From NCBI GenBank assembly GCA_037447605.1, contig CM074808.1, positions 3,782,001 to 3,846,000 of the forward strand: a stretch of 64,000 bases of DNA. The letters are read 5' to 3'. A program made the translations under genes and the position numbers. The notes under the pieces were generated by a model. That model worked only from the letters and a program-made list of their open reading frames with translations. It did not search any database and was not told where the DNA came from. Numbering within the stretch: the first letter of the stretch is position 1; every line of letters begins with the position of its first letter. The DNA comes from Zygnema circumcarinatum SAG 698-1b. Its lineage: Eukaryota > Plantae > Zygnematophyceae. Below, in pieces: positions 1 to 64,000 of the stretch.

Positions 1-288
1 TGGCAGCACCTGCATGGCGGCCACGCGGACAGGTCCGGATGGCGGCCGTCGGGGCGGGCGTGGCAGCACCTTGGGGCTCCGGCCTGCAGCCGTTCGGTAC
101 TCCCAGAAACATGCGTTTTTTTCTTATTAAAAATTTTAAGCATTTCGATTTTTAATTTAAAATACTCAGATCAATCAAGCATTCAAGACTCAGGTGAGTC
201 AAACTTACACTATTTAGACCCCTTTTAAATCCGAACCCGAAATAAACTTAGAGAATTTTACCATATTTTAAAAAGCGTAATAAAAAAA

Positions 289-320
289 CATGCATGCATG
301 CATGCATGCATTCCACGTGG
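289..320. promoter_or_regulatory. RY repeat (CATG)n directly abutting a G-box (CACGTG)
   Basis: Sequence reads catgcatgcatgcatgcatgcattccacgtgg; further CACGTG at ~396 and ~805. Function is inferred from motif identity only. Confidence 0.3.
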
Positions 321-1240
321 CTTCTCCAAAATTCCCCACCGTGATGACGCCTGCATTGGCGTCAGCATTTTCCCCTGCGACGTATCGCGCGTTGACACGT
401 GTCCCCGGAAGCCCAAAAAATCCACCGGAAATTCCAAAATTCACCAAAAATGAAAACAGAAATAGCCTGAATGCCGCATAGCTGGAGGCCCTCTCCATTT
501 TTTTTTCCTCCCCTTTTTTGTTTTTTTTTTTTTTTTTTTCTGAGTAAGTATAGAAGGGCGGCAAGGAGCGAGCGGGGGGACAACCTCGAATAAACGACAA
601 AAAATCGTTCCGTACAAGGTGGCAGCTTACGTCACCGGGGTCGAAATTCGGCGGCAATGTCGGTGCCGTACAAAAGGATCAGTACTGTACTAAACGACAA
701 AAAGTCTCTGTCCCAACGACCGGGACATACCTCATGGAACGCAGTTTAGCGTAGTCAATAACCAGGAAATACGGGCAGTTTTCTCCCCGCTGATTGGCTC
801 TCGCCACGTGTATTAAATAAATCCTTCCTTTTTTTTCCAATTGCCGTAAATTCCACGATAGACGACAAAACGGTACGGCATATTGACCGGGCGGCCTGTG
901 CCGCAACCAATCGGGAGCTGCCGAGTTTCAGAATTAACGGCTTGTGCGAAAGGGCGGCCAGTTTGTCGTTGTGCGTCCGCTGGCGGCATATCGGCAATAT
1001 CGCCAACGTATCGAGTTTGAAAAAGTCCAGACATATTCTGACATGAGACCAAGTTTGGCTCTAGAGAGATGAACAATTGCCCAACAAATCTTGCCTTAGC
1101 GCGTGACTCCCCTTCCAATACCCAACAACACCATGTTCCCTAGGAACAACATGCGTCCCCTAGCCCCATTTGCGCGGTTGTTGTTGTTGACTCTCATGAC
1201 CCATTCATGCCTGCCTACCTACCTGCCTGCTATCGCAACC

Positions 1241-4661
<3,421 letters not shown>

Positions 4662-5787
4662 GGCTCCAAGCGAGGTAGCTTCTTCCCTTGCAGGCACCTC
4701 GCAGGCTTCACATTCTCACTCTGAAAAAAAATCAAAATGAAAAAAGAAAAATCGAAACTAGTCCATGCTTTCCGCGATGTAAGTAGAAGAAGTGAAACAG
4801 AAGAAGTGTTTTCGGAACAAATTCCTGAGGCGAAATTTCTTACAATTTTTTTCCAGAATTTTCAAGCCCTAAAATTAAATGTTAAGGGAATGGAGAACGC
4901 AGATGAAGTGCGGGGATGAAGTGCGGGAGGAACGAATTCTTGGAGGTAAAAGTGGTGCTCTTAACGTTCGTAGATGAAGAAGGCACACCTCAAAATGTAC
5001 AGTCAGATATACTAGCCACGTGGACAAATCAGAGCGCATGACTTGCCACGTAGACAATAGTCGGCCGGCGACGATCGGTCAAACCGGCAAAATAGGGTGC
5101 CCAAATAGGGTGGCAACTTTTCAAGTGCGGCCCTAGAACCAGAGATTGTCCACTTTTGAAGGTGCCCATAGGCCCCAAAGGCTAGGGAACTTGCGCTAGA
5201 ACAACAAAGCAAAGAAAAGAAACAAGAAAAGAAACGAAACATTGGGGTTGAGCACAAAATGCGCACAGAGCCTCTGATTTGGTACATCTACGCTGGTCAA
5301 TTGAGGCTGCATTCGTTAAAAAATTCAAAATCTAATAGCATATTTTTACACAGGGCACTAGCCCAAATTTGTCAGAAACCAAAATTCATGAAAATTCGGG
5401 CACACCATCCCTAGAGACAGGCGTGGCGAACCACCGCCCCTTACAGAACAAGAGTCAATTTTCAAACCTAATAATGGACATGTCGCCCCTATGTCATACC
5501 GTGACACACTGTCACTTGTGTGACGTCACCCCTACAGTCACTCTAGGACCCTACTGACCACTCCTAGGCCATGTGTGCATATACCGCAACACCCATACAT
5601 ACATATTCACCACATAAATACATTTTAGTCGTACAGAACGGTACGGATCTATGGCCTATTATTCCTAACAAAACTATACCCTTCCAAGCACAAACACTTC
5701 CTTCTATGTTTAACAAACGCCGCACAAGGAAGGCCTTCCGTTCATGCCCAACTTGCTCCCCAACAACTTTCATGCCCTCCTTTGACC

Positions 5788-12415
<6,628 letters not shown>

Positions 12416-14242
12416 GGCGGCGACCAGTTCGCTGAGGCTTCAACCAGCCACGTGTCAGCTTCTGAATCGATCAAATTTGTGCCACGTGGCAGTCTTAGAA
12501 GGGTGCGCTAAACCTTCACAATGCCTTATTCAACTTTTTTCCGTCTCGCTGACTGCCCCTCCCTCATCCACTAAACTCCCCTCTCTCTCCCTCTCTCGTC
12601 CTCTCTCTCTCTCTCCCTTCTTTCCCCTTCTCCCTCTCCCTCTCCTTATCCCCCTCTCCCCCGCCTCCTCTCCACTCTCTGTATCACCCCTATCATCTCT
12701 CCTGCTGCTCCGCACTCTCCCCCTCCCTCTCCTCCACTCTTTCTCTCTTCCACTCCTCCCTCCCGCCCTCCCACTCCCTCTCTCTCCCTCCCTCTCTCCC
12801 TCCCCCTCGCCCTCTGTCTATCCCTCCCTCTCTCTCCGACTTCCTCCCTCTCTCTCCCCCTCTCCCTCTCCCTCTCNNNNNNNNNNCTCCCTCTCCCTCT
12901 CCCTCTCCCTCTCCCTCTCCCTCTCCCCCTCCCGCGTCCGTCCGTACAGCCCGGCCCCTCTGCGCCCCGCACTTGCCGCCATGGCGCGCCGACCGCATCG
13001 CCCGCCGGCCAGCGGGACGCGCCGACTTCGGGGAGGAAAAGGCTGGCGGGACCCACCGGATGACGAGCCCTGGACGGCACCGACTTTCACCGACATTTCT
13101 CCAATGTTCACCGACATTTTGACAAATGTGCATCCGGGCAAGATGAACGTATTACCTCATTATTGGTCGAAATTGAGGCTCGCGCGTGCGGATGGAGCCC
13201 CGGCAGAGTCCGCACGCTTTCGTGAACTGGAAAAAAAAAAAAATCGTCTGCCCGCCGGCTTGCTTGTCGCCACGTGGACAGTGCGCAGTGGGTCAGGCTG
13301 CGCAGGTGACGGCAACAGAACGGTCAGCACCGACAAAAGTTTCAGGTCAAAGAAACGGTCGCGATGAGTCCTTGAAATCGGTCGGCGCACTTCCCACCGT
13401 CCGATGCGATGCGATGCGCATTTTTCCATGGCGGAAGGAGGAAAGAGGCGGTTTACCGGGAAAAAACGACAAACCGTCCGAGACCAAGCGAGACCGCCGT
13501 TGACCCGTCCCGTCGTTTTCAAAAAAATTCAGCGCCTTGCACCGACATGCCACGTGGCATTGTGCGCTTTTATTGTACGAACATGTACAAACGTAAATCC
13601 GTACGCTGCTTTACACAAGACTGTACGAAAATTGCACGCGAGCGTTGACCTGGACATATAATGACGAATAATTTGCCAAAACCTATCGGAATATATTGGC
13701 GATAATATCGCAGGACGATACGATACATGCCGATATTCTAGCCACTCCCAGCTTTCTCTTTCCCTGCCCCTCTCTGCCTCTCCCTCCCTCCCACATTCTC
13801 TCCAACTCTCTCTCCCTCTCCCCCCTCTCTCCCTTCCTCTCCCTCTCTCCCTTTCTTCTGCCCTCTCCTGCCCTATCTCCTCCTCTCTCTCTTTCTTCCT
13901 CTCTCTTCTGCCCTCTCTCGCCCTCTCTTTCCCTCTCCCTCCCTCTCTCTCTCTCTCCCGCCCTCTCTCCCTCTCTCCCTCCTCAATAAGCCCTCCACTC
14001 TCCCCCCCTTCTTTCTCTTTCTCGCTTTATCTCCCTCCGCCCTCTCCCTCCCTCCCACTCTCTCCCCCGCGGTCCCTTCCGTCCCTTCAAACCCCTGCTC
14101 TCCCACTCCCCCCTCCTCCCCCTCCTCCCTCCTCACTCCCCCCCTCCTCCCATCACTCTCTCCACATTTTTTTCTTATTTTATAAATACCCATGTGACCA
14201 ATCTTCCTCCTGTTGCCCACATTCCCCGCTCCCTGGGCCCCA

Positions 14243-17200
14243 ATGGCTGCGAGGCTCTATGCGGTCCTCCTCGCCGTTGCAGTTACGTTCTACGGATTTC
14301 CTGTAACTGAAGCTTCAAGTGCCGCCACAGACGCCGCCGCGCTCTTGAGCTTCAAAGACGCCGTCAGCTCTGACCCTTTCAGTTTAACGGCGAGCTGGAC
14401 TACAGAGAACGGCCTGTGCGACTGGGCAGGAATTGTGTGCACGGAACAGCGTGTTACAGGGCTCAACTTTTCGCTTGCAGGCCTGGAGGGCCTTTTGGTT
14501 GACCAACTCCAAAACCTTGACCGGCTAACCATCCTCTCCCTCAATGGAAACAAACTGAAGGGCTCCATTCCGAGTGGTTTGGGAGGACTCAAAACCCTAA
14601 AAATTCTCGACCTTTCGGAGAATCAACTTTCCGGGACCCTTCCGAGTTCTCTCTGCTCCCTCACTTCACTTGAATATCTCGACTTTTCGAGTAACAAGCT
14701 CGGCCAGAAGCTTCCGGAAGATATCGGAAATTTGACAAAGTTGAGATACTTCAATGTGAGGCAGAACTACTTTACAGGTCCAATTCCAGAGTCGCTGTGG
14801 AACATGACTTTTTTGGAGACTCTTGATCTCTCTATCAACTCCTTCACGGGTGAGATCTCTCCCGCAGTCGGAAACTTAAAGAATGTGTCGAATTTGATGC
14901 TGAATTCGAACCGCTTAACAGGATCAATCCCTTTAGAGATCACCAAATGCAATGCCAGTTTGAGTGAACTAGATTTGAGTGAAAATTTCTTGAGCGGAAA
15001 TTTGACACATATTGACTGGTCGATCTTCGCCAACCTCTACTCCTTCAATATGGGGGATAATAACTTTTATGGACCCCTTCCCTCGGGACTCGGTGACATT
15101 GAAGGACTCACTTTTCTCTATTTGAATTTGAACAATTTCAGTGGACCCATTCCCAATGATCTTAGTCATCTCCAAAACATTCAAGTCATTGACATGAGTG
15201 ACAATCCCCTGAATACGACCCTGAACCCTAACCTTTCCTTCTGCCAGACCTTAGAAACCCTTCTCCTCAACAATGCAAGTCTCTATGGGACCCTTCCTTC
15301 ACAATATTACAACTGGTCGAGCATGGTTCAGCTTCTGCTCCAAGACAACAACCTTTCAGGGGAATTGCCGGAAAAATTCGGTGCCTGCTGCTTCAACGTA
15401 TTGTTGAACTTCACAAACAACTTGTTTGAGGGTTCGATACCTAAAAGTTGGGTAGAAGATAACGAAGGTTTTGTGACTTTATGGCTCTCAAACAACAGAC
15501 TCTCCGGACCCTTACCGGAAGGCTTTGGAAGAAACTCCTCCTTGACAGAGTTTCACATTGATAACAACTTCATTTCGGGACCTCTCCCTTCCCCTCCCTC
15601 TCTCTCTCTCCGGATACTCAGTGCCCGGAACAACCTCCTGAATGGCAGCATTCCTGCAAAGCTCTTTGATGGGAACGTGACTTTGATTGACCTCTCTTAT
15701 AATAACTTATCCGGACCCATTCCTTCACTTGGCACTAATCTCAATGACTTAGAGTCTTTAAACTTAGCTCATAACATGTTCAATGGAACTGTTCCAGCAG
15801 CTCTCTTTCAATACCGGGGCCTTGTTACAGTCGACCTCTCTTACAATGAGATTTCTGAAATCTCAATTCCAGCAGAGGGTAACGGCAATCTCACTTTTCT
15901 TAGCCTCTCTAACAATCACATTACTTCTTTCCCTCAAGCAATAGCGAAGTTTCCTAAGCTGGCCAGTCTAGAGATGAGCAACAACCTCATGAATGGAAGC
16001 ATCCCCTCTGAACTTGCTACCATCTCCTCTCTCAACCTTCTCTCACTATCCAATAACAGTCTGACAGGTGGCATTCCTCCAGAGATAGGCAACTTGTCCC
16101 TCCTCTCCGTCCTTCATCTAGACAGAAACTCTCTCTCAGGGAGCATTCCCCCATCTCTCGGAGAGTTAACCAACCTGCTTGAGCTCAAGTTGAACCACAA
16201 CTTTCTCTCAGGAGAAATTCCATCAAGTCTCGGAAACCTCTCAAGGCTCACAGTTTTGGACCTCTCTTCTAACTCACTCAACGGGTCAATTCCAGGAATT
16301 CTTTCAGGCTTAGACTACTTAGAAGAAGCCGATTTTTCAAGTAACTTTTTGTCAGGACCCATCCCCATAGGCAACCTCACTGTTCTTAATGCCTCCTCTT
16401 TCTCCAACAATAGTGCTCTCTGTGATGCTCCTCTCCCTCACTGCCCTCCTCCTCCAAGCAAACCCTACCACTTACCAGCCGGAGCAATTGCTGGAATTGC
16501 AATAGGAGCTGCAATAGCAGGGGCTCTCTTCATAATATTAGGGGGTCTCCTCTGCCTTCATTTGCGGCGGATGGGTCCGGATGGAGGGGAGCTTGTTCTT
16601 TATCACAGCTTACCATTCACACTTACTTATAAAGATCTACTGAAGGCAACGGATAATTGGTCGGAATCCATGCTGCTCGGAGTCGGCGGGTTCGGATCAG
16701 TTTACAAGTGAGTGCAATTAGAGACTTTTTTCTATAGCTGATTTCATATTTCATGCATGGGCATATTCCATTTTTGCGCTTTCCCAGATCTTCTTCTTCC
16801 TCCTTTTCTCATATTTAATGTATGTGCTGCTTCTTCTGCAGAGGGATTCTCTCTGATGGAGAGACTATTGTAGCCATTAAGAGGTTGGCTCAGGGCAGCA
16901 GTCAAGGGGTGGCTGAGCTCAAAATGGAAGTGAAAGTTTTAGGGCAGCTCAAGCACAGAAACCTTGTGAAGCTTCTTGGAAGTTACATCAGCGAGAAGGA
17001 AGCTCTCCTCATATATGAATTTCTTCCTGGAGGAGACCTTGAAAGCTACCTTTATGGCGATAAGAAGGTCTTCAAGGAGTGGGTAGTGAGGCACAATGTT
17101 CTTCTAGGAGCCGCCAAAGGTTTCAAATATCTTCACCTTGATGTGAACCCCGCTGTGATTCACAGAGACATCAAACCTCCCAACATTCTGTTAGATGATA

Positions 17201-17640
17201 ACCAAGAATCTCACGTTGCAGATTTCGGATTAGCGCGAGAGTTCGATGTGAATGCAGCGACTCACCTCTCTACAAACGTTTCCGGAACGGTGGGATATAT
17301 GGCATTGGAGTACATTCAAAGCGGAAGATTGTCAACAAAAACTGATGTTTTTGCATTTGGAATTGTCATTCTTCAAGTTGTGACAGGGAAGAGGCCCACA
17401 GATCGGAGCATAGGGGAGGCGGGACTTGCAAAGTGGGTGAGTCAACTGTGGATCAAAAACTCCGCGATCGAAGCGGTGGATCCGAAAATGGCATTGAGTG
17501 AGGACGAGGTGGGTCAAGTCCTGGGAACTTTGAAATTAGGGCTGATGTGTACCTCCAGGCAGCCGGAGGACCGGCCCACCATGGCGGAAGTTGTCCACTT
17601 GCTGGAACACATCGACATGTTTGATACAAAAATCGAATGA
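14243..17640 (+). CDS. Long LRR receptor-like kinase (~27 LRRs, RD kinase; kinase domain resembles LRR-X EMS1/PSKR/BRI1-type), two exons 14243-16707 and 16842-17640
   Basis: Signal peptide MAARLYAVLLAVAV, N-cap LLSFK..SW..CDWAGIVC, about 27 plant-specific LRRs counted by eye, C-cap NNSALCDAPLPHC, TM helix, LGVGGFGSVYK|G with a phase-2 GT-AG intron, VAIKRL, HRNLVKLLG, IHRDIKPPNILLD, DFG. Confidence 0.95.
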
Positions 17641-18294
17641 ACGAATGATCAAACGGTTTTTAGGGATCTTTAAATTTGTAGCATATTGGATGGATGGATG
17701 GAGGCGATGGGATGGTTGCAGAGTTTAAAGAGTTTATAGAGTAAATGTGGTAAGGTTTTCGGTTTCTTTCTTAGGTAATTGAGTTTTACGGAGGACTGGT
17801 CCTCATTCAGAGTGTCTCTGATTGGCATCTCAGAGACTCTTTATTTGTTAACTTTAAATTATTGACATGTGGCGAAAGATGCTTGCCACGGAAGTGATTG
17901 ATCATAATCAGCAGTCATCATTCTTTCAGTTTTTTAACGAAACAGAAACAAATACAACACAATAAATGTGAATAAGCTCCTCATTTAATTACAATCATTC
18001 GAAGGTCCTGCGAAAACGACAATTATTCAAAGAAAAAAACTAGGCAGGAAATGTAACGTATGCACAGTCCCTTACTTTACTCTGAGTCTGGATGGATCCA
18101 ACGTTGGATTAGCTCAAATTCTGATCAGTGACACAAAAATGGAGTGAATTGTTTATAATATACACCCCTGAATGTTCAGAGTTTTGAGCCTCCCTCTACA
18201 AATGTTGCTGCAAAACTCTCGTCAAGGTTCGCCCCTGCAAAACACAAAAAAACAATCAAAGTCAGACCAGCAACTGACTACTGCCACATAGAAC

Positions 18295-20073
18295 TCAAAG
18301 CTGCGTTTAATGAAAACTTAAGCAGGACCTGAACCTGAAACAGTCCACATAGAAGCACAGACAGACAGTAGCCAGCCATTTTGAAAAACTCACAAATGCT
18401 TTAAAGCGCTCGCTCACACGTTCGGTTGCAACCGCCACTGGAATGAGAAGGTCCTCCTCGAGCACCATATGTATGGCGTCTTCGTTATCTAAAGAAACAA
18501 AGAAAAGTGTCTTTAAAGCGAGCCCCTGTGCGAGGGGGCTTCCAGCTTCAAGCACGGACCCTATCCCTGCTATCCCTCCCAGCATTATCACCTTAAATCG
18601 CGCCCTGGAAAACTTCACAAGCTGCAATAAGAGCGCCATGGAATCTTCCACAAATCTCCCACTTGGGTCTTCTTCAATAACGTTAAAAATAGCTTCTACA
18701 CAGCCCAAACTGACTAACTGATCTTGCCCCACCTCCTCCAATGTCAATTGTAGGAGCCCGCAAGTCAAGTCCTTATGTGCTCTCTCCGAGACTATCTCCT
18801 TTCCTATAAGTCCCACAAAAAGTGATACGATGTCGGTTGTAAGAAGAAGCTGCCTGGTTTCCTTCGCCAAAGCTAAGCTCGATATGAGCCCAATGCAGGT
18901 CTCCACACTCGGACACAAAGAATCACCACCTCCCTCTGTACAATTAAAGATTGCCGCTTGCAGCTCAGACATCAAATACTTCAACCCCCCCTCATTCACA
19001 ATCTCTTCCTTCAATTCGGGCTCCAAAGATAAGTTCAAAAGAGCGATTATTGCCAGCTCGGTCACGTCACACTTGGCCCCCGAGCCGAGAATATCAAGTA
19101 GGGTTTTAATGGCTCCAAGTTCTGCAAGCTTCAGGCGAGTCCCTCTTGAAGTGCGAGAGTGCTCTCGAATCTTCTCAACAGCGGTACACTGATCGATGCA
19201 TGGCTCTCTCCTTTGGGAGGAGGAGCCTCCTCCTCCTCCTCCTCCTCCTCCCATTCGTTCTTGAGCTCCCGCACTCTCTCTCTCACCTTCACTACCACTC
19301 CCTCCAGGGAGGAGGGGCACATCGGAGACCCCCCTCCAGTTCTTTCCGAACACATAGTCTCGGAACGAGCTCTTTCTTCTCATCCGCTTCCCTCCTTCCT
19401 CACTCACTTCCGCCGCCTCCAACAGCCTCTCCAGCTCTCTCTCGTCTCCCTCCCACCGGACCTCCTCCCTCACTCCCGCCTCCGACTTCGCTCTCCTCGC
19501 CATTGCGCTCTGCCGGCTCCGCAGGGCCATGGCTGACATCGCTTTCCGCAGCGTCCTTCCCTCTTCCACTCCCTCCGCCTCTCCCTCTCCCTTCCGTTCG
19601 CCCTCCTCTCCCTCCTCCCCCCACCACGCCTGACTTAGCCTCTCTGGAACCGTTTGCTGATGAAGAGTACTTTGCATGCTTTGAATGAAGGACTTTGCAA
19701 CTTGCAGTGAGGACTGCCTCGCGTGAGTTGAAAGGATTGAGTTCAGGCGTTTGTCATCCTCAAAGTTGCCTACGCTCAATGATTTCACTGAACTCTCCCT
19801 CTCCCTCTCCCTCTCACTCTCCCTCACCCTCTCCCTCTCCCTCTCCCTCTCACTCTCCCTCACCCTCTCCCTCTCCATCTCCCTCTCCCTCTCCCTCTTC
19901 CGCTCCCTCTCCCTCTCCTTCTCTCTCCCTCTCTTTCCCTCCCTCTCGCTCTTGCTCTTGCTGGGGAGACCAAGCTGCATGAGATCATCGGGATCGTCTG
20001 CCACGTGGAACGCCGGCCGGAAAAAAAGGCAACCCATGGAGGCGCCGCCACTGGGGGAATTCCATGAGGCCAT
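18295..20073 (-). CDS. Armadillo (ARM)-repeat protein related to plant U-box proteins but with no recognisable U-box
   Basis: Open frame from MASWNSPSGG through a charged low-complexity region into ARM repeats (AVEKIREHSR..LAELGAIKTLLDIL..TELAIIALLNLSLEPELKEEIVNEGGL). 3' end is either a spliced KAF|L* or read-through to 18307. Confidence 0.8.
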
Positions 20074-22935
20074 GGTTCCGTCGTCCGTTGAATGGAAAAG
20101 TACGGCACAGAGAATGGGGGGGTAGGGAAAGAAAGGGAGTGGAGAGGGAGAGGAGGATAGGAGAGGAGGAGAGGGAGAGAAGGAGAGGAAGCGCAAAATG
20201 GGAGAGGGACGATAGAAGGGGAGACGGAGAGGGGAACCGAGAAGGGAGGGGTGGATAGAGGGGAGAAATAAAAGAAGGTGGGAGAGAGAAAGGAAGAAGG
20301 AAACAAATAGTATGTAATTCGCGTGTGTGCGAGAGAGAGACAAAGAGAGAGAGAGAGACGGAGAGAGAGGAGAGGGAGAGAGAGAGGAGAGGAAGAGAGA
20401 GGAGAGGGAGAGAGAGAAGGGGGGAGAGAGATAGAGAAAGGGGAGAGACAGAGGGAGAGACTTGGCGAGGGCGAAGTCATTGTGCAGAGGGTCGTAGGTC
20501 GGTCGCCAACGTAGGGGAGCGTAGTCCGTACAAACTATTTCATTGGCGGTTTCCAAACCGACAAACCGACCTTTGGAATAGGCGGTTTTCAAATATTTGC
20601 TCTTTGCCACTCAGAAGGCGACACCTGGCATACAGTTTGTCGGTAATCTTAGTGCTTGTCCCTAAACGACAGATTTACGTCGGCAAGAAGAAGCTTCTCG
20701 GAACCTTTTTTGCCGGAGAAAACAACAATAAATGCGGCAACTGCTGTTCGTACAATACGGCAACCGACAAGTCGGTGACTCCGAGTCACGGTACTAATTA
20801 TCTAAAAAATGTAGATAAAGACACACCGAAAGTATTTTCTTTCACGTGGAACATCTTCTCTCAGCCAATGAGGTTTCTCTTTGTTGCCTAGAATCACACC
20901 GTTTGGAGCCTAAAATGAAAGACGGGCACAGCGGTTCTGCGAGGCCCGGCGGGGTCGTACGGATTCAGAACGTGCCGTTCTCTGCGGGTGTACGGATGGA
21001 GAGGTTCCTCGAAGAGGCAAGAGGAACAGCTGGCGGGAGTCCATTGGACGGGAGATATGGCTAAAAAAAAAAAAAGTAGCTGCGGAATCGTCAACATCAA
21101 CACATGAATACGCGGCATAATTTGATTGGGCGAATGACGAGTTTTGAGCCCTTCGTCAGAAAACGTACTCTGCAGTTGTTGTAGGAGCGAAAGATTGATA
21201 CAATCATTACTAATTTTGAAAATATCTTGACAAAACGTTCCGAGATACGCGACCGACCTTTTTATTTTTAGAAACTAGCTGAAGTCAACGGTTTTGTCCT
21301 CTAGCGTAAGGGACAGCCGTGCAGCTTGAAGACATTTTTGGCATGGACTGTTTTTAATCCAGGCGCCAACGCGCGCACGTGTGACACGTGGCGACTTGTT
21401 ATTGGAGGTTGTATGCGCGCCAGCTTGAGACGAACAGCTAGTTTATAGGCTATATGACACGTCACGATCGGCCGATAGTGAGCGTACGGATGCCGTTCAG
21501 GCTCTAATGGCGCATTTCGGTTTCGTACAATCGTACAAACAGATCGTTTTTTAGCCCAAATTTTGGAACTACTGTAAATCCATATGGGATCCGTCAACAA
21601 AACTGATAACTATTCAGATTCGTACAGCTGGCATGTAGGGATGAATTCTGGGGCACTTCACATATGACGTAGCATTTAGTCGTTACACCATGAACTGCAG
21701 TCCCCAACAATCAGTACGGACAGCCGGGCGGCAATCTGTCTCTAGTGCCAGCTGAGCCCGCGGCCGAACGGCGCGCGGCCATTGGCCCTTTCGGCGGCCC
21801 AAAACGCCAAAAGTGCCGGCAAACTGGTCCGTACGTTGCGCCATGTATGACGTCAGCACGCACAGACAAGTGGCCGGCCGGTGTTGCCAGCACGGAAGGG
21901 ACGGGGCCCCGGCAAGTGGCGGCGGCTGCAACGGCCACGTTGCAATCAGCCGCCCGTTGACTTTATATAATGTTATGATGAGTACAGTGGCATATGTCGC
22001 ATCATTTGACTTAGTTGGGAAACGTGGCCGTCGTCCACTGGTCCTTCTTCCGGGATTTATGGAAGACGAGATTTCGAATCTTTTCTGCACGGGAGCGTAC
22101 GAACGCATTGATTTTAGTCTAGGGACAAAACGGCGACGCGCATCGTTTGTACGGCTGCTGCGGAGTGAAGATCTGGACGGGATCTTTGGGAGATCCGGTA
22201 TCGAATCGGTTTTCTTGACGTGGCGATATATTAGTGGTAGGAATCGGATCGTGCGTATGTATCTATCTCGCCCTTTGATCATCGATAGTGTCGGCGTTTG
22301 TCGGCAGATACCGAAACCTGTCGTTAACTTTCACCACAATTATTATTGACCATTCATATCACGCCACGTCCTGCCAGACCATTTCTATGTATAAACTGCA
22401 TCGTCGAACGACCAGTCTCAGTTTCAGTTCCAGTTGCAGTCCCCGCTCTCCTAGACGTTGTCGTAACAGTTAGTCAACTGGACATAGAACAAGTCAACGA
22501 TCTAGTCAACGTGATGATGGGTGCTTGTTGACCATGGCCGACCAAGGACCCCTGTTGTGAAATTGCGAACCATGAAATCCAAAGGCCCCAACGAAGAAAG
22601 CAGCGCACCGCGATCAACATTCAAAGGACCCACATTGTTCATGTTCATGGAACCATTACGTTACATGTGACAAATGTCACACAATTGGAACCTATATTGT
22701 GATACTCATCGCTAGGGCAATGGCCTATTACTCACCTATTAACAGTCTCCTAAGTCCCCCCTTCCCCTCCCCCAACATGCGAACCCTAGACCTATGAGCT
22801 CGCATGTTGTACAAACACTATCCAAGAATCTCAATGAATTGAATCCCCCAAATAGAAACCGAGTTCTTTACAAAGGCTCCCACCCAGTTCCCATACATAA
22901 ACCCAGAACCCTCCCCTTCCCTTCCCATATCCCCC

Positions 22936-25155
22936 TCAGGCCCTCAGAGCGGGAGCCGGTCCCTGCCCCGCCGGAGAGGGTCGGAGGGCGACTTGCAGGA
23001 ACCGCGCCGCGAGCCGTTCCACGACTCCGCCCGCAATTTGGGACCCCAATTCCTGCGCCTCCTGCTGCCGAAGAACCTGATTCCATGCAAAAAAACCGCA
23101 GGAAATTTCAGTTCAGTTAAGGACAGAGAAACCCTAAAGGCAAGCCTTGGACGGTTGTGAGGAATGAACTACTTTAGGGTTCCCCCTCCCTCCCCCCCCA
23201 CCTCCACAATGGGCTGCAAGATCGCGGGGTCGAACTGTCCCGTGGACCGTACGAGTCCCCAGCAGCGCAGTACGGTCTCCCTCAGTTCCCGCGTGTCCCG
23301 GTCCCCCGCCCCCTGGTCCATCCCCCCCAGCAGCAGCGCCTCCCCGACCCGCGCCGCCTCCATCCGTACAAGCGTACGGAGCGCGCGGCCGTCGGGCCCC
23401 AGCGCGAGGCCCGCGAGCGCGCGTACGGCCGCGGGGGCCTCGAACTCGCGGTCGCGCCCGCCCTGGGCCAAAAGGTTCTCGAGGCGACCCCACCTGGAGG
23501 GAGGGAGGGAGGGGGAGGGGGAGGCAGGGAGGGAGGGAGGGAGGGGGGGAAACGGGGAGGGAGGAGAGGGAGTCAGAGGGGGGAGGGGGGAGAGGAGGAG
23601 GGGGAAAAGGGGNNNNNNNNNNCAAGGGAGTCAGATGGGGGAGGGGGGAAAGCGAGTCGGATGGGGGGAGGAGAGGGGGGGTGTGAGAGGGGAGAGGGGA
23701 GGGGTGAGGGGGGAGTCAGTGGGGGGAGGGGGAGGGGGAGGGAGAGGTGGAGGGGCAGGGGGAGGGGGAGGGGGAAGGGGAGGGGAAAGGGCTTTAAAAA
23801 TAGGGCTTTCGTGGTTTCAAAAGTTTAGGGGTTAGGGGTTAAGCCCGACAAGCTCTTGAGAAGGACCTTTGCGGTGTGCTCTCACCGGAACGTTCCGTCC
23901 TTGAAGAGCAGCTCGATGAGAGCGTCGCGGAGGTACGGATTTGGGTCCGTTAAAAGCCGCTTTGCCATGTACGGATATGCCGCAGCAAGGACCTGCAACG
24001 TAAAAGGAAAAAAAAAAAAAAATTAGATTCCAGAACAAAAGTGAAGACACGGGAGCAGGATGGCAGTGGGTAGATTTCTATATAATGATAACGGGAAAAT
24101 GTGTATTTCAGAAAGAAAAGGAGACTTTTTAAGGTACCTGTGATTTGCTTCGATGCATGAAATCAATCTCTTATATACGTAATAGATTCGAACTGGGCTT
24201 TTTTTCCTAACTTGGTTTTTAAATTTAAATCTCCATTTTAACCCACCTTGAAGTTAGGGTCCGTGTAGAGCGCGAGACCTTCCAGCACTGTGAGGGAGCG
24301 CAAAATGAGGGCGTAATAGGCCGGAACTGAACCCCAAACCCCCATAAATCAATCAAAAAAAAAAAAACGCAGAATCTAATCGAGTAAGCAGAAATTGCAG
24401 ATCGATAACTTAGCGGTTGAAAGCAAATACAAAAAAAAAAAAACAGCATTTGTTGCAGAAAGATCGCATATTTTCCTCTCTTTCCCCATCGTAGGTTCAT
24501 AGCGCAAAGGCAGGTGACAAGCAGCCAGGTTGAGGCTCTTTCGATGTTAGGGTTTGAAGATAGAAGCCTTAAGGGTTTTTCAGGTTTTAGGGTTTATCCG
24601 TACCATTGAAAGGGTACTGGTAGAGCACTGCCCCGAGTCCGTCCACGATCGTTTTGAAGTTGAGTTCGCTCACGGACTGAGTCAGAACGTCGTCCTGCGG
24701 ACCGTACAGCAAAAGATTATGAAGGAATCAAGGGAGGGGGGGAGNNNNNNNNNNTAGGAGGGGGGATGGGGGAATGGGAGGGGGGAGAGGGGAGAGGGGA
24801 GAGGAGAGGTGGGGGTAGAGGGGAGGAGAGAGGAGGGGAAAAAGGGGGGGGGGGGGAGACGGCTTACGAAGAAGTTTCGCAGTGCCGGCACGATGGGCGT
24901 AACGTCCACTTCGGGCTCCAAGAAGTCAAGCGCTGATTTGCACAAAGGCAAACAGACGACTTCGATAAGGAATAAAGATATAACGCGAGAGTGGGAGAGA
25001 GCAGAGTGCGAGAGAGGGAAAGGAGACAGGCTGGAAAGAAGTGAGGGCGTGGAGAAAGGGAGAGGGCAGCAGCGTGAAGAAAAGGAAGAGACGGAAAGGA
25101 TGGCAGAGGGAGGGAGGTTTAGAGAGAGGGAAGATGGTAAACATAGAGAGGAGGG

Positions 25156-25186
<31 letters not shown>

Positions 25187-27974
25187 TTGGTTTTTAGGTG
25201 CTGAGGCTCTTACCGTAGTAGTCACGAGCCATGGCTTCGTAGTCGCGGTTAACCAAATGTACCACGTGACCAATAATTGCTAGTCGCGCGTTTTCAGGGG
25301 TCTCACTCATCATCCCTGAAACAAACAAAAAAACGATCCACCAAAAAATTTAACAATTCTATCCCGCACACCAGACTTAAATTCATTCAGATCAAATTTG
25401 ACGTGTTCGGAATTGCACCAAAAACGAAACTTTTACATTACCAAAAGAAGCATTAATAAGTCAAAAGGAATTTTGAAATGTATGTACTGAAGGCTTAAAT
25501 TCAAAAGAACGGCGTTCCATGTGCAACATCTCTGGACCCTAAACAAACAGTCACATGTGCTGCTATTTCCGTTGCTGTTGCCGTTACCATACTTCGACAA
25601 ATTCAAAAAATAGAATATAAGAGGAGCATCGAATTTGAATGCAAGCAATTTACCAAAATCAAGGAATGCCAACCGCCCGTCGGGCGTTGCAAGTAAGTTT
25701 CCAGGATGCGGGTCCGCATGGAAATAGCCGTGCCTGCCCCAGCAGTTACAGAATCCGTAACACAAATTCGTTAATTTAGGAAAGAAATAAACTAGGAATT
25801 CTTTAATTCATAAAAAAGAAAGGGTAGGAGGGTTATGAATGGGACTGCGGGACTCTCACTCGAGCAGTTGCCGCAAACTACACTGAATTCCGACATCCAC
25901 CTGCACCAATCCCGAGCTGCCACGTGTCATGCCACGTCGCCTGGAACCTCATTTCCTGTGTTGTGGAAACCAAGCAGGCACTACACTCCTGTCTTTCTCT
26001 CTCTCTCTCTCTCCAATGCTCTTATCATGCGTCGCTTTCTCTCAAAAAATATGTATCGCTTTCTCTCTGCCTCTCCCTCTCTCTCTGCAGGCGTTCTCAT
26101 TCTTCTTCAGTACTTCATCCCTCTTTCCCCCCTTTTCCCCGTTTCCCCCCATTTCCCCTCTCTCCCCTCCTCTCCCCTCCTCTCCCCTCCTCTTTCTCCC
26201 TCTCCCTTCCTCTCACCCCCTCTCCCCCCCTCTCCCCCCCTCTCCCCTCCTCTCCCCTCCTCTCCCCNNNNNNNNNNCCTCTCCCTCCTGACCAGTTTGA
26301 TGACATCGAGTCCGTTCTCCGCCATCTTGGCCGCGTCGCTGAGTTTGGTCCCCTCCACCCACTCCATTACGAGCACGCGCGCGCTGGTCCACTCCCAGAA
26401 GGCTATCGGCACCACGATCTCGCTCTGCCCCGGCCCGCCGTACAGCTGCCGGAATCGCCGCGCGTTTTGGGCCTCTTGGACGTAATTCAGCTGCAGGAAA
26501 GCAAGAGGAAGAAAGGAAGGAAAAGGAAGGGGGGCGGGGGGAGGGGAAAGCAATTTGATATATATATATTGTTTTTGAGAACAAAGAAAGTAGGGCAGAT
26601 CAGTTTTATGTTGAGGTCCGAGTGTTAGGGTTAGGGTTAGGATTTTCAAGTTTCCAAATTTTCGTATTTTTTTTGAAGTTTAGGGTTTGAAATCTCGCCT
26701 CTTGGTAAACCCTAGTGGCGAAATCGTCGAGGAGGGCCGTCACCTGCTCGCACCCCATCATTAAAAAAAACATTATTCTCTATAACAAACTACCCCATTT
26801 TCCAAACCCAGTTTCCCCTTTCCCAATCTCTTACTTTACTCACCCATTCAGCCATCATAGCCCATCATCACGCATCCCTGCATGAACCCACAGAAATCCC
26901 TGAACCCTAAAAACCTCGAATTTACTCACATTTGTAGTGAGACTGTCCACATATTTGTCGACGAAACCACAAGTATTTCTAAGTAAGAAAAAATCCCGTC
27001 CAATACTCTCTTCAATTCCGGGCCTTTGAACCTTCACAGCCACTACGGCCCCCGAACTTTTCAGCTTCGCCTTGTAGACCTGCCCGAGGCTAGCGGCCGC
27101 GATCGGCTGCGGAGAAATGCACTCGAAAATTTGCTCCAAATTTGTCCCCAGTTGGCTCTCGATCAGCGCGAAGGCCTCCTTGTCGGGGAAGGTCTCCAGT
27201 TGGTCCTGGTAAGGGTTTAGGGTTTTAGGGTTTGTAGAGAAATTGAAGTTTAGGGTTTGCAGAAGATTAGGGTTTTAGGGTTTGGCAAGGTTTAGGGTTT
27301 TTAGGGTTTATAGAGGATTCGGGTATTAGGGTTTGCAAAGGATTAGGGTTTCAGGGTTTGTCAAGATTCAGGGTTTAAGGGTTGTAAGGGAATTGGGTTT
27401 TAGGGTTGGTTCCTACAAAATTTAGGGTTTCTTGAGCTTGTAGGATTTGTCAAGGCTATAGACTTTCTAGATTAGTTTTTATTTTCCATTTTTTTAGCAT
27501 TACTTTCTTTAACCCTCCCCATCATCTATCTATTCACATTCATCCTACATTCCCTTCTTCTTATTTTTCCTAATATATATATTTTTTTCCACCTGAAGCA
27601 GCGCGAGCTCCTCCAGATAAATGGGCGGAAGCAGGTCCGGCCTCGTGGAGAGTGCCTGCCCTAATTTCACGAAGGTGGGGCCCAACTCCGCGAGAGCTTT
27701 TCGGAGCTGCCCGGCTCTCAGTTCCATATTGGAATCAATTTTTCCAAAAACTTTGTCCAAATACACCGACGCCGCAATGGACCCTAAAGTGAACAGTATT
27801 CTCAACGCCCGTCCGTACGCCTGCAAGAGAATAAGAATTAGGGTTTGGCAGGGGGAGAGCTTTGGGGGTCAACATGTTTTAGGGAGTTTGAAGATTCTAG
27901 GGTTCAATAAGGCTTGTACGATTCTAGGGTTTGTAGGAAACTGAGACCCTTGTAGGGCTTTTCAGAACCTCATT

Positions 27975-28010
<36 letters not shown>

Positions 28011-28514
28011 CCTCTCCCTCTCTCTCTCTCTCCTCGCCACCTTACGCCGCCTTGCACGACCGATTTAAGAAGGGAGGGGTTAGGGTTTCAGAGTACTCAG
28101 AACTTCAAGAGTTTCAGGGTAGTTTAAAGCGCTTTTGAAGAGATTTTTAAAGAGAGATTTTTAAAGAGAGATTTTTAACGAGAGATTTTTAAACAAAGAG
28201 AATTTTGAATAAAGCGATTTTTAAACAAAGAAATTTTAGGGTTTTCTCGCCCTTGCACCCACCTCCAACGGCCTCTGCTTGTACCGCCGTGCGAGCTCCC
28301 CCGCGTCATAAATCGGAGCACTCTTCGACCGCGCAATCGCCCTCGCCTCCGCCTCCGCCTCCTTCCGGGAGATGGCCGTGACGTGACGACCTCCCTTATT
28401 GGCTCCGGACCCGTCTCTTTGGGTCCGTTCCGTCCTCGGCCGTTCCGTTAAGACCGCACATGGAACCCGCAAACGGAGGAGGAGTCCGTGGCGGCGCAAT
28501 CGTCGGAGCGACAC
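22936..28514 (-). CDS. ABC1K3: Plastid ABC1/UbiB atypical kinase, ABC1K3-like, multi-exon; true start codon not resolved
   Basis: Exons: [135 protein letters not shown]. The C-terminal motifs match my recollection of Arabidopsis ABC1K3. The ORF-track start at 28514 is GTG, so an upstream exon is likely. Confidence 0.88.
27212..27430 (+). repeat. Degenerate interstitial telomere-like (TTTAGGG)n tract in an ABC1K3 intron, ending at the 3' splice site
   Basis: gggtttagggttttagggtttgtagag...ttagggttttagggtttggcaaggtttagggtttttagggttt; on the sense strand aaaaccctaaacccttaccag precedes the exon. Confidence 0.8.
28135..28235. repeat. Short tandem repeat (~14-bp AGAGATTTTTAA unit, about 4-6 copies) in an intron
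   Basis: agagatttttaaaagagagatttttaaagagagatttttaacgagagattttt. Confidence 0.75.
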
Positions 28515-31500
28515 GTGTCTGCTTCGGAAAGAAGATTAAACACGCTTTACAGTTTTAAGTTCAAACAAAGAAAAACATTGGTCGAAATCGACTGAGGAAT
28601 GTAAGGGTGTACATGTGAAGATTTTAGGGTTTGGGCGATTTTGAAGTTTGCTTAGTATTTTGGGTTTTGAGGATTGAGCCGTGGCTGAAATCGAATTCAA
28701 ACGGAAGTGAAACATAGATAAGAATAAGTACATTTGATTACTAAGATTATTACAGGGGAGGACAGATTCTCGCATCTTTTTGTACCTTTTGGGGTCATAA
28801 AGAACGCCGCTCCCCAAAATGGAGCGTGAAAGCGGAGTCGGCACAATTTGCATTGTGCTCCCAGAAACGACCTGCAGATGACACGTGGCACAAGATGATT
28901 GGCTAACGCAAAGAATGGTGGTGCTTGACCGTTAGGAAGGTTACGGTTTCGGAGATTTTTCCCAGTGGGCGACGAATTAGTGGGGGAGGGGGAGAGGGAG
29001 GGCGGGGGAGAGGAGGGGGGAGAGGGAAGGGGGGAGGAGGAAGGAGGGAGGGGGAGAGGTGGGGGAGATGGCAGAGGAGGAGAGAGTGGGGAGAGAGGGA
29101 GAGAAGGGGAGGGTGGAGAGGGGGACTGTGGGGGAATGGGGGAGAGGGGGAGAGAGGGGGGAGGGGGGAGAAGGGGANNNNNNNNNNGGGAGGGGAGAGA
29201 GAGGGAGAGAGGGGGGAGGGGGGAGAGGGGGAAGAGAGGGAGAGAGGGTGGAGAAGGGGGAGAGGGGGAGTGTGGGGGAAGGGGGGGAAGGGGGGAGAGA
29301 GGGGGAGAAGGGGGAGGGGGAGGTAGGGTGGAGGGGGGCGAGGGGAAGAAGGAGCAAGCGAGGAGTGGGAGAGGTGGAGGAGTGCGAGCTGACAGATAGG
29401 GGGAGAGGAGTACAACAGGGCGAGGGGAAGGGAGAAAAAGTGAAGAGGAAAGGACGAGGAGTGGAAGAGGTAGAAGAGAGCAGGAGAGAGTGAGGTGTGG
29501 AAGTGGGAGAGGAGTGGGAGCCGAGAGAGAGGGTGAGGGACGCAAGACGAAGAAGGAGCGGAGTGGGAGAGGGAGACAAGGGAGAGCTGAGAGGGGGGAG
29601 AGGAGTGCGAGAAGGGGAGGGAGAGAGAGAGGACTGAGAGAAGGAGCGCTTGGTCGTCAATTGGATTAAATTTGTAAATAAAAAACCTCCGGATTCTGAA
29701 AAAACTTAATACATTGAAGAATTTTCGTAGTAAATAGTGAGAGAATTGAGGATCCAATTCTGCTTTAGAAACTAAAATTTGTATTTTAAGTTTTGAGATG
29801 GGTCCTGAAACCTTATTGGGTGAGTAGAACAGAAGCTGCGTTGGAATTGTGGAGAGTTTACAGAACAGGTCCAAAACAAATAATCCAAAATGTGTGAAAT
29901 CTGTTTAGCCCGAAATAACTGAAAACTCAAATTTGATATCCCGAAACTTGAAACCCCAAACCCTGAATACGCAAACGAACCAGTGGGGGTGAATGGGGGT
30001 TTTGGGTTGTGTGAGAGCGGGAGAGAGAGAAGAGGGGGGGAAGAGGGAGAGAGAGAGATAGAGAGATAGAGAGAAAGAGAGAGAGAGAGAGAGAGAGGGG
30101 GGGGGAGGGAGAGGAAGGAGAGAAAGTAGATATCACGTGGAGTCCTTACTTTATCCTCTCACCGATAGGAGGCAGCGAGATGGAGAGAGGAGGTAGGACG
30201 AGGGAGTCCTCCCAGTATTCCACGTGGCGGGCGCTAATAATGCCACGTGGCGCAAACAAGCTTAACGAGGGACGTGTCGCGCTGAGATGGACCGCACGTG
30301 TGAAGGTGCCTCGTGGTTCGGCCACGTGGAGGGCGCGCAGACCATGGGGCTGTTCGGCTGGTCAATCCCCCTTTGCTTCAATCCCTCTTATTTTTCTCTG
30401 CCCCGGCCAGATCTAAAATGCTATTCTGGCCGTTTTGGTGGGATACCCGTTTTATGCGGTCAGGCTACTGACAAAAAAGCCCGAAGGAAAGAATACGGGA
30501 AAAACGTTTTCATCCTGCCCGTTCTTACATATTCCGATGGCAAAAACACTCTTCCTGAGGGCATTCAACTGTTTTTGAGTTTCAAAGGTTTTCGTCGTGT
30601 GTGCCCGAAGGGAAAAAAGGCTTATTTTTGACTTCCAAAAGTTTGTTTTCAGCTGACCGTTGACATTGATTGGTGGGTCCCACCTTCGACGTCCACCGAC
30701 ATCCACCGACACCACCGACATCCTACCAGCAATAGATGCACGCCACGTCACTGTCCAGGTCTTTTGGCCACAAATTCAGATTTTCCAGGCGGGATTTGCA
30801 GAATATTGACGTGGCCACCTATCATTGGTCTACGCCACGATAGCCGACAAAACTTTGAGTGGATATTTTATGCCTCGCCAAATTCTTTTATGAATTTTGG
30901 AACCGGAATGTAATTTCAAATTTTGACTCTAGTGTCCCAACTCCGTATCGCTCAATATCCCGATATTACAATACAGTACGGTATGGGGCACGCATCGATA
31001 CGATGTGGATTCACGCATAATATCGAGAATATCCAATGTATCGGGGATATTATCGGGCACACACTCACTTCTAGGGACCAAACGACTACAAATCGAAACC
31101 AAGCCAACATTAGACCTTCAACAACAACTTGTTGGGCTTTGCCCAAATTTGGAACAATATACACATGAACAAGGAAAAGCTATATATGAAATGCAACTTT
31201 CTTCACATATGAACGAATAAATAAACAAACACGAAAATGATGTTTCAGTATATAATTTTTTGGCATTTCAAACCATCATGTTATGTGCATGATGATGATG
31301 TGAGGCATGCATGCATGCCTCACATCATACTTAGAACTCAGAAGTTGGGCCCAAGGGCGGTTATCGACCCTATTGTGCAAGCTGAAAAGTTTGCAAATCG
31401 AACTCTTATTATTGTACTAGTAGTGTGAACACGTCCGGGAAACCCTGGACCATGAGACCGCCCATGATGGAGTTTTGTGTTGAAAAACAACATGGTCTAT

Positions 31501-31559
31501 AGCAAGCTTGGAAGCCATCACTTCTCAACGTCGTCACGTGACGGACCCGCAAGGTCCGC

Positions 31560-31640
31560 AAACCCTATTATGTGAAACCCTAATTTTCCTTAAAACCCTA
31601 ATTTTTCCTAAAACCCTAATTTTCCCTTAAACCCTAACCT
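31560..31640 (+). repeat. Telobox (AAACCCTAA) cluster, spaced ~17-18 bp
   Basis: aaaccctatt..aaaccctaattttccttaaaaccctaatttttcctaaaaccctaattttcccttaaaccctaacc. Confidence 0.75.
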
Positions 31641-31792
31641 TCAATCTGACCGCCCCTGCTGACCCCTCCCTCCAATCTAGTCAAAGTATTCAGCGCATTT
31701 GCTTATTAGATAAGAGGACTGAACCGAGAAATTTACAATACATAGAATGGCAAGTTCGCCAAACACAGTGAAAAAAAGTTTGTAGTTTTGAC

Positions 31793-34700
31793 CTAATTTC
31801 CACGCACCAACTTCAGCAGCGCAACCGCCTGCATGCAAAAAACGGTTGAAAAGCATAGAAACAGTCAGGCCTTCCGTTGAACTTTGACAGAACTGTGAGC
31901 ATGGAACATGGGAGTGGGTCCTTACATCTATCAACTGTAACTGAACTGAAACTGAAGCTTCTTCCCATTGTTTATTTCGCACTTGATTTTATTCAATCTT
32001 CTTTCTTTCTTAAAAAAAAATTGCCAAGAATATTCAAGAAACAGATTCTGCAGGTTATTGCGGGGTTCAGAAACTATCAAAGTTTTATGACGCTTCAGGA
32101 TTAAGGCTTTAAAGCTCCAAGGTGTTCCAGGGTTACGTATTTTTGAGAGTTCAAGAAAGTTCTCGAAGTTTTTGTCTACAGTAATAGTTCGATTCAACAA
32201 ATTTTAGGGTTTGACAAGCTTCTGAGGTTTCTGAGGGTTCAGAATTAGGGTTTCCGTGCATTCTAGGGATTCCAGGCTCTATATGGTTTCCAGGTTTTCT
32301 AGGGTTCAGAAACATCGCAGAAATTTCAACTTCTCAAACTTCTTCTATGCTTCTGCATGTCCCTAGGGCTTCCCTTAGATTTTTCAGGTTTATAAAGAGT
32401 CCGTAAATATTTAGGGTTGAGGGCTTTTAGATTTCTTCTAAAAAATCTTGCGCCTTTAAATGGGCTTTCCAGGTCTACAAAGGGCTCTAAGGATTTTTGA
32501 AAGTTCCTAACTAGAATTTTAGGTTTTCAAATTAAAGTCTTCCAAGTTTCTAACTCGGATTTAGAAACTTTAGACCGAGGATATCAAAGTGTCCAAGTAT
32601 GGTTTCCAGCCCAGTCTCCAAATTACTTCAAAATTTTTGCAGGGTCTCTCAGTATCTTCCTCTCTCTCCCTCTTCCCCTCTCTCCCAACCCTTTCCTCTC
32701 CCGCTCTCTTCCCCTTCCCCTCCCCCCCCCTCCCCCTCCTCCCTCTCTCCTCTCCCCTCTCCACTCTCCCCTCTCCCCTCTCCCCCTCTCTCCCACTCCT
32801 TTCCCCTCCCTCTCTCTTCCCCCTCCCCTTCCCCTCCCCCTCCTCCCTCCCCCTCTCCCTTCTCCCCTCTTCCCTCTCCCCTTTCCCTCTCTCTCTCCCC
32901 CCTCTCTCCTCTCCCCTCTCCCCTCTCCCCTCTCCCTCCCTCTCTCTCTCCCCAACCCCCCCCCCGCTCCCCCTCTCTCTCCCTCTCCCTCTCTCACCTT
33001 CTCCCTCCCTCTTTGCGTCCCGTGCTCCGATATGACCACCAGCGTGGGCAGCACCATCTCCGCCCTCAGTGCCTCTAGCGCCTCCTCTCCGGACTGCGCC
33101 AATAGGAGCAGCGCAGAGACCGCGTGGGCCTGTGCGCGAAGCGAGGGGCCCTCCAATACGTTCACAACCGTTTCTATGTTCTCCTCCGTTAGCATACGCG
33201 CACAGGCCTCCTTCGACTTCGCCAAAGTGGCCAGCAAAAGGACAAGCTCCTCCTCCATGTCGGCAGGGGAAGCTAGAAGCTGGAGGACGAATTCCACGAC
33301 GCCACGTGTCACCATGTCGGACCGACATTTTTCAACCATGGCGAGGTTCACTAGCCCCATCGCCGCGTCTTTTCTCGTTCGCGATTTTTCACTCGACTCT
33401 AATTCTTTCAACAAATGGGGAACCACATTGAGACGGAGCATGTGTTCTCTGTTGGTGGGTTCTACGGAAAGGTTACATAGAGCCCCGAGAGCGTTCTCCC
33501 GCACGTCTACCGTCTCTCCCTCCATCATAAGACGGCCGAGTGGTTCTATGGCTCCCGCAGCCGCAATGGGTCGTTTAAGCTCTATCTCCCACGCTAAATT
33601 CAGCAAAGTAGCAGCGGCATTTTCTACTATATTTGTTACTTTGCAGCTTAAGAGCTCCACTAAGAGAGGGACAGCTCCCAGTTGAGCCATGGCTTGCCTT
33701 GTGGGCCAAGAATCCTTCGACATCACTCGAAGCTCTTGCACCGCTCTCACTTTCGCCTCTCCCTCCTCACCACTCCCTACCTCTATCGCTGCTTTAATCT
33801 CTGCTTCTGTGGGAGGCACAGGTGCCGCAGGCGAGCTCCGCCTCCTCGATAAAGTGGGGATTTCTCCTTTTCTTGGCGTTCCCGGAGACGGCGGAAAATT
33901 CATTCCTGTTGAAGTTTGAGACATTTGAGCCTGAGGTGTTTCAAGAGAATTATGATTTAAAGAGTCGGGAGACGGAGTAAGGGACTGACTCCGCAACATC
34001 ATACTGCGAAAATCTTGCAATCTCTGCGATCGAGAACTCGTTATTCTGTTTCTTCCCGACCCTGCTCTTCCTAATCCTTGCTCTCTCTCAACTCCTTCCC
34101 CGTCTTTCTTGCCCGATTCTCTCACTGCCAAGTCACTCTCAGAGCTACCGCTCTCCCCTCCCTCTCCCCCACCTCTCTCTCCCCCGCCCTCGCCCTCTCC
34201 CCTCATTCCACCCCCTACCCCCACCCCCCCTCCCCTCACTTCCCCATTCCCCCCTCCCCTCTTTCCTCCCTCTCCCCCCTCTCCCTCTCCCCTCTCTCTC
34301 CCCCCTCCCCCTCCCCCTCCCTCCCCTCTCCCGCTGCTGCTCTCTCTCGCCCTCATCTCCCGCACCACCCGCGCTATCTTCTCCTCATTCACAGTCACTT
34401 TGCTGGGTCGCATCACTCCATGCGCCTCGCACCAATTGTCCACCATTGATCGGAGCACATCATTGGCTTTGAGTGTGCCACGTGTCAGCTTCTGATGGGT
34501 CACCGGACACTCCTCATAGCCCAGCCCCAGAAAGCACTGAATGTAGGCCCTCTCAAAGCTCTCCCCCGACGACCCACTCACAGGGTCGACCATTAAGCTC
34601 TCCGAAATTGGGCACACAAATTTTTTCGGAATTAGCCCTCCGCTGGTAAGCCATTCGGCTACGGTCAACTTCCGGTTGACCTCCGTCTGCGCCTGTCGGA

Positions 34701-34845
34701 GTGCATTCCCTACATTGTCTACATTCCGTGAAGTCCGTACAGGCTCCGTACCGGCTCCCTCCTCGCGCTCGCCCTTGAGGGAGGCGCTGCGGCGCTGCGG
34801 CTTGGGCCCGAACAGGCTGCCCAGGACGCCGCGGGCGCCCGGCAT
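31793..34845 (-). CDS. Plant U-box/ARM-repeat E3 ubiquitin ligase (PUB-like), exons 34845-32998 and 31828-31793
   Basis: U-box IPKKFVCPISESLMVDPV..GESFERAYI..CPVTHQKL..NDVLRSMVDNW; ARM repeats MAQLGAVPLLVELL..ENAAATLLNL..IAAAGAIEPL; phase-0 intron joins GTQRGREK|AVALLKLVRGN*, a typical PUB C-terminus. Confidence 0.92.
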
Positions 34846-36039
34846 GTGTCGCTGTTGCAGTTGCAGTTTCAGTACCCGTTAGGGTATACGCCGGGGTCGG
34901 CTCCCGCTTTCGGTTTCAGTTGCAGGTTTCTCTCTCTCTCTCTCCCCCCCTCTATCTCTTCCCCTCGTTCGCTTTCAACCAATTCCCCTCTCCCTCTCTC
35001 TCCCTCCTTCACTCTCGCCCTTCGCCCTCTCCCTCTCCCTCTCTTTCTTCCCCTCCCGCTGACTCTCCCTCCCTCTCTCCTTCTCCCTCCCTCCTACACC
35101 CTTGCCCTCCCTCTCTCCCTTCGCTCTCTCTCTCTCCCTCCCGCTGTCTCTCTCTCTCTCCTACTCCCTCCTCCCTCTCACTCCCTCTCCTTCACCCTCT
35201 TCCTTTCCCCCCTCACTCTCTCTCCCTCCCTCTCTCCCCCTTCGCCCTCTCCCTCCCTTCGCCCTCCCCCTCTTCCTCTCTTTCTCCGTCCCGCTGTCAC
35301 TCCCCCTCGTTCACCCTTTTCCCCCCTCCCATCTTTCTCTCTCTCCCTCACTCCCTCTCCCTCGCCCTCCCACTCCCCTCGCCCCCTCCCCGGTCCTAGT
35401 CTTGAGCCGCCAGTCGTCATACGACGTCACCCGCCCAATCACACCGAGGTCCTACCCGCGGGCAGAAAAACAAACACTATTGTCTGCCCGCTTGACGAAA
35501 AACCTTTCTTTACGGGCGTGTCAGACTTCAAAAATTCTCGCAATATCGTAAAACCGAACAAGTTGAGAAATTTCGTAAGCGAGTTTACTTAATTTCTCAA
35601 TTCTCAATCTTGTTGAATAATAGGTTGAACTTTGAACACTCGAGGTCGATTTTTTTTCAATTTAAGAAAGCGAAAAGTTTGAAGAAAAAAGTTCAAAGAT
35701 TCTATTGGTTCGGTCGTCCTCTTGATTCCACTTTTTGTCACGTTGGTTCCGTCCGATTAGAGAGATTCAGCTAACCCGGGTTGACCCAGTTTTTTCGTAC
35801 GACTCTCCCGAGAGCAGATCAACAAATTTCTGTACGAACAACCGGCTTCACGCGATACGATCCGCTAAAATCTCATTGTTGATCAGTGGACCCAGGGAAA
35901 ACCCGACTTGAACACGGACAATAATTAATTGTTCAATGTTCAATTGGTTCTCCGTAAAAATTAGCATTGAGAAAAAATTTAGGAGTTCATTTGTCATTTC
36001 TCAAAATGAATCGTGTTCACAGATTTAGGGTCAACCTTT

Positions 36040-36170
36040 TTCCGTTTCGTACAGGTACAAATTCGTACGCTTCCGGTAAAAGACAGTACGTTCTCTGTAC
36101 GGGAAGAAACGTGCTCAGTACGAGAAAGTACATTTCCTGTATTTTCTTTCCGTACGAATTCGTACTTTTG
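36040..36170. promoter_or_regulatory. Dense GTAC cluster (SBP/SPL core motif) upstream of the PUB gene
   Basis: About 9 GTAC cores in ~125 bp counted by eye; regulatory role is inferred only. Confidence 0.35.
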
Positions 36171-37261
36171 CCAGCAGAGTTCCGCACCAAAATTCGGAAT
36201 CAGTTCTCAGCCTCAGCCGCTGCATGAATTTTGCATTCTAAACTATCAACGGAGGCCGACACGTGGCAAAAAGTGCTTAACGTCCACGTGTCCACCTTTC
36301 AATCGTCCATGAGTATCACGTGGCTAACACGTGTCGATTTCTGGTTGGCTCCAACGCCTCCCGGCGATCCAATCGGCTCGCAAATGCGGATGGTTTTTTA
36401 AATCCAGCGGTCGTAAATTTTCGGTTCGGAGGTTGCAAACTTTCCGACTCAGTTTGCAACTCCGCTCCTTCAACCAACGGTTGGTCGAAGTTGGACACGT
36501 GGACCCCGTGTCTTATATGTAAAGGCGACGCAGGTTGCAAACTCGGAAATACGCCAAAGTGATGATGTCACGATGAGGTCAGAATAAAACGACAAGCATT
36601 ATTTCGAAGTATTTTCCCACTTGTGATGCCACAAGCCGTACTGCACCAGATAATGTTTTGTCGTTTAGCGGAATACAGCACTTGGCACTAATGCCGTCCG
36701 AACGAAAATAAAAAACCCGAAACCAAAACCAAACCAAAACCACAGAAACCCAAACTTAGAAACCATCAACACATCAAGATCAAGATCATGATCAAGATCA
36801 AGATCCCACATCAAGATTGTCCGCAAAACCCTGCCCAACATGTTGGGGTTTCTGTACAAAAATGTAATCGCAAGTTTTTGAGCATTGTGGGCCATTCTAG
36901 GCTCCATCCTTCCTTCCCGACACGTGGCTCATCAATTAACTGAAAAAGACCTACACGCTTGGGCACTGCCCGGATCCTTATTAAACTTTGTCCTCTTCTT
37001 CAGGACTTGCCCCTCCTTATGGCCAAAATGTACGGTCATGATGACATGACCGAACTCTAAAAAGGAGGGCCCAAACACAACACAAAAAAAAAAAAACCCC
37101 TTAGCAAAAAAAATAGTAATAATGAATGTAACTTCTTAGCCTATTCTCCACCCCCCGCCACTCCCTTACCTTCCCTTCCCTTCTCTTCCCTTTTCTTTCC
37201 GCTGCGCTCCGTTCCGCTGAGCTCCGTTCCGTTAAACTCCAACATAGAACGGCCCATGCCC

Positions 37262-37292
<31 letters not shown>

Positions 37293-37304
37293 CATGCCCA
37301 TGCC

Positions 37305-40300
37305 TCACTTCTTGCACTTGTTCCGGAGGCTGACCCTGGTGGGCCTGTAGGCCGCGGTGGGCGCGCAGACCGTCCGCCCCAATATGAGCTTCCGGTTGTT
37401 GCAGGGCTGGCCCTGGTTGAGGCACGTGAAGATGTTGAGGTTGCACCGGAACGTGCCCGAGTACACCTTGGTCAGGCAGGTCTGCCCGGGGCCCTTCACC
37501 AGGAGGGCCTTGGCCTTGCGGGGGGGCGTCGTGTACTTCTTGTCCGTGCACGCGTTCCTTGAACACCCGGTGGATCCGAACACTTGGGGCACGTACGGCA
37601 GAATGCAGATCTGCAAGGGGGTGGATCGGAGGGGATGGTGGATCAGGAAGTGGATCAAGAGGTGGATGAGAAGATGGACAGGATGGATGAAAAGGTGGAC
37701 CAGTCGGTGGACAACGGAGCTAGTAAGAAGGGGTGGATCAAATAATGGATCAGAAGGTGGATCAGGTGGATCGAGAGATGGATCCAAAACAAGGAGAAGC
37801 AACGTCTCCTCAAGGATTTCACATTCTGAGGGTTTTCCATAACCTAGAAAGTTATTTGAACGATTGCAGGAGTTTGGGGTTTAGGGTTGAGCGGCGGCCG
37901 ACCAGGTCCCCCTGCACGAGCGCGTCGCAGTTGATCCCGGGGTTGAGCGCGAAGAACTCGAGCGCCGTGGTGCGGCCCGCGTACAGAAAGGCGCAGCCGC
38001 GGCCGCGGTCCGCTGGGAGCACCTCGTAGTACTGCCCGCACAGCTGGCTCTTGTAGTACGGGCTCGGCTCCACGCACACCTGCACGGGGACCGCCACAGG
38101 GAGAGACAGAGAGAGAGAGAGTGAGTGAGAGAGTGAGAGAGGGAGAGGAGGGGAGGGGGAGAGGAGGGGGGGGAGAGAGATAAGGGGAGGGGGGGAGAGA
38201 GAAGTGGTGGGGGGGAGAGAAGGGGGAGGGAGAGAGAGAGGGGGGGAGCGAGAGGGGAATGGAGGGGGAGGAGGGAGAGGGGAAGGAAGGGGGGGAGAGA
38301 GAAGGGGGGAGGGAGATGGGAGGGGGGAGGGAGAGGGAAGGAGGGAGAAGGGGGGACTGAGAGGGGAGGGAGGGAGAGAAGGGGGGTGGAGAGGGAGAGG
38401 GGGAGAGGGAGAAGGGAAGGGAGGGAAGGGGGAGGGAGAGAGAGGGGGGGGAGGTAGAGTGAAGGTTTGGGGTAACGGAACGGCAAGGGGCCTGTCGGGT
38501 CAGAGCGCGCGCACACGCCCTCAGGGGGGACTCCACGAGGCGGATTCAAACGGCGCCACGTGGATTGCGCGCCTTTTTGTCTTTTTTGGGTTTCCAAGTT
38601 TTCTAACCGCGCTTTCCAATCAGTGTTCACCACGTGGTCGCCACGTGGTGAACACGTGGTCAGCGCCAATTGGCTGCGAGCTCTCCGCTTGCGAGCGGCG
38701 GTCGCGGCGGGTCGTTGGATGCGAGTTGACGTGGCAGCCATTCCGGAGGTCAATCGGGACGGATGCCACGTGGCGGCGCGCGGTTGGGCGAACGGACGTT
38801 TTCCAGTCAACGTTTCGCAAAACGGCCCAGGAGAGGTGTCGGGTTTCGAAAAATTTGACGTGGCGCCAACGTGGCGGCCACGTCGGCGCCACGTTGGCGA
38901 CACGTTAGCTCCATGTAGGTGCCACGTCGGCAAAACGAGCCCTCAAGGAACCCGGAGGCGCGTCGCACACGACGGGCGAATTTCTCCATGGAACCCGCCC
39001 TGAGCAAGTCTCTCTCTCTCTCTCTCTCTCGCTCTCTAGCCCCCCTGTCCTCTCTCTCTCCCTCCCCTCATCTCTCTGTCTCACTTCCCGCCCTTCTCTC
39101 GCTCCCTCTTCCTCTCCCTCATCTTCTCACTCTCTCTCCCACCCTTCCCTCTCCCACTCTCTCTCACTCTCACCCTCAACCCCCTCTTCTCTTCTCTTCC
39201 CCCCCCCCCTCCCCCACACACATAATACATCTCCCCCTCTGGCGAGTTTTTAGGGTTCGCATGCAGCGCACGTACCGGCAGATTCGGGCCCAAATCCGCA
39301 TCGGGGTTGTCGCAGTTGAGGCTTGAAGACGGGTTAACGCTCGTCAAGGTCGCCACACTTAGGGACTTGGGAGGCGCAGTAAACAGACTCACGATGCTGT
39401 TACATGTGTCACCCTGTAAAAATAATCAAGAAAAAATTAAACAACGAAAACCCCAGATGGCGCATCACATTATCTTGCCTTAACATTGACTGCACATTTC
39501 AAAAAAAAAAAAAAAAAAATGAAATGTTGCATTCAAAATAAGGGGCTTGACTGCTGCTTACTCTGACAGTGCTGTATATGACTCCGCATTCGATGTCTCG
39601 GTCGACAGGTCCAATTGAGAGCTCGGTCCCTCCCGGAACCGTGTATGCAGTCGTGCCAGATCCGCAAAAAGCATCGAGATACTGCATGCAGGCAGATATG
39701 CAGAATTTAGTTTTTTCCTCAAAAAAGTCAGTGAAAGAGTCAACTATTTTTTCTTTAAGAAAATAACAGAAAATTCTAGAAAACTCAACAACCAGAATGA
39801 CCTGAAAAACGAAAACCAAAAGCAACATCGGAGAAAAGTCGGGCAAAAAATGAGTGAGGGCGTACAGGATTCAAGTACAGAAGGTCAGTGGGGTTCAAAA
39901 AGTTGATCTCTGCAATCTGCATGCAGGTGAGACCTCCCGCCGGGACGGTATAAGTGTTGTTTTCCGCAGAAAGGGCGCCTGCTGCAACTGCAAAGGAAAA
40001 TAGCCACATAGGACGAGAAGTATCGGACAAGGGTTAGTGACTGAGTCAAAACTTGGTTTCACATACGGAAATTTGTGTTTAATAAGTTGGAAAGGCTGCT
40101 CCCTCTTCCTCTTTTCCCATTTCCCTGTTCCTCTTTCCTGTCGGAATTCGAACTTTGAACTTACTGGGAATGCAGGTTACGGAACCGTCCGGTCGCATTC
40201 CTTCTGTGAAACCACTGAAAGCAGAGCAGTCGCATGAGTAGGCCCCTGATCCGGTGTTTGCGCATCTGTAGGAGCAAAATTTGGGGAAAAAAATGTTAGC

Positions 40301-43300
40301 CAAAAATATTGAGGACAAATACAAGCACGAGCCCTGAGACTATGGCATCCTCTCTCTACAGCAAGGGAAAAAAAGTAGAGTTTTCTGGAGGATTTTTGGA
40401 GAACTTACTTGCCAACTCCACATGGGTTGTATGTTGTGGCTGAGCAAACGTCGACTGCATTCAACAACCCCACATAAGTTTCCAGAATTCAAGTTATGTA
40501 GGGCCTCTCAGATGAGGGTGTCTTCAGGCTGCTAAGAAGGGTATGATGCAGAATTAGTCAAGTAACTCAGAATGGGGGCCAACAAAAAAGGGAAAAAGTT
40601 TCGTTTGAAACGTACTTAGTGTGCAGACTTCATTGCCACCGCTCGCTAATATAGCTCAAGAGGGCAAAACATGTGTATCGCGAGCTATACAGCGATCTGA
40701 ATGACATATTCCACTCCACATGTTGTTATGATTCCACCATCGCATGCTGTGACTGCAATTCAACCAGAATCAATGTTAGAATATGCCCCGAGTAAAGCTA
40801 AAATGAGACAGTACGCAGTCCAACAAGGCCCATGTTGAAGACGAAACGGTTGAATTTAACATGGAAACGGCACATGAACTAGCGGTACTGATAGCACTGG
40901 GCTGCGAGTGAGCTGGAGGTGAGCATAGTGCTGGAGGTAAAACCCGGGCCGACCTGAAACCGCCGTGGCGCTGGCAGGAGTAGCAAAGCGCCGGAGGAGG
41001 CCGACTCCGTAAAATGAGGCAAGCGTGGGAGACAGCTGAGGGGGTGGAGGAGGGACCCGAGGCACCAATGGGGAGGGAAAGAGGAAGGATAATTGTGGAG
41101 GGAAAGTTGGTGGGATAGGCGCGGGGTTGGGAGGGGGGGATGAGACGGAAGGGCTTGGTGCAGGAGATGGGGCGGGAGGGGTGAGTGGAGACGGAGAGGG
41201 AGCGGGAGGGAGAGGGGAGGGAGAAGGGGCTGGAGGGGTGAGTGGAGAGGGAGAGGGAGCGGGAGGGGTGAGAGGGGAGGGAGCAGGGGCTGGAGGGGTG
41301 AGTGGAGAGGGAGAGGGAGCGGGAGGGGTGAGAGGGGAGGGAGCAGGGGCTGGAGGGGTGAGTGGAGAGGGAGAGGGAGAGGGGTGAGAGGGGAGGGAGC
41401 GGGGGCGGGAGGGGTGAGTGGAGTTGGAGAGGGAGCGGAGGGGTGAGAGGGGAGGGAGTGGGGCTGGAGGAGTGGAGATGGAGAAGGGATGTAGGGTAGA
41501 GTGGGAGGGAGCAGGGGGCTGAGTGGGTGAGTGGAGGGAGAGGGAGCGGGGGGGGAGGGGGGGAGGAGAGTGGAGGGAGGGAAGCAAGCAGGAGGAGGGG
41601 AGCAAGTGGGAGGCGGAGCGTGGAGCCGGAGAGGAGCCGGAGCGGAAAGGGGAGGGAGCGGGGGTGGGGGAGTCGAAAGGGGAGGGAGCGGGGGTGGGGG
41701 AGTCGAAAGGGGAGGGAGCGGGGGTGGGGAAGTTGAGAGGGGAGGGAGCGGGGGCGGGAGGGGTGAGTGGAGAGGGAGAGGGAGCGGGAGGGGTGAGAGG
41801 GGAGGGAGCAGGGGCTGGAGGGGTGAGTGGAGATGGAGAGGGAGCGGGAGGGGTGAGTGGGGAGGAGCCTGCATGGGAGGGAAGTGAGCGAGCCGAGGAT
41901 GGTTTTATAAAGAGCGGGGAGGGAGCCGGGGTGGGGTGAGTGGAGTTGGGAGAGTGGAGTGACCGGAAAGGAGGGAGCGGTGGTCGAAAGGGAGTGGAGC
42001 GCAGCGGGAAGCTGAGAGGGGAGGGAGCAGGGGCTGGAGGGGTGAGTGGAGAGGGAGAGGGAGTGGTGAGTGGAGCAGGGGCTGGAGGGGTGAGTGGAGA
42101 GGGTGAGGGAGCGGGGGCGGTGAGGGGTGAGTGGAGAGGGAGAGGGAGCGGGAGGGGTGAGAGGGGAGGGAGCGGGGGCGGGAGGGGTGAGTGGAGACGG
42201 AGAGGGAGCGGGAGGGGTGAGAGGGGAGGGAGCGGGGGTGGGGGAGGGAGCGGGGGTGGGGGAGTTGAAAGGGGAGGGAGCGGGGGTGGGGAAGTTGAGA
42301 GGGGAGGGAGCGGGGGCGGGAGGGGTGAGTGGAGAGGGGAGCCGGAGCGGGAGGGGTGAGTGGAGTGGGAGAGGGAGCGGGAGGGGTGAGAGGGGAGGGA
42401 GCGGGGGTGGGGGAAGAGAGGGGAGGGAGGGGGGGGGGGGGGCGGGGGGAGGGAGGGGGGGGGGGGGGGGGGAGGGAGCGGGGGAGGGGAAGTCGAGGGA
42501 GCGGGAGGGCTGAGAGGGGAGGGAGCGGGGGCGGGAGGGGTGAGTGGAGTTGGAGAGGGAGCGGGAGGGGTGAGAGGGGAGGGAGCAGGGGCTGGAGGGG
42601 TGAGTGGAGAGGGAGAGGGAGCGGGGGCGGGAGGGGTGAGTGGAGAGGGAGAGGGAGCGGGAGGGGTGAGAGGGGAGGGAGCGGGGGCGGGAGGGGGGCG
42701 GGAGGGGTGAGTGGAGTGGGAGAGGGAGCGGGAGGGGTGAGAGGGGAGGGAGCGGGGGCGGGGGAGTTGAGAGGGAGAGGGGAGGGAGCGGGGGCGGGAG
42801 GGGTGAGTGGAGAGGGAGAGGGAGCGGGAGGGGTGAGAGGGGAGGGAGCGGGGGCGGGAGGGGTGAGTGGCGATGGCGAGGGAGCGGGAGGGCTGAGAGG
42901 GGAGGGAGCGGGGGGGGGGGGGGGGGGAGTTGAGAGGGGAGGGAGCGGGGGTGGGGAAGTTGAGAGGGGAGGGAGCGGGGGCGGGAGGGGTGAGTGGAGT
43001 TGGAGAGGGAGCGGGAGGGGTGAGTGGGGAGGGAGAGGGAGCGGGAGGGGTGAGTGGAGTTGGAGAGGGAGCGGGAGGGGTGAGAGGGGAGGGAGCGGGG
43101 GTGGGGGAGTCGAAAGGGGAGGGAGCGGGGGTGGGGAGCGTTGGGGAAGTTGAGAGGGGAGGGAGCGGGGGCGGGAGGGGTGAGGGGTGAGTGGAGAGGG
43201 AGAGGGAGCGGGAGGGGTGAGAGGGGAGGGAGAGGGAGCAGGAGGGGTGAGAGGGGAGGGAGCGGGGGAGGGGAAGAGGGGCGGGGAGGGAGCGGGGGCG

Positions 43301-46300
43301 GGCGGGGGGGGAGGGGAGGGTGGGGGCGGGGGAGGGGTGAGAGGGGAGGGAGCGGGGGCGGGAGGGGTGAGTGGAGGGAGAGGAGCGGGAGGGTGAGAGG
43401 GAGGAGGGGGGTGGGGGAGTCGAAAGGAGGGAGCGGGGGTGGGGAAGTTGAGAGGGGAGGGAGCGGGGGCGGGAGGGGTGAGTGGAGTTGGAGAGGGAGC
43501 GGGAGGGGGGAGGGGTGAGTGGAGAGGGAGAGGGAGCGGGAGGGGTGAGAGGGGAGGGAGCCGGGGCGGGAAAGGGGAGTGGAGGGAGAGGGAGCGGAGG
43601 GGTGAGAGCAGAGGAGCGGGGTGGTTGAGAGGGGAGGAGCCGGGGTGGGAGGGGTGAGTGGAGTGGGAGTGGGAGCGGGAGGGGTGAGTGGAGTGGGAGA
43701 GGGAGCGGGAGGGGTGAGAGGGGAGGGAGCGGGGGTGGGGGAGTTGAAAGGGGAGGGAGCGGGAGAAGGGAAGTCGAGAGGGGAGGGAGCCGGGGCGGGA
43801 GGGGTGAGAGGCGAGGGAGCGGGGGTGGGGAAGTTGAGAGGGGAGGGAGCCGGGGTGGGAGGGGTGAGTGGAGTGCGGCGGGGGTGAGGAGCGAGGGGAG
43901 AGGGAGTGGGGAGGGGGTGAGGGGTGAGAGGGGAGGGAGCGGGGGGGGGGAGTTGAATGGGGGAGGGGTGAGAGGGGAGGGAGCGGGGGTGGGGAAGTTG
44001 AGAGGGGAGGGAGCCGGGGCGGGAGGGGTGAGTGGAGATGGAGCAGGAGCGGGAGGTGTGAGTGGAGAGGGAGGGGAGCAGGGGGGTGAGAGGGGAGGGA
44101 GCGGGGGTGGGGAAGTTGAGAGGGGAGGGAGCCGGGGCGGGAGGGGTGAGTGGAGTGGGAGAGGGAGCGGGAGGGGTGAGAGGGGAGGGAGCGGGGGTGG
44201 GAAGTTGAGAGGGGAGGGAGCCGGGGCGGGAGGGGTGAGTGGAGTTGGAGTGGGAGCGGGAGGGGTGAGAGGGGAGGGAGCGGGGGAGGGAGCGGGGAGG
44301 AAGTCGAGAGGGAGAGCCGGGGCGGGAGGGGCAAGGAGACGGAGAGGGAGCGGAGGGGCAGGAGGGAGGAGCGGGGGTGGGGGAGTTGAAAGGGGAGGGA
44401 GCGGGAGAAGGGAAGTCGAGAGGGGAGGGAGCGGAGGGCGGGAGGGGTGAGAGGGGAGGGAGCGGGGGAGGGGGGGTCGAAAGGGGAGGGAGCCGGGGCG
44501 GGAGGGGTGAGTGGAGAGGGAGCGGGAGGGGTGAGTGGGGAGGGAGAGGGGGCGGGAGGGGTGAGAGGGGAGGGAGAGGGAGCGGGAGGGGGAGTTGAAA
44601 GGAGGGAGCGGGGGTGGGGAAGTTGAGAGGGGAGGGAGCGGGGGTGGGAGGGGTGAGTGGAGTGGGAGTGGGAGCGGGAGGGGTGAGAGGAGGAGGGAGC
44701 GGGGGTGGGGGAGTGAAAGGGGAGGGAGCGGGGGTGGGGAAGTTGAGAGGGGAGGGAGCGGGGGCGGGAGGGGTGAGTGGAGTTGGAGAGGGAGCGGGAG
44801 AGTGAGTGGAGGCATAAAGGTATAGGAGTGGTGGTGGCCGAGAGGGAGGAGCCGGGGCGGAGGGGTGGGGAGTGGAGGGAGGAGCGGAGGGGTGAGAGGC
44901 GAGGGATGGGGGTGGGGAAGAGGGAGTGGTCGGGGTGGGAGGTGAGTGGAGGGAGGGAGCGGAGGGGTGAGGGAGGGGAGAGGGAGCGGAGGGGTGAGAG
45001 GGGAGGGAGCCGGGGCGGGAGGGGTGAGTGGAGTGGGAGAGGGAGCGGGAGGGGTGAGAGGGGAGGGAGCGGGGGCGGGAGGGGTGAGAGGGGAGGGAGC
45101 GGGGGTGGGGGGGTCGAAAGGGGAGGGAGCCGGGGCGGAAGGGGTGAGTGGAGATGGAGCAGGAGCGGGAGGTGTGAGTGGAGAGGGAGAGGGAGCAGGA
45201 GGGGTGAGAGGGGAGGGAGCGGGGGTGGGGAAGTTGAGAGGGGAGGGAGCCGGGGCGGGAGGGGTGAGTGGAGTGGGAGAGGGAGCGGGAGGGGTGAGAG
45301 GGGAGGGAGCGGGGGGAGGGGGTGAGAGGGGAGGGAGCCGGGGCGGGAGGGGTGAGTGGAGAGAGGGAGCGGGAGGGGTGAGAGGGAGGGAGCGGGGGTG
45401 GGGGAGTGAGGGGAGGGAGCGAGGGGAGTCGAGAGGGGAGGGAGCCGGGGCGGGAGGGGTGAGTGGAGACGGAGAGGGAGCGGGAGGGGTGAGAGGGGAG
45501 GGAGCGGGGCTGGGAGAAGAGGGGGAGGGGGAGGTGGAGGGGAGTGGGGACGGAGCCGGAGCCGGAACTAGAGATGGAGATGGTGATGGAAACGGAGTTG
45601 AAGTTGAAGTGGGAGAGGGAGAAGGAGAGGGGACATGGGAGGGAGTGGGCGACTGTGAGGGGGAGGGAGAGGGAGATGGGGATGGGGAGGGGTTCGGAGT
45701 TGGAGAAGCGGAGAGGACGGGGGACGGTGCCAGTACCGGAAACAGATTCGGGGACGGAGACTCAGAAGGAGAGGCTGCGGGAGACGGGAATGGAGAGGAA
45801 GCAGGGGAGAGGGAGGGAAACGGTGAGGGAGAGGGAGTTGGAAATGGCGAGGGAGATGCGGAGGGGGATGGAGTTGGGGAAGGTGATGGGGAGGGGGCTG
45901 TAGTCGGAGATGGTGATGGAGTCGGAGGTGGGAAATCGATTACTATGGGGGATGGTGATGGGGATGGAGATGGAGATGGGGACGGAAATGGGGAGAGAGA
46001 GGTAGACGGGGAGGGAGAGGGAGATGGCGAGGTGGATGGAGTTGGGGAAGGTGATGGGGAGGGGGCTGTAGTCGGAGATGGTGATGGAGTCGGGGATGGG
46101 AAATCGATTAATATTGGGAATGGTGATGGGGATGGAGATGGAGATGGGGACGGAAATGGGGAGAGAAAGGGAGACGGGGAGAGGGAAGGAGATGGCGTGG
46201 GGGTCGGAATTGGGGAAGGTGATGGGGAGGGGGCTGTAGTCGGAGGTTGGAAATCGAATACTATTGGGAATGGTGATGGGGATGGAGATGGAGATGGGGC

Positions 46301-49300
46301 CATGGACGGAGCTAGTGTGGGGGCACTGAGGGGTGTTTGGAGAGTTGCAGGCCGAGTATCCCGTAACCGAGGAGGAGGAGCCATTGAATCTTGTGCTATA
46401 GATGTTGGAACAACGGAGTCCCATACCCAACCCCACATCAAAGAAAGAGGGGTTTTAACACGATTTTGAGAAGATTATGAGTACACATGAGCTTTAGATG
46501 TGTGCTCCTCTCCATGCGTTCAAAATCGCAAATGTGTCGATACTAGTTGGCGGACTGATACGAAGCTTACAGCGTGTTGATGCTTCAAAGAAATGAAAAC
46601 TTCAAAAAAAAAAAAAAAAAAAAGAGAAGAAAGGAAAAAAGAAAAAAAAAAGGAAATGAAATGAAATGAAACTTTGAAGCTCAAATGGACGGAAGGCAAA
46701 AAGAGCATACCCAGTAGTTGCCTGCGACGCCGGTATGGGGACTCTTTGAACCCTGCCGGATAAGGGTTTATGACCGGGTAAACGGGGCCAACTTGATACA
46801 TGTTTGCGATTCCCGAGCCTGTCATAGAGCGATAGAGACGAATGTACCCATTTTCTCCCCAATCTGTGCCCCATGAGTTCTTTGCAAGCCAATATGGTAC
46901 CCCTTCTTCCGTTCCATAGCCAATGACTACCAAGTTATGATCCGGAAGCCCGGTGCAATCACCATCTGGATCAAGAAATATTCCCTGTCACAGAGGAAAA
47001 CCTTTGAATTATTCAAAAGTCGTAGAAAGCAATCGTCCTTACGTATGCATCATTTTTCAGGTCATCTCAACTCGCAGCATATCACATACCTGAAGGTCAT
47101 ATTCAGCGAGGAATTGGAAAAACGATAACGTGCTCTGCACTCACCGCTTGGTACTCAAAGAATGCTGAGCATGTGCAGATCGCAATGATAACGGGTTGAC
47201 TGTTGACCGCCTGCATGAGAGCGGTAGCGTTATCACTAGCAACTTGTTCCCAACCGACCACCGAGCTCCTTTCCTTGTCAAAGGAATTCTCCTGCAACAC
47301 AAACAGTACGTCGCGCATGGCTTGTTTTCAGTGAATCGTCAAATGTACAAAGTGAGTTCGTAGAAGTCGGTCAAGGAGTTAGGAAACAAGGAGGGGTTAG
47401 GTTTTGAGGGTGCCTGCACTTTGTGTCAGAAACCCTCACCAAAGCTGTGTTGCAGGTCCCGCTTCTGACTTCTCCCGGTAATAGAGGGTAGTCGGAAGCA
47501 TAATTCAAACCTCCAAGCCTTGCCACGTACTCCAACACATCTCTTGGATCTCCTCCATCACATGTAATTCCGCTCTTCGGCAAACAGTCCAACACTTGCT
47601 GCACAGAAAGGGGGGGACCCACTGTGTAGTCATTGATGTTGATCGCAAGCTCAATGGCTTTCACAGAACTGAAGGCCCAGCATCCACCTGCCACATGGAG
47701 AACAAGGAAAATTTCTTAACATCACTCTTGCGTTCATCAATCTTTTTTATGTTTGAAGAGTGCTGGATGGTGAAAGAATGATCGATACAAACCAAGCCCA
47801 ATGGTTTAAGAAACGTAGTCAGAATGTAATTACGGGTAAGATTACTCACTGCATAGTCCTTGATATGCAGGCTCTGAACTGTAGCTCGCAAAGCTCACAG
47901 TTTCGCGGATATCAATGGCAGGAACACTTTGGTATCGAAAAAGGCTGTTGTATTTGAGAAAGTCAAGAGGCTCGCAGGGAGCAACACACTCCTCAATAAC
48001 GGCATAGTGATCGACATAACCCGTTGTCAAAATGCCACTATTCGGCTGCAAAAGCTCAACCAATACAACCTCGTCAGCTTACTTCACCACAAGCATTTCG
48101 AGAAATTTGAGGTTTTCTGGGGTCGCATTGTGCAAGTCTGTTTCCTTTGAGCTCGCAGACACGGAGGAGACTTTGGCTCAGAGTCAGTTTCATATACTGA
48201 GAGGAGGGAGAGAGAAGAGAGAGAGGAGGGAGGCAGTATGGTACCAAGCCGGGAATGGGAGCAGGAGGAGGAATGTTGTAGGTCCCATTGTTGCACTCAA
48301 CAGCCGGTGCATAGTCGCAGGTTTGACCTATTGGGTCCCAAAGGAGCCCTCCGAGACATGCGCCTCCGTCAACAAAGCCTCCATCTTCGTCGCATTGACA
48401 CCATTGGCTGTTTCACATGTGAAAAACAACAACATGTGGTCAGCGCATCATATTGTTACTCCTTTATTATCATTAACTTTTGAGGAGAAATTGGTCGAAA
48501 ACTTTTGAATCTGAACCCCCTATTGTAAGCGTTTGCGATAATGCTGTCAGAAGAAAAGGAGAGAATAAAGACCATTCACAGAGGGTCCCAGGGGGAATTC
48601 AATTAGTGGACTCTGTTCTGCAGTAGTTGGGCTGAGACCATCTCTTGCTCACCGGCATGGCGGCTGTGCTATGAAGTTCTGGAAGGTGCCATTCTTCCTC
48701 CCTTGGCAGCAGCCATCGTCTTGCTGAATGTACCACAGACAGAACACAAGTCAAGCCGACCGCTCACTTTTCCTTTGCTCTTTGCTCTCTTTGTTCTCTC
48801 TCACAGCCTCTCTTCTCTGTCTCTGTCACTGTAACGGGTGTCCCCATCCCCCTCCCCCTCTCTCACTCTCCTCGTTCTCACTCTCTCCCTCTCTCTCACA
48901 CTCTCCCCCCATCTCCCCCAGCCCTACTCCTCGACATCACAGTAAGAGAACCTTATTCCTTTCCTCTTGTATCCCTCCTCTGCATTGTACACCTTCCCGG
49001 CGAAGGATAGAAGAAAACTCACCACTTCAATGAGCGGCGGCAAAGCAGTGAGATTCCATGTAAAGAAATCAAAGAATGGCGGCGGCGGTGTTGGGCCGTA
49101 AAACGGCGGAGGACGCGGTTTTACACATGGAAACACCGACGGCCTCCCTGTCGTGTTCACACCTCGAGGGGGTCGAGGGGGTCTATGGGGACCCCTATAG
49201 CACGGCTCCCCTCTGTGCTTCCCAATTCCGGGAGGATGACCTCCCACTCCTGGAGGGTGTCTCGCTCTCCCAGGAGGGTGCCTCCCACTGCCAGGTGGAT

Positions 49301-51029
49301 GCCTCCCTCTGCCACGTGGATGCCTCCCTCTGCCACGTGGACGCCTCCCTCTGCCAGGTGGATGGTGCCCTGAGCCAGGTGGATGGTGTCCTCGTCCAGG
49401 AGGATGCCTACGCCTAACAGGAGGTGAAGGAGTTGGAGGTGAAGGAGGTGAAGGAGATCGTGGTGAAGGAGGTGAGGGAGGAGCAGGAGGAGGAGGAGGA
49501 GGCGGTTTCTTTCTCCTCCTCCTTCCCACTCCAGGAGGATGGTGTCCTCTACCGGGAGGATGTTTCCCCACTCCTGGAGGATGCCTCCCTCTAGTCGACC
49601 GCTGTCGTAGAATTCTATGGCCCGCAACAGTCTCAGAAAAATCTTCCTCTCCCTCCCCATCTTTGTATTCGTCGAATTCTACCGTCTCCTCTCCATCCTC
49701 TGCCGTATCCTTCTCCTCCTCTTCCTCCGCCCCCTCGCCCTCCATGCTCTCTCTGCTCCCGCTTACAGCTCGAGCACAGGAGGAGAGATGGGGAAAGTCG
49801 CAGCCTCCCGACAAGGAGTTAAAGAGGAGGCCTCTCCCACAGGCAGTCTGCCGCAGCACCTGTTCTCTTTCACACTCGCAGAAGGCGCTGCAGGAAACCA
49901 CGAAGAAAGCAAACGATCAAAACTATTGCCCTGCCCTCCTTTAGGGTCGGAGCATGGCTGCAGGGGCGAGAGAGGGGGGGAGGGGAACAGGGAGGACACG
50001 GACGGAGGGAGGGACGGAGAAGAGGGAGAAGAGAGGAGATGGAAAGAGGGAGAAAGGAGAGGCGGGGAGGGTAGAGGGAGAGGGAGAGGGAGAGGGAGAG
50101 GGAGAGGGAGAGGGAGAGGGAGAGGGAGAGGGAGAGGGAGAGGGAGAGGGAGAGGGAGAGGGAGAGGAGAGGGAGAGGGAGAGGGAGAGGGAGAGGAGAG
50201 GGAGAGGGAGAGGGAGAGGGAGCGTGAGAGGGAGAGAGGGAGAGGGAGAGGGAGAGGAGAGGGAGAGGGAGAGGGAGAGGAGAGGGAGAGGGAGAGGGAG
50301 AGGGAGAGGAGAGGGAGAGGGAGAGGGAGAGGGAGAGGGAGAGGGAGAGGGAGAGGGAGAGGGAGAGGGAGAGGGAGAGGGAGAGGAGAGGGAGAGGGAG
50401 AGGGAGGGAGAGGGAGAGGGAGGAGAGGGAGAGGGAGGAGAGGGAGAGGGAGAGGGAGAGAGAGAGAGAGAGAAGAGGAGGCACCTGCAGGGTGGCCACA
50501 CAAAGGGGTCGGCGTGCAGACCGTCGGAGCGGTTGCTGCAGCAGCTCACGATCGCCATCTGAGCCCAGTTTTTTATCCAAATACCGAATCGTAAATTTAA
50601 AATCATTCAATAGCATGTCTTAAAACAATGCTTTCTGCTTAAAATATTTTGATTTTTTTTTCATTTTATTTCCTATTGAAATTTCTCCTTTTCATCATTA
50701 TCGCCGGCATTCTGGAACTGGGTTCACTTTTTGCGAAAAAAACGAAACATTGGTTTTAGGTCTGCCGCTCGTACCCTGATGTCTGGCTTGACACGTGGCG
50801 GTGCCTCATTCGCGCGCTCTGGCTCTGGCGCTCTGGCCTCTGACGACCCCCAAAAAAAATTCTTCGCCATTGTGAGTGCTGCCCGAAAGGTGCGCTGCGG
50901 AGCCTCCGATTGGCCGAGAACGACCGGCGGCTGCCCGAGAAGGAGGAGGAGGAGGGCGAGCTGCAGGAGGAGAGGCCATGGCCGGTGCCACGTGGCAGCC
51001 TTTGACCTCACCGCCGTGGAGCCTGTCAT
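37305..51029 (-). CDS. Secreted mosaic protein (~2,900 aa): signal peptide - CBM14-like - acidic/basic-His/Pro linkers - CBM14-like - papain C1A protease - AGP/extensin-like stalk - EGF-like - 4x Cys-rich LysM-like
   Basis: Phase-compatible GT-AG exons: 51029-50775, 50558-50485, 49887-49023, 48723-48653, 48407-48245, 48045-47850, 47687-47440, 47291-47145, 46984-46711, 46395-40954, 40454-40409, 40265-40165, three LysM exons within ~39990-39255, 38079-37903, 37610-37305. C1A motifs QGLCS|[28 protein letters not shown]. The junction between the stalk and the EGF exon is the least certain. Confidence 0.8.
37618..37790. repeat. GGTGGATCA-core minisatellite (~9-12 bp period) in the last intron of the mosaic gene
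   Basis: ggtggatcgg..ggtggatcaggaagtggatcaagaggtggatgag..ggtggatcaggtggatcgag. Confidence 0.75.
38550..38930. promoter_or_regulatory. Intronic cluster of G-box/ACGT motifs
   Basis: CACGTG at ~38556, 38631, 38642, 38653 and 38766, plus several GACGTGGC/GCCACGTC/GCCACGTT variants, in under 400 bp. Confidence 0.45.
40616..40752 (-). pseudogene. Degenerate EGF-like exon (pseudo-exon) inside the mosaic gene
   Basis: Good acceptor (ttgaattgcag) and donor (A|GTACG). It starts [14 protein letters not shown] and ends GGNEVCTL, resembling the next exon ([15 protein letters not shown]..VTCIP), but the interior has frameshifts and stops. Confidence 0.5.
41140..46300 (-). repeat. Coding tandem repeat array: ~30-bp units encoding LTPPAP(S/A)PSP with [20 protein letters not shown] variants, preceded by three ~170-bp units encoding PSPFPI(V/L)(F/I)[11 protein letters not shown]
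   Basis: Directly visible periodicity such as ggagcgggaggggtgagaggggagggagcg; lies within the 5.4-kb exon 46395-40954. Confidence 0.9.
49240..49410 (-). repeat. Coding 21-bp repeat encoding HPPGRG(R/H) heptapeptides
   Basis: ggatgcctccctctgccacgt repeated; translation [48 protein letters not shown]. Confidence 0.85.
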
Positions 51030-52829
51030 TGCATTCGGCTCCGTCTTTCTCACGCGAGGGAGAGGGAGGGAGGGAGGGAGGAGGGAGGGAGGGAGGGAGG
51101 GAGAGGGCGAGAGAGAGAGGGAGAGGGGGAGAGATGAGAGAGGGAAGGAGGGGGAGAGAGTGGTGGAGGGAGGCCGGGAGAGAGGGAAGGAGGGAGAGAC
51201 AGAGAGAGGGAGGGAGAGGACAAGCTGACTGCGACGATGTCGGTCAACCTTAATTTCGCCGCCGAGAGCGGGCGAGGGCCGGGCCGCCACGTGGCGGCAC
51301 CGGTCAGTCGCCGCCGAAAGGCTGGCCGGAGCCGCCGCAGGCGGGGTCCGCATTATTCAGAACGGGCAGGCGGCAGAAATGTTATGCTGCCCGTCTTGGA
51401 TCATCGTCGCGGCGTTGATTGGACGAAATGTGTTCAAGGACAGACAAAAATGCTAGTACGAATTGTTTATTGGTGCATACGGATGAAAACAAGTGTTCTG
51501 TGTCTGCCCGATTAAATCGGGCAGTTAGAAACTGTTATGTTTGTCATGGCATACGGAAACGTACAAGTGTACGGTCACAAATGTACTGTACGAACTTTTG
51601 GGTCAACTCAAGGTCATACAGTACGGTACGGTACAACACTTGTCGGCTTATCGTTTTTCAAGACGACAAAAAAGCCAGTCTTGTTACAGTAACAAATGGT
51701 CAGCAGCTGAAATTGTCGGCGGAGCGAAGCAGACCAATGGGCGTATACCACGTCATCAATGTGGCCCACGTGGCGCTCTGTGATTGGAAGATGAGTATTT
51801 CTCTAGTTCCGATGGATTTTCAATTGGTGGTCGTCATTTGCTCAAAAGGTGAAAAATCGAGACGGTCATGCTAAAAATTCCGCTATTTTCAGATTGTACG
51901 GCTCGTACGAAAAGTTGCAAAATCAAAAACTAGGGAAATTTCTGTAGGCAAAATAAAAAAGAAATCAGTTTTTCTCTATACGTCAGTAGCACCTATACTC
52001 GAGGTTTTCCCGAGTGTCAATTTTTCTATATTATATATTTTATTTTTTGTCAATTTCTGGCTTTGGCGCCGTGATCAGGTTAAACCAAAAATGTGTAAAG
52101 CTATAATTTCTCTTAGCGCAATTTACTGCCACTTGGCGACCGACCACTCGAGCAAGTGATTCGATCTGCTAGCGGCGTCGCGACAATCAATGTGGAGATG
52201 GTCACGTGGCGCGCTTTCATTGGACAATATTCATTTTGTTACTCCAACTTTGTCAGGTTGCGAACCTCCGCAAATGCGGACGGCGCGCCACTTTGGTTTA
52301 AAGACCTGCCTCGGCCGGTTTGCAACTTGGACAGGTAATTAGAAACCGGCAAAAACCTGAACTGCAAAAAAAAAAAAAAAAACTGCAACTAGGACTGAAA
52401 CTGGGCATATGTGCATGGAAGCTGTCGTCCATTGAGCGTTCAAAGTTTCACATGGAAGGCATGTATGCATGCATGCATGTAGTACAACCCCATGTAAGTT
52501 GAATAGAGCATGAAATTATATGAAAAGTTGATTGAGAACAACAACTTTGGTTCCTAGTGCGAGCGCCACTCAGACTCACCCACCGACTCACCCACCGACT
52601 CGCATACTCGAATGAAAAACTATCCCAATCCCAAACACCCAAAGTCTAAAACCCAAATTCTAACAACCCCACAAATGCTCCCACGCGGTGCCCGACAACC
52701 AGGAGCTGTCAAGCGCTACAAACCCCCCTTCCTTTGCCTTCCCTTTCCTTTCTATGAACTGCTCGAAACCACTCAGAAAAGGCTTCGCTTAGTTGAACGG
52801 GTTGAACCCTAAACCCAGAGTTCACTCCT

Positions 52830-55800
52830 TCATTCACGGCCCCAGACGGCGTTCATGAAGTTCATGATGGGCATGAAGACGTCCGCGCGGGCCGTGTCGC
52901 TGAAGAGCAGGTCGAAGTGGGAGTACCGCGGGACCGCGACCTGCTTCGGGGCGGTCGCGAGGTTATCCACGAGGCGGGCGATGTTGGGGGGGTCCGCGAG
53001 GTAGTCGCCGCCGCCGGAGACGAGGAGGATGGGGAGGGAGGTGGGGATGTTGCCGGGCAGGTACTGCCTGGGCAGCGGCGTCCCGTACTGGACCACGTTG
53101 GTGAAGTTATTTCCGTAGTCCCAGTACTGGAAGCGCCTCGCGGAGATTTCTTGCTGATAGTGCACCAGGTTCCTGGTTCCGAGAATGAGGAATGTGGACC
53201 CACCCGCCACACGTTGCAGCAGACAATAGAAAAAGAGTTACTACCGCATTCGCTGTACAGGTGAGTTTACTAAACAATTTTTCAAGCGCTCAAGTGAGAC
53301 TTTTAGGGTTTAGGTAGTGGTTTAGAAAAGGCGATGATCAGGCAGACGGGGAGTATGAGAGGTATGGAGTCAGAGAGAGGTTATTACTTGTAGCTGGTCA
53401 CCACCCAGTTGGGGTCAATGGAATTCCGGAATTTTGTGATTGTGTCGTTGCTGACACAGCACAAGGGTCCTGCACACCTCACGATATGCCTATCAGTGGT
53501 AGCATTAACTTCTGATCATCTTATTCCAGTTTTTTTGTTCGATCTTCTGTCCTCTTTCCACTCTCTTCAATTTCTCCTCCTTTTCTCTGGCCCTAAATTT
53601 TTCTTCACTCTCCGTATTTTCCCCCCACCGCTTGCTAGTGAGATCATTCTTCATCTGGTCTTTTGCCCTCTCCCTTAAAATATTTTGCAAGAATTTTACA
53701 AGCTTACCAACAATTCCTTCAATGGCGTCGCCCCCCCCATATGCCTGTCCGAGGCTGTAGCCAAACACTCCGAGGAATTGGTTGACCCTCAGTGTACTGT
53801 TAAGCCACAGACACGCAAAAAGGCAGGGAATTAGTAACTTTTTAGATTTTTTTTTTTGGGTATCGTCAAGCTATCAAGGTGTAAGCACATAAAAATACTT
53901 CTGAATGTCACATTTGTCAAAAATCCACAGGTGGGGTCTCAATGCCAAAAAGTGTCAGATGGGGCACTCACTTGGTAAGGTTAAAGTGACCATTGAGGAG
54001 TTGGAATTGAACGAAAACCTGCAAACAATGACAATAACCGAAACTCGGAATTTCAAACATGCAGTGACTTTTCCAGATTCTTCGATTCTTCGTTTTCAAG
54101 AGTTATGAGGGTTTTTAGGGGTTTTAATTTATGAGGTGAAAGATTTCATTATTCCCTAAAAACCCTAAATTCTCTAAAAGTCTGCTCTAGGTTAGACCTT
54201 ACAGCGTCAGGGGAGAACTCTGTCCCCCATTGCATGATCGACCTCGACGTGACGTTGACCAGATAGGCGATGGGAGCGATCAGTGAAGCTGAAGCCAAAG
54301 TGTTAGCGAACGTGCTGTTGGAGGAGGCTGCTGCCACTGCCAGCATTGCACCCTGCATAGAGAGAAGAGGGGGACAGCGAGAGACAGTGGGTTTGCGCAG
54401 AAAAAAGTAGAAGGGGGAGGAGGAGAGTGAAAGCGAGGGAGGCAGACAAGAGGTTAGCAGGGAGGAGCAAAAGGCAGCAGGGCGTGAAGAAAAGAGGCAA
54501 GGCAAACACAAAATGAAGACGAGAGAGAGAGAGAGAGAGTCAAGGGATTTTCGGGTTCTTAGGACATTTAGAGTTTTCAAAGAGAAGGGTGGAAAGGCAG
54601 GAGGAAGAACCTTAGAAATCACCCCGCTTATCCCCCCAAGACAAGAAGGTACTTACTTGATTGTAGCCCACAAAGTGAATTTTAGGCTCCCCAGTCACCT
54701 GCCGGATTGCGTTGATCATGATTGGGAGATCATACGCCATCAGTGTGTCGAAATCCCAATCCCAATAAGCCTGCAAGGAGAGCGCAAACTGATTTTAGAA
54801 TTCACAACTTCACACAATTACCTTCACATTCTCTAATTTACACTCTGCAGAAGTGAGAGATTGTTTGTCTGTGCGGATGCTGAGGACCACTTACAAATTC
54901 GTCTGTCGTGTAGTTGACGTGCTGGGATGAATACTCAGTCCCGCGGTGGTTTCCGATCCAGACATCGAAGCCCTTGTTCGCTAATATAAAGGGCAACTGC
55001 TGTGATGGGGCCGTTGCACGGAACCAAATATCACCTCCAAGGAACAAGGCATGGTCGAGGTAAACGACAGGGCGGCGAACACCTACAACACATAGCACAT
55101 GTACGAACCCCAAAAAAACCTTAGTATAGTAATAGGACGAAGTTGTTAATTTTAGTTTTTAGTTTTTAGCCTAAGACTCGATAAATCCAGACAAATAAAA
55201 ATGCGGAGACTCAAAAGAGAAAGAGAGGAGAGGGAGAGGGAGAGGGAGAGGCAGAGTTAGGTATTCGTAAGGTTGTCTGTGTCATATTGAACGTACTCGT
55301 GTTGAACGAAGTCGGAATTGGTCGCACTTCTGTAGGTAGGCTTGGTGGAGGAGGGCTTGGTGGGGGTGGGCTCGATGGAGGTGGAGGGGAGATGGTCGAA
55401 TTTGAGCTGTTAAGAGGAATTAAACTGATATTGGACGGTAGAAATATGGGGGGTGGTGGAGGGGGGCTTGGTGGAGGTGGAGGGGGACTTGGTGGAGGGG
55501 GGCTGAATGGAGGGGACACTCTTTGGATGTTAAGGTAGTAGCCGTCATCCGTGAGCAGCTGCACCATAATGCAGGAGAGAACATTTTTCGCTCGTCTTAG
55601 TTTACTGGAAGGCTATAGCAGAATGTTCAGGCAATTGCATTTGTACGTTTGATTGTGAATGAGAGCAAGAAAATGAGAACGAGAGAGAGGGAGAGAGATA
55701 TGCACAAATGAGAGAGAGAGAAAGAAAGAGAGAGGGTATATAAAATATAGAGAAACTGATTTGAATTTCCATGGCTTCAAAGCATAGAAAAGGTAGAGAA

Positions 55801-55949
55801 TTTCTCACTTGGTATTCAGCGCATGTGTAACCATTCACTCGAACGTATTTGTTGCAGAACTGAGTCTCCAACGCGCCCCTCGCTGCGGGCAGCACCGCTA
55901 TCAGAGCCGAAAGCACCAGAAGTGCGGAAAAAATCGCAGGGAAGGCCAT
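52830..55949 (-). CDS. Secreted acid/gastric-type lipase homolog (alpha/beta hydrolase, abhydro_lipase N-terminal region), predicted catalytically inactive; copy 1
   Basis: Signal peptide; FCNKYVRVNGYTCAEYQ|..TDDGYYLNIQR; RPVVYLDHALF; GFDVWIGNHRGTEYS; YWDWDFDTLMAYDLP; IHFVGYNQ|GAM (GxSxG changed to GYNQG); GGGDYLAD; YSHFDL. Eight exons in phase. Confidence 0.88.
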
Positions 55950-56809
55950 CTCTCACACAAGCAACGTGCAAAACTTTTGCTTAACTCAAAACTCTCCCTT
56001 TCACACAAACCGGAAACTATCCAAAGGCGAATTACACCCTCAAAATTTCCTGCTCTAGCTGAAAACTTAACCCAATAGTCAGCCCAATAATTCCACCTTC
56101 GGTACTCCTTACTAAAGATGAACCCCAAGTGCTCCCTCCGTCTGTCCTCCCCTCCCCGCGGGCCCGCCATTTGTACTAAACCCCGCGGGCCCCAAAACAG
56201 CATGCGCCGTCGGCGGGACCGCCGGCGGAAAGTTCAGTTCCGCCCGTCCTCCGTCAACGCCGCGACGGCTGGCGTTGCCGTACGTTCGTACACCTCTATG
56301 TCCGTACACATAATGTACGAACGACCTCTGATTGGCTCTGGCGCCGAGATTTCCGGGGCCGCCCTTGTCGGTTCGCACGCGCCGATTGCGGGCGGTGACG
56401 TGATTGGAGGTCGACCTTCGTTCGTATACTTTTGTCCGTTAGTGTGAGAAGACTGTACGGTTGAATCCGTTTCTGTGATGCAGGAATTCCAGTACAGTTC
56501 GACTCGCCGTATTTAAATAAAAATGGAAGCCACGTCAGCAATCCAGCCGCCAATCAGAAGCCGAAGATCTGCTGAGCTACAGTAAATCGGTGCTGACGTG
56601 TGTCCTCAAAACCTGGTTTTTCACTGGAAACCCACAACTTCGATTTTTTTGCGAAACGTTGGGCGGGGTTCCAAGAAGGGACGGTCCCCTCTTAGCCGTA
56701 AGCCAATCAGGGCTCTCGCACGTGTCAGATTGTCTGAGGTGAGTCAGGTGACGCGCTGCGATTGCCTGATCAAGTACAGTTTCATACAGAATTTGTGTCC
56801 AACAAACAA

Positions 56810-57528
56810 GGAAAATGATACAGCCGCCCCACTTTTTGGATATCCGCGCCCCCTTTCGGGAAAAATTGTACTTTCATTTTGGCTAATCACGCCCCCCCCC
56901 CCCCCTTGGATCTTTCGGGAGGAGAGATCTTGTAAACAATCGGACCCCGCGCCTCGCGCGCAGGATCCGACTGTAAACCGACGTACGGCGGCGCGCATCG
57001 CGGCGCGGCCCGCGAGATGCGGCGAGCCTACGGAAACGTTGTCCTCACCTGACCCTTTTGGGTCGAGGTTGCCACGTGGCAGTCTTTCATTGGACATCCC
57101 TGAATCCAGTCCCCCATGCCGTTTATTTTTTTTTTTGTTTTTTTTTTTTCATGCCGTTTCCGTAGNNNNNNNNNNCTACGGAAACGGCATGAAAAAAAAA
57201 AAACAAAAAAAAAAATAAACGGCATGGGGGACTGGATTCAGGGATGTCCAATGAAAGACTGCCACGTGGCAACCTCGACCCAAAAGGGTCAGGTGAGGAC
57301 AACGTTTCCGTAGGCTCGCCGCATCTCGCGGGCCGCGCCGCGATGCGCGGCGCCGTACGTCGGTGCACGGTCGGATCCTGCGCGCGAGGCGCGGGGTCCG
57401 ATTGTCTACAAGATCTCTCCTCCCGAAAGATCCAAGGGGGGGGGGGCGTGATTAGCCAAAATGAGAGTACAATTTTTCCCGAAAGGGGGCGGGGATATCC
57501 AAAAAGTGGGGCGGCTGTATCATTTTCC
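56810..57528. mobile_element. DNA transposon with long terminal inverted repeats (Mutator/foldback-like), 8-bp TSD ACAAACAA, interior hidden by an N gap
   Basis: 56810-57164 and 57175-57528 are reverse complements with a handful of substitutions; ends are GGAAAATGATACAGCC...GGCTGTATCATTTTCC; ACAAACAA occurs as a direct repeat at 56802-56809 and 57529-57536. Confidence 0.8.
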
Positions 57529-58389
57529 ACAAACAAACGGAATTTTAAATCTGAAATTTTGACGAGTTGGGACTTCGTACCAAGTACGGTACGGCAGTGG
57601 TCGCGAAAATACTGCGATGGGGGGTGTGCCTTCGGACTAACCGTGCTAGCCATTACTAACCATTCATTGCTGACTAGTATGATGTTTTCATTCCAATGGG
57701 AGTTTCGGAATGGATTAGTTAGTTGGCTAACTTGAAGGAATCTGAATCGAGGAATCTGAATTTGGGTGCTGGTTTGATGGACGATCGGTCCACCCTGTAC
57801 CCGTAGGATTTTACGGGAATTTAAAAGTATTTTTCATTTTCCGTAGTCGGCAATTCAGTATTCTTCGAATTGTAAGGACTTCGAAAACATTTCAATTCGT
57901 TTCTTTTCTTCCATGAAGCGGATTTGGCGTAAACGGCAAATTTCTTCCCCTACCCCCCTCTCCCTCTCTCTCAGTCTCGCCCTCTCGGACTTTCCAAATT
58001 TTACTCACCAAGCAATCACATGAGAAGCCATCGATTTCAAAAGAAACAAATTTCTTGAACGATTCATGACTGAACCACGTCACAATGGCGCGGGGCAGCA
58101 CAGCCATAGTCATAGTCACGAAACCATATAAAAAAAAAGATGTTGAACAACAACTTGGAACCAAGTGACCCACAATCGTCCTCCCCTACTTGTCGTGCGC
58201 ATTCCCTCTTCTAGAAACATCCCCATACCCAAAACTATGTTCTCCATGTTGTCCCATCCATGCTCGCCCTCACACTCATACCCATACCCATAGCCCAGTG
58301 CCCAACTGACACGTAGACGGTGTCAATGTGCTTAGGAACGTAACCAATCCTCCACCCAATTTCACCCACCCACCTCTCAAACCCTACAC

Positions 58390-61237
58390 TTACAACTGAG
58401 CTAAAACTGAGCTCAAAAACTCCATCACAGGTGTGAACACGTCCTCAACGACCGTGTCGCTGAGAACCAGATCCAGGTGTGAATAGCCCGCAACGACGAG
58501 CTGGCGGGGGGGGGCGGGGAGGTTTCCGACCAAGCGGGCCATATTGAGGGGGTCGGCGAAGGCGTCGCTAGAGCCAGAGAGGAGGAAGAGGGGGAGGGAG
58601 GGGGGGAGGGCCATCGGCGTGTACTGGTTCGGGGTTTGGGCGCCGTACTGGGCCTCGTTGGTGTAGTTGTTTCCGTAGTCCCAGTACTGAAAACGCCTCG
58701 CGACCATTTCTTGCTGGTAATGTATCAAGTTTCTGGATTCCGACGAGTGTGGGAAATACGGTGAACGGTTGATTTTGATGAGCAGTTACCACATGGCAGA
58801 AACAGAAGAAACATATTGAGGGAAATGGAAAGGGGCAGAGAGCGAGAAAAAAAATCTAGTTTTCCTTTTAAGGGTTTTTTAGGGTTTTTAGGAATATAAA
58901 AGCGTTTTAGGGTTTTTAGGGTTTTTAGGGTTTCTAGTTTTTTCTTTTTTTCGTATTTTCGTGAATAGCTCGTCGTCCACACGTTGCCACTCAAGATAAA
59001 ATAAAAGAAAACAAAAGTTAAAGAATAGCGAGAGAGGAGAGAGGGTAGTATGAGGACCTGTAGCTGGCCACCACCCAATTGGGGTCGAGGGAGTTCGCAA
59101 AGTTGGAGAGTGTCTCGTTGGAGACGCAGCACACAGGTCCTGCACATCTCAAACCCAACCACCAGGATCGTAAAAACCCTAAAAACCCTAAAAATCCTTT
59201 TTCTCAGTCGTTGATCTATATTCTGAGCAGTTCCTCTATCCTCTCACCCTCCCTCTCCATTTTATCAATCTCTCCCCATTTCTGTCTCTCCCTCAACCTT
59301 CAGTTCTCTCTCTCCAACTTTTCCCCGTATCTCGTCCAAGTGAGGTAATTCTTCTGTCGGTTTTTCTGGCTTTCCTTCCCACCCCTCTCTCTCTCTCCCT
59401 CCCCCTTTCTCTCCCCCCATCCCTTCATACTCCTCTCTCCGTTACAAGATCTGTAAGCTTACCAACAATTCCAGCAAGGACCTGGTCAACCCCGTCTCCT
59501 TGTTCGGGGTTGATTCCCAACCCTGTGATGAATCCAGTGAGCATATTTGTACTGTCAAGCCACAAAGGAACAAACATGGCACCGTTCAGCGCAAAGTCGA
59601 AGCCCTACATGCTTATGGATTGACAATGGCTGTGAAAGCTTCAATGCCCTAGATAAGGTGGCTGCTTCAGGCTGCGACAGCTTGTGCGCTAACACCTACT
59701 TGGTAAGGTTGTAGACACCATTGAGAAGTTGGAGTCGGTAGAAAATCTGCAAAAAAGTATAGCAGCAACCAAAACACTTTAACTTCAACTCAATGCAGAA
59801 GGTCTTGTTCGCTGGCAGAGCTCAAACAATTTCAACATCCGAAGGTTTTTATAGAAAGCTTGGCCGGAAGGAGAGAAACCCGTACTCGTCTCAGATTAAT
59901 GATAGTCTTCTCTAAAAGTTTGATTTAGGGCAGAGCTTGATTACAGAGTCAGGTGAGAACGACGTCCCCCATTGCATGAGCAGCGGCGACGTGATGTTGA
60001 CCAGATATGCAATTGGACCGAGCAGTGAAGCTGAAGCCAAAGTGTTGGCAAACGTGCTGTTGGAGGAGGCTGCTGCCACTGCCAGCATTGCACCCTGTAT
60101 AGAGAGGCAAAAGTATTTGAAAAAGAGAGGGACGGCAAGAGGCAAGAGGGGTCGGGTATACAGAGTGGGAGGGAAGGGGAGAGAGAGAGATAGAGAAAGC
60201 CAAAAAGGTTACTCTTTTAGGGTTTTTAGGGTTAGAAGTTACTCAGACTTGGATTTTCATCGTTGTATGGGCTATTCAAGCAGGATACTTACTTGATTGT
60301 AGCCCACAAAGTGAACTTTAGGCTCCCCCGTCACCTGCCGGATGGTGTCGATCATGACTGGGAGATCATGCGCCATCATAGTATCGAAACAGAAATCCCA
60401 ATAAGCCTGCATGGGAGCGCCAACTATACAGTAAAAATAACGAAATTTATACTTTCTTTCCAGCTGTTAAACTTCCAATATAGTACATTTACTCTCTGCA
60501 AGTATTAAAGTGAGAAATTGAATGATTCTCTGTGCGGATGCTGAGAACCACTTACGAAGTCTTCTGTTGTGTAGTTGACGTGCAGGGATGAATATTCAGT
60601 CCCGCGGTGGTTTCCGACCCAAACATCGAAGCCGTTGTTCGCTAATATAAAGGGCAACTGCCGTGAGGGCTCCGTTGCACGGAACCAAAGATCACCTCCG
60701 AGGAACAAGGCATGGTCGAGGTACACGGCAGGCCGTTGAACACCTACAAAACATAGCAGTTTTAAGAACGCAGAAACAACCTTGATAGTATTAAGACGCA
60801 TTAAGCTTCACTAAAAAGACTATTGGGACTCAGCCAGGCATTGAGTTTGCTTAATAAAATAAGTAATATCTTTATAATGTTAAACTCTCAAATATGAAAC
60901 AGCCCAACGACTCAAAAGTACCCCAAATCCCGAGAATTCAGAAGCGGCTCTTTGGCTGGACCTGGAGATGAAGACGAGTTGAACGATGTCGGAGATGATG
61001 CGGCTCCCACCGGTAGAGATGTGCCGTTTTGGGGAGCTGCAGGTGCTGGGAGGGGGCTTGAGGGAGGGGCCAATCTTTGCATGGTGAGGTAGTAGCCATC
61101 ATCCGTGAGCACCTGCATCATCATCATACAGCGGGAGAGTGCCATACTCTTTTCTTAAGTTTCCGGTAAGGCTAGAGAGCCATTTTGAAAGGAATTACAT
61201 TTATATGTTTGAGAGAGAGAGAGAGGGAGGGGAGTGG

Positions 61238-61314
<77 letters not shown>

Positions 61315-61536
61315 AGCTAGAGAGAGATTGAGACTGTCCAGGACTCGTCTCAAACTTCCCTCGAAAGTAGGCAGGTATTGTAGACAAGCCCTCACTTGAT
61401 ATTCAGAGCAGGTATAACCGTTTTCTCGAACATATTTGTTACAGAATTGAGTCTCTGAAGCGCCCTTCGTTGAAGGGAGCGCCGCCATCAGAGTTGAAAC
61501 CACCAGTAAAGCTGAAATTCTTGCCGACAAGGCCAT
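58390..61536 (-). CDS. Secreted acid/gastric-type lipase homolog, predicted catalytically inactive; copy 2 (tandem paralog)
   Basis: Same exon structure as copy 1: MALSARISALL.., FCNKYVRENGYTCSEYQ, TDDGYYLTMQR, RPAVYLDHALF, GFDVWVGNHRGTEYS, VHFVGYNQ|GAM, GSSDAFAD, YSHLDL; stop at 58390-58392. Confidence 0.88.
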
Positions 61537-62477
61537 TTTTTGAACTAAAAAGTTTCTAAAAATGGAACTTACAGATATTGATTGCAAATCCCTCTCTTTT
61601 TTTTACCTTTGACACAATCGGAGATTATCGAGATTTAAATATCGCAGAATTAGCTTAGCATACGAGAAAAATCAATCTAAATTTTTCTAAATTTTCCAAG
61701 TTATCTCTCCCTCCCTCTCCCTGTCTCTCTTTATCTCCCTCTTTCTCTCTCCCTATCTCTCCCAATCACTCTCTATTCCTCTCTATCTCTCTCCCTCTCT
61801 CTCTCCCTCCCTCACTCCCCCTGCGATCGCCGGTCGCGGGCTGTCAAGTCCGTCACGCGCTGTCACGCGCTGCGACGGCTGACGGCGCCGCAGTCGGCGG
61901 CCGACAAATGACCGTTTCCACAAAATTCGGACGAGCTCTGATTGGCTAAGTTGCCGTGATTTGTGCGACAGCTCGTGTCGGCGCACCCGTACGGTTCCAT
62001 GTGCCCGTTGAACCAATTTCCTCATTTTGAGCATAAAGCTGGCTGTCCGGATAGCTTGTACGGAACCAATCATTCTACGGTACCGTACGGTTCGAATGTG
62101 GCCGATCCCCAGAAGCGACAAGGTCGAAAGAGCCGTTGGCGCCGCCTTCCACGCTCACTCCCTCTCCCTCTCTCCCTCCACTCGCTCCCTCCCTCCCCCC
62201 ACTCTCTCCCTCCCTCCCTCCCTCCCTCTCCCGCTTTCCCTCCTCCCCACTCTTTCCCTCCCTCCCTTTCTTTCTCTCCCTCTCTCCCTCCCTCTCCCCA
62301 CACTCTCCCTCCCCACCTCTCTTTCTCTCCCTCGCTCCCTCCCTCTCCCCCTTTCCCTATCCACCCCTTCAGCGAATTTTCCTCTCCCTCTCCCTCCCAC
62401 TCTCTCGCCCTCCAAAGCCGCCAGGTATAGCTCCCTCCCTCACAAACATGAGGCCCCGCGCAGACCTTAAGCCGGCC

Positions 62478-64000
62478 ATGGCTGCCACGTGGCGCTACCA
62501 TGGCTCGGATTCCATGCGCTTCCTCCTCCTTGTGCTCCTCCTCTTCGTAGCGGAGCAGCCATGGCGGGCCCATGGCTGCCCTCCTCCTCCTCGCTGGACC
62601 CTCCTCGCCGCCTTCACCGCAAAGGCGCGCACCGTTTTAAGGAGGGCGGGGGAGCCAAAGGAGAGGGTGTCGCTGCGATCTGGAAAATATTTACACAAGG
62701 TGCGCCTTGGTCTATTTTTTTTTATGTATAATTTTAAGATGATGATTCCATTTTTTTAGTTTTTGGTTTTTACGATTTCGAGAGTGAACGATACCTTTAA
62801 TGTTAATGAAATGTTGAACAACTTGGGTTCGAATTTGGTTTAAAAATGATGACTTGCTGGAGAGGAAGAGGAAGAATGGCAACTGAGCGAGACCCAATGA
62901 TTGAAACGTTTCAATTTTTAATTTTAGATTTAAATTTTGCAGAGGTGGTCTCCCCCTCCCCTTCACGCCTCAAAAAGAAAAAGGAACGGGAATCAGCAAA
63001 AAAAGAGATTTGATGGCTCAAAATAGATCAACACATTCACATCAAGAGAATGTTCAACAACTTAGAGCTATGAAGCATCCTTGGAATCATCGGCAATGGT
63101 TGGCCATACCAATGGTTGGAATCATTGACAATGGTTGGCCATAAGGTGGAGAGAGTGGGAGAGAGAGGAGAGAGCGAGAAAGTACAGACATTAAACAGGA
63201 AGAATATATAACATTTGAGCTTCTTATTCTCTCCCCCTCCCTTTGATTTCGCCCTAAATTCTTCTCGTTGTAGGTTGAGCATTGCAAGAAGGGCGGGCCT
63301 TTGAATTGTTGTAGCGATCGATCCGATGGACTTTATCGAGACCCCTTCACATGGCCTCCCTGCAGGTACAGTATTCCCCCTCGCTAAATTCATCAAGGCA
63401 ACGGTTGGACTGTGTGGAGAGAGAGGGGGAGAGAAGGAAGAGGGAAAGAGAAAGGGAGAGAGAGGGAGAGGGAGAGGGGGAGGGAAAGGGAGAGGGAGAG
63501 GGAGAGAGAGAGAGAGGGGGAGGGAGAGAGAGGGAGAGGGGGAGGAAGAGGGAAAGCGAGAGGGGGAGGAAGAGGGAAAGAGAGAGGGAGAGAGAGTGGG
63601 AGAGGGAGAGGGAGAGAGGGAGAGAGAGGGAGAGCGAGAGGAAGAGGGAGAGAGAGGGAGAGGGAGAGAGAGAGGGAGGGAGAGAGAGTGGGAGAGGGAG
63701 AGGGTGAGAGAAATGGAGAGGGAGAGAGAGGGAGAGGTAGAAGGAGAGGGAGAGGGAGGGGGAGAGAGAGAGGGGGGGAAGGACGAGGGAGAGAGACGGA
63801 GCGGGAGAGGGAGAGAGATGGAGAGGTCGAGGGAGAGGGAGACCTACCTCTTTTAGAAAAACACAAGAGAGATGCACTACAAGAAGACACAGCTAAGTGC
63901 CTAAGACTTAGCGTATCAGATAATGCTCAAGAGGATGTTGAAGGGGACTTGAACTTGCGTTCATGTGTTTGAAGTGAAGTTATTTGTTTTTTGCAGCGCA
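62478..64000 (+). CDS. 5' part of a paralog of the secreted CBM14-like mosaic gene (continues beyond the window)
   Basis: Exon 62478-62699 has a signal peptide (MAATWRYHGSDSMRFLLLVLLLFVAEQPWRAHG). Exon 63274-63365 encodes VEHCKKGGPLNCCSDRSDGLYRDPFTWPPCR, matching [20 protein letters not shown] at 50558-50485 with the same phase-2 intron. The acceptor ttgcag|CGCA at 63996/63997 gives S-A as in the first gene. An in-frame upstream ATG exists at 62448. Confidence 0.8.

Follow-up and report, generated by a model that had tools for sequence, protein, structure and literature searches.

Does the minus-strand, multi-exon locus that runs from 51029 to 37305 in the window (the whole 64,000-nucleotide stretch analyzed) encode a single secreted protease, and how much of the sequence between its protease and its C-terminal modules is protein? 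All features described below lie on the minus strand, on which the order is a signal peptide, two CBM14-like modules, a papain domain, a Pro-rich open frame of 5.3 kb, EGF, and four LysM-like units. The first-pass annotation read these as a secreted mosaic of 17 exons in one frame. The sequence supports a secreted mosaic in which putative GlcNAc-type binding modules flank an apparently active papain at both ends. However, the argument from a single reading frame is weak for the Pro-rich "stalk", the frame of which is open by composition.

The modeled head and the protease

Nine rebuilt 5' exons, all with GT..AG introns, gave a 764-aa open frame encoding the signal peptide, the two CBM14-like modules, and the papain domain. 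Exon 1 (50775..51029), placed from sequence and modeling, starts with an ATG at 51029 and comprises 85 codons, including a signal peptide with an h-region, before the donor GTACGA. This signal peptide is the sole strongly hydrophobic segment of the modeled protein, in which no transmembrane segment or GPI-type tail was found.

The head would consist of two CBM14-like modules connected by a charged, Pro-rich linker. In the model, exon 2 (50485..50558; phase 0 in, 2 out) carries the first half of module 1, and exon 3 (49023..49887) its second half, followed by an acidic stretch and HPPGRG-type basic repeats around a 12-residue core. The end of exon 3, at the donor GTGAGT, was modeled from donor strength and phase. 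Exon 3 alone matched Pfam CBM_14 with an E-value of 0.0067, and a longer unspliced piece reached 23.0 bits (cut-off, 22.1). The first half of module 2 was modeled in exon 4 (48653..48723), and its second half lies in exon 5 (48245..48407; CBM_14, E 5.8e-4, 20.4 bits). The two modules have a common Cys framework and are interrupted by an intron at the same place, and no significant match to either was found among solved structures. A Pfam search of the exon translations detected neither LRR nor EGF ahead of the protease.

The papain domain was rebuilt from four exons. Exon 6 (47850..48045), which was modeled, encodes approximately 45 residues without a family match and then the start of the mature enzyme with the oxyanion-hole Gln (..AYQGLC); it had no Pfam match, and an I29 propeptide was not found. 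Exon 7 (47440..47687) carries the catalytic Cys (SGCWAFS) and matched Pfam Peptidase_C1 with an E-value of 6.6e-13 over profile positions 26-101. Exon 8 (47145..47291), the middle of the domain, has no Pfam match alone and was modeled in phase between its neighbors. Exon 9 (46711..46984; Peptidase_C1, E 2.7e-18) carries the catalytic His and Asn (KNSWGTDWG) and a ..RRRRQLL tail, and leaves in phase 1 at the donor GTATGC. Its nearest solved relatives are actinidin and ficin, and DH..GYG and NSW..WGE..GY are conserved in the actinidin alignment. The 764-aa model retains all four catalytic residues (Q, C, H, and N), as originally claimed. The junction was given earlier as ..RRRRQLLG|AQDS; the modeled splice to the stalk yields ..RRRRQLL-A-QDS, in which G+CA encodes Ala. 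In the RNA runs, 0.35-0.45 of the sampled words from 46400-49000 were present, compared with an exonic share of 0.42 in the 5' model.

The RNA-joined tail and the EGF-A exon

At the 3' end, RNA contigs, one from each of four runs that came from three studies, join seven exons exactly. All of their introns are GT..AG, there are 0 mismatches, and the frame stays uninterrupted as far as the stop codon at 37305-37307. These exons encode the start of EGF-B (40409..40454), supported by RNA joints in the four runs and by translation, its remainder (40165..40265; weak Pfam EGF match, E 0.047), the first part of LysM-like unit 1 (39866..39987), the end of unit 1 and the start of unit 2 (39562..39681), unit 2 (39276..39413), unit 3 (37903..38079), and, in the last coding exon, unit 4 with the stop (37305..37610; joined in the RNA as 37610-37307). 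The 3' UTR was placed at 36820..37304; contigs cover approximately 36774/36820-37152, next to a GCCCAT repeat at 37153-37306, and a sequencing-adapter-like loose end lies at 36820.

A profile of eight LysM-like units matched the LysM structures of chitinase A (4pxv, E 1.5e-6; 5bum, E 2e-5). The AF2 model (pLDDT 82) has a beta-alpha-alpha-beta layout, and its best Foldseek matches in the PDB are all LysM, including those of fern, horsetail, and Volvox chitinases (5k2l and 5yz6). Profile and predicted fold together confirm the four C-terminal LysM-like units. With Pfam matches to Peptidase_C1 and to CBM_14 on two exons each, the domains listed in the first-pass annotation were supported.

The exon count needs to be revised. 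RNA joins the acceptor 40454 to the donor 40616/40615 of an EGF-A exon (40616..40752; acceptor ..TTGCAG at 40753, donor GTACGT at 40615) that had been overlooked. The junction 40954/40454 proposed earlier, which was to be checked by RNA, was rejected; it is unused, and RNA depth is 0 across 40872-41020. Since the RNA passes through this extra exon, the expressed model has 18 exons, not 17, while the seven 3' exons stand as exact joints.

The window and the RNA disagree over 40639..41087, a segment that includes the unused donor 40954. In its place, the RNA carries approximately 182 nt and the middle of the EGF-A exon, neither of which has a match of at least 95% in the window. The EGF-A exon is 137 nt in the window and 150 nt in the RNA. 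It is also 150 nt in P0121, a homolog in public transcript contigs that is 50% identical over 327 aa, and the frame-broken version in the window needs at least three frameshifts to align with the EGF-A of P0121. There is no GT in the window where the upstream RNA exon ends. A 30-nt loose end upstream of 40752 was absent from the window with up to four mismatches allowed; it is similar to 40930-40902, apart from several substitutions and indels. Because the window differs from the RNA over 41087-40639 with a broken EGF-A, the expressed form implies that the locus is misassembled or that the RNA comes from another allele or strain, or from a near-identical second copy.

The window copy may, then, be a decayed allele or paralog with real frameshifts in EGF-A and a lost upstream donor, the RNA deriving from a different allele or strain, or from a near-identical copy, in which that exon is intact. 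We regard this as a serious but minority possibility. The shortened EGF-A, the missing loose end with its diverged likeness, and the window's version of 40872-41020, which was matched by no contig in the four runs, are in its favor. However, not a single base distinguishes the flanks from the RNA across more than 1100 nt on the downstream side and at least 63 nt on the upstream side, which would be surprising if a separate allele or paralog were involved. A local assembly fault beside a 4.5-kb repeat fits equally, and no second copy of the tail was found within the window.

The Pro-rich tract between protease and tail

The candidate stalk (41088..46395) is a single exon with 1769 codons in the window, recognized from TRF, composition, and RNA at its 3' end. 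The 764-aa model exits in phase 1, which is compatible with the acceptor 46396/46395, and the frame is then stop-free through 46395-41088. However, C makes up 64% and T 21% of the coding strand, and none of the three frames meets a stop for 1220-1872 codons. The stop-free frame carries no weight because this CT-rich composition leaves every frame open. TRF identified a 30/60/90-nt tandem array at 41163-45691, and its 30-nt unit occurs in each of the three phases, switching phase at least 20 times so that at least 21 phase runs result. Repeated phase change of this type is unusual for a constrained coding repeat.

The evidence from RNA lies at the 3' edge of the array. Contigs match 41088-41150, the last 63 nt of the stalk, extend approximately 48-72 nt further, and break at approximately 41198-41222 inside the array, as a transcript continuing into the repeats would. 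Traced back through the 182-nt RNA block, the EGF frame enters stalk frame 2 at 41088, and the exon length becomes 5308 + 182 = 5490 nt, a multiple of 3. The end of the Pro-rich tract is thereby spliced in frame, via the EGF-A exon, to EGF-B. RNA confirms the 3' tail only, and the giant middle part is an unproven candidate; as protein, the giant stalk is plausible but unproven.

Most of the stalk may not be protein, the array being intronic or an optional cassette and the usual mRNA connecting the protease with EGF-A either directly or via a short Pro-rich linker, for a product of approximately 1200 residues. Since exon 9 leaves in phase 1 and the EGF-A exon opens with two codon-completing bases, skipping the stalk keeps the frame. 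The openness of all frames and the phase changes of the repeat also favor this, and CT-rich arrays with long Pro-like open frames occupy introns of the same gene at 38080-39275 (RNA-proven) and 49888-50484 (modeled). However, the RNA contigs hold at least 63 nt of the in-frame 3' flank and then halt at the repeat edge rather than at a protease exon, and no loose end matching exon 9 was present at 40752 among the loose ends listed. The P0121 contigs likewise break off in the Pro-rich sequence that precedes EGF-A, after at least 280 nt in frame. We consider the loss of most of the stalk from the protein to be rather unlikely. It is very improbable that two genes were merged, namely, a CBM14-papain gene ending after exon 9, which read unspliced past 46711 has 63 more codons to a stop at 46520-46522, and a stalk-EGF-LysM glycoprotein gene, because the stalk frame opens only at 46474 with no preceding ATG and signal peptide, and the phases of donor GTATGC and acceptor ..CTATAG are compatible. 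Pro-rich glycoproteins and disulfide-rich EGF/LysM modules require secretion.

We are inclined, with modest confidence, to regard the locus as belonging to a lineage-specific and apparently undescribed family of large, modular, secreted papain-type proteases. In this putative family, a variable binding head precedes papain, two EGF modules, and four LysM units, and in the present member, which is CBM14-headed, the stalk exon would join the protease to the tail. A 5.5-kb CT-rich tandem-repeat exon of symmetric phase (1 in, 1 out) would lie between the protease and the EGF-EGF-LysMx4 tail. We infer both the protease-to-stalk splice and translation of the whole array, in which case the stalk would add approximately 1830 Pro/Ser/Leu-rich residues to give a protein of approximately 2980 residues. 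The tract may be hydroxylated and O-glycosylated to form a rigid rod, and the protease may be matrix-tethered, as suggested in the first-pass annotation. We speculate that the LysM and CBM14 modules bind chitin or peptidoglycan-type GlcNAc chains and that the protease acts at such surfaces, for instance on chytrid or fungal parasites, on bacteria, or in the wall matrix of the alga itself.

Comparison with known systems

Among the closest relatives is P0121, the sole homolog of the last coding exon among 1.84 billion representative proteins. It shares EGF-A, EGF-B, and four Cys-bridged LysM-like units, and its contigs encode at least 93 Pro/Ser-rich residues directly before EGF-A in the same frame; in the present gene, the Pro-rich tract separates the protease from EGF and would be approximately 1830 residues if fully translated. 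No annotated or assembled protein with the stalk or tail of this gene was found in the protein collections searched, and a literature search found no paper describing a papain-EGF-EGF-LysMx4 secreted protease family. The earlier statement that no protein of this architecture is known needs to be qualified, since a homolog exists in public transcript contigs and Volvox provides a looser precedent.

CBM14 (peritrophin-A) occurs in animal peritrophins and chitinases and in fungal Avr4. The present modules resemble these in their six-Cys framework and marginal Pfam CBM_14 matches in both. In contrast, they score at or below the Pfam cut-off, and here they form part of a protease from an alga of the plant lineage.

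The LysM domains of chitinase A from Pteris ryukyuensis and Equisetum arvense (PDB 4pxv, 5ylg, and 5bum) have been described as binding chitin. The LysM-like units matched those of these fern and horsetail family-18 enzymes best in both sequence profile and fold, and the Cys residues are placed alike in the two (GDTC .. N.G..C.NL..GQ.VC). However, the fern and horsetail enzymes combine one or two LysM units with a chitinase rather than a protease, and they have no EGF, CBM14, or long stalk.

Amon, Haas, and Sumper are said to have described, in 1998, a chitinase and a cysteine protease of Volvox carteri as pheromone- and wound-induced enzymes of the extracellular matrix, in each of which an extensin-like, Hyp-rich spacer reportedly stands between chitin-binding repeats and the catalytic domain. 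One C1A protease of Volvox is induced by pheromone and falls outside the cathepsin B/F/H/L groups (PMC2474614). The Volvox enzymes are likewise green-algal secreted hydrolases, and the LysM structures of Volvox chitinase (5k2l and 5yz6) are among the fold matches. In contrast to the reported Volvox architecture, two kinds of binding module (CBM14 and LysM) are present here at opposite ends, with EGF and a far longer tract, in a different lineage.

RD21-type papain-like cysteine proteases of plants comprise an I29 propeptide, a C1A protease, a Pro-rich hinge of tens of residues, and a Cys-rich granulin domain. The present gene shares the succession of a C1A protease, a Pro-rich region, and a Cys-rich C-terminal module, and the nearest solved relatives of exon 9 are plant proteases of this class. 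However, it differs in the absence of I29, in a candidate tract of approximately 1830 residues, and in the presence of EGF and LysM in place of granulin.

RNA evidence for the tail and a missing EGF exon

For the RNA test, contigs from four runs in three studies were placed on positions 36700-41150 (4451 letters). In every run, one contig joined the seven 3' exons proposed by the first-pass annotation from 40454 to the stop (40454-40409, 40265-40165, 39987-39866, 39681-39562, 39413-39276, 38079-37903, and 37610-37307), with GT..AG introns on the minus strand and zero mismatches, and this part of the annotated chain stands. The joined exons are open to a TAG at 37305-37307, followed by a 3' UTR to ~36820, and encode one EGF-like module (EGF-B) and four Cys-rich units of ~55 residues each. 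EGF-B has its six Cys in the window, and a partial piece of it scored 14.4 bits against Pfam PF00008 (cut-off 21.5). In the 3' UTR, the contigs of two runs and the assembly differ in homopolymer length, with one or two more A in the RNA after 37083. One run, X1, also contained contigs at a depth of 2-7 inside the introns, at 37623-37879 and 38710-38968 (mRNA contig, ~109). Precursor RNA before splicing, antisense transcripts, or carried-over DNA are possible sources.

The exon preceding this chain differs from the annotation, which had joined 40954 to 40454. None of the four runs had any RNA depth within 40872-41020, and this junction is not used. Acceptor 40454 was instead spliced to a donor at 40616/40615 (..CTAA followed by GTACGT), and the exon ending there starts at acceptor 40753/40752 (..TTGCAG followed by TCACAG). 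Since the expressed gene has this EGF-A exon (40752-40616), which was skipped in the annotation, it has 18 exons rather than 17. A search of 1.84 billion representative proteins with the last exon returned a single homologue, P0121, a protein derived from transcript contigs of other public runs. Pairwise alignment with the window exons gave 50% identity over 327 residues, and two EGF modules precede the LysM units in P0121. The first of these (TACDGG...GNEGCTLI) corresponds to window 40752-40616 and matched Pfam PF00008 at 24.7 bits (cut-off 21.5).

The RNA and the window disagree around EGF-A. Within this exon, the RNA matches the window only in the first 26 nt and the last 23 nt. The exon is 150 nt in the RNA, which is the length of EGF-A in P0121, and 137 nt in the window, where it is frame-broken and requires three or more frameshifts to be aligned with P0121. 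Upstream of the exon, the contigs match 41088-41150 and extend past the end of the tested stretch, and between 41088 and EGF-A they hold ~182 nt with no match to the window at 95%. Allowing up to 4 mismatches, the 30 nt adjoining EGF-A in the RNA occur nowhere in the window, but they resemble 40930-40902, and the window lacks a GT where the 182-nt block ends. The gap is not a masking effect: the repeats skipped by the tool total only 508 letters, 424 of which are accounted for by three located elsewhere. Downstream, more than 1100 nt of flank are identical in RNA and window. The disagreement may reflect a local fault in the assembly next to the 4.5-kb repeat. It may also be an allele or strain difference. 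A near-identical second copy may be the source of the RNA, and the window itself contains no second copy of the tail.

The four tail units were assigned by profile and fold comparisons. The window LysM exons alone did not match Pfam, and the best Pfam LysM (PF01476) score in P0121, that of unit 2, was 18.4 bits (E 0.002; cut-off 20.9). A profile of eight units (four each from the window and P0121) matched the LysM domains of chitinase A from Pteris and Equisetum (4pxv, E 1.5e-6; 5bum, E 2.1e-5), and the Cys positions line up. An AF2 model of P0121 unit 2, built from the eight-unit alignment, reached a pLDDT of 82.2 and had the order beta-alpha-alpha-beta (E3-5, H12-19, H28-34, and E54-56). In a Foldseek search of the PDB with this model, the top 8 hits were all LysM, including fern, horsetail, and Volvox chitinases. 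Target TM-scores were 0.41-0.84 (0.72-0.84 for six single-domain entries), with probabilities up to 0.99 and weak E-values, as expected at 58 residues. A model of P0121 from its single sequence (pLDDT 36) was left out of the fold search. We accept the four units as LysM x4 on the basis of the profile, the model, and its PDB matches.

The CBM14-like head and the papain domain

The window is eukaryotic with a G+C content of ~50%, and the 5' exons were modelled by hand from splice consensus and phase. Nine exons on the minus strand (51029-50775, 50558-50485, 49887-49023, 48723-48653, 48407-48245, 48045-47850, 47687-47440, 47291-47145, and 46984-46711) are joined in this model into an open frame of 764 residues, which reads signal peptide, CBM14-like 1, acidic stretch, basic repeats, CBM14-like 2, ~45 residues, and a complete papain domain. 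Public runs labelled as the same organism contained 0.35-0.45 of the sampled words of 46400-49000, and the exonic share in the model is 0.42. The signal peptide is of the classical type and is the sole strongly hydrophobic segment in the whole protein.

Both CBM14-like modules have the six-Cys framework CC-x17-C-x2-3-C-x-C-x10-11-C-x12-C-x7-C. Module 1 is interrupted by an intron after ..PPC, and module 2 is interrupted at the identical place. Pfam scoring covered separate exon halves and an unspliced piece. The second halves of modules 2 and 1 matched Pfam CBM_14 (PF01607) at E 5.8e-4 and 6.7e-3, respectively. These true exon halves scored 20.4 and 17.0 bits over profile positions 18-53 only, against a cut-off of 22.1, and the unspliced piece scored 23.0 bits with intron-coded residues included. 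A phmmer search of PDB sequences with CBM14-like 2 found nothing significant, and none of the nine 5' exons gave a Pfam match to an LRR or EGF block before the protease. The HPPG(R/S/V)G repeats between the acidic stretch and CBM14-like 2 matched no family. In exon 3, ~14 copies of this basic 7-residue repeat (HPPGRG type; 49248-49601; 21-nt period) lie around a core segment of 12-15 residues. Near the window end, 63301-63363 on the plus strand matched the first half of CBM14-like 1 (tblastn; 71% identity over 21 residues), which would fit another CBM14-headed paralogue starting there in the opposite orientation.

The papain domain was clearly recognized by Pfam Peptidase_C1 (PF00112; cut-off 20.7) in exon 7 (49.7 bits, E 6.6e-13) and exon 9 (67.3 bits, E 2.7e-18). 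The spliced model contains the catalytic Gln (AYQGLC), Cys (SGCWAFS), His (in a 10-letter motif), and Asn (KNSWGTDWG). Exon 9 aligned best with actinidin and ficins, and its His and Asn align with those of actinidin. The catalytic set is intact, and the domain is a predicted protease. For the I29 inhibitory propeptide, exon 6 and the upstream exons gave no I29 or other Pfam match at E up to 10; ~45 residues without a family assignment separate CBM14-like 2 from the start of mature papain. When exon 9 and P0121 were used as queries against protein collections, the matches were limited to P0121 itself and an ervatamin-like fragment from sweet potato, and no transcript-derived protein in these searches crossed the protease/stalk junction.

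The candidate proline-rich stalk

The candidate stalk exon between papain exon 9 and the tail is open in frame 2 from 46395 to 41088 (1769 codons). Its translation is 41% P, 19% S, and 14% L, with 191 SP, 98 AP, 81 TP, and 11 SPPP. However, this open frame is not evidence of coding because all three frames are open (1220-1872 codons), the repeat flips phase, and similar CT-rich arrays occur in introns. C makes up 64% and T 21% of the coding strand, and 41163-45691 is a tandem array of 30-, 60-, and 90-nt units. The 30-nt unit occurs in all three phases in at least 21 phase runs, so that the translation alternates between 'dialects'. Through these phase flips, dialects other than the SP/AP/TP type, such as PLPLHSPL.. 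and SHPSRSLS.., make up approximately 50% of the array. Introns of the gene at 38080-39275 (RNA-proven) and 49888-50484 (modelled) also contain CT-rich arrays with long Pro-like open frames. These intron arrays are the GA/CT-rich microsatellites (AGAGGG)~77 and (TC)~84, and carry stop-free Pro/Ser/Leu-rich frames of 230-350 codons on the gene strand. Stop-free frames of this kind are not evidence of extensin-like exons in this genome. Comparing the 168-nt repeats of the stalk start by codon position was uninformative (12/9/13 differences), and a search of a collection of 5.8 billion protein clusters with the stalk frame returned low-complexity matches only, with no self or annotated protein.

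The evidence for an exon comes from elsewhere. At the 3' end of the stalk, 63 nt were matched in RNA contigs, which continue ~48-72 nt beyond the tested stretch. The contigs carry this end in frame and break at ~41198-41222, the edge of the repeats, rather than continuing into a protease exon. When the EGF frame is followed upstream through the 182-nt block, it coincides with stalk frame 2, and 5308 + 182 = 5490 nt is a multiple of 3. The RNA proves that the tail is joined in frame to Pro-rich sequence. In the P0121 contigs, EGF-A is likewise preceded by 280 nt or more of Pro/Ser-rich sequence in frame. At 46711/46395, the donor (GTATGC) and acceptor (CTATAG) fit in phase, and the Pro-rich tract has no start codon with a signal peptide ahead of it. 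The RNA at the 3' end, the matching frame, the tract in P0121, the fitting splice sites, and the missing start codon favour counting the stalk as an exon. The link from papain to the stalk in one gene is suggested by phase and splice sites only. The exon would be symmetric, with phase 1 at both ends, and a skip from exon 9 to EGF-A also keeps the frame; therefore, a short isoform is possible.

In Logan contigs L001-L003 (from SRR8128903, SRR8128907, and SRR8128908), the gene caller began P0121 at a GTG just past the Pro-rich stretch, and also called an opposite-strand 'gene' inside this stretch. With such starts, the Pro-rich parts of these proteins are systematically missing from protein collections. 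A practical lesson is that a long CT-rich array in this genome yields a stop-free 'proline-rich ORF' regardless of its exon status, and that at least one stretch of the locus disagrees with the RNA.

The proposed protein and related algal enzymes

Overall, the first-pass annotation was confirmed in part, and its interpretation was likewise supported in part. We lean slightly towards a single gene with a fully translated giant stalk. Our confidence in the domain content, and in membership in a modular family of papain-type proteases, is much higher. If translated, the Pro-rich tract would be hydroxylated and O-glycosylated, forming a stiff spacer. The LysM and CBM14-like modules would bind GlcNAc polymers, and the protease would cut proteins at the surfaces of these polymers on parasites, on bacteria, or in the wall of the alga itself. 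There was no GPI-anchor signal at the C-terminus (..SLRNKCKK), which has no hydrophobic tail. Since the protein has no membrane or GPI anchor, tethering, if any, would occur through glycan binding or wall cross-links. A more specific proposal, which we consider rather unlikely as a whole, is a wall-anchored protease of ~3000 residues aimed at chitin-bearing parasites. In such a protein, a Hyp-glycosylated rod, several hundred nm long if fully extended, would lie between a CBM14-headed active papain without the usual propeptide and an EGF-LysM anchor. The rod would derive from a phase-symmetric cassette exon that may be included or skipped, with a repeat that tolerates all three phases.

We found no description of the papain-EGF-EGF-LysMx4 architecture or of its family in the literature. 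If this picture of the family is right, single secreted proteins with exchangeable heads in the algae close to land plants unite two pillars of plant immunity, namely glycan recognition by LysM and papain-like proteolysis. How chitin sensing and apoplastic protease defence originated would then be open to direct testing.

The nearest precedent is provided by the pheromone- and wound-induced extracellular matrix enzymes of Volvox. The protease in a 1998 Volvox paper is reportedly a secreted hydrolase with binding modules on a Hyp-rich spacer. The present gene is a variant of this known type of secreted algal hydrolase, in which Hyp-rich spacers bear the carbohydrate-binding modules. Within its own family, it is a CBM14-headed member, and the place of its Pro-rich tract is unusual. 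The existence of the Volvox enzymes is confirmed by citing papers and PDB titles. What this gene contributes to its family is a CBM14 head, a module seldom seen in the plant lineage, and perhaps a Hyp-rich spacer of extreme length.
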